Positions 1-64,000 of a stretch of DNA of 64,000 nucleotides are shown piece by piece (position 1 is the first letter of the stretch; each line of letters begins with the position of its first letter). The stretch is from an uncultured archaeon (GTDB taxonomy: Archaea > Asgardarchaeota > Lokiarchaeia > Sigyniarchaeales > SOKP01): the NCBI GenBank assembly GCA_964388035.1, contig CAYLZE010000010.1, positions 1 through 64,000 of the forward strand. Reading direction: 5' to 3'. The translations under genes were made by a program, and so were the position numbers. Below the pieces are notes generated by a model, which ran no database searches, was not told the DNA's origin, and worked only from the letters and a program-made list of their open reading frames with translations.

Positions 1-241
1 TTTTACACACAAAAAATAGTGAAACGTACTTTTTCTAATTTTATTGAATTTTTTGCCTAATCTTCCTAAATACAATTTGCTTGTCTCAAGAGCTCGCATC
101 TATCCCCTTCAAAAAGAAATTCTAACATGGATAAGTTAAAATGTAATTATGAGTTGTACTCTTGTAAAAAGTTATAACGTTAGAAATAGCAATAATAAAA
201 TTGATTTAATAAAAAAAGGAAAAGAACATTAATGCGATTAA

Positions 242-1132
242 TTAATCAATAGAAAAGGAAAGATTTTGCAAGATTTCCTTGTATCGGGACCTCAGAGTGA
301 CCTCTGTCACGCCTATAATCTGTGAGATCTCCTTTTGGGAGACTTTTCTGTTATTTAACTTGGAAACTAAATAAATTGTTCCCGCACATAAGCCTTTTGG
401 GTCCTTTCCGCTAATGGCGCAACGTTTTATAAAATTCTTCAAGATTTTAATGGCTTCTTTTTCTATGCTTATATCCAATTTTAAGTCAGCACAATATCGT
501 GGAATGAGAGATACAGGGTCAATATGAGTGGATTTGAGTTTTAATTCGCTTACCAAGATCTTATAACACCTCTTAACAATATTCTCAGAGATACTTGACT
601 CATCTAAAATCTCCTGTAAAGTAATGGGTACCCTAGAATTTTTACACACGTAATACGCACAAGCGGCCACCATTCCATTGATCGATCTTCCACGCAACAA
701 ATTTTTTTTGAATACTTCTTTATATAATCGCACGGCGGCTTTTTTTACGTGCTCCGGTAGACCAAGGTTCCCACCAATTCGTTTTAATTCTGTAATTGCA
801 ATCAACATGTTTCTCTTTTCCCAAGTTAGATGAGTATTCCACTTAGCTGCTCGCCTTAAGTCGGGATTTTTAATATTCGATCTGTCTATAATGGTGCTTA
901 ATCCAATATCTGGCATTAGAATGGAAATGGGACATCCATTGCGCTCTTTTTTCTCTTTATCATACTTTGTATAAGCTCTAATACCACTGTGGTAAATATC
1001 CACTTCTCGCTCGGTAATTACTAAGCCACATTGCTTACAGACCGTTTCTCCCCTTTCAGGAATTGTCATTGTATGACCATAACATTCGGGACAACGCGAT
1101 GTTATGGACTCGACTTCAATTTCAACGACCAT
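242..1132 (-). CDS. tfb: Transcription initiation factor IIB (TFB)
   Basis: N-terminal Zn ribbon CPEC...CKQCG, two cyclin repeats (LLRGRSI, GKDPKGLCA), C-terminal HTH VTEVTLRSRYKEI. Confidence 0.95.
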   Translation of the reverse strand: MVVEIEVESITSRCPECYGHTMTIPERGETVCKQCGLVITEREVDIYHSGIRAYTKYDKEKKERNGCPISILMPDIGLSTIIDRSNIKNPDLRRAAKWNTHLTWEKRNMLIAITELKRIGGNLGLPEHVKKAAVRLYKEVFKKNLLRGRSINGMVAACAYYVCKNSRVPITLQEILDESSISENIVKRCYKILVSELKLKSTHIDPVSLIPRYCADLKLDISIEKEAIKILKNFIKRCAISGKDPKGLCAGTIYLVSKLNNRKVSQKEISQIIGVTEVTLRSRYKEILQNLSFSID

Positions 1133-1890
1133 TTTTGCATACCCCTGTTAAAAAAGGTTTTTTTTTACCTCAAAAAAATATTTTTTATAATCAATTCTTT
1201 TTTTTACACAATTTTAGATATAATATAAATGATCAAATTATCCTATTTAAATCTTTTTGTTATAAAAAAGGTTTGTGATTTTCCTTTTTGTACCAAAACA
1301 AATAGGAAAAAGTGTCAAAATTAGTACACTCACATGCATATTTTGAAATTATTTAAAGTAATTAAGTAAAAACTGAATCTCCTCTTATTTAACAATCTAT
1401 AAAAATGGGATGAATCTATAAAAAATAAGTTAAATTGCTTGCCAATAACCCAATATACATCAAATCTTCATTATATAATATAAAACTCGCTAAAATTACT
1501 GAATATTATTAACATAGATCCTAAAATTTCAATAAATCAAGATGAGTCTTTTTGTTAACAATTTCCCAAAAAAATGAGTTCAAATATTTGAATACAAATA
1601 ATCAAATTAGTTACTATTCTATAATCATCCAATGTCTCTTATAGTGTTATCTCTTGAAATCAATCCTAAAAAAGGGATATTGACAACTATCTCGAATTAA
1701 TAGCAATCATAGCTTTTCTATAACCTAACTTTTTTAAAAATTCTAATTTTGCTCGATTTAGACCTAATGAAATTGGTATTAATTCAATGCTGAAAGCTTT
1801 ATAAGGAGATGATTGAAGATGCTAAAGAGAAAATATGAATACTTTTAAAATGGACTCTTATATAATTTTACTATTTTTTTCTAAAAATTT

Positions 1891-2250
1891 AGGAGGGGCT
1901 CATTCAGCTGTTCGTTATTTCATAATGGGGAATCTCTACACTCTATATACTGATTTGAATGTGCTATTGACAGGAACCTCCACGAAAAACGACGGGACTG
2001 AACTTTATAGATTACTCGGACCGGATGCCAAGATGATTTGAGAAATGAAATCAGATTTCTTCATCGAGACGGATGCTCTCGACCATCCCATTAATGTTCA
2101 CGGATATTAACCTTCAAACCATTAATTCATAGTTCTCGATAAAGATTTGGGTCCTATTTCCAATCTGCTTTACCGTCAATACCTCGCATCCGTGCTAGTC
2201 CTGGACGGGAAACTGCTGGCTTACTTCTTTTCCTTCGCTCATCTTGCCCT
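1891..2250. ncRNA. Candidate structured non-coding RNA (~360 nt), identity unknown
   Basis: More GC-rich than its flanks; no long ORF; complementary ends (ggggc/gccct); several hairpins and a long-range helix; partial RNase P-like 5' motif. Confidence 0.4.
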
Positions 2251-2579
2251 TAAAAAAATTTGGTGTCTATATATGATTTATTTTAAATTGGTATTTTATA
2301 CTTTAGGGCATCCCGCGCTTTTTAGTTTCTTACTTAAAAGTGTTTAACTTTTTAAAATTTTCTTGCACTTGTTTTAAAGTAAGTAGAGGAAAAATTACTA
2401 CTGCAGTAACTTCGCTTGATGACTCTCTTGGAAAAAAAGACGGGAAAAAAAAGTAAAATGAGATAAAAGATGATAACAAAAAGTTAATAAAGATAAAAAA
2501 CAATATTATGTGATAAAGAATCGTTTTCCGTCACTAATTTTATCGTACATTTTATGGTTTCTGTAAAAAAAATATAAAA

Positions 2580-3542
2580 GTGAAACAAAAGATGAAAGAA
2601 TCTTCTGAACCTGAAAATGAGGAAGAATTAGAAGATGACGAGGAATATTATTATGCTGATGGCGAGAGAATTGAGAAGACGGATGAAATGAAAAGCTATG
2701 AAAAAGAGACGGGAAAATATGCTGTGTGGCGGGGAAGTATCACTGAGGGATTCCTAAAATGGAAGAAAGGTGAAAAGGTGTATGATCGGGACAAGGAGCG
2801 CATCAGCCTGTATGTCTCGGAGGACACGAAAAATGAATGGACTGAATTCGTTAAAAAGCAAAATTATTCAACGGTTTCTAAGCTAATACGCGAAGCGGTG
2901 AATAGTTTTATTGATCAAAAAACGCGAATCATAAGTGGAAACAAATTCCACCTTGATCAAGATTCACTGACTAATATCTCACATGCCTTGAAAGAACCAC
3001 TAACGTCCATTAAAGGATGGAGCCAATTCCTTTTAGAATCAGAGAGTAAGAACCTAAATGATGAAATCCGCCAAACGATTAAGAATATATTTGATTCTTC
3101 AATCATGCTGGAGCAGAAAATCGTCAATATCTTGGATAAAATTAGCAACACGGAAACCAGCGGTTCCGAAATATTACTCATCGAAGATGATCTAAGCACC
3201 ATCAGGTTATTAACTAGTTATTTCGAAAGTAAGGGGCATACCTGTAAGGGGGTAATTAGTGGAACAAAAGCTATTGAAGAATTAAAAGCTAACCGCCCGA
3301 GAATAATATTATTAGATATTATCCTGCCGGACGTGAATGGTTATGATCTGTCCAAAATGATTAAGAGTGATAAGGAACTACAAAATATTCCCATCTATTT
3401 GCTTACTGCCATTCCTGGCTCCGAAGTGGAAAAAAATATAAAGGACTGCGAGGCGGATGGATTTATTCTAAAACCCTTCGATTTTTCCGATTTTGAAGGA
3501 ATAATTAATTTTCTGGAAAATAAAGGAAAATCACCTCTTTAA
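2580..3542 (+). CDS. Hybrid regulator: ribbon-helix-helix + HisKA(DHp)-like + receiver domain
   Basis: ERISLYVS...SKLIREAV (RHH pattern); SHALKEPLTSIKG (H-box); LLIEDD...LLDIILP...LLTA...KPF (REC); no HATPase motifs. Confidence 0.8.
   Translation: MKQKMKESSEPENEEELEDDEEYYYADGERIEKTDEMKSYEKETGKYAVWRGSITEGFLKWKKGEKVYDRDKERISLYVSEDTKNEWTEFVKKQNYSTVSKLIREAVNSFIDQKTRIISGNKFHLDQDSLTNISHALKEPLTSIKGWSQFLLESESKNLNDEIRQTIKNIFDSSIMLEQKIVNILDKISNTETSGSEILLIEDDLSTIRLLTSYFESKGHTCKGVISGTKAIEELKANRPRIILLDIILPDVNGYDLSKMIKSDKELQNIPIYLLTAIPGSEVEKNIKDCEADGFILKPFDFSDFEGIINFLENKGKSPL
2781..2834 (+). repeat. 54-bp perfect inverted repeat, copy 1 (partner 4462-4515)
   Basis: tatgatcgggacaaggagcgcatcagcctgtatgtctcggaggacacgaaaaat is the exact reverse complement of 4462-4515. 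Confidence 0.9.
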
Positions 3543-3762
3543 TTTCTCAGATTTTAGCATAATTTTGGAAATATTAGAAGAAGACTAAGAATTAATAGTA
3601 AATGAATACCTTTATTAAACTCAAGGCAATTCTTTCAGAGATTTCCTTGAAATTTAGTATTTTGATATCCTCTCTTCATTTTTGAAAATCAAGACAACCA
3701 TTATCGATTAAGATCTCATTAATGAGAAATCGATGATTTTGGTTAAAATCGCATCTTATAGG

Positions 3763-4773
3763 TCATGCTTTATCTTGCTCTAATATTTCTAAAATTGAAT
3801 TAAAATCCGAGAAATTGAATGGCTTTAAGATATATCCATCTGCTCCCGTTTCAGCAAGGTTTTTTTCCACTTCACTGCCTGCAATGGCAGTTAAAAAGTA
3901 TATAGGAATGGATTTATATTCATTATCCGACTTGATGGTCCTGCAAATGTCATAACCGCTTAAGTCCGGCAGGATAATATCCAAGAGAACCACTTTAGGC
4001 CTATTATGCTTGAGTTCCTCTATTGCTTTTGAGCCCGATACCACTCCTTTCATGCTGATCCCCTTGCTTTCGAAATAACTACTTAACAAGCGCACGGTAG
4101 CTAAATCATCTTCCACTAACAATAAATCATAGCTTTTATTAGACATTTTAATATTATCAAGAAAACTTATTATCTTATTCTCAAGGAGAATACTCTGTTC
4201 GAAAATGTTACGCACCGTAGTGAGTACATCATTATCAAGTTCGTCCGTGTAATTCTCCAGTAATAATTGCGAATAGCCTTTAATCGACGTCAGGGGCTGT
4301 TTAAGCGCGTGGGAGATATTGGGAATCTTTTGGGAGCCAATCGCAAAAATCTCCGAGCTTTCCTTTAACGCCTTATCCGCTTCGATGAATGCTTTGACAC
4401 TCTCACGGATTAATTTTGATATCGTGGTATAGTTGCTCTTGTTAATGAATTCGAGCCATTTATTTTTCGTGTCCTCCGAGACATACAGGCTGATGCGCTC
4501 CTTGTCCCGATCATAGACCTTTTCTCCTTTTAGCCATTTTTTAAATCCTTCCGTGATCACCCCCCTCCAAATCGCATATTTACCCGTTTCTTGTTCATAC
4601 TGAACCATTTCTTTTGATTTCTTTTTATTCTCCCTATAATTTCTTAAAATATCCTCTTCATCAAAATCTATATTATCAGAATACTCTTTTTCGTCAAAAT
4701 TATCCTCATTCATATCGGTTTCTTCTTTTTTGCTCATAAAGGTATCCTTTAAGGAGGGGATTCTTTTTTCCAT
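3763..4773 (-). CDS. Hybrid regulator RHH + DHp + REC, paralog of 2580..3542
   Basis: Same motifs (ETGKYAIWRG, ERISLYVSEDTK, SHALKQPLTSIKG, LLDIILP, KPF). Confidence 0.8.
   Translation of the reverse strand: MEKRIPSLKDTFMSKKEETDMNEDNFDEKEYSDNIDFDEEDILRNYRENKKKSKEMVQYEQETGKYAIWRGVITEGFKKWLKGEKVYDRDKERISLYVSEDTKNKWLEFINKSNYTTISKLIRESVKAFIEADKALKESSEIFAIGSQKIPNISHALKQPLTSIKGYSQLLLENYTDELDNDVLTTVRNIFEQSILLENKIISFLDNIKMSNKSYDLLLVEDDLATVRLLSSYFESKGISMKGVVSGSKAIEELKHNRPKVVLLDIILPDLSGYDICRTIKSDNEYKSIPIYFLTAIAGSEVEKNLAETGADGYILKPFNFSDFNSILEILEQDKA
4462..4515 (-). repeat. 54-bp perfect inverted repeat, copy 2
   Basis: Exact reverse complement of 2781-2834. Confidence 0.9.
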
Positions 4774-5156
4774 CTGTATATAAAACTATTTAACCGAATT
4801 TTACAAGTTTTATTCCAAAAAAAATATAATTGAAGTTTTATTTAAATCTATTTTAATCCAAAAGTGTTTCTAAAAAAATGTGACAATTCAGATTTTTGAT
4901 TTAAAAAGAAATTCTCTCCCTTTTATACTCAGTTCCACCCTTTTACCACCAGATAAAAAAGTGAAGTTGTGATCTCAATTATTTCTATGATAATCTGCTG
5001 TGATCTAATCCAAAAATATAGAGGAGATAATTCGGAAAACTATTATGAGATGAAATCCCGCAAGTACTCAAGGAATTCCAATCCTGAAAAATACCTTTTC
5101 CTCAAAAAAAAATTAGTACACGGAATAATATTTTATAATGATTTGATAGAAAGAAG

Positions 5157-5276
5157 CGGGCTATAGGGGATACTCGAAAAAGGGCAATCTTCCCTCTCTT
5201 TTCGAACCCCTGACCGTCAGGTTTCTCTTACGAAAGATTAAGAGCCTGCTGCGCTACCTGCCTGCGCCAATAGCCC
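5157..5276 (-). tRNA. tRNA-Lys(CTT) with two introns: 37/38 (5223-5238, 16 nt) and T-loop 59/60 (5171-5200, 30 nt)
   Basis: Acceptor GGGCTAT/ATAGCCC, D arm GCGC/GCGC, anticodon CT-CTT-A, T stem AGGGG/CCCCT; BHB-like pairing at both insertions. Confidence 0.9.
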
Positions 5277-5499
5277 AAAACGCGCTAAAAACCACTCTTT
5301 TTGGCTTTATCGAGTCAGAATTCTCACGATTTAATTTTCAAAACATGAAAAATTTCTTTCTCTTTCGAGTCAAAAATTATTGTAATTTAATGTTTAAAAC
5401 TTAAAAAATTTAGCGATCTGTTGCTCTTTACCTCCAACATTTCAAGAAATGGAAAATACACCATTGCAAAAAGAACTAAGCAACAAAAATCTAGAAAAG

Positions 5500-5606
5500 C
5501 GCAGATGGAGGGATTTGAACCCCCGAGCGCTCACGCGCACCGGTTTTCTCTGCTCAATGAGCACGTGCACTCAAGACCGGCGTCTTACCAGCTAGGCTAC
5601 ATCTGC
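5500..5606 (-). tRNA. tRNA-Ser(TGA) with canonical 37/38 intron (5546-5569, 24 nt)
   Basis: Acceptor GCAGATG/CATCTGC, stem CCGGT/ACCGG, long variable arm, TTCAAAT loop, discriminator G. Confidence 0.9.
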
Positions 5607-5830
5607 AAGGGATAAAAAGTGAAAAAGTGCTCTGTAGAATAAGAGTTAAAAATCCACGGGGGTATATTATTTTTACGATTTCTCATGAGGTATTGGAGGT
5701 ATTGAGGAGCATGACAAGACTTTTAACGAAGAATTCCTTGAATATGCGAATACCGCATTTCACTTAAACGATGGAATAAAAAAATATAAATTTTATTGCT
5801 CATTTACTTTCTTACTAGAGGTATATTGAA

Positions 5831-6313
5831 ATGAGTAGTGCGAAAGATTTTCGATACTTGATCCCGGAAAAGGTGTTTCACGACTTAACGGATAAAGCTG
5901 CAGAGGAGATCCCTTTTATCCTCCATTTCTGGATTTTTGCTGAAAGAAAAGAAAATTTTGGGATAGTAAATAGTTTCATGATTAACTCCGACCTCAAGAA
6001 AACCAAAACCCATCAAAAACCAAGAAGTTGGATGCGATATAAGAAATCTAAGATTTATAACATGAGAAAGTTCAAGCAAGAGCTAAACGTCGACATCGTT
6101 TGGCAGGCGCATTCCCATCCCTCAGGGAATGAGAAATTACATAACATCGATAAGCGCATCCTGAAGTATTTATCCAACGGGGTAATGTTAATCGTGATCC
6201 CTCCCATTCCCGAAAAAAATCAAGAACCCCACCTAGTAGGGTGGTATTATGATAAGCGATATACCAAGAAACCCATCATCGAGAAAATGGTCTTTGAAAT
6301 CATCTCGGAATAA
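5831..6313 (+). CDS. JAB/MPN (JAMM)-like metalloprotein
   Basis: Upstream Glu (EEIP) and HSHP-x9-D motif. Confidence 0.7.
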   Translation: MSSAKDFRYLIPEKVFHDLTDKAAEEIPFILHFWIFAERKENFGIVNSFMINSDLKKTKTHQKPRSWMRYKKSKIYNMRKFKQELNVDIVWQAHSHPSGNEKLHNIDKRILKYLSNGVMLIVIPPIPEKNQEPHLVGWYYDKRYTKKPIIEKMVFEIISE

Positions 6314-6452
6314 ACCCCCAACTTCTTATCATCGAGTTCTCTTCCTTTTTTTCTCTAAGGTTTATATCAAAAAGTATTAAAATTTTGAATCGTTATTTTC
6401 AAATTATACTGGTTGGAAAAATAATATAACCAATATAACCCGTATAACTCTT

Positions 6453-6566
6453 GCAAGCGTCGCTTAGCCTGGTAGAGCGCTGGATTGCTAATCCAGTGTC
6501 CACATGGATCCGTGGGTTCGAAAAGATCGTCTCTCCTCGAAGGTCTCTGAATTCCCACCGCTTGCG
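6453..6566 (+). tRNA. tRNA-Ser(GCT) with non-canonical T-loop intron (~6523-6552, 30 nt)
   Basis: Acceptor GCAAGCG/CGCTTGC, CTGGA-TT-GCT-AA-TCCAG, long variable arm, GTGGG-TTCGAA[insert]T-CCCAC. Confidence 0.88.
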
Positions 6567-6572
6567 CTTAAG

Positions 6573-6647
6573 GGGCTGGTGGTTTAGCTTGGCTATAACG
6601 TCGCGTTTACACCGCGAAGGTCGGGAGTTCGAATCTCCCCCGGCCCA
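6573..6647 (+). tRNA. tRNA-Val(TAC), intronless
   Basis: GGGCTGG/CCGGCCC, TCGCG-TT-TAC-AC-CGCGA, GGGAG-TTCGAAT-CTCCC; 6 nt after tRNA-Ser; followed by a T-tract. Confidence 0.95.
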
Positions 6648-6674
6648 CTCTTTTTTTAAATTATGATTTTTAAA

Positions 6675-7460
6675 TTACGGAAATAAGGAAACGATATTCT
6701 GGGGTCTTAGAGCACCGAGCTTGCATCCTTCCAAGCCCTTTCCTATTTCTTTTATGATTCCCGGAGCATTGGTTCCCTCTTTTAATAGGATATAATGCTC
6801 TAAAAAGGAGTATTCTTCGAGGGCAAGGACATCCCTCGCATGGTCAGTGCGTGTTAGGGTTAAATCCAGTTGATCGGATGTTGCTCCACATGCGATGATT
6901 CCCTCGATATTGTCATTTAAAATTTTACGAAATAGTGCGAGAGTCGGTTCCGCCAATATCCCTTGAAGTTCATTTTTTTCTAGGTTTTTCTTCTTGATCA
7001 TTATCTGTACGGGATAGTGATCCATGAATTCAAACGCTCGAATCAATGTCCGGAGCGATACTTTTTTCCCATTGCTCAATTGGTCCCGGAGAGAATTCAA
7101 GCTAAGAAACACGTCCGTTATGGGCTGGAAAATGCCACAATCCACGAAGATTCCAAATCCTACTTTTCCTACCTCGGTCATGGTTCCCTTAAGAAGCGCT
7201 CCTTCCTTTATATCCTCAAACTCATGAATGGTGCCCCGTTCTTTTTTTAAGAGGTTATAAACAAACTGTTCTTCTGGCCCTTGGATTTCCAGTTCAAAGC
7301 GCTGATCAAATGTTCTTAATTTTTTTACCTTGATCACGGTATTTTCGAATCCTTGGACGTATTTTTCGAGATGCTCCAAGTATTGTCCCGTAATCCGTTT
7401 TTTTTTTTCTTCCGTATTGACATTATAGACTTTATCAAATAAGACGAGCTTCATTGTCAT
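6675..7460 (-). CDS. DUF2110-like archaeal protein (OB/S1-like core)
   Basis: GKVGFGIFVDCG and GTNAPGII motifs typical of this archaeal family. Confidence 0.7.
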   Translation of the reverse strand: MTMKLVLFDKVYNVNTEEKKKRITGQYLEHLEKYVQGFENTVIKVKKLRTFDQRFELEIQGPEEQFVYNLLKKERGTIHEFEDIKEGALLKGTMTEVGKVGFGIFVDCGIFQPITDVFLSLNSLRDQLSNGKKVSLRTLIRAFEFMDHYPVQIMIKKKNLEKNELQGILAEPTLALFRKILNDNIEGIIACGATSDQLDLTLTRTDHARDVLALEEYSFLEHYILLKEGTNAPGIIKEIGKGLEGCKLGALRPQNIVSLFP

Positions 7461-7703
7461 GTTTTTTACCGTGTTTAAATTAACTGTTAATCATGCACTA
7501 AGGTATTTAATGTGCTTTTCTATTAGAATTCAATTATTATGTTTTCGATTTTTACAATAAATTTGTGTATCTGAACCATATAATCTATAATGCTCTAAAA
7601 AGAAAGAGGAAGCTTGAGAAAAAATAGAAACATTCTCGATACATTTTTAAATAAAGGATCGGATATTCTCCTTGTTCTAATGGCTTGCTTGGGTTACAAC
7701 GAT

Positions 7704-9440
7704 TCAAGGGATTTCGGGAAATAAGAGGATAAATTTGCTCCCTTGGGTATAATCGCCTTGAACTTTATCTTCCACCCAGACTTGTCCGTTATAACTTTCC
7801 ACAATTTTTCTCACCAAGGATAAGCCTAATCCCATTCCCTTGGTATCTTTTTTATTAATCGTTTCTCTTTGAAAAATAACTTCTTTCATAGTGTCCGTTA
7901 TACCTCGAGCATTATCAACGAATTTCAATTTCAAATATCCTTGCCCTTCATTATTAATTTTTGAGACCGTGATAGAGATGATAACTTTTCGGTTTAGGTT
8001 ATGGCTCACGGCATTCAAAAGTAAATTTTCAAACACGAGTTGGATTAAATTATTTGCTAAAATGGTTATATTATCAAACGGATTGTTAACTTCTATATTT
8101 ACTTTTTTTTCACGAGAAATACTTGAAAAGTGAGAGCAAATTCTTTTTAACAACGATCCGATTTCGATTGGTTTCAAAGGAATTTGAGAATCTTCCAGCT
8201 CTGTAATGATTTGGATATTATTAATCAAATTGGCGGCCCGCATTATTTGTTTCGGGATCATTTCTAATATTTCCTGGACTTCCCTATTTTTTTCTCCATT
8301 CTTTAAATGAAGGAGAGCGACATCAATTGCTATGGAAATCACTTGGAGAATGTTATTTATGTCATGATTAAGAAGATCCTTATAGAATTCCACGCGATTG
8401 TAAGCTTCCCGATATTTTTTTTCGGACTCTATCAATTCATTCTTAGCATTCATCTCATCTGTAATATCTTCAAAGACCGTGACAAACCGATTTTTATCAA
8501 GAGGATAGACAGAGATCTTGAGGGTGGTATTCATGGATTCGAAAAAGGTTTCAAAAGAAATGGCTATTCCCGTTTGGGCTACTTTCGCATAAACATCCAA
8601 ATAAGGAGCTTCTTCGACATTATATGCCTCCGTGGCAGTCTTATCAATCACATCTGTTTTCTTTAAGGGTAAGATCTTTTCGAACCTCTCATTTACATCA
8701 TCAATTCTATAATTTATCGGTTGATGTTGATCATTATAAATCAAAGTATGAATTGCAATTCCGCTCAAACTATTTTCATATAATAATCGATATTTTTCTT
8801 CCGATTGCTTCAATTTAACTTGGGTTTGTTTTATTTGATCGATAGATTCAAATAATTCTTGCTCAAAATAAGCAATTATAGCACTTATTAGTAAAATAGT
8901 CACGTATATAATATTGAACACGTAACTAATTTCCCAAGTGCCTTCTATTCCAAATTGGCTCAATAATGTGAAAAGAACGGTACTGAACCCCATGCTCGTT
9001 GTTAAGCATATACTCAAATATAAAAACGATTTTTTTAATAAAAACAAGTGTAAATAAATAATTAAAATTGTCATGGTAATAATCATTATAATGCTAAGAA
9101 GGGAGAATAAAACTTGGGACGAGGGTAGTAATATAAATGACAAAAATGAGAGAAATTTCAGATTTTTTTTATTTTTTAACTCTTGACGTACATGATTTTC
9201 CTCAATGATCCCAGCTAGCAACATTACAACGATCCCCGCTAAATAGAAAACATTCCCCAAGATTCGAAAGAAAGGATCTATAAACCGTAAAAAATAAAAA
9301 AATGCACCTATCGTTAAGAATCCCGTTACTATTGCAAGTGCGGCGATCTTTTTTCTCTTCGTGCTGACTTTAATTAAAATAATATTAGCTATCAATGTAA
9401 TTAGCGCAATGATAAAATCAAGATAGTTCTCTTCAAGCAT
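7704..9440 (-). CDS. Membrane sensor histidine kinase with PAS domain
   Basis: Multiple N-terminal TM helices, PAS (FVTVFEDIT), H-box NHDINNILQ, N-box NLLLNA, GMGLGL. Confidence 0.9.
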   Translation of the reverse strand: MLEENYLDFIIALITLIANIILIKVSTKRKKIAALAIVTGFLTIGAFFYFLRFIDPFFRILGNVFYLAGIVVMLLAGIIEENHVRQELKNKKNLKFLSFLSFILLPSSQVLFSLLSIIMIITMTILIIYLHLFLLKKSFLYLSICLTTSMGFSTVLFTLLSQFGIEGTWEISYVFNIIYVTILLISAIIAYFEQELFESIDQIKQTQVKLKQSEEKYRLLYENSLSGIAIHTLIYNDQHQPINYRIDDVNERFEKILPLKKTDVIDKTATEAYNVEEAPYLDVYAKVAQTGIAISFETFFESMNTTLKISVYPLDKNRFVTVFEDITDEMNAKNELIESEKKYREAYNRVEFYKDLLNHDINNILQVISIAIDVALLHLKNGEKNREVQEILEMIPKQIMRAANLINNIQIITELEDSQIPLKPIEIGSLLKRICSHFSSISREKKVNIEVNNPFDNITILANNLIQLVFENLLLNAVSHNLNRKVIISITVSKINNEGQGYLKLKFVDNARGITDTMKEVIFQRETINKKDTKGMGLGLSLVRKIVESYNGQVWVEDKVQGDYTQGSKFILLFPEIP

Positions 9441-9739
9441 TTTTTATCCTTCTAATAAATTAGTCTTTTTTTCGTCTAATAAAAGGTAAAAGAATTTGGC
9501 AATAAAGGTATGCAATTCAATAATTAATCTTGGAAATTTAGAACAAGGAACCAATATTTAATAGTTTGTAGAAGAAAACAGTGATTTAAAGAAGAAAACA
9601 GGACGAAAATAGCAAATGTCTCTTAATTCCATGCTTAAAAAAAATTTATTTCAATTTATTTTTGAACATGAAACATTTAAGTTAATTGATTTTTATTATT
9701 TAATTTAAATAATTTTACAATTACAGGATTATTGGACCA

Positions 9740-10111
9740 ATGGATCAACAACGATTTGATTTTTTAGTCAACCAGTTAAATGAGTATGAAGGGATTGAAG
9801 AAATCTTCGTGTTAAGCCCAGAGGGAGAAATATTATTTAAGTCGAGCGAATTTTCCCTCACTGCCGAGGAGGCACGCGAAATTTTGGATTCTTGGAAAAA
9901 TAAAAAGCCTTCGATTACCTTTTTAGAAAATAGGTATGCCGTGTTAAAGAATGATGAATTACAGCTAGCAGCTAAAAATATTGCGAAGCAAAAAGGAAAC
10001 GTGGTGGGCTCCAAAACAAAGGAAGGAGATTATCTCCTAGCACATACGAGGGATGAAAATTTAATCTTATTAGAATGGAGCATTCACGTGAATAAAGTAG
10101 CGTGGCTTTAG
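9740..10111 (+). CDS. Profilin-like protein (Asgard type)
   Basis: 123 aa; IFVLSPEGEIL, SITFLENRYAVL and AAKNIAKQKGNVV patterns match the profilin fold. Confidence 0.7.
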   Translation: MDQQRFDFLVNQLNEYEGIEEIFVLSPEGEILFKSSEFSLTAEEAREILDSWKNKKPSITFLENRYAVLKNDELQLAAKNIAKQKGNVVGSKTKEGDYLLAHTRDENLILLEWSIHVNKVAWL

Positions 10112-10340
10112 TCAATGATACTTACATCTAATAAAGAGAATTATCCGTAAATAAACAATAAATTAAATTGAAATGTTGAAAAAACCTCTTTCTTCGAATT
10201 ATTTTTTCTCTCTTTTTAAATTATTTAGAAAAATTATTTATTTTATTAATTATTATATGGTTGTAAGTCAGTAAAGAATAACATGTAGTTTTTAATTAAA
10301 GAATAAGAAAGAATTTAGCTATAACGAGGTGTCATAATAG

Positions 10341-11060
10341 TTGTTTCAGCAAGCAGGCAGAGGATATGACATGGCAATTACTCAATTCTCTCCAGAGGGT
10401 CGTCTCTTTCAAGTAGAATACGCTATTGAAGCCGTTCGTAGGGGCACTACCGCCATCGTGTGTAGAAATAAAACTTCTGTGGTATTTGCGGTAGAAAAAA
10501 AAAGTAATGAATTACAAGAATCCAAATTAGGTTCTGAAAAGATTTTTAAGATAGACGATCACATTGGCGTGGCAATTGCCGGTCTAACTGCAGACGCAAG
10601 GGTGCTCATTGATCGAGCTCGCGTCCAAGCACAAGTTAATTTATTAAATTATGATGAGAAAATTTCAGTAAAGGATATCACTATAAATATTTGCGAATAT
10701 AAGCAAGCCTTTACCCAAAATGCGGGTGTTAGACCATTTGGCGTGAGCTTTCTCGTTGCTGGAATTGATGCAAATGGGACTCCTGCCATGTATTTGACAG
10801 ATCCCAGCGGGGCCATGTGGGGCTATAAAGCTTTTGCCATAGGTTCTGGCGCGAACGAAGCTAGGACATATCTCGAGGAAAATTACGATGAGACCGTTTC
10901 CGACGAGGAGTTAAAGATTCTTCCATTAAAAGCCCTGAAGGAACTGATGGGTGATGATATGAATGAAAATACTTGCGATGTGGCTTTTATATTGCAAGAG
11001 GATAAAACGTTTAGATTATTAGACGATGCGGAAAAGAAAGAACTCCTCGCCAAATTATAA
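10341..11060 (+). CDS. psmA: Proteasome subunit alpha
   Basis: GYDMAITQFSPEGRLFQVEYA signature; RPFGVS. Confidence 0.97.
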   Translation: MFQQAGRGYDMAITQFSPEGRLFQVEYAIEAVRRGTTAIVCRNKTSVVFAVEKKSNELQESKLGSEKIFKIDDHIGVAIAGLTADARVLIDRARVQAQVNLLNYDEKISVKDITINICEYKQAFTQNAGVRPFGVSFLVAGIDANGTPAMYLTDPSGAMWGYKAFAIGSGANEARTYLEENYDETVSDEELKILPLKALKELMGDDMNENTCDVAFILQEDKTFRLLDDAEKKELLAKL

Positions 11061-11151
11061 TTTTAAGATCATGGCTTTTTTTATCCAATATGAAATTTGA
11101 TATATTTGAAATGGGAACTATAGTGGATTATAAGAAAAATAGGGATTGTAA

Positions 11152-11943
11152 TTGATAGATCGACCGAGGACGGATTTTGGTAAATTCATAATTGGACGTA
11201 TTGAGAAATCAGGAAGGACTTTTGAGATGCTAATGGATCCAGAGCAAGCTTGGGATGCTAAGAAAATTATTCGGGAAGAAATCAACACCCGATTGAAAGA
11301 GGGAAGTGGTAAATCCCGTATTACCGTGGACGATATCATGAAGGATCCAAGAATTGATTTAGGGCTAATTTTTGAGAATTTTACCGTCTACGAAGATATA
11401 AGACGGGGAAAAAGAGCGACGGAAGGCGATATGGAAGCTATATTTGAAACCACGGATGGCACGACTATTGGGGCACACGTTTTATTAGAAGGAAAGATCC
11501 AATGGACCCAAGAGCAGAGAGACGAGGAACGAGAGAAAATATTGAAAAAAATAATAACTATCATTGCTAAAAATGCTATCAATCCCCAAAATAACAAACC
11601 CCATCCTTCAGAGAGGATTGAAAAAGCTATCGATCAAGTTGGGGTGAAATTAGATCTTACTAAAAATGCCGAAGAACAGGTGGATGACGTGGTTAAGAAA
11701 ATCCAAACGGTCATTCCCATTAAGATGGAACAAGTAGAAATGGCATTAAAAATTCCCGCAACCTATACTGCAAAAGGGTATAATATCGTTGCTCAGTATG
11801 TCCAAATAAAAAAGGAAGAATGGCAATCGGATGGTTCTTGGGTATCCGTGGTAAGTCTTCCTGCAGGTCTGCAAATGGAACTGATGGATAAGCTCAATAA
11901 GCTCACCCATGGTCGCGTTCAGACCAAAATCTTGAAATCCTAA
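11152..11943 (+). CDS. Ribosome maturation factor SBDS/Sdo1
   Basis: INPQNNKPHP..RIEKA, EEWQSDGSW; conserved position after psmA. Confidence 0.93.
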   Translation: MIDRPRTDFGKFIIGRIEKSGRTFEMLMDPEQAWDAKKIIREEINTRLKEGSGKSRITVDDIMKDPRIDLGLIFENFTVYEDIRRGKRATEGDMEAIFETTDGTTIGAHVLLEGKIQWTQEQRDEEREKILKKIITIIAKNAINPQNNKPHPSERIEKAIDQVGVKLDLTKNAEEQVDDVVKKIQTVIPIKMEQVEMALKIPATYTAKGYNIVAQYVQIKKEEWQSDGSWVSVVSLPAGLQMELMDKLNKLTHGRVQTKILKS

Positions 11944-12036
11944 CCTGCTAATCTTATTAATTAATCGCTATTCATGTTCATTCTTTTCTAATAAAAGTTA
12001 TATTCAAATTACAAATAGATGTGTGAGTAAAGATAG

Positions 12037-12825
12037 ATGGAAGAAGAAATTGAACTGGAAGACGAAGATGTTTTTGAAGATGAAAAAGCGCCCAGGGAGA
12101 TCGTCATTCCGGGAGAAATACTTTATTCTTTTGAAGAGGGAAAGCCCGTCATGAACGCTGGACGGGGTACCATCATCAATCCGAAAACAGAAGAAATTAT
12201 TTCATTAACGATTGGATTAAAGCAAATTTCCAAAAACTACATTAACGTCATTCCCCTTCGAGGTTTTTATACTCCACGACCAGGAGATAAAGTGTTGGCC
12301 GTAGTTACCGATAAAAATCCCGTGAAATATAAATGTGACATCGCAGCTAAAGATTTTGCTCAATTAAAGCCAAAAAACATGGTAAAAAAGGATCACAAAA
12401 GACTGAAAAAATTTGGAAAATCCGGAGAAATGAAAAAAGAAGAATTTACGGAATCATATGAAATTGGAGATGTCGTTATTGCCAAGGTCCTTTCAGCGGA
12501 TAGATTGAATTTACCCGAATTGACCACGATTGGCAAATATTTAGGTAAGAAAATGGGAGGCATCATCGTATCAATCGATCCGCCCAAGGTCCCTCGCATT
12601 ATCGGGCGCAATGGTTCCATGATTAAAATGTTGAAGAAATTAACCAATTGTAGTATATTCGTGACGCAAAATGGTCGTATTTGGATTAAAGGGGAGAGTT
12701 TTGTTAACGAACGCCTTTTGATTGATGCGATTTATAAAATAGCGTCAGAAGCTCACACGATTGGTTTAACAGACAGAATGCAGGAATTTATAGAAAATGA
12801 AAAAATTAAAAGAGGAATAAAGTAA
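12037..12825 (+). CDS. rrp4: Exosome RNA-binding subunit Rrp4
   Basis: S1 + KH domains (KVPRIIGRNGSMI, QNGRIWI). Confidence 0.95.
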   Translation: MEEEIELEDEDVFEDEKAPREIVIPGEILYSFEEGKPVMNAGRGTIINPKTEEIISLTIGLKQISKNYINVIPLRGFYTPRPGDKVLAVVTDKNPVKYKCDIAAKDFAQLKPKNMVKKDHKRLKKFGKSGEMKKEEFTESYEIGDVVIAKVLSADRLNLPELTTIGKYLGKKMGGIIVSIDPPKVPRIIGRNGSMIKMLKKLTNCSIFVTQNGRIWIKGESFVNERLLIDAIYKIASEAHTIGLTDRMQEFIENEKIKRGIK

Positions 12826-13616
12826 TGACGTTATTAATCAAAGATGAATATCCTAAAAAACTATTAAGAGAAGATGGGAAGCGTCTTGATGGTCGCGAGT
12901 ATTTGGAGTTAAGACCAATAAAAATGGAAGTCGATGTCATTAAAAACGCTGATGGAAGTGCCTATATTGAATGGGGAAACAATAAGATCTACGCTGCTGT
13001 ATACGGGCCACGAGAGGTACATCCTCATCATCTTGCTAAACCAGATCGGGGTGTTTTACGGGTGTTTTATCGCATGGCAACGTTCTCGGTATTTGAAAGA
13101 AAAAGACCCGCTCCAGGGAGAAGAGAAAAGGAAATCTCCATGATCATTGGAGAATGTTTGGAACCGGTATTATTTCTCGAACTATATCCCGGAACTAGTT
13201 TTGAGGTTTATATTCAAGTGATTGACGCCGATGGAGGCACCAGGTGTGCAAGCACCACTGTTGCTGCTCTAGCGCTAGCAGATGCTGGCATCCCAATGAG
13301 AAGCTTAATCACCGCTGTGGCAATAGGTAAGATTGACGATCAATTAGTCGTTGATTTATCTGGAATTGAGGATAAAGCCGGACAGGCAGATCTTCCTTGT
13401 GCTATTACGTGGTTTAATAATGAATTTTCATTATTGCAGTTTGACGGAGTAATGAGCGTGGAAGAATATCATAAATCATTGGAGCTTGCTTATAATGCAT
13501 TGAAAACCATTTATGGTCTGCAAGAACAGGCTTTAAAAAGAAAATATATTAACATACAAGAACGAGTATTACACTCTCAAAAAGCGGTCGAAGAAGGAGG
13601 CGATAACCAAGCATGA
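12825..13616 (+). CDS. rrp41: Exosome exonuclease Rrp41
   Basis: RLDGR, ADGSAY, VYGPRE, ADGGTR. Confidence 0.97.
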   Translation: MTLLIKDEYPKKLLREDGKRLDGREYLELRPIKMEVDVIKNADGSAYIEWGNNKIYAAVYGPREVHPHHLAKPDRGVLRVFYRMATFSVFERKRPAPGRREKEISMIIGECLEPVLFLELYPGTSFEVYIQVIDADGGTRCASTTVAALALADAGIPMRSLITAVAIGKIDDQLVVDLSGIEDKAGQADLPCAITWFNNEFSLLQFDGVMSVEEYHKSLELAYNALKTIYGLQEQALKRKYINIQERVLHSQKAVEEGGDNQA

Positions 13617-14440
13617 TGGATATTAAACGAGTTATTTCTAATATAGAACGGGATTATATCAAGTCCAATCTGAAAAAAGAAAATCGAATCGATGGTCGAG
13701 GTTTATGGGATTATCGAGAATTTGATATCAAAACGGATTGCGTTGCATCCGCTGAAGGTTCCTCTGACGTGAGTCTTGGAGAAAGCCGGATTATTACGGG
13801 GTTGAAATATGAAATTGGAGAACCTTTCATGGATCAACCTGAGGAAGGTGTGTGCACGATCATGGCAGAGTTGCTTCCTTTAGCCTCTCCGTTATTTGAG
13901 AGTGGTCCTCCAGATGAGCAATCTATTGAATTGGCACGGGTAGTCGACAGAGGAATAAGGCACGCGGATTGCATACAAACTAAGAATCTTTGTATTAAGG
14001 TAGGGAAAGCGGTGTACATCCTGTTCGTGGACATGTATGTCATCAATGATGGCGGGAATTTGGTAGATTGCGGTGGAATTGGAGCCTTGACTGCATTACT
14101 ATCTGCTCGCGTTCCGGAAGGTATTTGGAACGAAACGGAAAATCAAGTGGAATGGACAGGAAAATATTTAACCGGCAATAAGATTATAAAAGAATTACCC
14201 TTGGTAATCACTTATGGGAAAATTGATGATATTATCTTCTTGGATCCTTCCACCCCTGAGGAATTAGTATCAGACGGAAGAATTTCCATATCAGTCACTG
14301 AAAATAGAACAATAACTTCCATTCAAAAAAGTGGCACGGCGACTTTTACCATGGAAGAACTAAAGATGCTTGGGGAAAAAACGTTTGATATCGCAGATCA
14401 ATTGAGAAAGAAACTCGATCTTCGAAAATATAGCTCTTAA
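13613..14440 (+). CDS. rrp42: Exosome subunit Rrp42
   Basis: RIDGR, ELARVVDRGIR, SIQKSG. Confidence 0.97.
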   Translation: MMDIKRVISNIERDYIKSNLKKENRIDGRGLWDYREFDIKTDCVASAEGSSDVSLGESRIITGLKYEIGEPFMDQPEEGVCTIMAELLPLASPLFESGPPDEQSIELARVVDRGIRHADCIQTKNLCIKVGKAVYILFVDMYVINDGGNLVDCGGIGALTALLSARVPEGIWNETENQVEWTGKYLTGNKIIKELPLVITYGKIDDIIFLDPSTPEELVSDGRISISVTENRTITSIQKSGTATFTMEELKMLGEKTFDIADQLRKKLDLRKYSS

Positions 14441-14564
14441 ATTATAATGAATTTTATTTTATAAATTATAAATCTATTTTTGATTCTTTTTATAGTAAAA
14501 ATTTTATTTTATAATGTGTTTCTATTTTTAATTAAGTACGTTTTAATAATTATTGGTGAAAATT

Positions 14565-14855
14565 TTGGCTAAGAGAAAGTCAAAAGTTGGTATCAGTGGT
14601 CGCTTCTCGAGTCGGTATGGTGCTACTCTGAGAAAGCGCTGGAAAAATATCATGGAATTAGAGAAAGGAAAAATAAAGTGTCCCCGCTGTGAAATACGAG
14701 GATCCGTGCGTAGAACATCCACGGGTATTTGGCATTGCAAAAAATGCGGTGCTACTTTTACGGGAGGTGCATATTTTATCCAAACGCAACGAGGACTGGA
14801 AGCATATAGGACGGCAAGACGCAAGCAAAGAGAATTAGAACTAATTGAAGAATGA
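14565..14855 (+). CDS. rpl37ae: 50S ribosomal protein L37ae (eL43)
   Basis: GRFSSRYGATLRK, CPRC...WHCKKCG...GGAY; TTG start after a GGTGA SD. Confidence 0.95.
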   Translation: MAKRKSKVGISGRFSSRYGATLRKRWKNIMELEKGKIKCPRCEIRGSVRRTSTGIWHCKKCGATFTGGAYFIQTQRGLEAYRTARRKQRELELIEE

Positions 14856-15139
14856 AGCAAAATACAAGTAATTTTTCCATACAAAGCAAGATCACTTTTC
14901 TTTTTAATAATTCGCGATATCGAGAAATAGCGTATAATTCTTACCTCCCTGAATTTCAAAAGCTTCAGACAAAACGATCGAAAATATCCATGAAGAAAAA
15001 AAACGACCATGCTCTATTATTTTTTGTCCGAAGTAAAGATATCACGGCCTTTAGAGCATCAATCAACGATATCATATCATTAGGAAAAATCGTGGAAAAT
15101 TCCATTAATATCGTAGAAAAAAGAGAAGATGAAGGCTAA
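14852..15139 (+). CDS. pcc1: KEOPS complex subunit Pcc1
   Basis: SKDITAFRASIN motif; conserved position between rpl37ae and pfdB. Confidence 0.85.
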   Translation: MKQNTSNFSIQSKITFLFNNSRYREIAYNSYLPEFQKLQTKRSKISMKKKNDHALLFFVRSKDITAFRASINDIISLGKIVENSINIVEKREDEG

Positions 15140-15215
15140 AAAGCTATAATCCAAAATTTTAAATTCATGCCAATAAATTAATTCATGAAAAATCATTTCA
15201 ATTAAGAGAAAAAAA

Positions 15216-15578
15216 ATGACAATTAACTTAAATGATTTACCGGAAGAAATTAAGCAGAAGGGAATAGCACTTCAGAATTTAAGGCGAAGCTTTACGATCA
15301 TGAATACTGAGAAATATAGAATAGACGAATCTTTATCAGATACAGAATCAGCCATTAAAGAACTGGAAGAATGCGCTCCAGAAACTAATGTCTATAAATC
15401 CATCGGAGGAATCATGGTGAATGTTGAAAAGGATAAAATATTAGCCGAAAAGAAATCCATGAAGACCACTTTGGAAATGAGATCAAAAACGCTCTCTCAA
15501 AAATTAGAAAGATTAAAAAATCAATTAGAAACTGCTGAAAAATCATTTCAAACAGATTTGCAAAATTTCAAAGTTTAA
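15216..15578 (+). CDS. pfdB: Prefoldin beta subunit
   Basis: Coiled coils flanking the VYKSIGGIMV hairpin. Confidence 0.9.
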   Translation: MTINLNDLPEEIKQKGIALQNLRRSFTIMNTEKYRIDESLSDTESAIKELEECAPETNVYKSIGGIMVNVEKDKILAEKKSMKTTLEMRSKTLSQKLERLKNQLETAEKSFQTDLQNFKV

Positions 15579-15707
15579 AGAATCAACATGGTCATCATCG
15601 AAGCTCTATTTTATTTTAAATCCCTGTTTTTTTCCTCATGCTTATATACGTGTAAACTTTCTGCATTTGTCAATATTAAATAATTATCAATAGATCGTGA
15701 TAATCTT

Positions 15708-16754
15708 TTGAAGATCACTAATGATCCTGCGAAAATCGCTTCTGACTTTGAAAAGATTTTACCTCTTTTAAAATCTCAAGAGGTAGTACTTACGACCCAT
15801 GATCAGGCGGATATTGACGCGATTAGTTCATCTATCGTTTTAAAATATATTTTAGAAAATATTTTTCCGAATCAAGGAGTATTCCTTTATATTCCTCACC
15901 TTTCCAAAATTTCTCGAAGTTACTTGGATAAATTTTCAAAAAAATTCCCCACTTTTAAGATTAATTTAACTCCCGATCCCCTTCCCTCTATAAAAGAGTT
16001 CCTTATCATATTGGATACGAATAACATGGACCGTGTTTTTTTTCCTGAAAATTCTCCTCTCAATTTGATAAACCAACCGTATATTTTTATAGATCATCAT
16101 CACGAATCCCTCTCGAATGCGAATCAGATTCTTAAAGAGTACAATTTAATTTTTCCTCAAATTACCTCAACTTCAGAAATAGTTCTTGAAATTAGCAGAG
16201 CCCTCAAACTCGACTTACCTCCCGCATGTAAATTTTTATTACTTTCGGGAATCCTAGTTGATAGTGGATTTTTTCGCTATGGTTATAATGATACCTTTAA
16301 ACGAGGGGCCTCCTTAGTCAATGGAGATGTGTCCTTAAACGAAATTATCTCCGTGTTAGAAGAAGAAATATCAATTCCGGAAAGAATTGCCATTATAAAA
16401 GGGTTTCAACGAGTAAAGCTCATTCGGGAAGGGGATTGGCTAATAGGGATTTCGCATGTTGGAAGCTATGAAGCGATCTTAGCCACGCGATTAATAAAAC
16501 TAGGGTTTGATTTAGGAATCGTATATTCTGAGAAAAAGGAAGGATTTCGCATCAGTATTCGGGCAAAAATGAATTTTTGTATTCAATATGGATTAAATCT
16601 TGGGGCGATAATAGAGTCCATTTCTAATATTTGTGATGGGAGTGGAGGTGGACATCAATGTGCAGCGTCATTAAACGGAAAACATCACATGCAGCAAACT
16701 TTAGACGCAATTCTGCAAAAAATTATAAAATCTTTAAAGGAACGAGAGTTATAA
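15708..16754 (+). CDS. DHH/DHHA1 family phosphoesterase
   Basis: HDQADIDA, IDHH, GGGHQCAA. Confidence 0.9.
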   Translation: MKITNDPAKIASDFEKILPLLKSQEVVLTTHDQADIDAISSSIVLKYILENIFPNQGVFLYIPHLSKISRSYLDKFSKKFPTFKINLTPDPLPSIKEFLIILDTNNMDRVFFPENSPLNLINQPYIFIDHHHESLSNANQILKEYNLIFPQITSTSEIVLEISRALKLDLPPACKFLLLSGILVDSGFFRYGYNDTFKRGASLVNGDVSLNEIISVLEEEISIPERIAIIKGFQRVKLIREGDWLIGISHVGSYEAILATRLIKLGFDLGIVYSEKKEGFRISIRAKMNFCIQYGLNLGAIIESISNICDGSGGGHQCAASLNGKHHMQQTLDAILQKIIKSLKEREL

Positions 16755-16786
16755 TACATTAAAGAATGAAAGGTAATTAGATGTAA

Positions 16787-17629
16787 ATGGCTCTAATCAA
16801 ATTCAATAATTTTCATTATCGATATAAAGGAAATGAAGAATATGCCTTAAATAATATTAATTTGAAGATACTTGAAAACAAATTCATTTTATTAATAGGA
16901 GCCACAGGTTCGGGTAAGACATCGCTTATAAGGTCATTGAATGGCTTAATTCCTCAATTTTACGCTGGTTATTATAAGGGGAGCGTGGTAATGAATGGAA
17001 AAGATACAACTAAAACGTCAATCGCAGACTTATCAACGGAAGTCGGCATTGTATTTCAAAATCCGGAAAATCAACTCATTGCTATGACCGTAGAAAATGA
17101 AATAGCGTTCGGTTTAGAGAATTTAGGCGTTCCAAGAGAGATTATCAAAGAAAAAATAGCAGACGTGGTAAAATTATTGGAAATAGAATCCCTCCTGGAT
17201 AAAGCTCCTTTTAATCTTAGTGGTGGAGAGCAACAAAGAGTAGCAATTGCTTCAATTCTTGTTCTCCAGCCAAAAATTTTAGTTTTAGATGAACCCACGG
17301 CGACGTTAGATCCTTACTTTGCTAAAATTTTACTTCGCCAATTAAAAAAAATTCAAGAAGAAAAAGAATTAACTGTCCTCATAAGCGAACATCGCATGGA
17401 TTTAATCATACCCTTGGTGGATGAAATTATTGTCATGAACGAAGGAAAAATTATGGAACATGGCACTACAAAGGAAGTAATGAACAGCGAGATTTACCAG
17501 CAATTAGATGTGAATAAACCCGTAATATATTCGATCTTTTATGAATTGAAAAAAAAAGGACGCATACATGGGAATATTCCTATTTCAATCAATGAAGCTG
17601 TTGATTATATTAAAAATTGTATTTCTTAA
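16787..17629 (+). CDS. ecfA1: ECF transporter ATPase
   Basis: GATGSGKT, FQNPENQ, LSGGEQQR, LDEPT. Confidence 0.9.
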   Translation: MALIKFNNFHYRYKGNEEYALNNINLKILENKFILLIGATGSGKTSLIRSLNGLIPQFYAGYYKGSVVMNGKDTTKTSIADLSTEVGIVFQNPENQLIAMTVENEIAFGLENLGVPREIIKEKIADVVKLLEIESLLDKAPFNLSGGEQQRVAIASILVLQPKILVLDEPTATLDPYFAKILLRQLKKIQEEKELTVLISEHRMDLIIPLVDEIIVMNEGKIMEHGTTKEVMNSEIYQQLDVNKPVIYSIFYELKKKGRIHGNIPISINEAVDYIKNCIS

Positions 17630-17650
17630 ATAAAAAGGAAAGAATAAAAA

Positions 17651-18490
17651 ATGAGTACCGATCCGCCTATTATTGCATTGCATCATCTTTTCTATAAATT
17701 TCCAGATACTCAAAATTACGTGTTGAAAGATATTTCCTTTGCTATGAATAAAGGTGAAGTTATTGGCATCATGGGCAGTAATGGTGCAGGAAAAACGACT
17801 CTGATTAAAACTCTAAATGGATTGATAAGGCCAACCGAAGGGAAACTTTTTTTTAGAGGGGAAGATACCACTTCCAAAACCACTGCAGTATTATCTAGAA
17901 AAATAGGTCTCGTGTTCCAAAATCCCAACCATCAATTATTCTCAAATACTGTAGAGGATGAAATGAAATTCTCTCTCAAAAATTTTGAGTACACTAAAGA
18001 GGAAAAGGAAGAAATAATAGATCAAATGCTTATATCTTTCAATTTAAATAAATATAAAAATCGCTCTCCTTTTAGTCTTTCTGGGGGAGAAATGAAAAAA
18101 TTATCGATAGCGTCCATAATTTGTAGAGACCCTGAAATCTTGGTTTTTGATGAGCCGACCTTGGGGCAAGACGCCAAATCTTTGCGATTCTTTATCGATT
18201 TGTTAAATAAAGAGAAAGCTAAAGAAAAAAGTATTATAATCGTTACTCATAATGTAGAGTTTGCATTAGAACATATACCAAGAATATTATTAATGAAAAA
18301 GGGAGAATTAATCGCGGACGGTCCAACTTTAAAAGTTCTTAATAATCCAATATTAGTTAGAGAGGCATCATTGACTTTCTCTCAAGTAAACAAGTTAAAG
18401 ATAGTTCTTGAAAAGAATGGCATTGATGTACCTAAAGATATTAGCTTAAAGGAGGAAATGGTTCATTTTCTAGAAAGTTACTTAAAATAG
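17651..18490 (+). CDS. ecfA2: ECF transporter ATPase
   Basis: GSNGAGKT, FQNPNHQLF, LSGGE, DEPTLGQD. Confidence 0.9.
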   Translation: MSTDPPIIALHHLFYKFPDTQNYVLKDISFAMNKGEVIGIMGSNGAGKTTLIKTLNGLIRPTEGKLFFRGEDTTSKTTAVLSRKIGLVFQNPNHQLFSNTVEDEMKFSLKNFEYTKEEKEEIIDQMLISFNLNKYKNRSPFSLSGGEMKKLSIASIICRDPEILVFDEPTLGQDAKSLRFFIDLLNKEKAKEKSIIIVTHNVEFALEHIPRILLMKKGELIADGPTLKVLNNPILVREASLTFSQVNKLKIVLEKNGIDVPKDISLKEEMVHFLESYLK

Positions 18491-18508
18491 ATTAACGGAG
18501 AAAGTATC

Positions 18509-19276
18509 ATGTCATTACAATTCTTAGAAGCCTTCAAATTTCTTAAAAAAAAATCGCTCATTCATTCATTGGATCCCCGCGCAAAACTTCTTTTTTCATT
18601 CTTATACGCAATAGATGCCCTGCTATTTACTGAAATCATCCCTTTGGCTTTCATTTTATTAACCATTCTGCCTGTTATATTTATCGGAAGATTAACAAAA
18701 CAGTGGTGGAAAAGCATTCGAGGATTGTCCTTTCTGATTCTGCTCATAATTTTTCTTAATACTCTCTTTCTTTCCTTGAATTTTGCTATTGCGATGGTTT
18801 TGAGAATCATTATCATGATCTCTGCGTTTTCTATTTTCTTTTTGTCTGTAGATCCTAATGATTTAGCCCTTTCCTTAATATCTATGAAAATTCCCTATGA
18901 ATATGGTTTTTCATTTTCCTTGGCTTTTAGATTTGTTCCTACCATTGCTCAAGAAGCTCAAAATATAATTGATGCTCAAAAAAGTAGAGGATATGAGATG
19001 GAACAAAAAGGTATTATAAGTCAGATAAAAAATCTGTTTCCCTTGCTGGTACCCCTAATCATTTGCTCCATAAGAAGAGCATTTAATGTTGCAGAGGCTC
19101 TTGAATCAAGAGCTTTTGGTAGTCAAAAAACTAGGACATATTATACTTCGATTAGATACACTTTAAAGGATTGGATTTTCACGCTCCTTTACCTTACAGA
19201 ATCAATTATTTTAATCATGTTAAGAATTAATATTCTCCAAGTGCCTATTTGGCTTAATTGGAGCATGCCTTTTTGA
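18509..19276 (+). CDS. ecfT: ECF transporter T component
   Basis: LDPRAK, RFVP, AQKSRG, ALESRAF. Confidence 0.92.
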   Translation: MSLQFLEAFKFLKKKSLIHSLDPRAKLLFSFLYAIDALLFTEIIPLAFILLTILPVIFIGRLTKQWWKSIRGLSFLILLIIFLNTLFLSLNFAIAMVLRIIIMISAFSIFFLSVDPNDLALSLISMKIPYEYGFSFSLAFRFVPTIAQEAQNIIDAQKSRGYEMEQKGIISQIKNLFPLLVPLIICSIRRAFNVAEALESRAFGSQKTRTYYTSIRYTLKDWIFTLLYLTESIILIMLRINILQVPIWLNWSMPF

Positions 19277-19745
19277 TATTTACTTAAAAAAGTTTGATAG
19301 ATTAATGGTTAATAAAGCGTGCGAATTACCAATTAAAAGGATCAAAATGTTTTTATCCTAAATAGAGGCAATTTCTTACTATTTTTTGTTGGAAAATAAT
19401 AACGAATTTCTGCCGATATTCAAAAATGGAAAATATAGAAATAATTATCGTTCTAAATAATAATTTTTAATCTTGAAGTTAACTTATGTTGCTCGAATAT
19501 ATTTGGCTAGCGGGCAATCTATAATATTGAAGAACTTGAAACAACTTGCCACAAATCAAGTATTCAAAAACTGGGAGATATTCATCATTATCAAATGGTT
19601 TTATTTTATTTTAAAACCGCTCAAATTCGCCTATAAATTACGGTTCTCTCCAATTTTTTTCATTTTCTTTTCTTTTTTTGTTTAATGCGTTTTCATAAAA
19701 TTAATCTCAACTCAAGTCTTACAATGTCTCATGAAAATGGAAGTC

Positions 19746-19904
19746 TTTTAATCATGTTGCGAATTAATATTTCATATTAATGATTTAGATTTACAATATT
19801 TTAATCATGTTACGAATTAATGTTCTCCAAATTTTAATCATGATGAGAATTAATATTCTCCAAATGCCTATTTTGCTTAATTGGAGCAGCCCTTGTGATG
19901 TTTT
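19746..19904 (+). repeat. Degenerate duplications of the ecfT 3' end (and a cgi121 5' piece)
   Basis: 19831-19904 resembles 19208-19281; shorter copies at ~19746 and ~19799; 19781-19801 resembles 19931-19951. Confidence 0.8.
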
Positions 19905-20561
19905 ATGAAGACGGAAGAATTTTATATAGATGATTTAGATTTGCAATATTTTGTAGGTCTTGGCAAGCTCACAATACAAGGAAAAAAACCCTCACTGGAT
20001 CACCTTTTTAAATCAATTGAATCGATTCAAAAGGCTCATGATCAAGTTGTAATTCAATTTTTTAATGATGAATATGTATTAAACGAAGATCACGTCTATT
20101 CTGCCATATATTTTGTTCAGAATGCCTTTGCTAGCAATTTAAATATAGCGACTTCAAAAAATATTGAATATTTGCTTTATTTAGCAGCAAATCGACAAAT
20201 AAGCATGGCAATGAAATTTTTTGGAATTACAACTGAGCACGTGAACCAAAGGGGGTTAAACTTTTGCATCATCTCCTCTCAGGATAATTTAACTCCAATA
20301 CTTCAAGAACTCTTGCAAACTTTAAAAGCAGAAGAATCGGAATTAGAACTTGGAAATAACGACCTACCAAAATTGCAAAAAATTACCAATTTGTTTAAAT
20401 TTAATGAAGAGCAAATTAAAACCATAATGGAATCCTATGGTATTAAAAAAAAAACCTTGCCCATACTCCTTAAAGACACGGATATGGCAGAAAAAGTTCT
20501 TTTGGACTTAATAGGCGAGGAGATGGCATTATTAAGTCTAGAAAAGATTAAATTAGAATGA
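19905..20561 (+). CDS. cgi121: KEOPS complex subunit Cgi121
   Basis: EYLLYLAANRQISMAMKFFG motif. Confidence 0.88.
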   Translation: MKTEEFYIDDLDLQYFVGLGKLTIQGKKPSLDHLFKSIESIQKAHDQVVIQFFNDEYVLNEDHVYSAIYFVQNAFASNLNIATSKNIEYLLYLAANRQISMAMKFFGITTEHVNQRGLNFCIISSQDNLTPILQELLQTLKAEESELELGNNDLPKLQKITNLFKFNEEQIKTIMESYGIKKKTLPILLKDTDMAEKVLLDLIGEEMALLSLEKIKLE

Positions 20562-20568
20562 TATAGAT

Positions 20569-21102
20569 TTATCTTATTATATTCTTAAGCTTAAGAATCT
20601 CATTTTTTTTTAGAAATGCTATTCCACACGTATTTCCTAATATCTCTATTCTTAAAATTTTATCAGGATTATCCAAATCGACTCTATTATCAATTACACT
20701 GGCAACATTATTAATAAAAGAATCTCTAACGATAGCCTCATGTTTTCTCCGTTTTAACACGATTTTGAATGATTCTTTCTCATCAATGTAGTTCCTATAC
20801 GAGTTATCAATCAATTGCTTGATTACCTTAACATTGGTATAGCATACAAAATCAATCGGAACAATTTTAAGAATGTATTGGAAAAAATTGGGATCTCTCT
20901 CTGAGATCTCTCGAAGTTTAAAGATAATGTCTTTAGGATTTTCATTACTTAATGCAATAACTAAACCGGAAAATTCCAATTTCGAAATTATGGGGTATTC
21001 GTCCCCACAAACCAGTAAACTAAACCAAATTTCTGCTTCTGCATTAATTTCATTATACCGTGAGGTAGAGATAAGTAGATTAAAATTATTCAAAGATAAC
21101 AC
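20569..21102 (-). CDS. THUMP domain protein
   Basis: ILKIVPID, SFKIVLKRR, VDLDNPDKILRIEI. Confidence 0.88.
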   Translation of the reverse strand: MLSLNNFNLLISTSRYNEINAEAEIWFSLLVCGDEYPIISKLEFSGLVIALSNENPKDIIFKLREISERDPNFFQYILKIVPIDFVCYTNVKVIKQLIDNSYRNYIDEKESFKIVLKRRKHEAIVRDSFINNVASVIDNRVDLDNPDKILRIEILGNTCGIAFLKKNEILKLKNIIR

Positions 21103-21120
21103 CTCGCTTTCGATAAAGAT

Positions 21121-21777
21121 TTAAGATATTGCTTGAAATACTTGTTCTTCACTGATAGCTCCCAACCGTTTTATGGCAATTTCCTCTCTCGTGCAATCCA
21201 CGATGGTGGTTGGCACTTTAGACTTGGAAATCCCAGCATCTATGATTAAATCAATATGCGTTAAAAACTTTTTAGAAACTTCCGCTCCACTAATGGAGGG
21301 TGGTTCATTCGAATAATTCGCTGACGTGCCTATTAATCCCCCGAAATGACCCCTTTCCTTCAAGGATTTCAATATTGAGGAAATAATCTCATTTCCGGGA
21401 ACTCTAAGCCCTATGGTCTCCTTAAAAGAACTTATTTCGGGAGGAATAATGTTAGGTAATTTTCTTTTCAAAATTAAACTTAATTGTCCTGGCCAAAATT
21501 TATCTGCTAATTTCAAGGCATTGGGATTAAATTCTGCAATTTTTTGAGCTTCCTCAAGATCAGCTACTAATAATAAAAATCCTTTCTCTCGGTCTCGAAA
21601 TTTGATTTTATATAATTTTTCGATAACATCAAGATTTAGAGGATCCCCCCCAAGACCATAAACACTATCTGTTGGAAAAGCTATCAATTTCCCTTCAATT
21701 ACAAAATCAACTGCAGTGTTTAAAAAAATCTTGATATACTCGGTATCGTGTTCTGAAATTTTAATAAGAAAACCCAT
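21121..21777 (-). CDS. L-threonylcarbamoyladenylate synthase (Sua5/YrdC; no C-terminal SUA5 domain)
   Basis: FPTDSVYGL, KxR, FWPG, TSAN, TIVD. Confidence 0.93.
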   Translation of the reverse strand: MGFLIKISEHDTEYIKIFLNTAVDFVIEGKLIAFPTDSVYGLGGDPLNLDVIEKLYKIKFRDREKGFLLLVADLEEAQKIAEFNPNALKLADKFWPGQLSLILKRKLPNIIPPEISSFKETIGLRVPGNEIISSILKSLKERGHFGGLIGTSANYSNEPPSISGAEVSKKFLTHIDLIIDAGISKSKVPTTIVDCTREEIAIKRLGAISEEQVFQAIS

Positions 21778-21878
21778 TAAGATCTAAAACCTCTCTTGAC
21801 ATAAAATAAATGAAATACAACTTTAAAAAATTTAAGATTAATAAAAAAAAAATAACAATTATTGTTCAGGAACAATTC

Positions 21879-22817
21879 TTATAACTCTTGACATTTAAGC
21901 TCATCAGCAACTAGTTTCCACTGTTTATCAAGACTTTCTTGCAATTCTATCAATGTCTTTTCAGAAATACCCGAAAATCTCTTTTGTTTTGATAGATATT
22001 CAATTAGAGGTACGCGTTTGGAGGGATCTAAAAGTGCCTTACTTGATTTTGATAACTTTTTAACTCCGTTTTCAACTTCATAGAGAATCCAAAATCCTGT
22101 TTTTACTGCCAATTTTGCTATTTCAATCGCATCTTCCGAAGGAAATCCCCACCCTGGAGGACAAGGTGCTAAAATATGAATATAACGACACCCTTTTATA
22201 TCCTTGGCTTTCTTGAATTTTTCATAAATGTCAAGGGGGTGTGAGATTGAGGCCGTGGCAACATATGGTATATCATGAGCTTGCATGATCCGCGGCACAT
22301 CTTTCTTATATCTATCCTTTCCAAAGGGAGTAGTTGTTGTTTTTGCTCCATGAGGCGTGCTTGAAGATCTTTGAATACCTGTATTCATGTAAGCTTCATT
22401 ATCATAACACACATAAATGATATCACTATTCCGTTCTGCAGCACCGCTTAGCCCTTGGATTCCTATATCTGTCGTGCCACCATCGCCCGCAAAAACTAGC
22501 GATGTCATGTTCTTCCACGGTCCCTTAGGAAACCGATATGCTTTAGCTTTGAAGGCAGCATCAAATCCCGTCGCTGCTGCAGCTCCTGCAGCAAATGCCA
22601 TGTTGGTGAAAGGAAAGTCTGGAGCCGTTTTAGGCCATAACCCAATTACCACATTCAAACACGATGCGGGCGTAACTAGCGCGGTATTGGGACCTAATGC
22701 TTTAATTGCCCATCTTAATGCAATCTCAAGTCCACATCCTGCACAACATGAATTTCCTGGAAGGAACCATTCCTTACAAGCTATCTCGTCTTCCCAAATC
22801 TCTTTTATTGTGACCAT
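21879..22817 (-). CDS. porB: 2-oxoacid:ferredoxin oxidoreductase beta subunit
   Basis: CAGCG, TPP motif GDGG...DNEAYMNTG. Confidence 0.92.
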   Translation of the reverse strand: MVTIKEIWEDEIACKEWFLPGNSCCAGCGLEIALRWAIKALGPNTALVTPASCLNVVIGLWPKTAPDFPFTNMAFAAGAAAATGFDAAFKAKAYRFPKGPWKNMTSLVFAGDGGTTDIGIQGLSGAAERNSDIIYVCYDNEAYMNTGIQRSSSTPHGAKTTTTPFGKDRYKKDVPRIMQAHDIPYVATASISHPLDIYEKFKKAKDIKGCRYIHILAPCPPGWGFPSEDAIEIAKLAVKTGFWILYEVENGVKKLSKSSKALLDPSKRVPLIEYLSKQKRFSGISEKTLIELQESLDKQWKLVADELKCQEL

Positions 22818-22821
22818 TTTT

Positions 22822-24084
22822 TCATTTCACCTCCAATAGTCCATCCCAAAGGGTTTCATGAATCATTTTCTCTTTAGGAAGCTCTCCCGTTTCTTTAAAA
22901 TGCACCAAGGCTTTAAGTTGTTCCATTTGTTGATCAAGAGAAACTTCCCTTCCACCTAGTCCATTTATGATTGGAACAATTTTAGGTGACTCTTCCAAAT
23001 CATGCAGCACGGATTTAACTTCACCGCTAACGGGACCTCCCGTATAAGAACCAAAAGCCGTTGCTCTGTCCACAACCCCGAGTACTTCTAACTTTTTCGC
23101 AATATTCATGATTTCTTCGGAAGGAAAGGGTCTGAAGTATCTCAGTTTAACAGCTCCCACCTTATATCCTTCTTCACGCACTTGATCTACGGCTTCTTCC
23201 ATCTGTAGGGCTAAATCACCATAATTTAGTATTGCTACTTTGGCATCTTCCATTCTATATTCTTGGATCAAGCCATTTCCATAGCTGCGTCCGAAAGTCT
23301 TCTCAAATTCTCTCGCTGTTTGCTTTATTTTTTCTTTTGCTCGGATCTGTGCATCATGAATCTTCATGCGAAATTCCATGTAAAAACCTGAAGGCATGAT
23401 AAGATTTCCAAACATGAGAGGTCTTTCAGGATCAATCCACACGTGTGGCCATCCCTTTTCATCTGGCAATGGAGGAAGAAATTCGTCAACCATTTCTTGC
23501 TCCTCTAAGGTGACCGGTTTTGAAGTATGGGATAGGATAAACCCTCCATATGCAACAAATTTTGGAAGCAGAACATCCTCATCTTCACAAATCTTATAAG
23601 ACATTAAGATATCATCATAAATTTCTTGATGGGAGGCACAAAAAGAACACATCCATCCTGTATCCCGGGCACTTATTACATCCGAAAAATCCGCCCATAT
23701 ATTCCATGGAGGTGCGGGACCGCGACTTGCAATCGCCATGACAATGGGAAGCCTCACTCCTGCCGCCCAATGCACCATCTCATTCATGTAAAATAGCCCT
23801 TGTCCGGATGTGGCAGTGAACGTCCTTACTCCTGCCATGCTTGCTCCCACTAAACAGGCCAGGACTGAATGTTCAGACTCTACTCTGATATATTGTGTTC
23901 CGGGCATTTCGCCTCCATCCACTAATTCCGACAATTTTTCCACAACGGTAGTTTGGGGCGTTATAGGATAAGCACTTATTACTTGCACTCGGGCTGATTT
24001 CGCAGCATAAGCCGCTGCTACATTTCCCTTAATTATTTTCGTTTCTTTATTTTGAATGAAATCTTTTTGCTGGGGTTTAATCAT
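22822..24084 (-). CDS. porA: 2-oxoacid:ferredoxin oxidoreductase alpha subunit
   Basis: AYPITPQT, VESEH, TATSGQG, FRPFP. Confidence 0.92.
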   Translation of the reverse strand: MIKPQQKDFIQNKETKIIKGNVAAAYAAKSARVQVISAYPITPQTTVVEKLSELVDGGEMPGTQYIRVESEHSVLACLVGASMAGVRTFTATSGQGLFYMNEMVHWAAGVRLPIVMAIASRGPAPPWNIWADFSDVISARDTGWMCSFCASHQEIYDDILMSYKICEDEDVLLPKFVAYGGFILSHTSKPVTLEEQEMVDEFLPPLPDEKGWPHVWIDPERPLMFGNLIMPSGFYMEFRMKIHDAQIRAKEKIKQTAREFEKTFGRSYGNGLIQEYRMEDAKVAILNYGDLALQMEEAVDQVREEGYKVGAVKLRYFRPFPSEEIMNIAKKLEVLGVVDRATAFGSYTGGPVSGEVKSVLHDLEESPKIVPIINGLGGREVSLDQQMEQLKALVHFKETGELPKEKMIHETLWDGLLEVK

Positions 24085-24436
24085 TTTTTATATCCGCCTC
24101 CCTTATCATTTCAATATTTTTAGTGGGACATTCCTTGGCGCAAATGCCACAGCCCTTACAATATCTATAATCAATCTCAAAAGAACCGTCTTCCTTTCTC
24201 TTGATGACGCCCTCTGGACAAAACATCCAGCATATACCGCATTTATTACATCCTTCTTTGATTACAGGGCGAAAGGTTCGCCAATCTCCCGTAATCCCAA
24301 TAGCCCCTTCAATTGGCAGAGAGACGGGAATAGGACTTAACTCTTCCCAGCAAGAATATTCTTGAACTTCGGGGCGTTTATCCCTTTCTTTATTTATTTT
24401 TTTCCATTTTTCAGTATCTGCTTTCGCCATTTTCAT
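24077..24436 (-). CDS. porD: 2-oxoacid:ferredoxin oxidoreductase delta subunit
   Basis: TGDWRTFRP, two CxxCxxC...CP motifs. Confidence 0.92.
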   Translation of the reverse strand: MKMAKADTEKWKKINKERDKRPEVQEYSCWEELSPIPVSLPIEGAIGITGDWRTFRPVIKEGCNKCGICWMFCPEGVIKRKEDGSFEIDYRYCKGCGICAKECPTKNIEMIREADIKND

Positions 24437-25026
24437 GCCTCCTTCACAGATTCGTAAGCTTCCTTCGCTACGCTCATGTTAATTGGTAATTTTTTATCCC
24501 CAAACTCTCTTTTTATTACTTTTTCCATGGTCTTCAGGGTATAAAATCCACTTACTTTTCCAAATGCCCCTAACATGGGAATGTTCAAAATTGGTCCACT
24601 GGAATGCATTAGTTTATGCTTAATACAGATCCCCGTGGCATCTACGATAAACACTTTAGTGTTTTTTGAAAGCAAGGCTGGAGTAAGTGATTTATCACTA
24701 TTCACAATTAGAATCACACCGTCTTTTATCGTTTCTTGTACTTTAGGAATTTCAAGTAGAGATGTATCAAACACGAGAATGAAATCGGGATTTTTAACGC
24801 TATCATAGGTTCTAATTATATGCTCTTTTGAGACCTTTGTAAATGCCATTATGGGGGCGCCTCTTCTCTCTGCTCCAATTATCGGGATGGAGACGCAATC
24901 GATGAACTTTTCTTCATAGGCCATCTCTGCCAATAATTGACTGGCGGTAATAGCAGTTTGTCCTCCCCTTCCATGAAATGTTATTTCAATGGGTTTGCTG
25001 TTCGACCCGAACACTTTTTCTATCAA
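24433..25026 (-). CDS. porG: 2-oxoacid:ferredoxin oxidoreductase gamma subunit
   Basis: HGRGGQ, GAERRGAP. Confidence 0.92.
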   Translation of the reverse strand: MIEKVFGSNSKPIEITFHGRGGQTAITASQLLAEMAYEEKFIDCVSIPIIGAERRGAPIMAFTKVSKEHIIRTYDSVKNPDFILVFDTSLLEIPKVQETIKDGVILIVNSDKSLTPALLSKNTKVFIVDATGICIKHKLMHSSGPILNIPMLGAFGKVSGFYTLKTMEKVIKREFGDKKLPINMSVAKEAYESVKEA

Positions 25027-25465
25027 TTCATTTCATCTTTTTGTTTTTGATTGCTTTTATGGATTATACTAATGCAGCCAATAAAAAAAGAAGACCTTTT
25101 ATTGGCGCATTATAAAATTAAGATTTGTACCACTACAAATAAGAAAATTAAACTTAATAATGATGTAAAGTAAGATTGTCCAATTATTTTAAATCTATTG
25201 ATTGAAAACATTGCAATCTACTTTAATATATTAAGTCTACTATAATTGCTATTTAAAATTGTAATTTGAATTTATATTTTTTGGATAAACTTTATAAGCT
25301 ATTAAATAGTTTCACCCAAAATTATTAAATATCGACATGTATTAGATTAAGGTTAATAGCTTACGATCATTTTATTACATGAATTCTTGCACTAAAATCT
25401 TAAAGATTGTAAACATGAATTCGTTTATTTTTTGATCTTGAAGGAAAACTCTATTTAGCATAAAA

Positions 25466-26026
25466 ATGGAATCCGAAGAACAAAACTCCAATACTGAATT
25501 TACTTTAAATTGTCCTGTTTGCGAGAAAGGAATACTTGAAATAACAAGCCATGTTCATGATCTTCCCGATAAGGATAAGATGTTATTGATTAGTTTTAAT
25601 TGTAATCAATGCGGTTTTCACAAAAATGATATCATTCCTTTAGTAACCAACATTGAGCCGGGGATCAAAACTTTACGGGTAAGCAACTCAGAAGATTTAA
25701 AATCTAAAATATATCGCTCACCTACGGGGAAAATTGAGATTCCTGAGCTTGAATTAGAAGTAGAGCCAGGTCCACAGGCTGATTTTTATTATACGAATGT
25801 GGAGGGAATACTCGATCGATTTAGAAATGCTGTATTAATCTATCAAAATCAGATTCCCGCGGATGATTCCGAACAAAAAAGTATCGATCAAACACTTAGC
25901 GATTTAGATAATGCCATAACGGGAGAATTACAATTTACCCTGATATTAACCGATCTCGAAGGAGGGAGTTATATCATTCCCGTAGACGAAACAAAATTTC
26001 GATATAAAAAAGTTGAACGCAAATAA
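25466..26026 (+). CDS. ZPR1 zinc-finger protein
   Basis: CPVC...CNQCG, IPELELEVEPG, TNVEGIL. Confidence 0.9.
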   Translation: MESEEQNSNTEFTLNCPVCEKGILEITSHVHDLPDKDKMLLISFNCNQCGFHKNDIIPLVTNIEPGIKTLRVSNSEDLKSKIYRSPTGKIEIPELELEVEPGPQADFYYTNVEGILDRFRNAVLIYQNQIPADDSEQKSIDQTLSDLDNAITGELQFTLILTDLEGGSYIIPVDETKFRYKKVERK

Positions 26027-26118
26027 AAATCGATTGTTTCTATCATGATCATTAAGATTTTATATTAAAGCGATTTAATTTATAAATCAAAAGATAAGTA
26101 TATTAAATTGAATAAAAT

Positions 26119-27300
26119 ATGACAGTTAAGAAGATTGGAATTCTCACGGGTGGGGGAGATTGCCCGGGGCTTAATTCTGTTTTATATGCAATCATGTTAA
26201 AAGCATTTGATGCGGGAGTTGATTGTGTAGGTATTTTAAGAGGTTGGAAGGGTTTTTTACAAAATGAGACGGTTGAGTTGAAAGTTGCAGAGCATGATGA
26301 TCTTCATACGATAGGTGGTACTTATTTATACACTAGTCGCACGAATCCCTTCGCACCAGTAGCAAAGGCAAAAGCTGGAGAAGAGAAGGAAAAATTAAGG
26401 AAGAAAATTGCGGAAGAAATGGTTAGAAAGTATGCTGATCTGGGTATTGATGCCTTGATTGTAATCGGAGGCGATGATACTCTAGGAGTGGCGGATGCCA
26501 TGTATAAGCATGCCGGAGCCAAGGTTGTGGGGTGTCCTAAAACTATAGACAATGATCTTGCTGGAACCCACTATACCTTTGGGTTTTGGAGTGCAACCCA
26601 ATTAGCATCAAATGCCTTGGATAATCTTACAACAACTGCTCGATCCCATCAACGTATTTTCGTGGTGGAAATAATGGGCAGAGATGCGGGGTTTCTAACG
26701 CTTTATAGTGGAGTATCCTCCGGTGCAGATATTATATTGATACCAGAATTCCCTTTTGACTTGGATAAAGATGTAGTTCAGGTTCTTAAAAAACGCGTGA
26801 ATGCAGGTTACAAATATCACATCATAGCTTGCTCAGAAGGGGCATATCCTCATAGTGAATCATTAAAAAAAGATTTTAAGACTATATCACAAGAAACAAT
26901 TGATAAATTACCTAAAGATGTATTTGGAAATCCAAAACTTCAATCTTTAAACATATCCCAAATCATAGTTGATGAATTAAATAAGAGAGATGATTTAAAA
27001 CAAGAATTCCAAAAAAATAACGTTGACTTTGAATGCCGTAGTGTCGTTTTAGGTCATACCATGAGAGCGGGAACGCCCAGCGCATTTGATAGAATTCTTG
27101 GTTTACGATTTGGACTAGCTTCCGTGAAGCTTGTGTTGAATGATGACTTTGGAAAGATGGTAGCTCTTAAAGGAAATAAAATTGTCACGATCCCCTTATC
27201 TGAAGGAGTTAAAAAGAAATACGTGTATGAAGATAACGATAAATTAGAACTGAAGGATTTATTGGTAAGAGTGCGGGTTAAAAGCAAGGAATTTCAATAA
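26119..27300 (+). CDS. Phosphofructokinase (PfkA family), probably PPi-dependent
   Basis: TGGGDCPGLN, GGDD plus PKTIDND (Asp/Lys pair associated with PPi use), EIMGR. Confidence 0.88.
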   Translation: MTVKKIGILTGGGDCPGLNSVLYAIMLKAFDAGVDCVGILRGWKGFLQNETVELKVAEHDDLHTIGGTYLYTSRTNPFAPVAKAKAGEEKEKLRKKIAEEMVRKYADLGIDALIVIGGDDTLGVADAMYKHAGAKVVGCPKTIDNDLAGTHYTFGFWSATQLASNALDNLTTTARSHQRIFVVEIMGRDAGFLTLYSGVSSGADIILIPEFPFDLDKDVVQVLKKRVNAGYKYHIIACSEGAYPHSESLKKDFKTISQETIDKLPKDVFGNPKLQSLNISQIIVDELNKRDDLKQEFQKNNVDFECRSVVLGHTMRAGTPSAFDRILGLRFGLASVKLVLNDDFGKMVALKGNKIVTIPLSEGVKKKYVYEDNDKLELKDLLVRVRVKSKEFQ

Positions 27301-27448
27301 ATAATTATAATTCTTCGGAGAATTATAAAGATATAATTGTTTCAGAAATAATTAAGTAATTTCTTTTTAAAAATTTTTAATTCTGTTTATTTAAATTTTA
27401 ATTGGAAATAACTAAGAGATTTAATAAAAAAAAAGGGCTTGATGGAGC

Positions 27449-28120
27449 TCAGACATAATTATATTTTATTCTTCTCCGTATTAGAATAATAATGCTAATT
27501 TCAATCGCACTAAGGATTCCTAATATTAACCAAATGCTGTAACCTGGAATTAAATTACCCGTTGATTGGATGAGTTCAAATACAATTTGGCCCTCAATAT
27601 TCTTTAAATTGAATGAATCTAACATCCCCGTCGTTTGATCATAAGAATAAATGGATGTACCATTATCTAAAGTCACGGTAACAACATTATTAGATACTGT
27701 AACTCCTGGTATTCCATCATATAATTCACCAAGATAGGAAGCTACATCTAATGGGCACACTATCGTCGCTGGTTTATTATAGTTCGGGGTTTTACTTACT
27801 TCAATAGTATCCCCCACCGTATCAGTGACATACGATAGGGATTGAATAAGACCCCCCCATTTTATTTCCCAATAATCTCCTTGATCCGTAATGGTATCTA
27901 CATCAATTTGAATTGGAACTCCAATTATTGATGATGGTATGTCGACATCTTGACCCGTGACATCTTTTATTCCTCTCTGATCAGCTTTGCTTATTTCATA
28001 GGAGAATTTATCTCCCTCCTTAATACCCAACGTGTAATTCTGGGCTAAAGACGGTATTACGATAATAGTGAATAAGACTAGAGAGATAGAAGTAGTGATA
28101 CAAATTTTTGAAAATTTCAT
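27449..28120 (-). CDS. Exported protein with C-terminal Loki-CTERM-like anchor
   Basis: Signal peptide; C-terminal IPGY + TM helix + RRR. Confidence 0.7.
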   Translation of the reverse strand: MKFSKICITTSISLVLFTIIVIPSLAQNYTLGIKEGDKFSYEISKADQRGIKDVTGQDVDIPSSIIGVPIQIDVDTITDQGDYWEIKWGGLIQSLSYVTDTVGDTIEVSKTPNYNKPATIVCPLDVASYLGELYDGIPGVTVSNNVVTVTLDNGTSIYSYDQTTGMLDSFNLKNIEGQIVFELIQSTGNLIPGYSIWLILGILSAIEISIIILIRRRIKYNYV

Positions 28121-28322
28121 AACAAGTTGTGTTTGGAAACACAATTATTTATATATTTAGATATGAAATATAACTACTTCATTAGATGAATTTTGGTAAC
28201 CCTTTAGATTAATCAACAGAATCTTATTCAAATTTGCTTCCCAGTTATACTTAAAGTAGTGTCTTGTCTTAATTTAGTGAAAATAATAGGAAAAAGTAAA
28301 AAAATAAAAAAGAATTTAATTA

Positions 28323-29604
28323 TTAGCCATAATGCTTCTCTTCTTCTTGTTCTGAATCAATAGCATCTTGCTCAACATCTCTGCCCAACCACTTTTCGCT
28401 TAAAATCTCCTTGTACCATTCGTGTTGGATAATGAGGCTCATTATTTCGTATGTACCGAATAGGGATGATGGGAGATCCCAATTCGCTTGTACCGGTCCA
28501 TATGGAGGACAAACGAGCATCTCTCAGTAATCTCTCAATGGGATATACGGTAGTGTAACCGATGCCTCCCATTATTTGCATCGCATTATTTATTACTTTC
28601 CAACACGCTTCCGTGGAGAATTTTTTAGCTTCAGAAACCATTCGTCTTTGTACGCTTGGTGGTGCTCCTGCATCAATCATCCTTGCAGTATTTAAAACGA
28701 TAGAACGTGCGGCATCTAATAGGGTAATTCCCTCTGCCATATTAAAATTTACTGCCTGAAATTTTTGTATTACCTGCCCAAATGCCTTGCGTTTAGTGCT
28801 ATATTTAGCAGCTACCCTTAAACACGCTCTAGCCGTTCCCAATATGCCAGAAGCTGTTGTAAGTCTCTCGGGAACCATCATTTGATAAAATATTTTTCCT
28901 CCTGCTCCTTCTGCTAAAATAACATTCTCTTTTGGAACTTTTACGTCTTTAAACTTTAAACGCCCAGCACCCCCACCACGAGTTCCCATTAATCCATAGA
29001 GATATTCCGTGCTTACTCCTTCAGTCCTATCCACAATGAGGAGACTTAACGCATTATGAGGATCAGCTTTAGGATCCGTGTTAGTTCTAGCATACACCAA
29101 GAAAAAGTCCGCACCTTCCGCACCTACTACGAATCTTTTTTCTCCGTTCAAGATATAATGCTCTCCTTGTTTAACGGCAGTAGAAGTGGCACCGAAAAAA
29201 TCGCTTCCGCCTCGGGGTTCAGTCAGGGCTTCTGCTGTAAATTTTTCTCCTTTGAGCATTGGCACAAGATATTTTTGCTTCTGCTCTTCCGTGCCGAACA
29301 TGTTAAGGGCTTCACCGCAGATACTTACTAGAGAAAAGAGACAGCCCAGAGACATCCCCAGAACGCCAATCTCTTCTAGAGCAACTACTTCGTTTTCCCA
29401 ATTTAATCCTCTTCCTCCATATTTCTTGGGAAATCTGAGGCCAATTAGATTATGTTTTGCAAGACTTTTTAAATATTCGGTTGGGTATCGCACCTCATCT
29501 TTATCCATTTTCTTCAAGAGAGAGGGTGGTACTTCATCCCGGACGAAATTCCTAACCTCTTCTTTCAATTTACGTGTTTCTTCGCTGATTATATAATCAA
29601 ACAT
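28323..29604 (-). CDS. Acyl-CoA dehydrogenase interrupted by a 37-nt BHB intron (414 aa when spliced)
   Basis: ALTEPRGGSD, LNGEKRF, RKAFG, QIMGGIGY, RDAR; removing 28451-28487 joins the ORFs to give IWTGTNEIMSLII. Confidence 0.9.
28451..28487 (-). other. Predicted bulge-helix-bulge intron in mRNA (37 nt)
   Basis: CG-GUAC-AA^G-CGAAUUGGGA...UCCCUAUUCG-GUAC-AU^A-CG: 4-bp helix between two 3-nt bulges. Confidence 0.85.
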
Positions 29605-29763
29605 TTTTATTCTACCACAAACATTCTTGTTCTCGTTAAATAATAATATTCTTAATTGAATATTATATCTTATGGATTTCTCATGCAATATTTAGGATAA
29701 AGTGAGATAAATGCGGTGGAACTCTCCCATTTCAATCCAAGAGAAATAATAAATTCACTCGAA

Positions 29764-30945
29764 TTATTTAATTATCACGTTAAATTTTACTTTTAAATGT
29801 TTATATTTAGAATTCAAAATATCTAAAATCTCCCGGGCAAAATTTTTCAAATTCATTGCCTGTTGTGATTTTTCTTCCACTTGCTCGTGATAAAAATCAT
29901 GTATCAGGGCTCGGGTTTTTATTGGACCGTTTGCTTCTAGATATTCTTGCCAGTGAATGGAAATTTTACCTATCTCTTTTATTTTCTCGTCTGAATATTT
30001 CTTCTCATCTAGGATGAGATCATTGTATTTTTCCAAGACTTTCGCAACGCGCATGAGATGTTGGGAAATTCCTAAAGAATACCGGACTAAACTAATGAGA
30101 TTAGAGGTAGTTCTAGTACTTCTCGTATTTGCCCCTTCCTCAAGAGCTTCTATAGCCTGTTGCCACTCCCTTTCACTATCATTATTCTTTCCGTTCATTA
30201 CTATGGCCACGTTAATCATATCGCTGATATCTACGTCATGACCACGCTTAATCTTCTTGGAAAAAATATCCTTTAAGTTTGATCCTTCTAAAAAGCTTCC
30301 TGCTCCAAAATCCAGTATTTGATTTAGATTATTAGCCGCAGATAATTCCTGGTGCCTCTCTTGGTTAGTAAAGGGATCTTGCCATTTCACGCTTTTTTCC
30401 CATTCTCCCGTTTCTTTATTTTTTATAAACCCGCAATTCTTTAAAGAATAATTTAACAAGTTGACTTGAAAAGTCCAGAAATCAATATCATCAGTAAATC
30501 GTTTCCTTCTCCAATCTCTCGTGGTATATTTACCCAAATACAATTTCAAGGTTCCTCTCACTAGCGATTTTTTCCCATATTTCAAGGCGTCTTGAGCTTC
30601 CTTGCAGTAAGTATGATTGGGATCTTCTGAGCAACTTGAGAGCACATTAAGCACTTTCCGTGCTTCCTTTGCCACAACATCACAGGGGATGCTTCCATCT
30701 GAAGGATACATTCTAGATCCGCCCATCACGAAATTTTCAAATAATTCAAAATCATCCGTGGGGATATTATACCAGGGATTATTGAACATCGTGGCGCTAA
30801 AAACATATTCCGTGAATCCCCAATCATCTTTCAAGGATTCTTTGGGAATTACTTCTCTTATAGAATCTCCTTTTTTTTGGCCATCAGCTCTTTGATCCCA
30901 AATACCTTCGCTCATGAGTATTCTCCTAACGTTATATAATAGCAC
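29764..30945 (-). CDS. Hypothetical protein, possible nucleotidyltransferase fold
   Basis: RFTDDIDF (RxTxDxD-like) motif; true start probably the MSEG Met (~30915). Confidence 0.5.
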   Translation of the reverse strand: MLLYNVRRILMSEGIWDQRADGQKKGDSIREVIPKESLKDDWGFTEYVFSATMFNNPWYNIPTDDFELFENFVMGGSRMYPSDGSIPCDVVAKEARKVLNVLSSCSEDPNHTYCKEAQDALKYGKKSLVRGTLKLYLGKYTTRDWRRKRFTDDIDFWTFQVNLLNYSLKNCGFIKNKETGEWEKSVKWQDPFTNQERHQELSAANNLNQILDFGAGSFLEGSNLKDIFSKKIKRGHDVDISDMINVAIVMNGKNNDSEREWQQAIEALEEGANTRSTRTTSNLISLVRYSLGISQHLMRVAKVLEKYNDLILDEKKYSDEKIKEIGKISIHWQEYLEANGPIKTRALIHDFYHEQVEEKSQQAMNLKNFAREILDILNSKYKHLKVKFNVIIK

Positions 30946-31044
30946 TTTAAAATGAGAATTTCAATCTTATTTCCAATAAATAGGAAAAATAATAAAAAAT
31001 AATTTTTCCCAATTGAAGTTAAGTAAAAATAACACCACTTGCTC

Positions 31045-31338
31045 CTATTCCCTTAAAATACAGTTTTTTTCCAGGATGGGAACGCCCAAATCTTCCAATT
31101 TTTCGTCTACTTCAGCTCTGGAAAAGTTAAAGGCTTGAGATAAATAAGTAACTAATTTTTCTCGTTGTTCGGTAGTTATTGTTGTTAGATCCAAGTAATA
31201 GGCTTTAACTACATCTCCATTAGGGAGCACTAATTCTTGAAGCGTGGAAGATGTAACTTTTACTACCTTGCTTCCAAAAATTTCCTCAAAGACTTTCGCT
31301 CTCTCATTATCCACAATTTCTATTAAGTGATCCGGCAT
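31045..31338 (-). CDS. Hypothetical protein
   Basis: 97-aa ORF with protein-like composition. Confidence 0.65.
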   Translation of the reverse strand: MPDHLIEIVDNERAKVFEEIFGSKVVKVTSSTLQELVLPNGDVVKAYYLDLTTITTEQREKLVTYLSQAFNFSRAEVDEKLEDLGVPILEKNCILRE

Positions 31339-31875
31339 CTATTCTTATATACCCGCTTCTACCTGCTTAAATATATTTAAAAAAACGTTCCATTCATTAA
31401 AAAATTTCTGAAACGCAATTTTAAGATGTGAAAGGAAACGATGGCTCTTCAAGATTGAGTACTTTAATGAGAAAGCAATAGAAAATTCCTAAATTTAATA
31501 TATCGCGCCATTGAAATAAATTTATATCCCATGAAAGAAAATTAATTAGAGCAATATACTCATGAGATCTATCTTTCGATATTAAAATAACTAATTTGTA
31601 ATCCATTTTAAGGCAATAAGTAAACAGGATGTAGTAGTTGTCATGAATCCCTTCTGCAAGCACACGATTTAAAAAAGTGTTTATCCTAAATGTTAAATAT
31701 AACATTTTTTCTTATCTTTAAAAAATATGGATTATGAATGTCAAAATTAATTACATTTATATAACTATATTTAAATGTATACACATAAGAGTAAAAAAGA
31801 AGTTAGCGATTTGAGAAAGAAAATTCTATAGTCAGATTATTACAATAATATTTAAGATCAAACGGAGGAAGTAAA

Positions 31876-33696
31876 ATGTATTCAGAATTGAGTGACGATG
31901 AAAAACAAATGTACTTAGAAGTCCTACAAGAGTCCCCTATCATGCCCTTTTCCAATTTTGTGAGTAGGGGAGATATACCTGACAAAGTTGACATCCAACG
32001 CCCCCGAAGTTATATTGATCGGGAAGTGTATCGTTTAGTCCGTCAAACTCATCGTGATAGATCTTCCAGATTAATTCCAATCTTAGGTTCAGCAGGTTCC
32101 GGAAAGACTCATGCTTACCATTCTTTTAAAGATAAGGAAAGGGAAAATAGAAAAAAGATGGAAGAAACGGAGCAAATAGAAGAGATTGAAGTTAGTGAGT
32201 TGGAACCCGTAGACTGGACCATTGTATATGTCCCAAGTCCTCCTGCAAGTATTAGGGTTTTGCTTCATGTATACACTTGTATCATCGAAGAAGTCGGTCC
32301 CGAAATCTTGGATATGGTCTCAGATAAATTAGTGAAAGAAAAGTGGGGTGGAAAAAAAGGAGGAATTTTTCAAAAACCCAATATCGATGAAGTTATCCAA
32401 AAAGGTATTCGAGAATTCCCTGGAGTTTTTGCAGATTGCGTAAAAGCTTTAGTGACATATCAATTGGATAAAAATAAAAAAGCTCTCGCAGAGAGGTGGC
32501 TGTTAGGTGAAGATTTAGAGCCAGAAGAATTGACTGAACTAGGGATAAGTAGCGTCATTGAAGATGATGATATTTGTCTTGCCATGATAAAAATAATAAC
32601 AGACAACTTGGATCGCGTGTTAATCTTATATTTTGATGAATTAGAATCACCCTATCGGATGCTGGGAGAAGCTGCAGAGAGGAAATTTCTTGAAATTTTA
32701 AAAAGATTATATAATGAGGTTAAAGGATTAGTCATTGTTATAGCGGTTTTAAAAGAAATTTGGCCACGAATTTTAGAAATAGCAGATCCTCCCTTGCGTT
32801 CACGAATGGAACCAGAACAGGAATTAAAACCCTTTTCCTTGAATGATTTAAAAATTTTCTTTTCAAAAACCATGGAAGTGTTTTGGGACGAGAATAATTT
32901 AAATCCTCCCTTATATCCCCTTTTTCCATTAAATGAAAAGTTGATAGAAATCATCTATGAAAAAACCAAGGGAAACCCAAGAAATTCGATTAAATTATGC
33001 CGGAGATTCATAGATAAAATTGTAATGGATGAAATGACCGTAGATGAGTTATTAGAAATAGGTGCGGAGATCGAGGCTACTGCAAAACCTCCCATACTTG
33101 AGGAAGAAGAGATAATAGATTTTTCAAAGCCTAGAAAAGAAATTAGAAAAAAGATAGAAGATATTTTAGCGGAAGAAGAATATTATATCGATGTAAATCC
33201 TCAATCCGTGGCAGGTGCTGCATTAAAGACGATCATAAAGATTGGAGAAGAGAAGAAGAAGGAATTTAAGACTCAGATGGAATTTAAATTTCTTTTAGGT
33301 AAAAGACCCCAAACACTAGCCGCAATGATCGAGGCGGAAGGCAAAAAATGGGGATTAGAAATTCCTTCTATTAAAACCTTCGATCGAAGTGCTGGAGTGG
33401 CGGGTTATTATGCGGCAAAGAGATTAAAAGATGCAATAACTCAAAGTGCCATAGATTCTGCAATTCTCATCGTACCTAAAGATACGGGGGGTGCAAAATA
33501 TGAAATGATCTTGCAAAATAATCCTAACATTCACAGGGTTGAAATTGATAATACTATTGGAGAAGATTTGATCGCAAATGCTCTAAAATATCCTACAAAA
33601 GAAGGATGGGATTTAGCTCGTATAATTTTTGCTGATATAGGAGACTATGTACCCCCTGTGGAAGAATCTGCAACGGAAACTACTTCAAGTGAATAG
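31876..33696 (+). CDS. P-loop AAA+ ATPase with extra C-terminal domain
   Basis: Walker A GSAGSGKT, Walker B ILYFDE, LRSR, GNPR; GGAGG SD upstream. Confidence 0.8.
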   Translation: MYSELSDDEKQMYLEVLQESPIMPFSNFVSRGDIPDKVDIQRPRSYIDREVYRLVRQTHRDRSSRLIPILGSAGSGKTHAYHSFKDKERENRKKMEETEQIEEIEVSELEPVDWTIVYVPSPPASIRVLLHVYTCIIEEVGPEILDMVSDKLVKEKWGGKKGGIFQKPNIDEVIQKGIREFPGVFADCVKALVTYQLDKNKKALAERWLLGEDLEPEELTELGISSVIEDDDICLAMIKIITDNLDRVLILYFDELESPYRMLGEAAERKFLEILKRLYNEVKGLVIVIAVLKEIWPRILEIADPPLRSRMEPEQELKPFSLNDLKIFFSKTMEVFWDENNLNPPLYPLFPLNEKLIEIIYEKTKGNPRNSIKLCRRFIDKIVMDEMTVDELLEIGAEIEATAKPPILEEEEIIDFSKPRKEIRKKIEDILAEEEYYIDVNPQSVAGAALKTIIKIGEEKKKEFKTQMEFKFLLGKRPQTLAAMIEAEGKKWGLEIPSIKTFDRSAGVAGYYAAKRLKDAITQSAIDSAILIVPKDTGGAKYEMILQNNPNIHRVEIDNTIGEDLIANALKYPTKEGWDLARIIFADIGDYVPPVEESATETTSSE

Positions 33697-33777
33697 TATC
33701 TTTACTCAATTAAAATCAATGATTAATATCGTCCTCTAATTTTATTTTCAAAACCATTTATCTAATTCATAGCTAGA

Positions 33778-34512
33778 TCAGGAAAATTCCCGTACGAATA
33801 GGGTCACTCCCCATGCATAGAAAATTAATCCTGTAGTTTTCAAGATCATCGAAAGAAAATAAATTATGATTCGTGTTCCTTGAAAACCAGAAATTTCCAC
33901 CAAGAAAGCTAGTAACGATTCTATCAATATATTGGCACCTATTGCATATACTATGACGCCAACTGCAATGATATAAGCTGGTTTGCGATACTCGGGTGAT
34001 TTATAGCCAATATACAAAAATAATACCGGAATGATGATGGCTGTTACATTTGCTAAGAATAATAAAGAAGAAATGATCTGAAAATCAGAGGGACTTATTA
34101 CGGGATAAACCAATATTATTATTGCAGCTATTCCCATGATATAAGAAGGAACTCCTTTCAATTTGAAATCAATAATTTTACGATCTACCGTGAATACTAC
34201 TATCGTATAGCCAATAACACTGATAAATGCAGCTATCTTCCAATATAGATAATTAGGAAACAAATAATACGTGGTTTCATCAAAAAGTGTGAGATAAAAG
34301 TCGAAATAAAACCAAAATAAACGTGCTATGAAAATACAAATCATTAAAATAAATACACTTGTCGCAAATCCAAAGGAATAACTCCCAGTTTTTTTCTTTC
34401 TCTCACGAATCTTTATACCCAAATAGAGAGCTAAGGAAAATTTGACTGCTAAAAGGAAAATAGTTAAACCAAAAAAAATTTTGTATTCAAGAGAATCGGG
34501 AGTGAGAATCAT
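33778..34512 (-). CDS. 7-TM membrane protein
   Basis: Seven hydrophobic segments; paralog of 34624..35346. Confidence 0.75.
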   Translation of the reverse strand: MILTPDSLEYKIFFGLTIFLLAVKFSLALYLGIKIRERKKKTGSYSFGFATSVFILMICIFIARLFWFYFDFYLTLFDETTYYLFPNYLYWKIAAFISVIGYTIVVFTVDRKIIDFKLKGVPSYIMGIAAIIILVYPVISPSDFQIISSLLFLANVTAIIIPVLFLYIGYKSPEYRKPAYIIAVGVIVYAIGANILIESLLAFLVEISGFQGTRIIIYFLSMILKTTGLIFYAWGVTLFVREFS

Positions 34513-34623
34513 AATTAGTTAAGCAATACCAAACAATAAAAAATTTATGGAGTTTGAATCAGTTTCATTTGAAGATTGAACAAAAAAGTAGAAATTAAGA
34601 ATTTAATTAGTTTTTTATCGAAT

Positions 34624-35346
34624 TTATGAAATAAATTTTACCACACCGACTGAGACCAAAGTTAGACCTGAAATCTTCCCTACGAAAAACAATGCAAATA
34701 TTAAAATTTGAATATCATTCCCATACGCTTTTCTGAGTGGATCTATGACTGATTGTATCACTAAAGCACTTCCAATCGCAAAAAAGATTATTCCAAAAGC
34801 GATCATAAAGGCGTATCGACGGACTCCCGGGGTTTTTATCCCTATATAAAAAAATATGATCGGTAAAATGAAAGCGGCTATCAAGCCTAACCCTCCAATG
34901 GTGGAAAGTACAATGAAATCTTCTGGAGTACTCACCGGATAAAAAGCGATTAATATCATTCCTGCTAACACGATATAGGCGAAAATTCCCTTGAATTTAA
35001 AGTTTAATACTTTTCGATCCATAGTAAATAATATGAAAAAATAACCAAGCATGCTAATATCCATTGCAAATCTCCATAAAATCACGTTTGGTTCAATGTG
35101 AAACGTAGCAGGATTAAATTTCGTGAAATAAAAATCATAAAAGAGGAATAGAAACCGCGAGATAAAGAGACACAACATCATGAGAAACATCCCAAAAATG
35201 AAATCGAGAGAATATTTTCCCGTTATTTGTTTCCTTTCTCTAACCTTACTCAAGAGATAAATTGAGAGAATGCCCTTGTAAATCAGTAAGATAATCGTCA
35301 AAATCAAAAACAAGTTAAATTCGAAAGTCCCTTCAGTTAATGCCAT
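34624..35346 (-). CDS. 7-TM membrane protein
   Basis: Seven hydrophobic segments; shared RLF/RFL..DFY, W, DRK and FKxKG motifs. Confidence 0.75.
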   Translation of the reverse strand: MALTEGTFEFNLFLILTIILLIYKGILSIYLLSKVRERKQITGKYSLDFIFGMFLMMLCLFISRFLFLFYDFYFTKFNPATFHIEPNVILWRFAMDISMLGYFFILFTMDRKVLNFKFKGIFAYIVLAGMILIAFYPVSTPEDFIVLSTIGGLGLIAAFILPIIFFYIGIKTPGVRRYAFMIAFGIIFFAIGSALVIQSVIDPLRKAYGNDIQILIFALFFVGKISGLTLVSVGVVKFIS

Positions 35347-35407
35347 TTTTAAATATCCCCAATTGTTTAATTGTTAAACTAGATCTCTTTTTATACTATT
35401 TAAAGGT

Positions 35408-36331
35408 TTAGATGATCTGATGGGATATTTCTTTTAATTTACTATCTAAATTAATTAATTCCTTTACATGTTTTGATATTCTTTCTAAATTCCGTTTCAT
35501 TTCGGTTAATATCTCGACCTGTTCATTATTTTCTAAAGCATTCGCAATCTGAATAATGGTATCAATTGTGGGGGTAAGAGATTCATACAATTCCAGGGGT
35601 TTAATATCGATATCATCTATTATCTTGTTCATTTCCTTAATTAAACTTTCTCGCTTTTTTAAAAGGTTCGGAATGTTGCCCACACGTTCTGCTTTATTTT
35701 CTAAAAAAAATACAATTTCATTTTCTTGAATAGATCCCGCCAATTTAGCTGCATTCAAATAACTCTTTCTTGCTTTTTTATAAGCCCCTTGATGATAAAA
35801 TGCTTCGGCTTCTTTCACTTCAGTGGAAAGCTTTTCCGGTATTTCCTCACCTAAATCAATCAGTTCCCGTGCCTCTTGAAGTTTTCCCTCATCTAACATT
35901 TTTTTGGTCTTTTCATTTATGGTCTCAATGATAAGCTTTGGTTCCTTTAGTTTATCCATTAAAGTCAAAATGGAACTTAAGATTTCTTTTAACACGTTCT
36001 TCATTTTGACTTTATCTGTTGTAAAATTTTCAATGACTTCATGCTCGCTTTTTTCGAACATGCTCTTTAAGGACACGATATCTTCTTCTTCCTTGAGAAT
36101 GAATCCCAGGAACAAGTTTTTTTTCTCTAAAGTATCGCTGTTAATCTTGCTTGAATAATACTTATTATTTTCATTTTGAGTAGTAGCATCCACGAATTCT
36201 TTTTTAACATGTTTTTCAACAAAAATCTGTAGCATTTCTTTACTGATTTTTTCTTGACCCAAATAATATTCTGCAATTAAATTCGGTCCAAAAGATTTAT
36301 CTATCTCGTAAAGGAAAACTCCAATCGGCAT
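35408..36331 (-). CDS. Longin/uDENN-like N-terminal domain + helical region
   Basis: GVFLYEIDKSFGPNL pattern (D-x3-GP) followed by helical repeats. Confidence 0.5.
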   Translation of the reverse strand: MPIGVFLYEIDKSFGPNLIAEYYLGQEKISKEMLQIFVEKHVKKEFVDATTQNENNKYYSSKINSDTLEKKNLFLGFILKEEEDIVSLKSMFEKSEHEVIENFTTDKVKMKNVLKEILSSILTLMDKLKEPKLIIETINEKTKKMLDEGKLQEARELIDLGEEIPEKLSTEVKEAEAFYHQGAYKKARKSYLNAAKLAGSIQENEIVFFLENKAERVGNIPNLLKKRESLIKEMNKIIDDIDIKPLELYESLTPTIDTIIQIANALENNEQVEILTEMKRNLERISKHVKELINLDSKLKEISHQII

Positions 36332-36630
36332 TTTTTTTCATTCAGTTTTTTAATGAATATTTATTTCAAACCTTAAATAACTGTAATCACGAATTAATTA
36401 TAAAACATTTAGGTTTGAATTAATAATTACATGATAAATAGTATCTACTTCTTTATTATATAAATTAGATCCTAGCGATGATTCGATTATATAAAGATAT
36501 CATGATATCCCGCCATACCTTACAGTATCATGTTAATTGAGGACTTATTATCAAATTAATAAGCAAGGTTTTTTAGTTCTCCTATAATCCCACTTAATCA
36601 ATCAAGTTTAAATTTAAATCATTAATATAG

Positions 36631-37557
36631 ATGGAAAAAATGACTACCATTGAAAATACATATTGTGAAGCATTTGAAGGTCTCTGCGTTCAATTATTAG
36701 TCACGGCAGAAGATAAACCGTTTTTAGAGAGAGCCATTAATTCCTTTACTGCACTTCCCTCAACAGTTTTTGGAGATGCGGAAGGTGGGATTGTAAAATA
36801 CTTAAGTGAAAAGGAAACCATTGATGGACGAATTGGTGCTATAGTTCAATTATGGGTCACGGGTACCGGTAAAAAAGCTAAAGCTAAGTTTTATGAACAA
36901 TTAGGACGCAGGTTGCGACAAGGGATCTTGGTTGTTCCCACCACTGCTGTCTATGATGCTTATCCCTTCGCCACTGACACTAAATTCGATATGATGAATA
37001 ATGTGGGACACTGTGGAGATGGCCATGAATGGATTCTTGAAAAATATAATAGGAAGTTAATTAACGTTCCCATCATGATGGGACATGACTTCCTCATAGA
37101 GAAAGAATTATCCCATGCTCCGGGGGTAATGGGGGGAAATTTATGGCTTTTTTGTGATTCTCTCGAAGCAGGGATAAGAGTAGGACGAAAAGCAGTTAAA
37201 ATTATAGCGCAAATTGAGAATGCTTGTACCACATTCGATGTGTGTTCTGCAGGATCTAAGCCAGAGACAAATTTTCCCGAAATTGGTCCTTCCACTAATC
37301 ATCTTTATTGTCCGACTCTAAAAGGAAAATTACCTCCTGGAGAATTTAAAGTACCTGAAGGAGTTAAATCCATACCGGAAATCGTCTTTAATGCCTTGAC
37401 GATTGATGCAATAAAAGAAACGATGAAAAAAACTATTAAAGGCATAATAGATATGAAAGGATTAATTAAAATTTCAACCGGAAATTATGGGGGAAAACTT
37501 GGCAAGCACCGAATTTATCTGAATGAATTAAAATTAGATCCCGCTTATTTCAAATGA
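36631..37557 (+). CDS. ftr: Formylmethanofuran-tetrahydromethanopterin formyltransferase
   Basis: TYCEAF, DGRIG, PTTAVY, GGN, STNHLYCPTL, GNYGGKLG. Confidence 0.92.
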   Translation: MEKMTTIENTYCEAFEGLCVQLLVTAEDKPFLERAINSFTALPSTVFGDAEGGIVKYLSEKETIDGRIGAIVQLWVTGTGKKAKAKFYEQLGRRLRQGILVVPTTAVYDAYPFATDTKFDMMNNVGHCGDGHEWILEKYNRKLINVPIMMGHDFLIEKELSHAPGVMGGNLWLFCDSLEAGIRVGRKAVKIIAQIENACTTFDVCSAGSKPETNFPEIGPSTNHLYCPTLKGKLPPGEFKVPEGVKSIPEIVFNALTIDAIKETMKKTIKGIIDMKGLIKISTGNYGGKLGKHRIYLNELKLDPAYFK

Positions 37558-37580
37558 TTATTTTCCTTACTCTATTTCGT

Positions 37581-38246
37581 TTAAATTAATTTTTCTTCCT
37601 TGATATTTTCAAATCCTGATAGATATTTGTTATAAATCTTATATTTCTCCGAAAATACTTTATCAATTTCGTCTAAAGGTAAATCTGCGTGAGATCCACG
37701 ATCATTTACGTATTCTCCAAATAAATTTCCCTCGATATCACGAGGTGGAAAAACAGCATCATGTTCACCATCAAATTCCACCATGGGAAGAAATCCCCCT
37801 CTAATAGCGGTGTCTTTATCAAACGATGGAGTCAATTTAATCCATTTATTCCCTAAATAAAATTCACTAAAGCCATGGTAATACATCACATTCGTTCCCA
37901 TGAAATCAATGACTTTCTGAGACACTTTATGGTTGATTAAGTCAACTAAATGAATCCTTGCAGGAATCCCTATTATTCTTGCCAACGAGGATAATAATAT
38001 GGATTTTGAAACACAAAATCCTTCCCCTTTCTTCAAAATTTTACTTGCAATAAAATTGTTCTTAATTTTAGGGACAAATAACCTCATGTTATATTTAATT
38101 TCATCGCGCACGAAATAAAATAGGTTAATTGCTTTACTCTTATTAGATTGACCATTCTCTGTGAGCTCAAACGCTTTCTGACGCAGCTTATTATTTTCTA
38201 TATTAAAAAATGTAGTCGGTTGAAGATAAACTTTAAACTCAGACAT
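37581..38246 (-). CDS. Transglutaminase-like protein
   Basis: FYFVRDEIKY, GFCVSKS, GIPAR, HG..E. Confidence 0.85.
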   Translation of the reverse strand: MSEFKVYLQPTTFFNIENNKLRQKAFELTENGQSNKSKAINLFYFVRDEIKYNMRLFVPKIKNNFIASKILKKGEGFCVSKSILLSSLARIIGIPARIHLVDLINHKVSQKVIDFMGTNVMYYHGFSEFYLGNKWIKLTPSFDKDTAIRGGFLPMVEFDGEHDAVFPPRDIEGNLFGEYVNDRGSHADLPLDEIDKVFSEKYKIYNKYLSGFENIKEEKLI

Positions 38247-38331
38247 TAGAATATAAAATTTTTTATTATTTTATTAGGTTTGGAATAAGTTTTAGATTAA
38301 TAAAAGAAAAGATTGATCGATAAAAAGTTAC

Positions 38332-38511
38332 TTATTCAGAGTCTTCGGAAAAATCATCCGGGTCTTCAGGGGAATCATCATCAGTATCAATAAATTGATC
38401 AAATTCCTCAATATCATGGAAAAGACAACATCCATTAGATATTCTATATTCCTCCATATCATTTCTATCGGAATTATTTCTTCTTTCTCTTATCTTTTCA
38501 ATATCTAACAT
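38332..38511 (-). CDS. Small acidic protein (59 aa), not in the ORF track
   Basis: MLDIEKIRERRNNSDRNDMEEYRISNGCCLFHDIEEFDQFIDTDDDSPEDPDDFSEDSE; co-oriented with neighbours. Confidence 0.5.
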   Translation of the reverse strand: MLDIEKIRERRNNSDRNDMEEYRISNGCCLFHDIEEFDQFIDTDDDSPEDPDDFSEDSE

Positions 38512-38698
38512 TATTTAACTCATCCTTTCTTATTTATGATCTTTTTTCAAAGCTAAAATATAAAATGAAGTATATGAGAGTTATTCTAACAGAATTAAAG
38601 ATTTCGGGAAAAAAACTTGAAACGCTATAAGTGAGGATGGTTTTCTACTTTCAGACCATAAGTGAAAAATAGTTTTTCATCCCTTTATAAGTATCATT

Positions 38699-39334
38699 TC
38701 ATATTTGAAATTTAGAATAAAGATTTTTATAACCTTCAACGAAAATTCTTTTAATCTCCTCGATCGGAACATCAGAGTAATTTCCACGATCTTTAATGTA
38801 TTCTACCAATAAATTACCTTCGGTATCATGTTTAGAGAGCATGGCATCATGTTCCCCATCGAATTCTGCATTCGGCAAATATCCTGCTTTTTCTGCTGTA
38901 GTTTGATCAAAAACCGGGGTCAGTTTAATCCATCTGCCATCTATTAGCAATTCACTGTATCCGTGACAAAGGAAGGCATTCGTGCCCATTAAATCCACGA
39001 CTTTCTTCGAGACTTTATGATTTATAATATCTACCATGTGAATGGAAGCAGGGACATTCACTGCTCGAGCCAAAGTTGACAGTAAAACCGCCTTCGACAT
39101 GCAGAACCCATTTTTCCTTCTCAATGTGGTTGATGCTTTTAGATTTGTTTCATGTTGGGGAATATAGGTATACATGTTATATTTTATCTCATCTCTAACG
39201 AAATAAAATAATGAAATGGCTTTTTCTTTATTAGATTTGCACCCTTCAGTAATTTCCATTGCCTTTTTTTTAACAAGTTTTTTATCAAAATCCAAAAATT
39301 CTGTTGGTCTTAAAAATTCATTTAAATCAGGCAT
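38699..39334 (-). CDS. Transglutaminase-like protein
   Basis: GFCMSKA, CHGYSE. Confidence 0.85.
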   Translation of the reverse strand: MPDLNEFLRPTEFLDFDKKLVKKKAMEITEGCKSNKEKAISLFYFVRDEIKYNMYTYIPQHETNLKASTTLRRKNGFCMSKAVLLSTLARAVNVPASIHMVDIINHKVSKKVVDLMGTNAFLCHGYSELLIDGRWIKLTPVFDQTTAEKAGYLPNAEFDGEHDAMLSKHDTEGNLLVEYIKDRGNYSDVPIEEIKRIFVEGYKNLYSKFQI

Positions 39335-39383
39335 AATTTTATCAAACTGCTTTTAAAAGTTAATTTTTACCTCTATCTATAAG

Positions 39384-40037
39384 TTAATTCTTACTTTTGA
39401 AAGGTTTATTATTGAATCCTTTTTCAATCACGTGCTTGTATAACTCATTGATATCCCTTTCAATTTCTTGATAAGGTAATTCTGTATGAGAGCCTCTATC
39501 TTTGAGATATTCAACGAATTTATCTCCCTTATCATTAAAAGAAGCGAGAATCGCGTCATTCTCGCCATCGAACTCCACGATGGGATAACCTGCCCTTAAA
39601 GATGTCTGCTTGTCAAATGCAGGTGTAACTTTCACCCATTTTCCCTCAAGATATAATTCGCTATATCCATGATGATAGAATATCTTCATCCCTAAATAAT
39701 CAATAACTTTTTGGGGGATTAAATGATTGATGATATCTGCCATGTGAACCCGAGCGGGAATATCTACGGAACGAGCAAACGCACATAGCAAAACCGCTTT
39801 CGATACGCAAAACCCATATCCCCTCCGCAACGTCACGCTTGCTTTAAAATTACTTTTTAGCATGTAATAGGACGCCATGTTATATTTTATCTCATCCCGC
39901 ACCCAATAAAAAAGAGCAATCCCCTTTTCCTTCTCAGTGGAAAGGTATTTCGTAATTTCAAGAGCCGCATTTTTCACATTTTTTTTATTGAAATCTAGGA
40001 ATTCCGTGGTTTGTAAATAAGGATTTAACTTTTCCAT
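39384..40037 (-). CDS. Transglutaminase-like protein
   Basis: GFCVSKA, HHGYSE. Confidence 0.85.
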   Translation of the reverse strand: MEKLNPYLQTTEFLDFNKKNVKNAALEITKYLSTEKEKGIALFYWVRDEIKYNMASYYMLKSNFKASVTLRRGYGFCVSKAVLLCAFARSVDIPARVHMADIINHLIPQKVIDYLGMKIFYHHGYSELYLEGKWVKVTPAFDKQTSLRAGYPIVEFDGENDAILASFNDKGDKFVEYLKDRGSHTELPYQEIERDINELYKHVIEKGFNNKPFKSKN

Positions 40038-40123
40038 GAGGTTATAATAAGAATAATTAAAGGATGAGAATCATGGATTCTTGATAAAGTATTGGCTTAA
40101 GATGGATTAATAACATGTTAAAA

Positions 40124-40504
40124 TTAAAGGGAAATCTGAGGGTTGGCCAATCCTAAGGCTTTATAAATGTTCCGTATTAACTTTTCATTACTAAAGGGTT
40201 TCACCTTAAAAGATAATGCGCCAATTGACTTAGCGTATTTTTTAATACCTTCATCTCCACTCGCGAATATTATTTTTGCTTTTTCATCCCTTTTTAAAAT
40301 TTCTTCCGCTGCTTGCATGCCGCTCATTATGGGCATGCGATGATCCATTATTATCACGTCTGGTCTTTTATTAAACTTTTCAAACATCGAAACCGCTTCT
40401 TCTCCATTAGATGCAATTCCGATTATATTGAATCCTGCAGAAGATAAAATTTTATAGAGCTCCTGCAATGAGATCTCATCTTCTACTATAAAAATTGATG
40501 CCAT
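40124..40504 (-). CDS. Single-domain response regulator (REC)
   Basis: IVEDE, IIMDHRMP, KPF. Confidence 0.92.
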   Translation of the reverse strand: MASIFIVEDEISLQELYKILSSAGFNIIGIASNGEEAVSMFEKFNKRPDVIIMDHRMPIMSGMQAAEEILKRDEKAKIIFASGDEGIKKYAKSIGALSFKVKPFSNEKLIRNIYKALGLANPQISL

Positions 40505-42156
40505 TATACATCCTCCGGCAACAATATGACGAATTTACTTCCTTTTTGGTAATCATCAGGAAATCTATTTTCCACCCATATTTTTCCATTGAACACGTTT
40601 AATATTTTCTTAACTGTTATTAATCCCATTCCCATTCCTTTTGAATACGATTTTTTCGAAATTTCACCTTGAAAGAGTTGCTGTTTCATGGAATCAGGGA
40701 TGCCAATGCCATTATCGCAAAATTCAATTTCTAACCATGAATTATTTGCTTCTTTTCTTTTTTTCATGGTAATGATTATTTCTTTTTGGCTACTTTCATT
40801 GTAAATAATAGCATTTATTAAAATATTCTCGAACACGTCTAGAAGAAATTCGTTTGCTCTTATATTGTCATTTTTTATTTCTTTATTGATCTTGATGAGA
40901 ATATCCTGTTCTGAATAAGTCTTTTTTACATATTTGATAGCATTATTTAAAATAGCAGTAAGATCAATTGTATATAATTTCTGTTGCTGCTCTTCAACTT
41001 TTGATAATTTACGGACATTTGAAACAAGTTTTGCTCCCCGATTGATCTGTTCATCAACAATTTCATAGAGCTCTGTAATTCTGGTATCTGATTTTACATT
41101 CTTACTAAAACTTTTAAGTAACTCCACGGCGGAATTAATGTTCTGAAGAACATTATTAATATCATGCATGAAAATGTCCTTGTATAATTCAGTTCTATCG
41201 TAAGCAATTTGGCATGCCTTCTCAGATTGTTTTAATGATTCCAACATTTTACTATTATGAAGTGAAATGGCAGCGAGTTCTGAAAATGCGGAAGCCAGTT
41301 CAAGATCCTGACTGTTAAACCCTCCCTCTTTATTCGCAAGACCCATGATCCCGAATGTTTTACCCTCCAATTTCAAAGGCGCAAATAACACGTTATTTAA
41401 AATGACATGACCTTTTGGCATGAACTTTTTCCACGTGCTATTCATGAAGTCATTGTCATGCACTGCTTTTCCCTTGCTATATGCCTCCGCCCTTAATCCT
41501 CGAATAGGCATGGGGAGGCTAGGGTCCACCGTGCAAGGTAATCCTCCCGCATCTAAAAAAAGTAATTCATTTTCTGCCCCATCTTCGGATAATAATGCTA
41601 CATATCCCGAAGTTGCTCCGCTCAACTTCTTACAAGAATCAAAAATAGCTCGCGCGGCTTCATTAAAATCTTTATACTGTAAAACTAATTTAGTAGCCAT
41701 TAATAATGAATTTACTTCTCTTTCATGTTTTTCTGACGTTTCAAGAGTTTTTTGTAACTTTTTTAAACTAAGTTGATATTCAATAAGCAATTTCAATCTA
41801 TCGGTAATTTCCTTCAATAGAGAATCTTCTTCCGGAGAAAAAGGACGATTTTCATCATAGAAAACCTCGATCTTCAACTCATCCTGCCCTATATCCGTTT
41901 TAACCATCTTTTTCCAGGGTGTTTCATGATACTTTTCCGTTTTATACGTGTTTTTATCCCATGTTATTCTTAGGGAAATTAATTCTGGATATTGAAATCC
42001 TGATGGAATTACTTGGAGAACGTCTTTAATAAAATCCTCTATGGTTAATTTTCTATTGATTATATCCGTTGTAATCCTATATAAACATTCCAACTTCTTT
42101 ATCTTTGTAGCTTGTTGGTCTTCTATTCCTTCTAATTCATTTTTTGAATTTTCCAT
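40504..42156 (-). CDS. GAF-domain sensor histidine kinase
   Basis: GAF (LFAPL...GLANK), HDINNVLQ, NILINA, DNGIGI, GMGMGL; start placed at MENSK. Confidence 0.9.
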   Translation of the reverse strand: MENSKNELEGIEDQQATKIKKLECLYRITTDIINRKLTIEDFIKDVLQVIPSGFQYPELISLRITWDKNTYKTEKYHETPWKKMVKTDIGQDELKIEVFYDENRPFSPEEDSLLKEITDRLKLLIEYQLSLKKLQKTLETSEKHEREVNSLLMATKLVLQYKDFNEAARAIFDSCKKLSGATSGYVALLSEDGAENELLFLDAGGLPCTVDPSLPMPIRGLRAEAYSKGKAVHDNDFMNSTWKKFMPKGHVILNNVLFAPLKLEGKTFGIMGLANKEGGFNSQDLELASAFSELAAISLHNSKMLESLKQSEKACQIAYDRTELYKDIFMHDINNVLQNINSAVELLKSFSKNVKSDTRITELYEIVDEQINRGAKLVSNVRKLSKVEEQQQKLYTIDLTAILNNAIKYVKKTYSEQDILIKINKEIKNDNIRANEFLLDVFENILINAIIYNESSQKEIIITMKKRKEANNSWLEIEFCDNGIGIPDSMKQQLFQGEISKKSYSKGMGMGLITVKKILNVFNGKIWVENRFPDDYQKGSKFVILLPEDV

Positions 42157-42430
42157 AAAAAAAACCTCTCTTAATGCATTGATTTTGCTCATTTCAATTG
42201 TGGAAGTAATTAAATCAATCAATAAGAACCATTTATTTAAAAAACTTTTTAGAGCAATTCAAAAATAATGTTCTTATAATATATTATGCAAAATAAATTC
42301 GTTTTAACATATTTTTGCATTTCTTACTATGTTATAATTCCATCAAAAATTTAGAAGGGATTAAAAATTATAATCAACTTTTGAATAAATTAAATACATT
42401 AAATAAAAAAATCAAAAAAAAGGATGAAAA

Positions 42431-43697
42431 TTATATTTTTGAAGCTATTAAATCAATGAGATCAATAACTTCGATTTTACTTCTTATTTCTGGTCCCATT
42501 TCCTCATATGCGTCCTTTAAATTACCAATACAAAACGGACAACTCGTAGTTAAAATGTCTGCCCCGGATTCCACGGCTTCCTTGATTCTTTCTTTAGAGA
42601 TTTCTATTGCTAATTCGGGAAATTCGCTTTTCACACCACCACCAGCTCCACAACACCACGCATTTTTTCGATTTCTCCGCATTTCTACCAATTCCACTCC
42701 GGGTAATTTACCAATTACTTCTCGGGGAATCTCATATAAATCCATGTGACGCCCTAAATGACAAGGATCATGATACGTGAGAAGCTTCTTTTCCCCTTGT
42801 TCTTGCTTAAACGTGAGTTCATTGTTGTTTAAGATGTCCATTAAAACCTCAGTAATATGCTTAACCTCAAAGGGTAACTCTTTACCGATAATTTCGGGAT
42901 AATCTTTCTTGATCGTTCGATAACATCCCGCACAAGCCGTAAAAACCGTTTTCGCACCCATTTTTTCAAATAATTCGATATTGTGTCGCACGAGATCATT
43001 AATGGAATCATAATCGCCAATTCTCATTCCAATGGAGCCGCAGCACCATTCCTCTTTCGAGAGAGCAATGTCTTTTCCACTTGCTAACAGAATCTTCATC
43101 ATGCTTTTTAACGTTTCTTGTTGTCTCAATGGCATGGTACATCCCGCGAAAAATACAAGATCGCCTTTCTCCTTGAGGATAGAAAAATCCTTTGCCCATT
43201 CAAATTTTTTATCATAATCTTCTCCGTACGGATTTTTCATGGAATCTTCCTTCATATAATTGATTAAATTAACATGTTTATCAATCGGAGCGAATCCTGC
43301 GGCAACCAAGTCCCTGCGCAAGGCATCCCACACTTTGAAATGATCAATCCATTTTGATGTATTGAGGACAATATTATCATTGTGCGTTTCATGGCAAACC
43401 TCCGTACAATTCGCGCATTCGGTACATTGATAAACAAATTCTGCCAATTCCTTGCTTAAAGGTAATTTGCCCTCCAATACGCTTTTTAGAATGTTCATCC
43501 TTCCCCGGGCAAAATAAATCTCGAATCCCTCTTCATTTTTCGCTTCTTTCACCGGACATGTTAAATATCTTCCTACCGCAGGTCTAATAGAAAAGCCACA
43601 ATCTCCACAGCCCTTTTGCAGTCTAGAATAGATTTCTAAAACTTATACAAGACATTATGGCTTTCCACTCTTTCCTCAAGTTTTTTAATTCGCTCAT
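42431..43697 (-). CDS. GlcF/GlpC-like Fe-S oxidoreductase (ferredoxin + 2 CCG domains) interrupted by a 31-nt BHB intron (411 aa when spliced)
   Basis: CTECANC, WCCG, YHDPCHLGR, CCGAGGG; ATG at 43697 lies 2 nt after the upstream stop; removing 43614-43644 gives MSELKNLRKEWKAIMSCMGCGDCG. Confidence 0.88.
43614..43644 (-). other. Predicted bulge-helix-bulge intron in mRNA (31 nt)
   Basis: GUC-UUGU-AU^A-AGUUUUAGAA(aucua)UUCUAGACU-GCAA-AA^G-GGC. Confidence 0.82.
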
Positions 43698-43699
43698 TT

Positions 43700-45223
43700 T
43701 TATTTATCCCCCCAAAAATTGAATTTACCTCTACTTAATATATGCTTTGGATCTAGGGTTTTCTTCACTTCTGCTAAAAACTTGTAGTATTCTGGAACAT
43801 ATGCATCGATATCGACCATGAGCCGGGAAGCAAATTCCCCCATCATGTACCATTCCACACCCCATTTAGTTACCATTTCTAAAAAGGACTTCCATAATTT
43901 CAAGTCCAGGGTTTCAAATTCTTCATGAATTTCTTCATTGTAATAGCTTCCATAAGTTGTAAATCCGCAAGTTAATTCTACATTGCAACCATCAATTAAT
44001 AATATAGGGCCACTACCAGAAATGGGGCGCTGACCGGTGATATTGGTAAATACTTGCATCTCTGCATTATGTTCCATGTCCCATTGATCAATTGCATCCA
44101 AAATCTTAGGATATTCATTTATGGGTGTAAAGCATTCAGCGGTGCAAGGCTCTAAGGCGGGAAACAAATTCCAGAGGTTATGATAAAACTGCCAGTGCCC
44201 TTGTTCAACGTAATGCCATTTTGCGATATTACCATCATCAATTTCTGGCCCCAACACTTCAGATTTATTTTCCAAAAATATTTTATCCAATTGTTTTATT
44301 TTCTCCTCTAGTTCGGCTTCTGAATTTGCTTCCACGGTATAAAACATAATGCCTCTTTTTTTCTTAAGATTTTCCCACAAAGGAAACATGCCTTGTTGGC
44401 ATCCAATCCTAACAATTATGTCATACATGTACATTAAATCATACACGTCAATTCCTGCATGTCTAACATCCGAGAAGATCTTGGAGGAGACTTCTCTATC
44501 TTTCCTAGGTAAAAAGAAAGTCTTATAATTTGCAAATCCTGGTCGCGGAAATACTTGAAGGGTAATCTGGGTTTTCACTCCTAAGATGCCATTATCTCCA
44601 CAGAAAAGGCCATTTAAATCTGGTCCATTTCCACATCGATTAAAATGATTCTTGGTGTACTTATTTGCTTTTGAACCCGTTTCTATGATTTCTCCCGTGG
44701 GCAAAACTACTTGGAGTCCCACTAATTGATTCGTACACGATCCATATTTAGCGCAACCTCCTCCTCCCACAGAGTGATGAGATACTCCACCACCAACAGA
44801 CGCAGTCATGCCAGAACCTGGACCCATGCAGCCCGTATATAATCCATAGTGGCATAGATATTCGTTTAATTTACCCCAAGAGATGCCCGCTTGTACTGTT
44901 ACTACTAAATTATCTTGATCAAAATTTACAATGTTATCCATTCTTTTCATATCAAGTACTATACCCCCATCTTTTACGGGTTTACTACCACCGAATTCAC
45001 AATCACCGCCGCCTCGTGGCACTACGGGGACGTTCTCTTGATTTGCTATTTTTATTATCTCGGAAATCTCTTCAGCATTTTTCGGTCTAATGACGATATC
45101 AGGAACTCCTTGCAAGACTGGGTCCACATTCCTCGAATATGCGTGGCGAACAATCAGGTTGTCTGAAAGAAATTTATTGGTAACTACCTTTTCTAACTTT
45201 TTGTATACTTCTGACATTTTCAT
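43700..45223 (-). CDS. FAD-binding oxidoreductase (GlcD/VAO family)
   Basis: PDIVIRP, VVPRGGG, GLQVVLPTGE, GILGV, LDPKHIL. Confidence 0.88.
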   Translation of the reverse strand: MKMSEVYKKLEKVVTNKFLSDNLIVRHAYSRNVDPVLQGVPDIVIRPKNAEEISEIIKIANQENVPVVPRGGGDCEFGGSKPVKDGGIVLDMKRMDNIVNFDQDNLVVTVQAGISWGKLNEYLCHYGLYTGCMGPGSGMTASVGGGVSHHSVGGGGCAKYGSCTNQLVGLQVVLPTGEIIETGSKANKYTKNHFNRCGNGPDLNGLFCGDNGILGVKTQITLQVFPRPGFANYKTFFLPRKDREVSSKIFSDVRHAGIDVYDLMYMYDIIVRIGCQQGMFPLWENLKKKRGIMFYTVEANSEAELEEKIKQLDKIFLENKSEVLGPEIDDGNIAKWHYVEQGHWQFYHNLWNLFPALEPCTAECFTPINEYPKILDAIDQWDMEHNAEMQVFTNITGQRPISGSGPILLIDGCNVELTCGFTTYGSYYNEEIHEEFETLDLKLWKSFLEMVTKWGVEWYMMGEFASRLMVDIDAYVPEYYKFLAEVKKTLDPKHILSRGKFNFWGDK

Positions 45224-45461
45224 TAACTCGATTTTATGTATATTAAATATTATGGGATTCTGCTAATAAAAAAATTAACTCTTAAGATAATAGAACTTAA
45301 ACTTTTTTTCATTTATTATTAAATATAGCCCTTTTTTCCCAGAATACACCAATGTTAATCGTTTCTCCTAAAAGATAAAGAAAAAAGTTTAAAAAATTGG
45401 ATTATAGAAGAAACAATCTTATATACTTCTTGAAATAATGTCTGATTATTAAGTAAATGAC

Positions 45462-45932
45462 CTATTTTCTTTTTTTCCTTTTTATTGTCTCTTGAAATTC
45501 GATTAGGATTCCAAGAGGCTTAGTCATATCAAAGTATGCAATTTTTTGTCGCCATGTCTGTCCTTGATGCACGATGGTATAACCTAAATTTGTATATTTC
45601 TCTACGATTGAATCAACATCCTCAACGAATACCCCAAAATGGTGCAAACCTTCTTTACCTTCATCCAAAAATTCCTTAAAAATGCATTCTCCTTCAATTA
45701 ATTGAATTAATTCTATTTGAGTAGAGAACACGCGGCTTATACCTATTTTTGTAGTTATGGTAGTGGGCTTTCCTCTATAATTATAGGGCGTGTCCTTATT
45801 TTCAAAAAAGGCAAATTTTGGAATATTTAATTCTGTTTCAAGAAACTTTGCTTGTTTCTCAATATCTTTATATACATATCCTAACTGATCCACTTTTAAA
45901 TTGCCTAAATCTAGATCCATCTTGTTTCCCAC
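45462..45932 (-). CDS. VOC family protein (methylmalonyl-CoA epimerase-like)
   Basis: QLGYV, IELIQ, EGLHHFG, LIEF. Confidence 0.85.
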   Translation of the reverse strand: MGNKMDLDLGNLKVDQLGYVYKDIEKQAKFLETELNIPKFAFFENKDTPYNYRGKPTTITTKIGISRVFSTQIELIQLIEGECIFKEFLDEGKEGLHHFGVFVEDVDSIVEKYTNLGYTIVHQGQTWRQKIAYFDMTKPLGILIEFQETIKRKKRK

Positions 45933-46023
45933 ACTTTACTTTTAGTTATTTTAGATTGATAATAATTTATATATTTTAAAATCCAATTTCAATTATAGCA
46001 TTTATTCTAAAGAGTATAGAAAC

Positions 46024-47472
46024 TTGATTTATCAACCTAATAAAAAATCTATAAAACAACATGAAGTTCCTAAGTGGTTTCATGATGCCAAGCTGGGGAT
46101 CTTCATTCATTGGGGGCTTTATTCCGTACCAGCCTTTGCAGTAACTGGAATTAGCATCAATGAATTAATCATGAAAGAAGGATTTGAAGGAAATTTTCGA
46201 AATAATCCCTATGCCGAGTGGTATTTAAATAGTCTTAGAATTGAAGGGAGTCCCACGCAGGTATATCACATAAAAACATATGGAGAGGATTTCTCCTATG
46301 ATGATTTCGTTCCTAAATTTAATGAGGCCATAAAAAAGTGGAATGCCGAGGAAATGGCAAGCATTTTCAGGAAAGCTGGTGCGAAGTATGTCGTCTTGGG
46401 GACTAAACATCACGACGGTTTTCTTTTATGGCCAAGCGATATTTCTAATCCTAATAAATTAAATTACCATGCGGGAAGAGATATAGTAGGAGAATTGACC
46501 AAAGAAGTGAAAGCTTTAGGCATGAAAATGGGATTGTACTATTCAGGTGCGTTAGATTGGTCTTTTAATCCTGAACCAATCACTGATATTATTTCTTTCT
46601 TGACGAATGGCCCCATTGATCCTAAGTATGTGGACTACGTGGATCATCATTGGCGTGAATTAATTGATAAATATGAACCTATCATCTTGTGGAATGATAT
46701 AGGATACCCCCCTGGTACGAATTTATACGGGTTATTTGCCTATTTCTATAATAAATTTCCCGAGGGTGTGGTGAATGATAGATGGATGCAGATATCCAAG
46801 GGTTTTCGAAAATTTATTCAATTTAAACCAATAAGTGCCTTGGTCAAATGGATAGTGGATCGTTCTCTTAAAAAAGGAGGAGGGAGCTTGCCGGAAACAC
46901 CTCACTATGATTTTAAAACTCCGGAATACGCGAGTTTTACCACCATTCTTGAAAAAAAATGGGAAAGCACCCGAGGGATGGGAAACTCTTTTGCTTATAA
47001 TCAATTTGAAACGGAAAAGGATTATCTTACTGCAGAAGAATTGATAAAGATGTTCGTGGACATCGTGAGCAAGAATGGGAACCTGCTTTTAAATGTGGGA
47101 CCAAAAGCGGACGGCACGATTCCTGAAATTCAGAAGAATTTATTGTTAAGTCTTGGCAGGTGGCTTGATATTAATGGAGAAGCGATTTTTGAATCAAGAT
47201 CATGGGATAAAGCAGAAGGTATATCTTTGGAGGGAATTCCACTTCGGTTCACCAGCAAACCGTCCGTTTTATATGTATTCTTATGGGATAAACCTAAAGA
47301 ACAAGAAATAACAATAAATATTCAACCATTTGAAAAAATCTCTTCAATCCAATTGCTAGGGATCGAAAAAGAATTAGATTGGAAAAAGGAAGGAGATAAT
47401 ATCAAGATAATTCTACCTGAGGAGATTTTCGATGCTCCCGTTCTAACGTTAAAAATAGTCCAGAAACCCTAA
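46024..47472 (+). CDS. Alpha-L-fucosidase (GH29)
   Basis: IFIHWG, YAEWY, KHHDGF, LWND, VSKNGNLLLNVGP. Confidence 0.93.
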   Translation: MIYQPNKKSIKQHEVPKWFHDAKLGIFIHWGLYSVPAFAVTGISINELIMKEGFEGNFRNNPYAEWYLNSLRIEGSPTQVYHIKTYGEDFSYDDFVPKFNEAIKKWNAEEMASIFRKAGAKYVVLGTKHHDGFLLWPSDISNPNKLNYHAGRDIVGELTKEVKALGMKMGLYYSGALDWSFNPEPITDIISFLTNGPIDPKYVDYVDHHWRELIDKYEPIILWNDIGYPPGTNLYGLFAYFYNKFPEGVVNDRWMQISKGFRKFIQFKPISALVKWIVDRSLKKGGGSLPETPHYDFKTPEYASFTTILEKKWESTRGMGNSFAYNQFETEKDYLTAEELIKMFVDIVSKNGNLLLNVGPKADGTIPEIQKNLLLSLGRWLDINGEAIFESRSWDKAEGISLEGIPLRFTSKPSVLYVFLWDKPKEQEITINIQPFEKISSIQLLGIEKELDWKKEGDNIKIILPEEIFDAPVLTLKIVQKP

Positions 47473-47541
47473 AATATTGCTTGATTTGGTTCCACTGAAG
47501 GAATTTTATTTGGATAATAATTACTTTATAAGAAGAAAAAC

Positions 47542-48912
47542 ATGAGATTCAACCCGAATAAAGAGTCTATTAAGCAACATGTCGTTCCCGAATGGTTTTA
47601 TGATGATAAATTTGGAATTTTCATTCATTGGGGTCTATTTTCAGTGCCAGCTTTTGCGGTTAGAGGACTGAATTTAATAGAATCCGAAAAACGCGGTCTT
47701 GAAGAACATTTCAAAAATAACCCCTATGCAGAATGGTATCTTAACTCTTTAAGAATCGATGGAAGTCCCACTCAAGAATATCATTACGATACCTATGGGA
47801 AGGATTTCTCCTATGATAATTTCGTTCCAATTTTTAATGGCGGTATCAAAAAATGGGATCCCGAAAAATGGGCAGAACTTTTTAAAAAAGCAGGTGCGAA
47901 GTATGTAGTATTAGTAACGAAACATCACGATGGATTTTTATTGTGGCCGAGTAAATATCCAAACCCTAAAAAAGAAAAGTATTGCGCTAGCAGAAATGTT
48001 GTCCATGAATTAACCGAAGCAGTAAGAAAGAGAGGAATGAAAATGGGATTGTACTATTCGGGCACTCTTGATTGGTCATTCAACTCCGAACCAATAGTTG
48101 ATGCTCAAAGTTTCCTGCAAAATGGAGTTAGAACTCCGGAGTATATCGAATATGCAAATAATCATTGGAAAGAATTAATCGATCTCTATCACCCTAAGAT
48201 TTTATGGAACGATATTGGATATCCTCCCACCGATTTATATTCGCTATTTTCTTATTATTATAATGAGGTCTCCGACGGTTTGGTCAATGACCGGTGGGAT
48301 CAAATAAAAACAAAACAAGATAATTTTCCCAAAATGAGGCATTCTGATTTTCTTACTCCAGAATATACCACATTTGAAAAAACCCAGAAAAAAAAATGGG
48401 AGGCTAACCGTGGAATCGGAAATTCATATGGATATAATCGGATGGAAACCGAGGAAGATTATTTAGATGCTGAAGAATTAATAAAGATGCTTGTTGATAT
48501 CGTGAGTAAAAATGGTAATCTACTTCTAAATGTGGGTCCAATGGAAGATGGAACGATCCCGGAGATACAAGAAAGTAGGTTATTATCGCTCGGTCAATGG
48601 CTCGAAGTCAACGGAGAAGCTATTTATGGAACCCGCCCTTGGAAAAAAGCAGAGGATAAAACTGCTGAAGGGATTAATATAAGATATGCCCAAAAACAAG
48701 ATCAAATCTACTTTTTTCTCTTAGAACCACCCCAAACTCCCAACATTACGATAGAATCTCCTCGCTTGGAGAACTGTTCTGCTATTGAATTGCTTGGATA
48801 TGGAAGTGAGTTGGACTGGAATTTAAATAATCAAAAATTGAGAATTATTTTTCCCAAGAACGTTTCTTATTCTCCCGTACACGTATTAAAATTAATTTAT
48901 CGATCAACATGA
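47542..48912 (+). CDS. Alpha-L-fucosidase (GH29), tandem paralog
   Basis: Same GH29 motifs. Confidence 0.93.
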   Translation: MRFNPNKESIKQHVVPEWFYDDKFGIFIHWGLFSVPAFAVRGLNLIESEKRGLEEHFKNNPYAEWYLNSLRIDGSPTQEYHYDTYGKDFSYDNFVPIFNGGIKKWDPEKWAELFKKAGAKYVVLVTKHHDGFLLWPSKYPNPKKEKYCASRNVVHELTEAVRKRGMKMGLYYSGTLDWSFNSEPIVDAQSFLQNGVRTPEYIEYANNHWKELIDLYHPKILWNDIGYPPTDLYSLFSYYYNEVSDGLVNDRWDQIKTKQDNFPKMRHSDFLTPEYTTFEKTQKKKWEANRGIGNSYGYNRMETEEDYLDAEELIKMLVDIVSKNGNLLLNVGPMEDGTIPEIQESRLLSLGQWLEVNGEAIYGTRPWKKAEDKTAEGINIRYAQKQDQIYFFLLEPPQTPNITIESPRLENCSAIELLGYGSELDWNLNNQKLRIIFPKNVSYSPVHVLKLIYRST

Positions 48913-48937
48913 ATCTTCCACTAAGTAGGTCAAAGCA

Positions 48938-49522
48938 GTGAAATTCATGAAAAAGTACATGACTATTTTTATCATTACCTTCTTATTACTTATTCCTCTA
49001 TTTTTCGGAGTATTTACCAATTTCCTGTTTATAATTCCCATGAATGGGATATTTTTCATCATCATGTTCTCCGGATTATTCTTTTTTCTCATCCTGAGTG
49101 AATTATTAATAGAATTGGTTTTAAAAAAGTATTATCTGGATGAATTAAAAAAGCATGATATGATTAATGCTTTCATTACAAAGAACAGGAAAATTCTTTT
49201 TCTAATGTTTCCTATAACCATGCTAATGGAAGAATTGCTTTTTAGATATTACCTTGCAATCTTAATATTCGTTTATTTTGGAGCAATAGCCAGTATCCTC
49301 ATCTCTAGTGCATTTTTTGCTCTTTATCATTTTCATTTTTTAAATCTTTTCAAGAAAACGGGATTAATCTTGGTGTTTGTTGGATACTCCTTTTTATTAG
49401 GAATATATTTGACCTATCTACTTTTGAATTTTGGATTAATGTCATGTATTATATTACATTTTGGGATTGTATATTTTACTTATTATGAAATTTATAGAAA
49501 ACAAATCAAAAAAAAAGAATAA
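48938..49522 (+). CDS. CPBP (Abi/CAAX) family intramembrane protease
   Basis: EELLFR, FALYH, ILH. Confidence 0.8.
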   Translation: MKFMKKYMTIFIITFLLLIPLFFGVFTNFLFIIPMNGIFFIIMFSGLFFFLILSELLIELVLKKYYLDELKKHDMINAFITKNRKILFLMFPITMLMEELLFRYYLAILIFVYFGAIASILISSAFFALYHFHFLNLFKKTGLILVFVGYSFLLGIYLTYLLLNFGLMSCIILHFGIVYFTYYEIYRKQIKKKE

Positions 49523-50401
49523 TCACCTTTTATTTATATTAAAATCGCCAATATCGGTAGTCTGATACACCAATTCGATAATGAACACCGATGCAATTAT
49601 AATTCCTATCATAAAAAGCATCAAAAACAAGATAAAGTTTTCCGATGGAGCAATATACACTGAGAATGAATCAATCAGCCAGTGACAGATTATCGAAGGA
49701 AGGAGACTTCCTGTTCCCACCGCAATATAACCAAATGCAATCCCTATAATTGATGCGTAAATGACTTGAGTTAATGAATAGATTGGATTAGAAATCAAAA
49801 CTGGAACGCTCAATAAGTGAGAGCATCCAAAAATTATTCCTCCTATAATAATTGCTTTATGCTGATGACCTTGCTCTTTTGGATATCGTCTTAACAGTAT
49901 CGCTAATACAATACCTCTGGCATAAACCTCTTCCCACACTCCTGGAATGAGATAATAAATGAAACCAAAACCTCCCATTGTTTCATCTCGAACTGGAGGT
50001 CCAAAGACGTTTTTAGGGATAAGAAGTAAATTTCCAGGTATGCTTGTAAGAAACAAGGCAAAAAAAAGTACGAAAATGGTCGCAGTGAATCCAATAAATA
50101 GCAATTTATCAATAGGACCATGGTTGTAGAGCCGTATGGTTTAAAGAAAATCCGTGTAAGGTGTAATTTCTTGGGGCGTTTTTAGTAAAAGTGGTATAAT
50201 GACTAGACAGGTAAATCCCGCGAAACTAAATTGAATGGAAAACGATATGAATAGTTCAAACAGATAATTTAATCCCAGAGGAACAATTAAGTACCTGCTG
50301 ATTAACTGTGAAATAATAACCATGAATCCAAACACCAGTGTGACAAGAATAGAGGTCCAAATGGCATTTTTGGGATTTTGAAGTTTTTCGTAAAATGACA
50401 T
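49523..50401 (-). pseudogene. CPBP family protease split by an in-frame TAA (50141-50143)
   Basis: Both ORFs are in the same frame: YTDFL*TIRLYNH...; EEVYARG, FGCSH, ICHW motifs. Confidence 0.7.
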
Positions 50402-50683
50402 AATTGTTGAAAAATATAATTCATTATAAAAAATTTTGTAAATCTAACCATATTTCATTCCATGTTATCATCGGTCCCAAAATTTTTTCCTTCTTTTAAA
50501 AAAGTAGAATCCGAATTATTAAATATTTGACTTCAATTTAACTCATGAATCCTATTATATCTTGGAATCAAATATTTCACGTGTCTTGAGATGAGTTAAA
50601 AAAGATCAAAAAAAATAATTAAATTAAAATTATCAAACCAACTTCTCGCGATGGAATGATCTCAATCTTATATTATCTGTATT

Positions 50684-52408
50684 TTATCGGAGCGTCTTTT
50701 TGTCTACTTTTCCCACACCGGTAAGTGGAAGGGCTGGCATTATTTCAATTATCTTAGGAACTTTATATTTAGCCAATTTTTCCATGGCGTAGTTTAAGAT
50801 ATCTTTTTTAGTTTGTTCATTTGCTTCATAACCCTTTTTCAATTGAACATAGAGTTTTACCAATTCCGAGCCAGGACGATCCGGATCTGGAACACCCACG
50901 CTGGCACAAAGCTCAATGGCAGGATGTTCATTCATTTTATCGTCCACTTCCACGCTAAACACCTTGTATCCGGATACGATGATCATGTCTTTAGTTCGAT
51001 CCACGATTTTAATATAGCCATCCTCATCCATTACTCCCACATCTCCCGAATAAAACCATCCTTCTTGAAGGGCATTTTTAGTTTCTTCGGGTTTATTCCA
51101 ATAACCCTGGAAAATCTGCGGTCCTTTTATTGCGATTTCACCTGCTTCCCCCAAGGGAACTTCCTTGGATCTATCAGAAACACTCACGATTTTAACATGA
51201 GTGTTGGGAAACGGTACTCCAACGGTTCCTATTTTCTTTTTTCCAAGAAAAGGATTCATGGTGACTCCAGGAGATGCTTCAGTCATTCCGTAAGCCTCGA
51301 CAACTTTATTTTCTCCCACGATTTTTTCGAATTCTCTTATACTTTCGCTTGGAAAGGGGGCTGCTCCTGAAATATAACCCTGCACTGAAGTTAAATCCAC
51401 TTTCTTAAATTTCCTATTATTTAATAGCATGAGGTATAAAGTGGGAACATTATAAAAAAGAGAAATTCTTCCTTCATATTCCTTGATCTTATTTACCATA
51501 TAATTAGTGTCCCTCGGATCAGGAACGAGAATCTGCCCGCATCCCATGTAAAATGTTTGGAGGCAAAATTGTAGACCGGCTAAATGAAAAAAGGGAAATC
51601 CAGAAATATAAATGCCATTTCCTGGTTTAGTTCCGGGCTCAAACCAATTCTCAATAATTTGCATTAGAGAAACTAAATTTCTATGGGTTAAAATTGCCCC
51701 CTTTGGAGGTCCCGTGGTACCCCCCGTATATTGCAGTAATAAAAGATCATCAGGCTCTAAAAGAACATTCGGAGGATTATCTCCTTTATAATTTTTTAAA
51801 ATCCCGTTATACGTAAAATATTTCAGTCCTTGAATGGGCTCCACCTTGCCCCGGGGTATTTTTCCGATCTTGACGAGTTGCTCTCTCATTGCAGGATCGA
51901 GATCCAATACATCCGACACATTAGTAGTAATTACCAACTTCACGTCTGTTTTTCCCGATTCCAGTGCTTTTTTTACCTTTTCCTCGTAAAAAGAATCTAA
52001 AGTAAGGATTGCAGCAGCACCCGAATCTTTTAATTGATAAATAATTTCCGGAGGGGATAATAAAAAATTAATTCCAGTAGCAGCAGCTCCTGCACAAAAG
52101 GCCCCAAATAAACCGACTATAAATTGAGGAATGTTAGGCAAGTTAATTGCTACTCTATCTCCTTTTTTTATTCCATTTTTTTCCAGGAAATTAGCGAAGG
52201 CATAAATTTGTTGCTTAGCTTCCCTAAATATGGCGCGTGCATTCTGAAAGTCATAACACACGCTATCGGGATACCTTGCCACGATGCGTTTAACCATGTC
52301 TCGTAGTGTATAAGCTTCGAATTCGATATCTGGTTTTACATGATCATCATATGATTTTAACCATATTCGTTGAGAATAAGGACTAGATGTCGTAGTTTTT
52401 TCTTGCAT
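50684..52408 (-). CDS. Long-chain fatty acid-CoA ligase
   Basis: YTGGTTGPPKG, YGMTEAS, SGD, DRTKD. Confidence 0.92.
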   Translation of the reverse strand: MQEKTTTSSPYSQRIWLKSYDDHVKPDIEFEAYTLRDMVKRIVARYPDSVCYDFQNARAIFREAKQQIYAFANFLEKNGIKKGDRVAINLPNIPQFIVGLFGAFCAGAAATGINFLLSPPEIIYQLKDSGAAAILTLDSFYEEKVKKALESGKTDVKLVITTNVSDVLDLDPAMREQLVKIGKIPRGKVEPIQGLKYFTYNGILKNYKGDNPPNVLLEPDDLLLLQYTGGTTGPPKGAILTHRNLVSLMQIIENWFEPGTKPGNGIYISGFPFFHLAGLQFCLQTFYMGCGQILVPDPRDTNYMVNKIKEYEGRISLFYNVPTLYLMLLNNRKFKKVDLTSVQGYISGAAPFPSESIREFEKIVGENKVVEAYGMTEASPGVTMNPFLGKKKIGTVGVPFPNTHVKIVSVSDRSKEVPLGEAGEIAIKGPQIFQGYWNKPEETKNALQEGWFYSGDVGVMDEDGYIKIVDRTKDMIIVSGYKVFSVEVDDKMNEHPAIELCASVGVPDPDRPGSELVKLYVQLKKGYEANEQTKKDILNYAMEKLAKYKVPKIIEIMPALPLTGVGKVDKKTLR

Positions 52409-52600
52409 TTTTTATCAGATTAAATAATTTGTTGTTAATATATTGACGAATTTCTATAATCTTCTCCTATGTTAATTTCATATTTAAAAGTATTTGTTAT
52501 CATCATGTTATCTGAGAGACTTCATATAAGTTTAAATTAAATCACGTGAATTACTTAATTAAAATTAAAACCAAAATTTACATGAAAGAAGGAATAAAAA

Positions 52601-52972
52601 ATGGAAAATCATGAAAAGTTGAGGATTTTAGCGGGAATTTTATTAATTACATCTGCAATAACTCACAATTTACAGTTACTTTTCTACGGAACAGAAACCA
52701 ATTCTATATTAGCAGCAATTTATGGAATTGCTTATGGAATACTTGGTATACTCCTAATCGTGTTTAGAAAAAATAAGCTCCTTGCCGTGTTGGGAGGAAT
52801 CGTCCCTGTTGTTGGAGGGGTTTTAGGTTTAAGTCGATTAATCATATTTTTTCTTTTACCAACTGGAGAAATAAATGTTTTTATCATTTATCATCTGATT
52901 GTGGATATTATCGTGGTTCCCATTTGTTGGTATGATTTTTATCGATTACATCGATTACAAAAGAATCAGTAG
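52601..52972 (+). CDS. Small membrane protein (4 TM)
   Basis: Four hydrophobic segments. Confidence 0.7.
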   Translation: MENHEKLRILAGILLITSAITHNLQLLFYGTETNSILAAIYGIAYGILGILLIVFRKNKLLAVLGGIVPVVGGVLGLSRLIIFFLLPTGEINVFIIYHLIVDIIVVPICWYDFYRLHRLQKNQ

Positions 52973-53044
52973 TTAATTTTCTTTATCTTTTAATTAAATT
53001 CTTTAATTTTTTTATATTTCCTACATATAACTAATGATAGAAAT

Positions 53045-53341
53045 TTGAAAGGTCTTGAAGGTTATCAAGTTGCTTGGGCGAATATTCTGGGTGATTGGAG
53101 AGAAGAAATTGTTGTCTTTCTTCCAAGAGAGCTTCTTATTTATACAACAACTATTCTTGCCTTAGATAGAAGACCGTGTCTAATGCAAGAGCCCATTTAT
53201 CGAATTGATGTAGCCCATCTCTCAATGGGGTATGGTCAAGTCCCAATGACAAACTATTGCCTTGATTTTGGAATTTCAAAAAAAATAAAACCCTTGCTAA
53301 CTTACTTCTTATTATGTCTCGTAAAGAAAAGATCGTGTTAA
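53045..53341 (+). pseudogene. C-terminal remnant of a PL11 rhamnogalacturonan lyase-like gene
   Basis: ILGDWREEIV...IYTT...LMQEPIYR...GYGQ matches the YesW/YesX C-terminus; the rest of the gene is absent. Confidence 0.6.
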
Positions 53342-54615
53342 TAGGCGCGGGTTCCTTACAATTTGGTCTAGGAGCAGCGGGAAGCGTTTTAGAAAGTGAA
53401 ATTTTACGGGGATCCACTTTATGTCTTCACGATATCAATGCCGAAGCATTGGATTTAGTATATCAAGCATGTAAAGCTGCTGTTGAGGAAGGTAATTTAG
53501 ACTTTGAGGTAGAACAAACCACTAACAGGTCAGAAGCTTTAAATAAGGCAACATTCATCATCAATTCTATAGAAGTAGCACCTCGGTTTCCTTTATGGGA
53601 TCAAGATTATGAGATTCCACGCAAATTTGGAAATAGACAAGTATTTGGAGAAAATGGAGGTCCTGGAGGATTATTTCATTCATTGAGGGTCATACCCCCT
53701 ATATTAGAAATTTGTGAAGATGTGATGAAGATTTGTCCTAATGCCTTTTTCATAAATTTTTCCAATCCGATGAGTAGAGTGTGCCTAGCGTTGCACAGAA
53801 AATTTCCAAAACTTCGTTTTGTAGGACTTTGTCACGAATACCATCATCATGTACCAATAGTGAGTAGAATGTTAAATACTCCTGTATCCGACTTGGAAGT
53901 GAAAGCGGGAGGGTTAAATCATTTTGGGATAATATTGGATATAAAATATAAAAATTCGGGAAAAGACGCTTATCCCGATATTCGAGAAAAAGGACCGAAA
54001 CATCTTGAATCCATAGAAACCTTGGACGGACATAATCTCATGAAGTATATTCTTAAAAAGTTTGGATATTTTACCTATACAACGGACAGCCATTATGGTG
54101 AATATATCCACTGGGCTTGGGAAATTGCAGATATGGAGGGAATTCAACGATTTAAAACGACCTACATGCAAGCCATCGAATATGAGAGTAAAAAAATCAC
54201 CAGACTAATAAAAAGAGGAAAAGGAGCAAATCTGGTAAAAGCCGATGATGAACATGCAATTCCGATAATAGAAGGAATCATCACCAATTCAAAACAAGAA
54301 GAAGCTTCCGTGAACATTCCTAACGATAATATAATTTTTAACTTACCCCGTGATTTAGTCGTGGAATGCCCCGCACTAGTAACTAAGGATGGGCTAAAGG
54401 GGATACCCCTTGGAGAATATCCAAAAGGATTAGCGGGACTTTTGAGAAATCAAGCTACCGTGCAGGACTTAGTTGCAGATGCAGTAATTAAAAAATCAAA
54501 AAATGTTGCTCTCCAAGCTCTCCTCGTAGATCCCGTGGTTGATAGTTATACGCAGGCAGAGAAGATATTAGAAGAGATGTTAAATGTTCAAAAGGATCAC
54601 ATTCATTTGGACTAG
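53314..54615 (+). CDS. GH4 NAD-dependent alpha-galactosidase/alpha-glucosidase
   Basis: IGAGS, GENGGPGG, NFSNP, GLCH, GLNHF. Confidence 0.92.
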   Translation: MSRKEKIVLIGAGSLQFGLGAAGSVLESEILRGSTLCLHDINAEALDLVYQACKAAVEEGNLDFEVEQTTNRSEALNKATFIINSIEVAPRFPLWDQDYEIPRKFGNRQVFGENGGPGGLFHSLRVIPPILEICEDVMKICPNAFFINFSNPMSRVCLALHRKFPKLRFVGLCHEYHHHVPIVSRMLNTPVSDLEVKAGGLNHFGIILDIKYKNSGKDAYPDIREKGPKHLESIETLDGHNLMKYILKKFGYFTYTTDSHYGEYIHWAWEIADMEGIQRFKTTYMQAIEYESKKITRLIKRGKGANLVKADDEHAIPIIEGIITNSKQEEASVNIPNDNIIFNLPRDLVVECPALVTKDGLKGIPLGEYPKGLAGLLRNQATVQDLVADAVIKKSKNVALQALLVDPVVDSYTQAEKILEEMLNVQKDHIHLD

Positions 54616-54973
54616 TAGAAAATTTAGAATATATTTTTTTCATTTTGCTCCTCAATTTTATGGGTTGAAATATTGATTAATAAAAGAAAGCATAATCATA
54701 AAAATAATAATAAAATAAGGTATTGAGAGAAGCGTTTTTAGCAATTTATACAAAATTTTAAAAAATCATACTGAATTATTTATTAATGTAGCTAGGAAAA
54801 ATACCTTCCTATAAAATATGAAAGAGTAAAGGATATTGGGAATGCTTACATTTAAAATAGATATTGGCAGTCATCTCCCGCATAAATAAGTTTTTTATGA
54901 GAAAAGTTATAATTTTTTATAGGAAAAAAGAGATTTAATACATGATTTCTCGAGTAAAAATAATGTGATTTGA

Positions 54974-56293
54974 ATGCTGGAAGAAAGTATCATTGATCTG
55001 ACTTTAGCCATATTTTCAGTAATTACTACAATTATTTTCGGAATAATGTATAGGAAAGGAGGCTTTGTTCTCTCGTGGTTATTTACTTCAATTTGCTTCA
55101 CGATTGCTTCTACAATTTATTATTTTAGATTTATCGATAGCATGTACCGAATAATGGGAAATATCTTTTACTTTTTAGCTGCAATTATTCTTTCTTTTTC
55201 GATCTTTCAGGAATATAATCAAATATTTTTAAGTAAGAACAGGAAATTAAAAGATACAACCCAAATTAGTAAAAATCTTGGAATTTTTATGTTCTTTTCG
55301 CTATTTTTGATAAATTCAATACAAATCGCCCTAATTATTTACTTAATATTAAGCGGCGGCATGATGTTAAGGATTTTGATGAAAAGCAAGTCAGTTACCC
55401 ATCTTTTTATGCTTTTAGCTCAAGTTAGTGCCATCTTGACATTATTTTTTTCTGTTTTAACCAATTTTTCTGTTCAAAACTTTTGGGAAATTGCCTATGT
55501 CATGAAAATTATTTTATACACTTCTCTTTTAGTCACGGGACTTGCAGCTCCAACAGAAAATAGATTAAATAGTTCAGAAAAGAAATATCGAAATTCCTAT
55601 AATCGAGCTGAATTTTATAAAGATATTTTCGCTCATGATATTAGTAATATCCTCCAAAGTGTCCAGACCGCCATGGATCTCCTTACATTATATTTAAAAA
55701 AGCCCCTTGAACTCAAGGAATTATCCAACATTATAAATCTTGTGAAAAATCAAGTAAGCAGAGGGGCGTATTTAGTCTCAAATATTAGGAAATTATCCGA
55801 ATTAGAGGAAATTAAACTTTCCTTAAGACCAATAGGAGTTAAAGAATACTTGAATCTAGCGATAGATTCATTGAAAAAAAAATATGATGAAAAAGAAATT
55901 AATACTCGCATTGAATTATCCGATCCGTATTATAGAGTGAAAGCAAATGACCTTTTATTAGATATAATAGAAAATATATTGACTAACGCAGTGAAGTATA
56001 ATCATAATCAAAAGATTGAAATTTTTATTAAAATTTCAGCTAATAAAATTAATCAACGTGAATACATTAAATTCGAGTTTGGCGATAATGGAATTGGTAT
56101 CCCTGATAATATGAAGACTAAAGTTTTTCAGCGAGCTTTTATGAAAGATAAAACAATAAGCGGAATGGGCTTAGGATTATCCCTCGTAAAGAAGATCGTG
56201 GAAGGTTATGACGGAGAAATATGGATTGAAGATAGGATAAAGGGAGATTATTCAAAAGGAAGTAATTTTATTGTTCTTATCCCCGCGATATAA
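54974..56293 (+). CDS. Membrane sensor histidine kinase
   Basis: TM region, HDISNILQ, NILTNA, DNGIGI, GMGLGL. Confidence 0.9.
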   Translation: MLEESIIDLTLAIFSVITTIIFGIMYRKGGFVLSWLFTSICFTIASTIYYFRFIDSMYRIMGNIFYFLAAIILSFSIFQEYNQIFLSKNRKLKDTTQISKNLGIFMFFSLFLINSIQIALIIYLILSGGMMLRILMKSKSVTHLFMLLAQVSAILTLFFSVLTNFSVQNFWEIAYVMKIILYTSLLVTGLAAPTENRLNSSEKKYRNSYNRAEFYKDIFAHDISNILQSVQTAMDLLTLYLKKPLELKELSNIINLVKNQVSRGAYLVSNIRKLSELEEIKLSLRPIGVKEYLNLAIDSLKKKYDEKEINTRIELSDPYYRVKANDLLLDIIENILTNAVKYNHNQKIEIFIKISANKINQREYIKFEFGDNGIGIPDNMKTKVFQRAFMKDKTISGMGLGLSLVKKIVEGYDGEIWIEDRIKGDYSKGSNFIVLIPAI

Positions 56294-56565
56294 TGGAATT
56301 GTAAAAGTATCTTCATGATTTAGTGTAACTACTAGTTCTCTTGCTTCTTATAATAATTTAAACATTTCACCATAATAAAGAAGGTGATTTCAATTAGTGG
56401 GATTGATAAAAGTTTATTTTTGAATATAAAAAAACTTGATATAAACATCATAAATGGGGTTATCTCTTTAGTGCCGCGATATTGGAATTTAATTAGCATG
56501 ATTTAATAGGTCTTATAGCTTTATTTAGAATTATTGATCTAGAGAAAGTAACCCAGGTTGAAATT

Positions 56566-56892
56566 GTGGCACTAAATGAATGGTTTAAGGTTATATTTGA
56601 TGATAAGTCCGTTTTAATCGATGTGGTACCCCCAAATAGAGAAAAATGGAGTGCCCATTTTGATTGGGATGATGTTATTCGCATTTGTTTTAAGATTGGT
56701 GATCTCTTCACTAGTGATGAATTATACATATTTACTAATACCCGCCCAGAAAGCTATTTAATTCCAATTGAAGCAAATGGGGGTTTAGAACTTTGGAATG
56801 AGATAGTTAGCAGAGGTCTTTTCGATGCTGGACTTGCAATTAAGATGGTAAGCAAGACTGAAGGGCTTTTCTGTTGGCCACCTGATGAATAA
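56566..56892 (+). CDS. Hypothetical protein
   Basis: 108-aa ORF with protein-like composition. Confidence 0.65.
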   Translation: MALNEWFKVIFDDKSVLIDVVPPNREKWSAHFDWDDVIRICFKIGDLFTSDELYIFTNTRPESYLIPIEANGGLELWNEIVSRGLFDAGLAIKMVSKTEGLFCWPPDE

Positions 56893-57155
56893 TTGTAATA
56901 TTATTAGCATATAAAATTATTTTACAAGAAAATAGCATTATTTGAACAACATTTATTAGTTTTTTAGAAGAAAATGAATTAAAAAGTATAAATAGTTAAA
57001 ATTTATTATCTAAACTTCAAAAAACCTTCTAATAACAAATAAATGAGAATTTGATATTAGTTAAGTATAACATCCATTCAATATCGGTAAAAATAACAAT
57101 AACTTAAACTTTAATATTATTAGTTTTATCAAGTTTTATCAACCTCTTCTTCATA

Positions 57156-58454
57156 TCATGGTCTTTTTTGATAATAATCTGCATCAAGATTTGGGTATAA
57201 TTTTTTTTTCCTCCCATCCTTTTTTATATGGATTAATCCCAGCTCGATTAATTTTTTAACATGATAATGAATAGTTTTATGGTCAACTTCCATTTCTTTA
57301 GTTATAAGACTATTCCAAATACCAGGTTTTTCTTCAATTCTTTGTAAAATTTCTAACGTTAACTTGCTTTTTTCTAATTCAATATCAATATTTGAAATGG
57401 GATTTTTCTGATAATAGGGAAAGTATGCTAAAAAATTCCCAATTCTCTTTTTTCCTATGATTTTATAAGTTTCCAATATATCCAAGTGCCAGACCAGATT
57501 TCCTGGAGCTAACTCTGTTTCTCTCAATAATTCATTAAAGTGTATGCCGGGTTGCTTTAATATTATATCGATGATTTTATTTCGATTTTGATTCTCTAAT
57601 ACATCTTCCAAGGATAATCGATGGACTCCTGTTTCTACTGGGGTTATTCTCTCTTTAATCATTCTTATATAATCCTTTTTTGATATAATGATGACTAATG
57701 CCAAGAATCCCGCAATTATTATTAGAATCCACCATAAGTTTTCCAAGAGAGGTGACTCCTTTAATTCAAATATGGTGATGTAATAATCTGTATTCTCCTG
57801 AAGATCTATCAAGGACCCTTGCAAGAAATCTGCCGAAGTATCCCCCCCATTAGCATTTAATAGATTTATTGTGGGTTGTTCTTGTGAAATTTCATTTGTT
57901 GATAATAGATGCCAAGAATCGAATTCAGTCTCATAGACCGCGATGGAATATGTGCCTTCTGGATTCAATCCATATAAAGAACTTTTATTGAATAGGAAAA
58001 TCGAATCATCAATACTAGAATTGGCTCTAAATCGGTAAACAATTCCATAAATCCATTCATTATTAACATTTTCCGGCAGTTTGGGAGAATTATTAGAAGT
58101 AAATTTGTCATAATCCGTTTTAGCATTTACATCCAGCGAAAGGGATTTTGTATTTTCAATTTGCAAGGTAATTTCCTTGTTTTTAATTCCCTCTTCATAT
58201 TCAATATTTATTTCCAATTCAACGGTTGAAGATATTGTAAATTTTCTATTATTAGAAAATTGATAAGAAGCGGACTGTCCCGGTTTCACTACATCTTTAT
58301 AAGCATTTCCTTTCGGATTTTTCTTTTTAGGGGAATTACCAGAATCATCATTACTCGAAAGAACATATCCCAATGTGAAAGAACATTGAATAATGATGAA
58401 TGTAATTAAGAGAATGCATAAAATTGTAGTCTTATATCTTCTCATTTTCTTCAA
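57156..58454 (-). CDS. Membrane-anchored double winged-helix transcription regulator with extracellular domain
   Basis: Signal/TM, extracellular beta domain, TM, then LENQNR...PGIHFNEL...WHLDIL and a second wHTH. Confidence 0.82.
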   Translation of the reverse strand: MKKMRRYKTTILCILLITFIIIQCSFTLGYVLSSNDDSGNSPKKKNPKGNAYKDVVKPGQSASYQFSNNRKFTISSTVELEINIEYEEGIKNKEITLQIENTKSLSLDVNAKTDYDKFTSNNSPKLPENVNNEWIYGIVYRFRANSSIDDSIFLFNKSSLYGLNPEGTYSIAVYETEFDSWHLLSTNEISQEQPTINLLNANGGDTSADFLQGSLIDLQENTDYYITIFELKESPLLENLWWILIIIAGFLALVIIISKKDYIRMIKERITPVETGVHRLSLEDVLENQNRNKIIDIILKQPGIHFNELLRETELAPGNLVWHLDILETYKIIGKKRIGNFLAYFPYYQKNPISNIDIELEKSKLTLEILQRIEEKPGIWNSLITKEMEVDHKTIHYHVKKLIELGLIHIKKDGRKKKLYPNLDADYYQKRP

Positions 58455-58592
58455 ATTTTGAAATGTAAGTGAATTATTTTCTTATTCAACAAATTTAGGG
58501 TTCCACTTTAAAATTTCTATACTATTATGATGAAAAATTCAATATTTTGTATCAATATAGTTATCATTATAAATAAAAAAAAAATTTAAGAT

Positions 58593-59333
58593 TTATTTTC
58601 GCCTTTTGATAAATACGACGATTAATGCTATTGCAACAACAGCAGCTAAAACAGAGCCAATGATGATAGCGGTATAGTTGATTTCAGGAACTAACAATGT
58701 CCATGTTGAAAAATGATCCGTATTAGCAACCATGTACCCATCTTGTTCTTGTGTCTGAACGGGAACCCATTCTCCTGAACTCTCATCATAATAGGCCCAG
58801 GTGGCTCCTTTGTTTTCATCATTAGCTTTCATTTTCAATTGTGCGCTAAAATTGCCTTGACATTCAATCTGAGCAACAAAACCTTCTTGATATCTATGGC
58901 GCTCTCTATTTCTCACTTGAACAGTACTTCCATTCATGAGACCTAATTCCTTTTGCTCTTCTGTACAAGTCATCGTCATGGTCATGTCCTTATCATTATT
59001 CGATTGAACGTTGACTTCAAAATCCTTGTCTCCTATAGCTTGAGCATCACAATTGATGTTGACGTTCATGTTATTTGATGAATTAATCGTGATTCGTGTT
59101 CTTTCTTGAAACTGATAAGTAGTTCGTAACCCTGCCTGAACGCGTTCCCGAACAGTATTTCCAGCAACATTCTTGGTTTTAGTTGCACTTCCTTGAGTTG
59201 TTCCATCACTAGAATTTCCATCACCATATTTGGTTAAATCTTCCGCTGCTACGAAAATTAATGCACTACTTAACATCGAAATTACAAGAAATAACACTAA
59301 GGCGCTTACCAACGTCTTTTTAATTTTATACAT
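58593..59333 (-). CDS. Exported membrane-anchored protein with HFS motif
   Basis: Signal peptide, WAYYDESSGEW, TDHFSTW, C-terminal TM + KRRK. Confidence 0.75.
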   Translation of the reverse strand: MYKIKKTLVSALVLFLVISMLSSALIFVAAEDLTKYGDGNSSDGTTQGSATKTKNVAGNTVRERVQAGLRTTYQFQERTRITINSSNNMNVNINCDAQAIGDKDFEVNVQSNNDKDMTMTMTCTEEQKELGLMNGSTVQVRNRERHRYQEGFVAQIECQGNFSAQLKMKANDENKGATWAYYDESSGEWVPVQTQEQDGYMVANTDHFSTWTLLVPEINYTAIIIGSVLAAVVAIALIVVFIKRRK

Positions 59334-59568
59334 TTTTTTAACCTTTTTTATTATTAAATTGAGTTACTAAATTAGAATAAAATCTATTTAAAGCCGTTTG
59401 AGGTATAAATGTTCCCGATAAAATCTGTATAAAAGTAATTGATGGTGATATGTATCCGTCCTTGAAAGGTTAAATTTGGAAATCAATAATCCTTGGGGCT
59501 CTAATCAAATATACATTATTTACTATTATCCTAAATAGAATAGTAAAAAATAAAATAAGGGAACAAAA

Positions 59569-60699
59569 ATGAGCAAGGTGGGCATTGCAACTCTTCCCCT
59601 CCATAAATCTAAAGCTCCGCGATGGCTTTTAACTCGAATGGTAATGCTTGGGAAACCTATCTTTAAAATTGTACATGATATGGAAGGGCCCGATGGAATT
59701 ATTAATAGATTATCTGATACGTATTGGTTTCAAGGATTAGCGTGCATTTTAGGCTTTGATTGGCATTCAAGTGGATGTACTACGGTATTAGGCGGTATAT
59801 TAAAGCAAATCATTACACCTGAGGAATATGGGCTTATTGTGGCTGGAGGAAAAGGAAAATATTCAAAAAAGGTTCACGAACATTTAACCGATGGAGCAAA
59901 AGTTCTTGACTATTCTCCCGATAATGTCGAAAAGTTTACTGAGCTTAGCAGGTTAGTGGCTAAAATTGACAATACTGCCATCCAAGATGGCTTTAAGCTC
60001 TATCATCACATGATGATACTCTCTGAGCATCAGTGGGGAATCATCCAACAAGGCCTTGACCCTACTATAAAACAAGCGAGAAGATATCATTGGCATTCGG
60101 AAGGCCTCAAGAATTTCTTGAATAATCCTCACTCAAGTATCCACACCCAAATCATAAAACCAAAAGTATTAGATATGGCCAGTACAAATAGTCAAGAAAG
60201 CAGGAAAATCTCTTTAGATTTAATAGCAGAAGGATCAAATCGCATCAAGCGATATTTGCTCAAATTAAAAGACAATAATCAGAAAACCATTGATGATTTT
60301 ATAAATCCAAAGAACACCGTGATGTCGAAAAGAATTCCACATTTGGAAATGCCCGTCCCGTTTACCCTAAAATGGGAAACTCTTGATATGGCTAGAAATT
60401 TAGCTTTAAATGATTATACCAATTTACTAAAAGTGAAAGGGATAGGACCTGGAACGATTAGAGCTTTAGCACTCATTTCTGAATTTATTTGGGGTACTTC
60501 TCCTAGCTGGAGGGATCCCGCTAAATATAGTTTTGCTCACGGAGGAAAGGATGGCATTCCATATCCGGTCCACCTTAAAAGAATGGAACGTAATGCATCA
60601 TTATTAGAAGAAGCAATCGATCGCGCAAGGTTAGGAGATAAGGAAAAATTGAACGCTCTCAAAAGATTACACATGTTTAAAAATAATAATGTAATCTAA
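59569..60699 (+). CDS. DUF763 family protein
   Basis: GFDWHSSG, QDGFKLYHH, ARRYHW, FAHGGKDG. Confidence 0.9.
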   Translation: MSKVGIATLPLHKSKAPRWLLTRMVMLGKPIFKIVHDMEGPDGIINRLSDTYWFQGLACILGFDWHSSGCTTVLGGILKQIITPEEYGLIVAGGKGKYSKKVHEHLTDGAKVLDYSPDNVEKFTELSRLVAKIDNTAIQDGFKLYHHMMILSEHQWGIIQQGLDPTIKQARRYHWHSEGLKNFLNNPHSSIHTQIIKPKVLDMASTNSQESRKISLDLIAEGSNRIKRYLLKLKDNNQKTIDDFINPKNTVMSKRIPHLEMPVPFTLKWETLDMARNLALNDYTNLLKVKGIGPGTIRALALISEFIWGTSPSWRDPAKYSFAHGGKDGIPYPVHLKRMERNASLLEEAIDRARLGDKEKLNALKRLHMFKNNNVI

Positions 60700-60859
60700 A
60701 CAGCAATTTTGATGATCTTCTTTTCTAATTCGTTCACGATCTTTCTTAATTTTTATGAATTTAAAAATCTAAAACCATGCTTAATTAAAATTAAACAAAG
60801 CTTTTTAATCAATAAAATACCTCATTCATAAAAATATAGCTCATGGGACTTTATTAAAC

Positions 60860-62539
60860 ATGCGCATCATAAAACTTAGGAACAAGCGTTACTCGGGAAC
60901 TGTCATTCTCGGATTATTAATGATTTTATTACCATTAGGTTTATTATATTATCAAGATAATGCGTTTAAAGAACATATAACAATAACTTTTAATGATCCA
61001 TCAGGAGTGAAGCTGGTTGGAACGTATTATCCTGGAACTCGCAATTTGGGGATAATCCTATCGCATGGATATGCAGGAGATCAAATGACCATGAAGGGTA
61101 TAGTTCGGGAGTTCCTACGATTAGGATTTCACGTATTTACTTATGATTTTGAAGGTCATGGAAGATCCTCGGGTGCAATGGAAATATTTTATACTACTTC
61201 AGATCGATTAGCAAGAGAAGTTCTAGCAGGAAAAGAAGCATTCAAAGATATGTCTGGATTGGATGATTCTGAGATTATTTTATTCGGTTATAGTATGGGG
61301 GCACGAGCAACCTTGCAATCTACATTTTTAGATGAGAATAATGTGAAAATGCTAATTTTATTAGGTTGTTATATTATTTTAGATTCAAGTACTCATCCTA
61401 ACACGCAGGGATTTATTAATGACTCAAAATTGAATTGGGTAGAAGCTCTTTCGAGTACCCATCCTAAAAGTGACATTTTATTAATCACGGGAGAAAAAGA
61501 TGATCTCTCCACCCCATATCGGAATGAACTTTTACTACAGAAGTTAGGAGGGGAGTCGCAAACTAAATTTACACGAAAATTGATAGTGATTAATGGGTTA
61601 ATTCATCCTTATGAACCATATTCACCACAAGTATTAAACCAGATCATTGATTGGGTCATAGAAAGACTAGAATTGAATAATACTCCTCCAAATCAAATAA
61701 ATTCCATGACAGTTAGAAAAGTAGCCTGGACCTTGAGTTTGCTTGGGATGTACATCCTAATTATGGGAGGGCTTTTCATTCGTTCAAGTTCTAAGGAGAA
61801 AAAAATCGGCTCGAAATTTGCTTTCTATTTTGATCAAGAATTTAGTCAAGGGGTTCAGATTAACAACCTAAAAAAATTTATAACTTGGAAATTCATTCTT
61901 TGGCTATTAGCTGTACCCTTTATCCTGGGAACTCAAATAATTCTCTTACTCTTGCCTTTAAATGTGCATTATTTTCCTCTCTGGGGAGTTACTTCCATTG
62001 GAATTTACAGTATAATAATGATTCTCCTTTATTTAAAAGGCAAAATGCCGGGAACAATTGGAAAGCTGCAAATTATAAGTAAAACAAGGGAAAATAAAAT
62101 GAATAGTTTTAAAGCTCTTGTCTTGATCGTTTTTTTGATTTTAATTAGTACACTTCTTGCCAATTCGGGTATATTTTATATATATCCGTTGAATGACCGA
62201 TTTATTTGGTTAATTATTTTCACGGGACTCATAATTCCCGGTTTTTACATCCATCATCTTGAACTCAACAGTCTTCAAAATTTATCGGATAAAGATCATA
62301 AAAAAAAGCAAGCAGTGGTTTTTATTTTCCTTGAATTCATACCTTTTATAATGTATGTTGCGTGGTTAGCCAGCATTCACGGGATGATCATATTATCCAT
62401 TGTTTTTCTGGGTGGGTATTTAATTCATAAAATCGGAAAAACACCTGTTATAACCGTACTTTTTCAAGCATTTTTGATAAATTATCTCTTGCTCCCCCAA
62501 GGAGCATTGTATCCAAATATTTTTTCATCCCTCTTTTAA
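60860..62539 (+). CDS. Alpha/beta hydrolase with C-terminal multi-TM region
   Basis: HGY, GHGRS, GYSMG, D and H of the triad; many TM helices. Confidence 0.85.
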   Translation: MRIIKLRNKRYSGTVILGLLMILLPLGLLYYQDNAFKEHITITFNDPSGVKLVGTYYPGTRNLGIILSHGYAGDQMTMKGIVREFLRLGFHVFTYDFEGHGRSSGAMEIFYTTSDRLAREVLAGKEAFKDMSGLDDSEIILFGYSMGARATLQSTFLDENNVKMLILLGCYIILDSSTHPNTQGFINDSKLNWVEALSSTHPKSDILLITGEKDDLSTPYRNELLLQKLGGESQTKFTRKLIVINGLIHPYEPYSPQVLNQIIDWVIERLELNNTPPNQINSMTVRKVAWTLSLLGMYILIMGGLFIRSSSKEKKIGSKFAFYFDQEFSQGVQINNLKKFITWKFILWLLAVPFILGTQIILLLLPLNVHYFPLWGVTSIGIYSIIMILLYLKGKMPGTIGKLQIISKTRENKMNSFKALVLIVFLILISTLLANSGIFYIYPLNDRFIWLIIFTGLIIPGFYIHHLELNSLQNLSDKDHKKKQAVVFIFLEFIPFIMYVAWLASIHGMIILSIVFLGGYLIHKIGKTPVITVLFQAFLINYLLLPQGALYPNIFSSLF

Positions 62540-62638
62540 ACGATAAATTAAAATATCTTAGAAAACAGATCTACCCTCTCTGCCAAACCATTTCACCTTC
62601 TCTGAATTATAGACAAGAAATAACAACAAAAGGTAAAT

Positions 62639-63973
62639 CTATTCTACGGGTTCATCGGGTTGTTTTTTATATTTATCCAATGACGTTTTCAATTTATTAC
62701 CCAATGTTTTGATGCCCGAATCTAACTTTTTACCAACTTCCATGAGTCTCATTTCTGCTATGGATGGTTCTCCATTTTCCCTTGTAAAGAATGCTCCGAT
62801 GTATTTGAGAACTTGCTGAAAGGTGTATTTATCAGTGAGAAGATCTCGCACGCGATTAGAGGCAAAAAAGGCGATAATAAATGAAAACAAAACTATAAAT
62901 GATACCAGCAAGTAAGTTCGATGATATATCGTACTAAATTTAGCTTGAAAAGGAAAAATGTCATTAATAATGGGCAAGGGAGCGACAAAAAAAGAATCAA
63001 GCGTGACCATGTGATAGCCTAGGGCAAGGCCCATGATGATGAGAATGGCCCCCCGTTCTCCTAATAGGTTTCTTAACCGATCTGTAAAATATAATCTCGT
63101 TTGAAAGGTAATAGGATTTTCATTAGATTTCATTCTTTCTGGAGAACTTGCAATGCGTCTTGTCATGGATTGTACTATATATAATATAGTTATAAACATC
63201 ATGATGATATCTATTAGAAAGGAGGTTGTAGACGTGCTTAATGTGGAAAAACTCATGAGCAGATGATAGAAAATAAGAATGTTATAAAACCCAATCGTGG
63301 TTGTAAAATTCATGATCCCAGGATTCGTTTCTTGCTTTCTTGGAGCTTGATAGAAGAGATCCAAGGTAACTATCATTACAATTAATCCTAAAATGCCAAT
63401 TATTAGATTTCCGATGGAGAACCGAAATATTAGATAAACATAAAAGGGAATGGAAACTACAGCAACGACTTTGAGCAAAAATCCAAAGAATATATGGTCC
63501 TTGGGGGCACCTAGTGTAATTACTTTTTTAGGAAAACTAGTAAAAAAATATATGGTTATAAAAAAGAAAGTTACAGAAGTAATTCCCACCCACATTAAAA
63601 AATAGATTAGCTTAATCAACTGAAAAATGAAATTATCATACATCCAACTGATAAAGAAAAATAGCAGTAAATAGAATATAATAATGAAGATGGGTATCAA
63701 ATAATATAAGAGAAGATTTTTCAAGCGTCCCACCACAAAACCTGAAGTTATCATGGCAAAAGATAGGAAAAGCTCGAACATTAGGCAAAAAATAACAAAA
63801 TCCAACCCAAATATGAGATTAAAGCTATATAATATTCCCACAATGGTATTTAAAAGCATTACACTAAAAATAATGATCGTAAAAGGTAAATACGTCCGCT
63901 TCCTTAATTTTGCTATACCTCCAAAAAGATAATTTTTAAGGAAAAGGACCAAAACTCGCTCTATGTAAGACAT
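62639..63973 (-). CDS. Polytopic membrane protein
   Basis: About ten hydrophobic helices; no recognised motif. Confidence 0.75.
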   Translation of the reverse strand: MSYIERVLVLFLKNYLFGGIAKLRKRTYLPFTIIIFSVMLLNTIVGILYSFNLIFGLDFVIFCLMFELFLSFAMITSGFVVGRLKNLLLYYLIPIFIIIFYLLLFFFISWMYDNFIFQLIKLIYFLMWVGITSVTFFFITIYFFTSFPKKVITLGAPKDHIFFGFLLKVVAVVSIPFYVYLIFRFSIGNLIIGILGLIVMIVTLDLFYQAPRKQETNPGIMNFTTTIGFYNILIFYHLLMSFSTLSTSTTSFLIDIIMMFITILYIVQSMTRRIASSPERMKSNENPITFQTRLYFTDRLRNLLGERGAILIIMGLALGYHMVTLDSFFVAPLPIINDIFPFQAKFSTIYHRTYLLVSFIVLFSFIIAFFASNRVRDLLTDKYTFQQVLKYIGAFFTRENGEPSIAEMRLMEVGKKLDSGIKTLGNKLKTSLDKYKKQPDEPVE

Positions 63974-64000
63974 TTTTTATACATATATATTTTTTTTTTA

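What the first reader, a model, noticed from the sequence alone, without database searches (positions are those of the whole stretch)
28451..28487. BHB intron inside an acyl-CoA dehydrogenase mRNA
Seen: the ACAD frame breaks after IWTGT and resumes in another frame. The 37-nt insert folds on the mRNA as outer CG/CG, central helix GUAC/GUAC, 3-nt bulges AAG and AUA, and inner stem CGAAUUGGGA/UCCCUAUUCG. Established: archaeal splicing endonuclease (EndA) cuts BHB motifs after the 2nd nt of each bulge, and RtcB ligates. Cutting there gives ACC GGU ACA A|AC GAA AUA AUG = TGTNEIM, the canonical ACAD GT(N/S)EI motif, and a 414-aa ORF. Inference: a real spliced intron rather than an assembly frameshift. 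BHB mRNA introns are established mainly for crenarchaeal cbf5.
Basis: partly seen in the sequence, partly recalled or inferred. Interest (0 to 1): 0.95.

Follow-up and report, generated by a model that had tools for sequence, protein, structure and literature searches.

The report
tRNA-type mini-intron in Asgard ACAD gene
A 37-base hairpin shaped like a tRNA intron breaks the reading frame of an acyl-CoA dehydrogenase gene in an Asgard-type archaeon. Comparison with about 100 relatives indicates that the tRNA-splicing enzymes cut it out of the messenger RNA, a kind of splicing published inside an archaeal coding sequence only for one gene, cbf5.

Summary
Window 28451-28487 (minus strand) is a 37-nt insert that shifts the frame of a three-domain acyl-CoA dehydrogenase gene. 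It folds as a bulge-helix-bulge: a 4-bp central helix, two 3-nt bulges, a 10-pair inner stem and a 2-bp outer helix.

- **Predicted product:** cutting after the second base of each bulge gives a 414-aa protein that is colinear with the intron-free gene of the same-genus relative.
- **DNA is real:** contigs of three other sequencing runs carry the insert unchanged.
- **Distribution:** 104 of 154 genomes of the order have the ortholog, and only this genome and one other carry an insert. Two metagenome contigs add two more.
- **The four inserts (37, 34, 29, 29 nt):**
  - They sit in the same codon phase.
  - They keep the motif through compensatory changes.
  - They fix the same synonymous exon bases.
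  - All four give the conserved motif and a conserved C-terminal end, full-length in the three alleles not cut by a contig end.
- **Selection:** exon 2 is under strong purifying selection only in the spliced frame.
- **Machinery:** the genome encodes alpha and beta EndA subunits and RtcB.

No RNA data exist, so splicing itself is inferred. This scan has already noted the same kind of intron in other genes of this genome. My own scan found two more.

The parts
28488..29604 (-). Exon 1 of the acyl-CoA dehydrogenase gene (ATG at 29604; ends with the first base of the N codon, phase 1)
   Evidence: Translation P0001. Pfam Acyl-CoA_dh_N, _M and _1, the last up to profile position 137 of 150. Colinear with orthologs.
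28451..28487 (-). 37-nt bulge-helix-bulge intron (third base of bulge 1 through second base of bulge 2)
   Evidence: fold. (unique in the genome). (present in contigs of other runs). (related inserts at the same site in three other alleles, with covariation).
28323..28450 (-). Exon 2 (last two bases of the N codon, 40 further codons and the stop at 28325-28323)
   Evidence: The spliced product ends like all orthologs. pN/pS is 0.06 in the spliced frame against 3.7 or undefined in the other two frames.
28490..28495 (-). Exon-encoded half of the motif: outer-helix strand (28495-28494) and central-helix strand GUAC (28493-28490)
   Evidence: The synonymous bases of the G and T codons are the same (GGT ACA) in all four intron-bearing alleles, and in only 1 of 25 intron-free ones.
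28487..28489 (-). Bulge 1 (AAG); inferred 5' cut between 28488 and 28487
   Evidence: Geometry. The cut rule was calibrated on a tRNA-Met intron of the same genome. The product matches orthologs.
28457..28486 (-). Inner stem (28486-28477 with 28466-28457, one U.U mismatch) and 10-nt loop (28476-28467)
   Evidence: Compensatory changes at the first inner pairs across alleles.
28453..28456 (-). Intron-encoded strand of the central helix (GUAC; GUAU in the other three alleles, a G.U wobble)
   Evidence: central helix 100% paired in all four alleles.
28448..28452 (-). Bulge 2 (AUA, 28452-28450; inferred 3' cut between 28451 and 28450) and outer-helix strand CG (28449-28448)
   Evidence: The outer helix is weak: 2 bp here, 1-2 bp in the other alleles.

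Best explanation
This is a genuine archaeal bulge-helix-bulge intron in the pre-mRNA of an acyl-CoA dehydrogenase gene of an uncultured Asgard-type archaeon.

Shown:
- The gene as written in DNA is out of frame after the W-T-G-T residues.
- The insert and its exon flanks form the motif.
- Removing exactly the bases between the second base of each bulge restores a 414-aa protein colinear with intron-free orthologs.

Inferred:
- The heteromeric (alpha-beta) splicing endonuclease EndA of the host cuts both bulges. This type is known to accept relaxed motifs outside tRNA.
- RtcB joins the exons and probably circularises the 37-nt intron.
- Only the spliced message gives a working enzyme. An unspliced message would give a protein with a 38-residue out-of-frame tail in place of the last helix of the C-terminal domain.

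The outer (exon-exon) helix is only 1-2 bp. The motif is therefore of the relaxed kind rather than the strict tRNA kind.
For: - **Motif and chance.** The motif is at the stated coordinates. Its chance is about 1.3e-6 per site and length.
- **Real DNA.** Contigs of runs X2, X3 and X5 bridge the insert with no change inside it. X5 is from another year and habitat label and is a SNP variant. No intron-free joint is seen.
- **Rarity.** Of 154 genomes of the order, 104 have the ortholog. Only G000 and G022 have an insert.
- **Predicted product.** The same-genus G001 is intron-free and reads exactly the predicted spliced product at the junction.
- **Four alleles, one site.** Four alleles (G000 37 nt, G022 34 nt, metagenome loci L041 and L042 29 nt each) carry inserts in the same phase of the same codon.
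  - After the same cut rule all give GT(N/S)EIM. The three alleles not cut by a contig end give full-length products of 414, 412 and 414 aa. L041 is cut at its 5' end by the contig.
  - All four end with the family's conserved C-terminal residues.
- **Covariation.** 88.6% of cells are paired, against 23-60% with slid partners. Three pairs show compensatory double changes. The central helix is 100% paired.
- **Constrained exon bases.** The exon synonymous sites that form the motif are fixed in 4 of 4 intron alleles and in 1 of 25 intron-free ones.
- **Selection on exon 2.** pN/pS in the spliced frame is 0.06, 0.08 and 0.16 for three allele pairs. It is about 1 or more in the other frames.
- **Machinery.** There are two EndA paralogs and one RtcB.
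  - One paralog has the Tyr/His/Lys catalytic residues.
  - The other lacks the His.
  - Both are over the Pfam cut-off.
- **Cut rule.** On a tRNA-Met gene of this genome the rule reproduces the intron that ARAGORN places from tRNA structure.
- **Other genes.** In the same genome a 30-nt motif splits a MoCF_biosynth domain exactly at profile position 66|67. A 29-nt one splits an ADH_N domain.
Against: - No RNA evidence exists. No listed run with this DNA is RNA, so neither the spliced junction nor a circular intron has been seen.
- The outer helix is only 2 bp (1-2 bp in the other alleles). Cleavage of bulge 2 therefore depends on a relaxed-specificity enzyme that has not been tested for this lineage.
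- Folding energy is not exceptional.
- Both N and S are acceptable at the junction codon. The product alone cannot separate the predicted cut from cuts 1-5 bases further 3'.
- The MAG has 7% estimated contamination, so assigning both EndA paralogs to this organism is an assumption.
Confidence: 0.88

Rival explanations
1. A frameshifting insertion in a gene that is dead or dying (a pseudogene). The hairpin shape is incidental.
For: As written in DNA the frame is broken. Most orthologs lack the insert. There is no RNA evidence.
Against: Exon 2 shows pN/pS of 0.06-0.16 in the spliced frame only. Four lineages with diverged inserts all keep an intact downstream frame and the same cut geometry. The motif-forming synonymous exon bases are fixed. 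The strain variant in run X5 keeps the insert unchanged.
Confidence: 0.05
2. Translational bypassing, where the ribosome hops as in phage T4 gene 60. In G000 the bases just before the insert are repeated at its 3' end (a 7-nt direct repeat, period 37), so peptidyl-tRNA-Thr could take off and land on matching ACA codons.
For: The direct repeat and a hairpin directly after the take-off codon are present in G000.
Against: The repeat follows from the palindromic central helix. It is not kept in the other three alleles, where the 3' copy reads GUAU. The hop would give Y at the junction, a residue seen in none of the 25 intron-free orthologs examined. Insert length varies from 29 to 37 nt.
Confidence: 0.02
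3. An assembly or sequencing artefact, or a small mobile-element insertion with a target-site duplication.
For: The 7-nt direct repeat flanks the insert. The source is a metagenome-assembled genome in 211 contigs.
Against: Independent contigs of three other runs hold it. It is unique in the 5.47-Mb genome even with 3 mismatches. A pattern for it matches only the two ACAD sites in 154 genomes. Related inserts occur at the same codon in other assemblies.
Confidence: 0.02

Closest known systems
cbf5 pre-mRNA intron of Desulfurococcales and Sulfolobales (Watanabe 2002; Yoshinari 2006; Yokobori 2009, PMC2738675)
   Same: A short intron inside an archaeal coding sequence, bounded by a (frequently relaxed) bulge-helix-bulge motif. 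The host has a hetero-oligomeric EndA. Presence and absence differ between lineages.
   Different: A different gene (a metabolic ACAD rather than an RNA pseudouridine synthase). A different lineage (Asgard-type rather than Crenarchaeota). Much patchier: 2 of 104 genomes with the ortholog, with each intron allele sister to an intron-free one. One of several such introns in the same genome. Splicing is not yet shown experimentally.
Non-canonical tRNA introns of Asgard archaea (PMC11291895; bioRxiv 10.64898/2026.10.13.758758) and of Thermoproteales
   Same: The same motif, the same size range and the same presumed enzymes. A tRNA-Met intron of this genome has similar A-rich bulges. Repeated gain at one position has been proposed for Asgard tRNA introns.
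   Different: The host RNA is a messenger, with no tRNA scaffold to present the motif. Removal must be exact to the base to keep the reading frame.
BHB intron in the 5' UTR of Haloferax volcanii HVO_1309 (PMC7714728)
   Same: An EndA substrate within an mRNA. That case was confirmed by circRNA-seq and in vitro cleavage.
   Different: It lies in the untranslated leader and does not interrupt a coding sequence.
Unconventional splicing of HAC1/XBP1 mRNA (IRE1 endonuclease, with RtcB as ligase in animals); from my own knowledge, not tested here
   Same: Works alike: a protein endonuclease cuts two small stem-loop sites in a messenger, an RNA ligase joins the exons, and removing a very short intron changes the reading frame of the C-terminal part.
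   Different: A different endonuclease and a different recognition motif. It is regulated by stress. There is no evidence here for regulation.

Membership tests
Archaeal bulge-helix-bulge (EndA-dependent) intron | [quoted passage not shown] | tested here: met
   Kept in all four alleles: central helix 100% paired.
Archaeal bulge-helix-bulge (EndA-dependent) intron | Flanking helices on both sides (strict hBHBh' form) | tested here: inconclusive
   The inner helix is strong (9 of 10 pairs). The outer helix is only 2 bp here and 1-2 bp in the other alleles. This fits a relaxed motif, not the strict one.
Archaeal bulge-helix-bulge (EndA-dependent) intron | Cuts at the symmetric positions in the bulges give a functional ligated RNA | tested here: met
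   By comparison only. The rule gives the product colinear with intron-free orthologs in all four alleles. It reproduces a tRNA-Met intron of this genome.
Archaeal bulge-helix-bulge (EndA-dependent) intron | The host encodes a splicing endonuclease able to take relaxed motifs, and an RtcB ligase | tested here: met
   Two EndA paralogs, one with and one without the catalytic His. RtcB is present. Asgard EndA is reported as the (alpha-beta)2 type with the L1 loop (PMC5829648). The L1 loop itself was not examined here.
Archaeal bulge-helix-bulge (EndA-dependent) intron | A spliced RNA and an excised (circular) intron exist in cells | not testable with these tools
   No RNA run holds this DNA.
cbf5 intron family of Crenarchaeota | Located in the cbf5 gene of Desulfurococcales or Sulfolobales | tested here: not met
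   The host gene has the three ACAD Pfam domains. The genome carries a 423-bit actin homolog and is Asgard-like.
Translational bypass element (T4 gene 60 type) | Matched take-off and landing codons conserved among homologs | tested here: not met
   They match in G000 only. The other three alleles have GUAU at the 3' copy.
Miniature mobile element (MITE-like) insertion | Several related copies in the genome | tested here: not met
   One copy with up to 3 mismatches in 5.47 Mb. The pattern is found only at the ACAD site in 154 genomes.

The most novel reading that the evidence does not exclude
The intron is mobile at the RNA level. Under this reading, related mini-introns entered the same codon of this gene more than once in different lineages. 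One conceivable route is reversal of the EndA/RtcB reaction at an exon sequence that already offers half a motif, followed by copying back into DNA. Bulge-helix-bulge mini-introns would then be a class of intron that actively colonises protein-coding genes in the closest archaeal relatives of eukaryotes.

The tree forces four changes of state. Each intron allele is sister to an intron-free one. The exon flanks resemble the phylogenetic sister, not the other intron alleles.

The alternative is one old gain followed by ten or more exact losses. That would itself be unusual.
Probability: 0.25. Interest if true: 0.95.

Novelty: new member of a known kind. Interest (0 to 1): 0.8.

Why it matters
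In the papers I could search, splicing of a coding sequence by the tRNA-splicing enzymes is documented in Archaea for a single gene, cbf5. Asgard archaea have been described as intron-rich only in their tRNA genes.

- **A wider substrate range.** A frame-breaking intron in an ordinary metabolic gene, together with further cases in the same genome, would mean that messenger splicing by protein enzymes is a regular part of gene expression in a lineage close to the origin of eukaryotes.
- **Annotation.** Gene callers will report a 438-aa protein with a false tail, or two fragments, for such genes.
- **Gain and loss.** The presence/absence pattern at one codon, with four scattered alleles among about 100 orthologs, gives a tractable case for asking how such introns are gained and lost.

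Tried and rejected
- **RNA evidence.** No RNA holder is listed for this DNA. Expression and splicing could not be examined.
- **Genome-wide open-frame scans.** Two scans asked whether splicing at the predicted cut fuses open, coding-like frames more often than cuts shifted by 1-3 bases. They showed no excess (297 against 291-338; 38 against 38-44).
  - The background is dominated by junctions between neighbouring genes, so the test has no power.
  - The first version even excluded the ACAD intron through a filter that was too strict.
  - Individual hits were then tested by Pfam instead.
- **One candidate from that list stays open.** C13:35055-35095 (41 nt) gave no Pfam match on either side.
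- **First metagenome pattern.** A pattern built on the G000 and G022 intron ends found nothing. A pattern built only on the exon residues found two more alleles.
- **Truncated matches.** Those in G119 and G132 looked like possible further intron alleles. They are intron-free genes cut by contig ends.
- **ARAGORN.** With intron search it reports only 22 tRNA genes, 15 with introns and several implausible. I used it only for one clean calibration case.
- **Lateral transfer of a gene segment.** The 180 bases flanking the site are most like each allele's intron-free sister.
- **Group I or II intron.** An element of 29-37 nt is too short for a ribozyme core (my own knowledge).

Full report
**The observation**

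The gene lies on the minus strand. From an ATG at 29604 it reads through the three Pfam domains of acyl-CoA dehydrogenases. After the residues W-T-G-T it leaves the family's sequence and runs on for 38 unrelated codons. A second frame holds the expected C-terminal end, down to a stop at 28325-28323.

The 37 bases 28451-28487 separate the two frames. Read as RNA, the region has these elements:
- a 2-bp outer helix (28495-28494 with 28449-28448)
- a 4-bp central helix GUAC/GUAC (28493-28490 with 28456-28453)
- 3-nt bulges AAG (28489-28487) and AUA (28452-28450) on opposite strands
- an inner stem of ten positions with one U.U mismatch (28486-28477 with 28466-28457)
- a 10-nt loop

The minimum-energy fold contains the central helix, the 5' bulge and the inner stem. 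Cutting after the second base of each bulge removes exactly 37 nt. It places one exon-1 base and two exon-2 bases into an AAC (N) codon, giving GTNEIM and a 414-aa product. It omits only the U.U mismatch and the weakness of the outer helix.

**Chance**

I scanned both strands of the 5.47-Mb genome for this geometry at intron lengths of 14-150. Motifs with an inner stem of at least 9 pairs (at most one mismatch), four Watson-Crick central pairs and at least two outer pairs number 1929. The scan covered about 1.5e9 position-by-length combinations, so the rate is about 1.3e-6 for a fixed site and length. Allowing the dozen cut offsets that would also restore the frame still leaves about 1e-5.

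Stability alone is not striking. It is z = -2.0 for the 81-nt context, and 6% of shuffled inserts fold as well. The argument rests on geometry and comparison.

**Is the insert real DNA?**

The 37-mer occurs once in the genome even with three mismatches. Logan contigs of three other public runs bridge it:
- Two salt-marsh runs of 2019 show no difference over 247-304 bases.
- One sediment run of 2023 carries two SNPs and a 1-base gap elsewhere, but the insert is unchanged.

No contig joins the exons without the insert. An assembly artefact is excluded.

**Comparison with relatives**

- **How rare it is.** A protein search of 154 genomes of the same order finds the ortholog in 104. All are uninterrupted except G000 and G022. 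Three truncated matches are contig ends in intron-free genes.
- **The closest relative.** The same-genus genome G001 is intron-free. It reads, residue for residue at the junction, what the spliced G000 message would read.
- **A second genome.** G022, of another genus, has a 34-nt insert at the same place.
- **Two metagenome alleles.** A metagenome scan used a pattern made only of the flanking amino-acid motifs. It returned two more alleles, each with a 29-nt insert.
- **Same rule, same result.** In all four the exon part reads GGTACAA. The central helix is GUAC with GUAC or GUAU, and the bulges are A-rich. The same cut rule gives AAC, AGC, AAU or AGU, that is N or S, the residues seen in most intron-free orthologs.
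  - The products are 414, 412 and 414 aa, plus one cut by a contig end.
  - All end in the family's conserved last residues.

**Signs of selection on the structure and on the spliced frame**

- **Covariation.** On the alignment of the four alleles, 88.6% of cells in the core structure are paired, against 23-60% when the 3' partners are slid by 1-3 columns. Three inner pairs show compensatory double changes, and the central helix is paired in every allele. The distal inner stems have unrelated sequences yet remain complementary.
- **Exon bases.** The synonymous bases of the G and T codons that form the exon strand of the central helix are identical in 4 of 4 intron alleles. They are found in 1 of 25 intron-free ones. 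The pattern used to find two of the alleles left these bases free.
- **Exon 2.** Each intron allele was compared with its intron-free sister.
  - For G000 against G001, exon 2 has 14 synonymous and 4 non-synonymous differences, so pN/pS is 0.06.
  - The ratios are 0.08 and 0.16 for two other pairs.
  - In the two other frames, including the one read without splicing, the ratio is about 1 or higher.
  - A lineage that had drifted as a pseudogene for a sizeable part of that divergence would show tens of non-synonymous changes.
  - The comparison for G022 was spoiled by a one-codon indel and is not used.

**Machinery and cut rule**

The genome encodes two EndA paralogs over the Pfam cut-off. One (202 aa) has the Tyr/His/Lys residues of catalytic subunits. 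The other (200 aa) lacks the His, as structural beta subunits do. It also encodes one RtcB.

Asgard archaea are reported to have the (alpha-beta)2 enzyme with the L1 loop, which confers broad specificity (PMC5829648). Hetero-oligomeric EndA was the proposed basis of cbf5 splicing (PMC2738675).

The genome also holds an actin homolog scoring 423 bits, in line with an Asgard origin. I did not obtain a taxon name: G022 is filed only as an uncultured archaeon.

As an internal calibration I used a tRNA-Met gene (C31:36337-36435). It has a clean motif, and the rule of cutting after the second base of each bulge predicts exactly the intron (start 41, length 23) that ARAGORN places from the tRNA structure.

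**Other introns of the kind in this genome**

Earlier notes of this scan report similar mini-introns in other genes of the same genome, including one at 43614-43644 of this window. I treated these as leads.

- **The window's second site.** Reading 43560-43700 myself, I find that a central helix and two bulges can be drawn there. Removing the stated 31 nt restores a CxxCxxC motif. I did not go further.
- **My own scan.** It combined the motif with open, coding-like flanks and listed 38 sites including the ACAD one. Most are junctions between neighbouring genes, but two stand out.
  - A 30-nt motif at C47:27882-27911 splits a MoCF_biosynth domain so that the upstream piece ends at profile position 66 on its last residue. 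The downstream piece begins at position 67 on its first residue.
  - A 29-nt motif at C50:19070-19098 lies in the zinc-binding motif of an alcohol dehydrogenase. The downstream piece starts at ADH_N profile position 15 on its first residue.

The ACAD intron is therefore not an isolated oddity.

**Distribution**

In a maximum-likelihood tree of 30 alleles the four intron-bearing ones are scattered within one family. Each is sister to an intron-free allele with high support, and at least four changes of state are forced.

The 180 bases flanking the site resemble each allele's sister, not the other intron alleles. Transfer of a gene segment is therefore unlikely.

The G000 and G022 inserts are clearly alike, and the two 29-nt ones share length and 3' end. 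This fits an old intron with many exact losses. Repeated entry at the same codon cannot be excluded, and has been proposed for Asgard tRNA introns.

**Rivals**

- **Pseudogene.** Contradicted by the selection data and by four intact lineages.
- **Ribosomal hopping.** Suggested by a 7-nt direct repeat in G000. That repeat is a by-product of the palindromic central helix. It is absent from the other alleles, and the hop would give a Y that none of the 25 intron-free orthologs examined has.
- **Artefact or mobile-element insertion.** Contradicted.

**Literature**

In the library available, introns of this type inside an archaeal coding sequence are reported only for cbf5 (PMC2738675). A 2020 study says so explicitly and adds one in a 5' UTR (PMC7714728). 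Papers on Asgard introns deal with tRNA genes only. Three searches found no report of such introns in Asgard protein genes. Subscription journals are largely missing from that library.

**Limits**

- Splicing is inferred: no RNA data exist for this organism.
- The outer helix is minimal, so cleavage at bulge 2 depends on a relaxed-specificity enzyme that has not been tested.
- The exact cut cannot be separated by the product alone from cuts 1-5 bases downstream, which would give S instead of N.
- The genome is a metagenome-assembled one with 7% estimated contamination.

Noticed in passing
window 43614-43644 (minus strand): A second frame-breaking 31-nt insert in this window, flagged by earlier notes of the scan, in an Fe-S protein gene. 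A central helix (UUGU with GCAA) and two 3-nt bulges can be drawn. Removing it restores a CxxCxxC motif right after the start of the gene.
   Followed up: partly
G000 C47:27882-27911 (minus strand); locus L044 683-712: A 30-nt bulge-helix-bulge insert with a 6-bp outer helix splits a MoCF_biosynth (molybdopterin-binding) domain exactly between profile positions 66 and 67. This is a clear further mRNA intron of the same kind.
   Followed up: partly
G000 C50:19070-19098 (plus strand); locus L043 271-299: A 29-nt bulge-helix-bulge insert in phase 1, inside the zinc-binding motif of a zinc alcohol dehydrogenase. The downstream piece starts at ADH_N profile position 15 on its first residue.
   Followed up: partly
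G000 C13:35055-35095 (minus strand); locus L045 356-396: A 41-nt candidate whose spliced junction would lie just before a D-x-x-G-H-G-T motif typical of subtilases, followed by a 1419-codon open frame. Neither flank gave a Pfam match in the short pieces tested, so it stays open.
   Followed up: partly
window 28451-28500 (minus strand): The seven bases before the insert (CGGTACA) recur at its 3' end, a direct repeat with period 37. The first bases of the intron also resemble the first bases of exon 2. The intron-circle junction would therefore resemble the exon-exon junction, as expected for a nearly two-fold symmetric motif. This may bear on how the intron arose.
   Followed up: partly
whole genome G000: ARAGORN finds only 22 tRNA genes in a genome estimated 97% complete, and 15 of them have predicted introns. 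Many tRNA genes are probably hidden by non-canonical or multiple introns, as reported for other Asgard genomes.
   Followed up: no
window 28372-29688 (minus strand): Mechanical ORF calling gives a 438-aa frame from a TTG at 29688, with a false 38-residue tail, and a separate 65-aa ORF (28323-28520) that holds the true C-terminal end. Automatic annotation of this gene will be wrong at both ends.
   Followed up: yes

Follow-up and report, generated by a model that had tools for sequence, protein, structure and literature searches.

In this Loki-type Asgard archaeon, the enzymes that splice tRNAs very probably also splice many mRNAs, as we infer from the tRNA-intron shape of inserts found in its coding sequences. 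The window (the whole stretch of 64,000 nucleotides analyzed here) holds two such inserts, and in the genome to which it belongs, a MAG with 7.3% contamination and ~5,000 ORFs, 17 introns of 28 to 37 nt were validated against intron-less orthologues. In all 17, excision at the cut sites of a BHB motif, modelled between bases 2 and 3 of each bulge, reproduces the length and the peptide of the intron-less orthologues exactly.

Introns of the window

The inserts lie in the genes of an acyl-CoA dehydrogenase and of a 4Fe-4S/CCG oxidoreductase (Fe-S gene); four more introns lie in tRNA genes:

5157..5276, minus strand: tRNA-Lys(CTT), with a canonical intron of ~16 nt and a T-loop BHB intron of 30 nt
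5500..5606, minus strand: tRNA-Ser(TGA), with a canonical intron of 24 nt
6453..6566, plus strand: tRNA-Ser(GCT), with a T-loop BHB intron of 28 nt
28323..28450, minus strand: acyl-CoA dehydrogenase exon 2, 41 codons plus stop, from comparison with the intron-less G001 orthologue
28451..28487, minus strand: BHB intron 1, 37 nt, codon phase 1; same-site 34-nt intron in G022 (L009)
28488..29604, minus strand: acyl-CoA dehydrogenase exon 1, Pfam Acyl-CoA_dh_N, _M and _1
42431..43613, minus strand: 4Fe-4S/CCG oxidoreductase exon 2
43614..43644, minus strand: BHB intron 2, 31 nt, codon phase 2, in the CxxCxxC motif, with an in-frame stop
43645..43697, minus strand: 4Fe-4S/CCG oxidoreductase (GlcF/TfrB-like) exon 1, 17 codons up to the first cluster cysteine
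43700..45223, minus strand: GlcD-like FAD oxidoreductase, uninterrupted, immediately upstream of the Fe-S gene and probably in one operon with it

A preliminary description had taken the two inserts for unrelated BHB introns, both of length 3n+1. Indeed, orthologues without the insert match the spliced peptides exactly, and the sequences are unrelated and of the length class claimed. The central helix is 4/4 paired in both, with GTAC:GTAC, bulges AAG and ATA and an inner hairpin of −10.3 kcal/mol in intron 1, and with TTGT:GCAA and bulges ATA and AAG in intron 2. Each occurs only once in the genome. At the two sites there were no Rfam matches and no GT-AG ends, and with lengths of 28 to 40 nt overall the introns do not qualify as group I, group II or spliceosomal introns. 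Against shuffles, the fold energy of each intron alone is unremarkable (z = −1.9 for intron 1 and −1.3 for intron 2), and the full BHB of intron 2 differs from its minimum-energy fold. The case for these introns beyond chance comes from comparison.

Of 30 loci orthologous to that of intron 1, 28 (one of the 28 partly N-masked) have no insert and show the predicted spliced motif, and one genome from a different genus, G022, has a diverged 34-nt BHB insert at this site. Exon 2 and the G001 orthologue, which lacks the intron, share 90% identity, with a pN of 0.04 versus a pS of 0.73. Exon 1 likely starts with the ATG at 29604, its open frame extends to a TTG at 29688, and its C-terminal Pfam model ends at position 137 of 150. 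The two flanks of intron 1 nearly repeat, in direct orientation, a palindromic piece of the exon. At the site of intron 2, the insert is present in 8/30 loci, and altogether 20 distinct, diverged same-site introns of 29 to 34 nt with covarying stems were found in Fe-S genes. A search of GTDB with an Fe-S pattern that imposed neither the 3′ helix nor the stem gave 19 matches, 18 of them with a 4/4 central helix.

Reading of the sequence also confirmed the four tRNA introns described before, two of them at non-canonical sites; the non-canonical pair is in the T-loop. At default settings, ARAGORN and Rfam both missed the tRNA-Lys(CTT).

Coding-sequence introns in the genome and its family

The expectation of many such introns genome-wide stands in so far as more of them exist, but the set is modest, with perhaps 20 to 30 in this genome. 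Six further sites were found in relatives alone, and the host's family has at least 23. Nor are redox enzymes or a length of 3n+1 defining traits: the interrupted genes include pyrG (CTP synthase), dnaG, nadE and those for AMP phosphorylase, POR beta, ubiquitin E2, a roadblock protein, SCP2 and creatininase, and the 17 lengths fall into seven of 3n, six of 3n+1 and four of 3n+2. Halves of Pfam domains adjoin across the introns (FGGY_N 1-78 and 79-245; NAD_synthase 4-143 and 144-242; Creatininase 2-100 and 104-238, with a 29-nt intron whose register was set from orthologues; GDP_Man_Dehyd 1-143 and 146-332), and in the 15 genes tested pN is far below pS for both exons. pyrG and the AMP phosphorylase gene have no second full copy in the genome. 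All 17 introns disrupt translation if left unspliced. No sequence families are shared among introns within the genome, and no intron has a second copy there. Presence per site is patchy, at 2 to 15 of 30 loci (the loci having been picked where this genome had a candidate), and close relatives that lack an intron show no substitute. The AMP phosphorylase intron, traced across the phylum, occurs only in the host's family among the matches listed. Around the motifs used for rnhB, cbf5 (on C23), gatE and pcm, the frames are uninterrupted in this genome.

Evidence free of a motif assumption came from calling ORF-breaking insertions in all loci gathered by that stage. On the coding strand, 49 of 54 unique events were BHB-like, compared to 4/54 in the antisense reading of the same events. 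The central helix was 4/4 paired in 35/54, the outer helix was often relaxed, and lengths peaked at 30 to 31. Covariation was scored against partner-shuffled controls; the related genomes are not independent, and therefore, the shuffle values given here are not probabilities. At the Fe-S site (n = 20), the central helix was paired at 0.99 versus 0.90 in shuffles and the first four inner pairs at 0.90 versus 0.63, and the hairpin energy of −5.5 became −2.0 with swapped halves. Central helices were likewise paired above shuffles at the AMP phosphorylase site (1.00 versus 0.94, n = 8) and the dnaG site (1.00 versus 0.90, n = 14), where the inner stem did not covary above shuffles. The inner stem of the pyrG site covaries, and the pyrG introns have only 3/4 central pairs in 7/7 copies. 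In the roadblock gene, the intron-side helix follows a change on the exon side (GAGT:ACTC in this genome versus GACC:GGTT in G069). The NadE site was uninformative, and in the creatininase intron the inner stem does not fold stably.

Motif scans with controls, proposed in the preliminary description, gave a divided answer. Raw BHB counts in the genome showed no excess of true over mirror geometry, two scans with untuned BHB and ORF-rescue filters showed none over mirror-geometry decoys, and one other untuned variant gave a small excess. A clear excess (27 candidates versus 5, 10, 12, 5 and 5 decoys) came from a tuned filter that was fitted on known cases; 15 of the 38 candidates listed in the tuned scan were validated, and several others are gene starts or operon junctions. 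Rejected as operon junctions or true gene starts were, among others, primase large/small, proteasome beta, transaldolase and a Rag-like GTPase. The 30-nt, in-frame candidate C8:68985 was dropped because, without splicing, its frame looks like ordinary coding sequence; it illustrates that strong BHB shapes arise by chance in coding sequence too. C8:91045 and C3:82553 were unsupported, and C114:1047 is a broken metallo-beta-lactamase-fold gene, which a plain +1 shift fits better than an intron. A paralogue test of spliced junctions was dominated by self-matches, and its signal was weak once corrected. The related idea that frameshifted or split genes hide introns holds for some loci only: of 54 such loci found by paralogue comparison, five had insert estimates of 28 to 40 nt, three of which proved to be introns, but 24/54 were plain shifts of −2 to +4. 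Most frameshifts in this genome are not introns.

Splicing enzymes and rival readings

The endonuclease and ligase genes are outside the window, as described before. Genes for two EndA subunits are on C146 and C33, and an intact RtcB gene is on C23. In EndA alpha the Tyr/His/Lys triad is present, and its alignment with 3p1z_B (E 1e-35) spans the L1/CSL loop; the His is missing from the second paralogue (beta). Asgard EndA is of the (αβ)2 type with L1 (PMC5829648). The genome is thus predicted to encode a ligase and an EndA that cleaves relaxed motifs, and relaxed T-loop tRNA introns of 28 to 30 nt coexist in it with the coding-sequence introns. In our model, the pre-mRNA would fold into a minimal or relaxed BHB, that is, a 4-bp helix of exon end with intron end, two 3-nt bulges (which begin with A nearly always) and a short hairpin. 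The broad-specificity (αβ)2 EndA would cleave after base 2 of each bulge and RtcB would ligate the exons. Full-length protein would come from the spliced message only; unspliced messages would run into a frameshift or a stop within the intron. Each site probably had a single origin, followed by repeated precise loss or by transfer between lineages through recombination.

Two readings do without splicing, and both are very improbable. Ribosomes might hop, or shift frame and read through, and so cross the hairpin without RNA cleavage, loosely as in the bypassing of T4 gene 60; every insert forms a hairpin, and a stop usually sits at its 5′ end or close by. However, all three frame classes occur at one site (29 to 34 nt in the Fe-S gene, 29 to 40 in dnaG), the boundaries split codons (in phases 1 and 2), the codons at take-off differ from those at landing, and the conserved feature is the exact 4-bp helix with its 3-nt bulges. 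Small hairpin elements that broke genes into pseudogenes, or artefacts of assembly, might be imagined in a MAG whose other frameshifts are mostly plain 1- to 2-nt shifts. This reading is largely refuted by diverged sequences at the same sites in many independently assembled genomes, by purifying selection on both exons, by an intron in the only pyrG copy and by the lack of a second intron copy or an observed element family in the genome.

Two further proposals are compatible with splicing by the tRNA enzymes and concern origin and use. The introns may be remnants of homing-endonuclease-driven elements that were aimed at conserved motifs and lost, or never carried, the nuclease, which we consider possible though doubtful. 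The three sites measured are at the 85th to 98th percentile of local conservation, and the gene trees of the Fe-S protein (10 changes, at least 6 of them forced; 89/500 shuffles as low, with two wrongly extracted rows left out) and of AMP phosphorylase (6 changes, 229/500 shuffles as low, with two rows left out as too short) show a scattered distribution. The pyrG introns, in contrast, are clustered on their tree (3 changes, 0/500 shuffles), conserved sites are also where detection works best and imprecise loss is lethal, and a search with PF14528 and PF00961 gave no LAGLIDADG match in the genome. The introns are too short to encode a nuclease, and no long, ORF-bearing version was found at the dnaG site, where the search covered 30 loci and reached 1,200 nt; at other sites it reached 90 to 200 nt.

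Conditional gating of these genes by splicing efficiency, as by IRE1 with HAC1/XBP1, had been suggested before and would add to splicing rather than replace it; we regard it as unlikely. That every intron disrupts translation when unspliced speaks for it, as do the stops in 15/15 distinct 3n introns of an anchor search (9.8 expected from shuffles), the lack of an excess of stop-free in-frame BHBs (161 versus 146, 149, 95 and 157) and the influence of the 5′-UTR BHB intron of Haloferax HVO_1309 on expression (PMC7714728). However, selection against proteins with 10 additional active-site residues would explain the stop bias equally well, the motif itself forces 3/15 stops, and the 3n intron sequences are related to one another. 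The host genes share no evident pathway, and the uneven distribution among close relatives speaks against the introns being indispensable for regulation. They are most plausibly tolerated passengers rather than demonstrated regulators.

Known systems and significance

Among the closest systems are HAC1/XBP1 splicing and the cbf5 pre-mRNA intron, for which Watanabe 2002 and Yoshinari 2006 are reportedly cited. In the literature searched, cbf5 is the only archaeal coding-sequence EndA intron, and there is no multi-gene case. Yokobori 2009 (PMC2738675) describes it in Desulfurococcales and Sulfolobales as a short BHB or relaxed-BHB intron at a catalytic motif, where it splits a catalytic codon; the cuts fall between the second and third bulge bases, the hosts have a hetero-oligomeric EndA, and some lineages have lost the intron. 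It resembles our introns in these respects but is confined to one gene and one site, compared to 17 unrelated genes here and a very patchy distribution in the family; moreover, spliced cbf5 cDNAs agreed with the BHB prediction, whereas our introns are known from DNA alone. An mRNA also serves as EndA substrate in HVO_1309 of Haloferax volcanii, yet that intron is in the 5′ UTR of a single gene and is met by another EndA type; the 2020 report names cbf5 as the sole other mRNA case (PMC7714728). The non-canonical tRNA introns of Asgard archaea (bioRxiv 10.64898/2026.10.13.758758) share BHB boundaries, repeated gains and the (αβ)2 EndA, and there too splicing lacks in vivo proof; that work, as far as its main text goes, concerns tRNA genes only and uses “mRNA” and “cbf5” zero times. 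HAC1/XBP1 is similar in removal by a protein endonuclease without a spliceosome, RtcB-type ligation and a frame change, but differs in the IRE1 nuclease, the recognition motif and the dedicated, regulated target (PMC13149111). The tie to intron evolution before the spliceosome is an analogy only, and our findings do not show that spliceosomal introns descend from the introns described here.

Of a standing layer of spliceosome-free mRNA splicing in the host's family, with tens of genes per genome, the multi-gene splicing part is very probable, but a regulated version seems rather unlikely to us. In that version, essential and eukaryote-like genes (ubiquitin E2, roadblock) would rely on EndA and RtcB, unspliced messages would be selected as untranslatable, the rate of splicing would link genes to tRNA-splicing capacity or stress, and a prokaryotic parallel to regulated non-spliceosomal splicing would be at hand. 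As for annotation, pyrG, dnaG, nadE, E2 and roadblock genes of these genomes will be annotated as truncated or absent, and this skews metabolic reconstructions as well as the tally of eukaryotic signature proteins. In the host's family, a nucleus-free prokaryote would tolerate many mRNA introns in housekeeping genes, and the competition of splicing with coupled translation, as well as how short introns arise, spread and disappear, becomes testable.

Two inserts in coding sequence of the window

The window belongs to G000, the Loki-type Asgard genome under study (a MAG of 5.47 Mb in 211 contigs, 96.7% complete and 7.3% contaminated), which a gene tree places among Promethearchaeota/Loki homologues, and carries two inserts:

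28451-28487, minus strand: intron 1, 37 nt, in an acyl-CoA dehydrogenase (ACAD) gene, near its 3′ end
43614-43644, minus strand: intron 2, 31 nt, in a 4Fe-4S/CCG oxidoreductase (Fe-S) gene, which it interrupts inside its first CxxCxxC; a GlcD-like gene lies upstream

Each has bulge-helix-bulge (BHB) architecture: the central helix is paired 4/4, both 3-nt bulges begin with A, and there is an inner hairpin. Taken singly, the folds are not striking (z of −1.9 for intron 1 and −1.3 for intron 2); we accept both introns as real because of the comparison with orthologous loci. Among the 30 best of 41 loci matching the ACAD gene, 28 (one partly masked) lack the insert and read W-T-G-T-[NST]-E. ACAD is uninterrupted in G001, from the same genus; in G022, from a different genus, 34 nt are inserted at the bond used in G000, and their stem differs yet pairs fully. 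The Fe-S gene contains an insert in 8/30 loci. A GTDB pattern with no fixed parts other than the first bulge and the flanking exon sequence retrieved 19 Fe-S loci, with a 4/4 helix in 18 and a hairpin in all; 7 of them were already in the locus set, giving 20 distinct Fe-S introns of 29 to 34 nt. These covary: against partner-shuffled introns, helix pairing was 0.99 versus 0.90, inner pairs 0.90 versus 0.63, and hairpin energy −5.5 versus −2.0, contrasts that are inflated by kinship among the genomes. The diverged same-site inserts with paired stems, together with intron-less orthologues, bear out the preliminary description, which had read both inserts as BHB introns, and its four tRNA introns were confirmed as well, two of them in T-loops.

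ARAGORN and Rfam miss both tRNA genes with T-loop introns (window 5157-5276 and 6453-6566). The T-loop intron of tRNA-Lys has a palindromic TCGA repeated on both flanks; the helices of the ACAD, pyrG, and dnaG mRNA introns are likewise palindromic. Elsewhere in the window, three similar tandem ORFs (37581-40037; 211-221 aa), which may be transglutaminase-like, have a conserved C-x-x-K-[SA] stretch, and two short ORFs (31045-31705; 97 and 94 aa) lie between conserved genes.

Introns across the genome

In G000, neither BHB motif counts alone nor untuned ORF-rescue filters gave an excess over mirror decoys. A filter tuned on known cases returned 27 candidates with the true geometry versus 5, 10, 12, 5, and 5 in five decoy geometries, roughly 20 above the decoys. 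Of the 38 candidates that the tuned scan listed, 15 were validated. Searching 4,997 ORFs by paralogue comparison, with no motif required, yielded 54 split loci, including 24 plain small shifts and 3 new introns. Comparison with intron-less orthologues validated the following inserts and their boundaries.

Validated introns of G000 (gene; contig, first intron base; strand; length)
ACAD; C10, 28487; minus; 37 nt
Fe-S; C10, 43644; minus; 31 nt
ACAD (second gene); C4, 56313; plus; 31 nt
Zn-ADH; C50, 19070; plus; 29 nt
roadblock; C66, 9415; plus; 32 nt
FGGY kinase; C149, 3790; minus; 30 nt
POR beta; C1, 39352; plus; 30 nt
NadE; C45, 19136; plus; 30 nt
pyrG; C37, 632; plus; 31 nt
AMP phosphorylase; C32, 9854; minus; 30 nt
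SCP2; C89, 18588; minus; 28 nt
ubiquitin E2; C38, 34333; plus; 30 nt
thiolase; C109, 9379; minus; 29 nt
thiolase; C65, 26311; plus; 30 nt
creatininase; C50, 21722; plus; 29 nt
dnaG; C50, 290; plus; 37 nt
NAD-dependent epimerase; C5, 29417; minus; 30 nt

Seven of the 17 have a length of 3n, six of 3n+1, and four of 3n+2. Since the tuned scan missed the dnaG and epimerase introns (the latter came from a looser scan) and placed the creatininase intron in the wrong register, 17 is a lower bound, and we estimate a total of 20 to 30 mRNA introns. The earlier expectation of many such introns genome-wide therefore holds for their existence but not for the scale, which is modest.

Three short contigs (C197, C200, and C204), whose printed stretches are far G+C-richer than the genome average of 33%, gave false candidates and likely belong to the 7% contamination. 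A split metallo-beta-lactamase-fold gene (L373, G000:C114:300-1500) looks like a plain +1 frameshift and was rejected.

Distribution in relatives

Among the 30 best loci per gene (G000 included), a same-site intron occurs in 3 for NadE, 8 for AMP phosphorylase, 7 for pyrG, 2 for E2, 15 for dnaG, 2 for POR beta (with 1 more elsewhere in the gene and 1 locus without anchor), and 2 for roadblock (1 locus without anchor). Of five genomes tested for the FGGY kinase and epimerase introns, G001 shares them with G000. When insertions that break an ORF were called without a motif across all loci collected by then, 54 unique events resulted; 49 resemble BHBs on the coding strand, and 4 do so on an antisense reading. 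The five non-BHB-like events are four single-support calls at gene starts and a pyrG insert in imperfect register. Six sites were seen in relatives only (phosphofructokinase, second sites in POR beta, pyrG, and E2, and two in thiolase). A short open frame marking the AMP phosphorylase intron was confined to f1, the family of G000, among the 150 matches listed (62 more unlisted) in a 221-genome phylum sample.

In POR beta, the break in G036 (L183, G036:C6) lies 1-2 codons from the G000 site, and the locus without anchor (L179, G030:C199) has a short open frame. Four genomes have a break in exon 2 of ubiquitin E2 near residue 65, and a fifth has an internal stop in the gene (G008:C183, G015:C1, G012:C35, G003:C79, G067:C201), probably a third intron site. 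In G022:C354 (L336), creatininase may be broken once more: the match, in a frame of 157 aa, begins only at exon 2 residue 48.

Probable splicing, rival readings, and origin

The tRNA-splicing enzymes, whose identification had been proposed earlier, are encoded in G000: an intact RtcB and two EndA paralogues, one with the Tyr/His/Lys triad and aligned through the L1/CSL loop to 3p1z_B (E 1e-35), the other missing the His. Asgard EndA is described as (αβ)2 with L1, a type able to cut relaxed motifs (Kaneta 2018, PMC5829648). EndA would cleave the pre-mRNA at the BHB and RtcB would ligate the exons, a route that we consider very probable. Decay of the hosts into pseudogenes fits poorly and is highly improbable: pN is far below pS in both exons of all 15 host genes tested, and G000 has a single full copy each of pyrG and AMP phosphorylase. 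Translational recoding across the inserts is an equally poor fit and just as improbable. Distinct 3n introns from the anchor search contain a stop codon in 15/15 cases versus 9.8 expected, and stop-free in-frame BHBs show no excess; therefore, unspliced messages seem, in this small and related sample, to be selected to fail, not to yield protein with extra residues. Regulated splicing is unlikely.

In the intron-bearing roadblock/LC7 protein (L215-L244; G000:C66:9168-9620), the first 82 residues are unusually conserved (91-99% identical across the family). Most of the 30 dnaG loci (L340-L369; G000:C50 ~180-290) have no ATG/GTG/TTG at the expected start; the frame opens with an Ile codon right after a GAGGTG-like stretch, which suggests ATA/ATT as the start codon.

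With respect to origin, the ACAD, pyrG, and dnaG sites have a palindromic central helix, and the exon end recurs as the 3′ end of the intron; the motif could thus come from a short duplication. Most other sites have inverted matches only. Homing is suggested by conserved insertion sites and scattered presence, but G000 has no match to two LAGLIDADG models. In gene trees, presence is scattered for Fe-S and AMP phosphorylase and clustered for pyrG.

Full-text searches, with little coverage of subscription journals, turned up no publication describing several BHB introns in coding sequences for any archaeon. Schwarz 2020 (PMC7714728) names cbf5, treated in Yokobori 2009 (PMC2738675), as the only mRNA case besides HVO_1309; the main text of a 2026 Asgard tRNA-intron preprint (bioRxiv 10.64898/2026.10.13.758758) leaves mRNA unmentioned, and term look-up in PMC12397907 and PMC13149111 gave no further case. 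The cbf5 intron is of the same kind, whereas the G000 family differs in scale and targets. In sum, the genomic comparisons argue that tRNA-type mRNA introns are a real population in these archaea, family-wide and modest in number.

What the first reader, a model, noticed from the sequence alone, without database searches (positions are those of the whole stretch)
43614..43644. Second BHB intron splitting the first CxxCxxC of an Fe-S oxidoreductase
Seen: an ATG at 43697, 2 nt after the GlcD-like stop, opens MSELKNLRKEWKAIMSC and then hits TAG, while GCGDC...TCPV continues in the frame of the annotated ORF. The insert folds as outer GUC/GGC, central UUGU/GCAA, bulges AUA and AAG, and inner stem AGUUUUAGAA/UUCUAGACU. 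Standard cuts give UGU AU|G GGC UGU GGA GAU UGU = CMGCGDC, restoring the ferredoxin-type motif and a 411-aa protein. A one-base-shifted fold is also drawable but does not restore the frame. The ORF track simply truncates this gene.
Basis: partly seen in the sequence, partly recalled or inferred. Interest (0 to 1): 0.93.

Follow-up and report, generated by a model that had tools for sequence, protein, structure and literature searches.

The report
tRNA-type intron splits Asgard Fe-S gene
A 31-base hairpin of the kind archaea cut out of tRNAs interrupts the iron-sulfur-binding motif of a metabolic gene in an Asgard archaeon, so the messenger RNA almost certainly has to be cut and rejoined before the enzyme can be made; the papers I could search report this for the coding part of only one archaeal gene (cbf5).

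Summary
Confirmed. A 31-nt insert (43644-43614, minus strand) with a stop and a frameshift splits CxxCxxC in a GlcF/HdrD-like Fe-S gene of a Promethearchaeota (Asgard) genome. An independent metagenome contig carries the identical insert. Among 135 family genomes, 23 have diverged 29-34-nt inserts at this exact nucleotide and 64 read SC-M-xCGDC uninterrupted. Canonical bulge-helix-bulge (BHB) cuts restore that Met in every case. Pairings are kept by compensatory changes (central helix 91/92). The one-base-shifted fold is equally drawable here but is not conserved. Both exons are under purifying selection, and EndA (two subunits) and RtcB are present. Five more such mRNA introns in this genome were confirmed against intron-less orthologs. 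Two further observations: near-identical alleles gain or lose the intron together with a roughly 50-100-nt flanking tract, and seven metagenome alleles carry a second intron nested at the 3' cut site. Splicing itself is inferred, because no RNA run was available. This scan has reported the phenomenon before on other DNA, apparently including this site. The searchable literature has only cbf5 and a Haloferax 5' UTR intron. Verdict: real EndA-type mRNA intron (~0.93), new variant of a known kind.

The parts
43645..43697 (-). Exon 1 (53 nt): start codon to the first Cys of the ferredoxin-type motif plus AT of the split Met codon
   Evidence: matches the N-terminus of intron-less orthologs; pN/pS 0.27 among intron-bearing alleles
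43614..43644 (-). 31-nt BHB intron (3n+1), with in-frame TAG at 43625-43623
   Evidence: identical in an independent assembly
43647..43650 (-). Central helix, 5' strand UUGU (exon 1)
   Evidence: pairs with 43619-43616; 91/92 cells paired in 23 genomes
43644..43646 (-). Bulge 1, AU^A, containing the 5' cut site
   Evidence: AUA in 23/23 genomes and 48/49 distinct junctions
43620..43643 (-). Inner (intron) hairpin
   Evidence: all five counted pairs show two-sided compensatory changes
43616..43619 (-). Central helix, 3' strand GCAA (intron)
43613..43615 (-). Bulge 2, AA^G, containing the 3' cut site; the G completes the AUG codon
43651..43653 (-). Outer exon-exon helix, 5' strand GUC, pairing with GGC at 43612-43610; can extend via CCAUA/UGUGG
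   Evidence: exon-exon duplex -9.7 vs -4.3 kcal/mol in intron-bearing vs intron-less alleles
42431..43613 (-). Exon 2: rest of the 4Fe-4S dicluster domain and two CCG domains (GlcF/HdrD/GlpC-like Fe-S subunit); ORF callers start it at GTG 43552
   Evidence: PF13183 and PF02754 x2; below the cut-off of every named equivalog
43700..45223 (-). Upstream GlcD-like FAD-linked oxidase, probable partner subunit, ending 2 nt before exon 1
   Evidence: PF01565; TIGR00387 below cut-off; same gene order in many orthologous loci

Best explanation
The insert is a tRNA-type intron in a messenger RNA. The pre-mRNA folds into a bulge-helix-bulge; the two-subunit tRNA-splicing endonuclease EndA cuts after the second nucleotide of each 3-nt bulge (AU^A and AA^G); the RNA ligase RtcB joins the exons to form AUG. 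The result is a 411-aa Fe-S/CCG subunit with its first CxxCxxC complete, working with the upstream GlcD-like flavoprotein (substrate not determined). Unspliced RNA gives only a 24-aa peptide. Shown here: the insert, its position, the conserved fold and register, selection on both exons, presence of the enzymes. From established knowledge: BHB geometry, cut position, EndA/RtcB chemistry. Inferred: that this transcript is actually cut and ligated, and by these enzymes.
For: 23 of 135 family genomes have an insert at the same nucleotide, reversed-pattern control 0; 64 have none and all have ATG there. Lengths of 29, 30, 31 and 34 nt cover all three frames. All 23 have a stop 2-7 codons after the Cys if unspliced, and the canonical cut restores a ~393-400-aa downstream part where the contig is complete. 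The 31-nt inserts average only 54% identity, yet 95% of cells pair, with 46 two-sided changes against 12.8 in shuffles and 33-50% pairing when slid. Unconstrained RNAalifold picks the same register. With metagenome loci added (49 distinct single-intron junctions), central pairs are 47, 49, 49 and 49 of 49, and the first inner pair 47/49. The exons are co-adapted: the Ser codon before the Cys is never AGY when the intron is present (0/23 and 0/41, vs 23/64 and 23/39), because its C closes the outer helix. EndA alpha resembles the Aeropyrum subunit, with the Tyr/His/Lys motif and the loop Lys aligned to K44; a second, beta-like paralog and RtcB are present (PMC5829648). Five other genes of this genome show the same anatomy at exactly the junction of intron-less orthologs.
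Against: No spliced transcript or peptide was seen. In this allele, and in 26 of 49 junctions, a shifted BHB can also form; cutting it would remove 29 nt and leave a frameshift, so splicing may be partly unproductive. The genome has several close paralogs, so the gene need not be essential. Related genomes are not independent samples.
Confidence: 0.93

Rival explanations
1. Programmed ribosomal frameshifting, readthrough or bypassing joins the two frames without RNA cutting.
For: Stop codon plus hairpin next to a frame change; cbf5 introns were once confused with frameshifts (PMC2738675).
Against: Insert lengths fall in all three frame classes, so no single shift works. The codon before the resume point is AAG, ATG, TTG or AGG and never matches the ATA take-off codon. 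A shift would leave about ten extra residues inside CxxC. The pairing between exon and insert and between the two exons has no role in such models.
Confidence: 0.02
2. The gene is translated from a downstream start (GTG 43552, or an ATG/TTG at the end of the insert) and exon 1 is a relic.
For: A 373-aa ORF is called from GTG 43552. Six of 23 alleles have ATG or TTG as the codon just before GCGDC.
Against: 17 of 23 alleles, including this one, lack that start. Exon 1 is under purifying selection (pN/pS 0.27), and the codons upstream of the GTG are the most conserved (0.08, partly biased by my search pattern). The product would lack one to four cluster cysteines.
Confidence: 0.02
3. Pseudogene or assembly artefact.
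For: Stop plus frameshift; redundant paralogs; genome contamination estimate 7%.
Against: An independent assembly has the identical insert. 53 different inserts occur at one nucleotide with otherwise intact genes and compensatory pairs.
Confidence: 0.01
4. The insert is removed, but by a route other than EndA/RtcB on RNA (a different nuclease, or precise DNA excision in part of the population).
For: Intron-less and intron-bearing alleles are finely intermixed on the gene tree and among near-identical contigs.
Against: The conserved geometry (4-bp helix, two 3-nt bulges, cut after nucleotide 2) is the EndA substrate (bioRxiv 10.64898/2026.10.13.758758). Intron-less neighbours differ in flanking codons, so they are not simple excision products.
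Confidence: 0.02

Closest known systems
cbf5 pre-mRNA intron of Desulfurococcales and Sulfolobales (Watanabe 2002; Yoshinari 2006; Yokobori 2009, PMC2738675)
   Same: Short BHB intron inside a coding sequence, splitting a codon within a conserved functional motif; host has a hetero-oligomeric EndA; patchy presence among relatives.
   Different: Different phylum (Asgard) and a metabolic Fe-S gene. One of at least six such introns in one genome rather than a single gene. Presence switches between alleles only 1.5-6% apart, with flank replacement, and nested double introns occur. cbf5 splicing is shown by cDNA; this case is not.
Haloferax volcanii HVO_1309 5' UTR BHB intron (Schwarz 2020, PMC7714728)
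   Same: mRNA substrate of the tRNA-splicing endonuclease; short (46 nt).
   Different: Lies in an untranslated region; the reading frame does not depend on it.
[quoted passage not shown]
   Same: Same motif, size range and predicted enzyme; repeated gains reported; route of arrival unknown.
   Different: That study covers tRNA genes only (no occurrence of 'mRNA'). Here the exons are protein-coding, so synonymous codon choice has to supply the helices.
GlcF / HdrD / GlpC-type Fe-S subunits (dicluster plus two CCG domains) paired with a GlcD-like flavoprotein
   Same: Domain order and gene pair.
   Different: Below every named equivalog cut-off (best: TfrB 230 vs 385 bits), so the substrate is not assigned.

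Membership tests
Archaeal BHB intron (EndA substrate) | 4-bp central helix between exon and intron | tested here: met
   UUGU/GCAA; 91/92 cells in 23 genomes; 47-49 of 49 per pair
Archaeal BHB intron (EndA substrate) | Two 3-nt bulges on opposite strands, each 3' of a central-helix strand | tested here: met
   AUA and AAG; register fixed by covarying pairs 13:47 and 20:43
Archaeal BHB intron (EndA substrate) | Flanking intron and exon helices | tested here: met
   Inner stem with two-sided changes in all five counted pairs; outer two pairs 45/46; stronger exon-exon duplex in intron-bearing alleles
Archaeal BHB intron (EndA substrate) | Cutting after the second bulge nucleotide recreates the uninterrupted allele | tested here: met
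   AT|G = Met as in 64/64 and 39/39 intron-less orthologs
Archaeal BHB intron (EndA substrate) | Host encodes EndA and an RNA ligase | tested here: met
   Two PF01974 genes, one with catalytic motif and loop Lys; PF01139 RtcB
Archaeal BHB intron (EndA substrate) | Spliced RNA exists in the cell | not testable with these tools
   No RNA run was listed for this stretch
Archaeal BHB intron (EndA substrate) | Cleaved by EndA at the predicted sites | not testable with these tools
   Needs a cleavage assay
cbf5 mRNA intron family | Located in cbf5 at the catalytic Asp codon | tested here: not met
   Host gene is an Fe-S/CCG oxidoreductase; works like the cbf5 intron but is not homologous to it
Group I / group II self-splicing or ORF-bearing mobile introns | Large catalytic RNA core or intron-encoded protein | tested here: not met
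   29-34 nt, single hairpin, no coding capacity
Translational bypassing element (T4 gene 60 type) | Matched take-off and landing codons | tested here: not met
   ATA versus AAG/ATG/TTG/AGG; the defining feature is from my own knowledge
Glycolate oxidase GlcF equivalog (NF008434) | Score above the curated cut-off of 333 bits | tested here: not met
   77-82 bits

The most novel reading that the evidence does not exclude
This Asgard lineage splices many ordinary mRNAs with its tRNA machinery, and these tiny ORF-less introns move between strains and species as short recombination cassettes (intron plus roughly 25-50 nt of pre-adapted exon on each side), sometimes acquiring a second intron at the cut site of the first that must be removed in order. 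This would give a concrete route of arrival for BHB introns.
Probability: 0.55. Interest if true: 0.9.

Novelty: new variant of a known kind. Interest (0 to 1): 0.8.

Why it matters
Reading-frame-dependent mRNA splicing in archaea is on record for one gene, cbf5, in the papers I could search. A multi-gene version in Asgard archaea, the closest prokaryotic relatives of eukaryotes, means gene callers truncate these proteins (here removing cluster-binding cysteines), makes EndA/RtcB activity a requirement for expressing metabolic enzymes, and offers a possible archaeal precedent for cut-and-ligate mRNA splicing such as HAC1/XBP1 (comparison from my own knowledge). This site has over 50 natural variants plus intron-less alleles. 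That makes two open questions testable: which BHB register EndA chooses, and how BHB introns spread, which the 2026 Asgard tRNA preprint names as the central open problem.

Tried and rejected
The exact spliced junction had no match in JGI metagenome contigs, which is uninformative because that is essentially a DNA collection. Single-sequence folding is not significant. Loose BHB scans give about a million hits per genome, and frame restoration showed no bulk excess over shifted cuts; only a narrow class hinted at one (6 vs 1-3), so I give no genome-wide intron count. The paralog-only screen was dominated by ordinary frameshifts and deletions. A 27-nt BHB look-alike at window 18603-18577 did not restore any frame and was dropped. 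Energy models do not choose the register: the standard fold is lower in only 7 of 23 alleles. Mantel tests of intron versus gene-body distance were not significant. The careful tree did not finish; the quick tree was used, with five truncated rows left out. One search used wrong coordinates and was ignored; some searches were slips. No structure prediction was run.

Full report
Observation. On the minus strand the GlcD-like ORF (45223-43700) is followed after 2 nt by ATG 43697. That frame reads MSELKNLRKEWKAIMSC, then ISFRNLF and TAG (43625-43623), while GCGDC...TCPV continues in the frame called from GTG 43552. Only 31-nt deletions open the frame with a CxxCxxC, and the BHB register 43644-43614 gives TGT AT|G GGC, CMGCGDC, 411 aa. 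The described helices and bulges are present. The single sequence is not significant by itself: z is -1.3 to -2.0, and loose BHB shapes are abundant by chance. The insert is real DNA, since an independent metagenome contig has the same 31 nt with nearly identical flanks.

Host and gene. The same-genus ortholog is filed by NCBI as an (Fe-S)-binding protein of a Promethearchaeota archaeon, and the genome has four actin-family genes. It is therefore an Asgard archaeon; a Lokiarchaeia-type placement is my inference. The protein has a 4Fe-4S dicluster domain and two CCG domains and resembles GlcF, GlpC, HdrD and TfrB, but it is below every curated cut-off, so the substrate is open. The intron separates the first Cys from the other two of the first ferredoxin-type motif.

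Orthologs. In 135 genomes of the family, 23 carry an insert at this nucleotide (reversed-pattern control 0) and 64 read Ser-Cys-Met-x-Cys-Gly-Asp-Cys without one, always with ATG. Inserts are 29, 30, 31 or 34 nt; the 31-nt ones average 54% identity. Every one causes a stop 2-7 codons after the Cys, and the canonical cut restores the full frame. Of 80 metagenome loci, 41 have an insert and 39 do not, and all 80 give ATG at the junction. Combined, there are 53 distinct inserts among 151 distinct alleles.

Structure and register. On a 22-row alignment the BHB pairs in 95% of cells, with 46 two-sided changes against 12.8 in shuffles and 33-50% pairing when partners are slid. Related sequences inflate the shuffle test, but RNAalifold finds the same register unaided. 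The standard pairs covary (UA/CG/UG/GU/GC 47 of 49; AU/GC/CG 47 of 49), whereas the shifted ones break without compensation (37 and 35 of 49). However, both folds are possible in this allele and in 26 of 49 junctions, and the shifted one is not less stable. How EndA chooses is not shown. The conserved register puts A first in bulge 1, and in solved EndA-BHB complexes the first bulged A is held by cation-pi contacts (PMC12397907); that link is inference.

Selection on the exons. Exon 1 has pN/pS 0.27 among intron-bearing alleles. The Ser codon before the Cys is always TCN when the intron is present and AGY in 23/64 and 23/39 alleles when it is absent; its C forms the closing outer pair. The exon-exon duplex averages -9.7 versus -4.3 kcal/mol (replicated). 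The coding sequence therefore adapts to an RNA structure only when the insert is there, which frameshift, downstream-start and pseudogene models do not explain.

Machinery. The genome has two EndA paralogs and RtcB. One paralog matches the Aeropyrum alpha subunit best and keeps the catalytic motif and the loop Lys aligned with K44, as reported for Asgard (alpha-beta)2 enzymes (PMC5829648). At least 15 ARAGORN tRNA calls contain introns, several of them mis-parsed.

Not a single case. Five more inserts in this genome give exactly the junction of intron-less orthologs when cut canonically: acyl-CoA dehydrogenase in this window, and CdhA, a class I aldolase, CinA and a zinc dehydrogenase elsewhere. 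For CinA the two exons match Pfam PF00994 positions 2-66 and 67-143.

Evolution of the site. On the quick protein tree the intron state needs 17 changes (10 forced by strongly supported branches) and is not clustered beyond shuffles (44/500). In 12 disjoint pairs of close alleles (mean 3.2% apart in the gene body) that differ in intron state, divergence is 37% in the last 10 exon-1 bases and still 13.8% outside +-10 nt, against 6.7% in 11 intron-less pairs (p about 0.002, pairs not fully independent). Near-identical gene bodies also carry unrelated introns. For G070, G122 and G021 the flank of the intron-bearing allele resembles distant intron-bearing alleles, while its intron-less neighbour matches its own clade; this favours import of the intron with its flanks. 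Convergent selection on the outer helix could explain part of that similarity, and the direction is not fixed in other pairs. I therefore treat short-tract exchange as likely and lateral gain as plausible, not shown.

Nested introns. Seven metagenome loci have 57-63-nt inserts: a normal 30-31-nt intron with a second hairpin placed at its 3' cut site. In L129, L135 and L201 the second intron's central helix pairs 4/4 with the first intron's GCAG, and in L129 and L135 its outer helix uses the first intron's stem arm. The two folds exclude each other, so removal must be ordered (inference).

Known systems. The closest is the cbf5 pre-mRNA intron; introns in other archaeal protein genes were only predicted in 2009 (PMC2738675). 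A 2020 study calls cbf5 the only such mRNA example and adds a Haloferax 5' UTR intron (PMC7714728). The 2026 Asgard tRNA-intron preprint does not treat mRNA and leaves the route of intron arrival open. Searches for Asgard mRNA introns found no paper; the library lacks most subscription journals. This scan has noted the phenomenon many times on other DNA (74 findings in at least 35 genomes), apparently including this site and nested introns. Those notes are leads, not support. Some report spliced RNA for other genes, which I could not check.

Verdict. [quoted passage not shown] EndA/RtcB splicing is the best explanation (0.93), with the RNA step inferred. New variant of a known kind; interest 0.8.

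Noticed in passing
window 28487-28451 (-): 37-nt BHB intron in an acyl-CoA dehydrogenase. The canonical cut gives WTGTNEIM, as in intron-less G001; 13 other orthologs are uninterrupted and G022 has a different insert at the same site.
   Followed up: yes
G000:C199:1791-1821 (+), L108: 31-nt BHB insert in the CO dehydrogenase/acetyl-CoA synthase alpha subunit at CDMCCL|CTFGKC. Four orthologous copies are contiguous; G003 seems to have a different insert a few codons upstream.
   Followed up: partly
G000:C63:5704-5733 (+), L109: 30-nt BHB insert with a stop in a class I aldolase at AVDHG|YFG. G001 has a diverged insert at the same site, four orthologs lack it, and G003 has another stop-containing insert further down.
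   Followed up: partly
G000:C47:27911-27882 (-), L107: 30-nt BHB insert in CinA at GGL|GPT; the exons match adjacent Pfam positions and three orthologs are contiguous.
   Followed up: yes
G000:C50:19070-19098 (+), L106: 29-nt BHB insert in a zinc-dependent dehydrogenase at CG|ICGSD; five orthologs are contiguous.
   Followed up: yes
L129, L135, L164, L168, L171, L200, L201 (at the junction upstream of the match): Nested double introns of 57-63 nt at the same site as the finding; the second intron sits at the 3' cut site of the first.
   Followed up: partly
L045 and L084 (G115): One genome holds both an intron-bearing and an intron-less copy of the gene, on different contigs (paralogs or contamination).
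   Followed up: no
window 37581-40037 (-): Three tandem, similar ~215-aa ORFs with a conserved G-F-C-x-S-K motif that look like transglutaminase-like proteins (from sequence only).
   Followed up: no
window 46024-48912 (+): Two tandem ORFs that look like alpha-L-fucosidases (GH29), judged from sequence only.
   Followed up: no
G000 candidates C35:6194-6150(-), C11:56174-56202(+), C13:55061-55091(+), C77:152-180(+): Further BHB-shaped, frame-restoring inserts from my scans that were not checked against orthologs; they may be chance.
   Followed up: no
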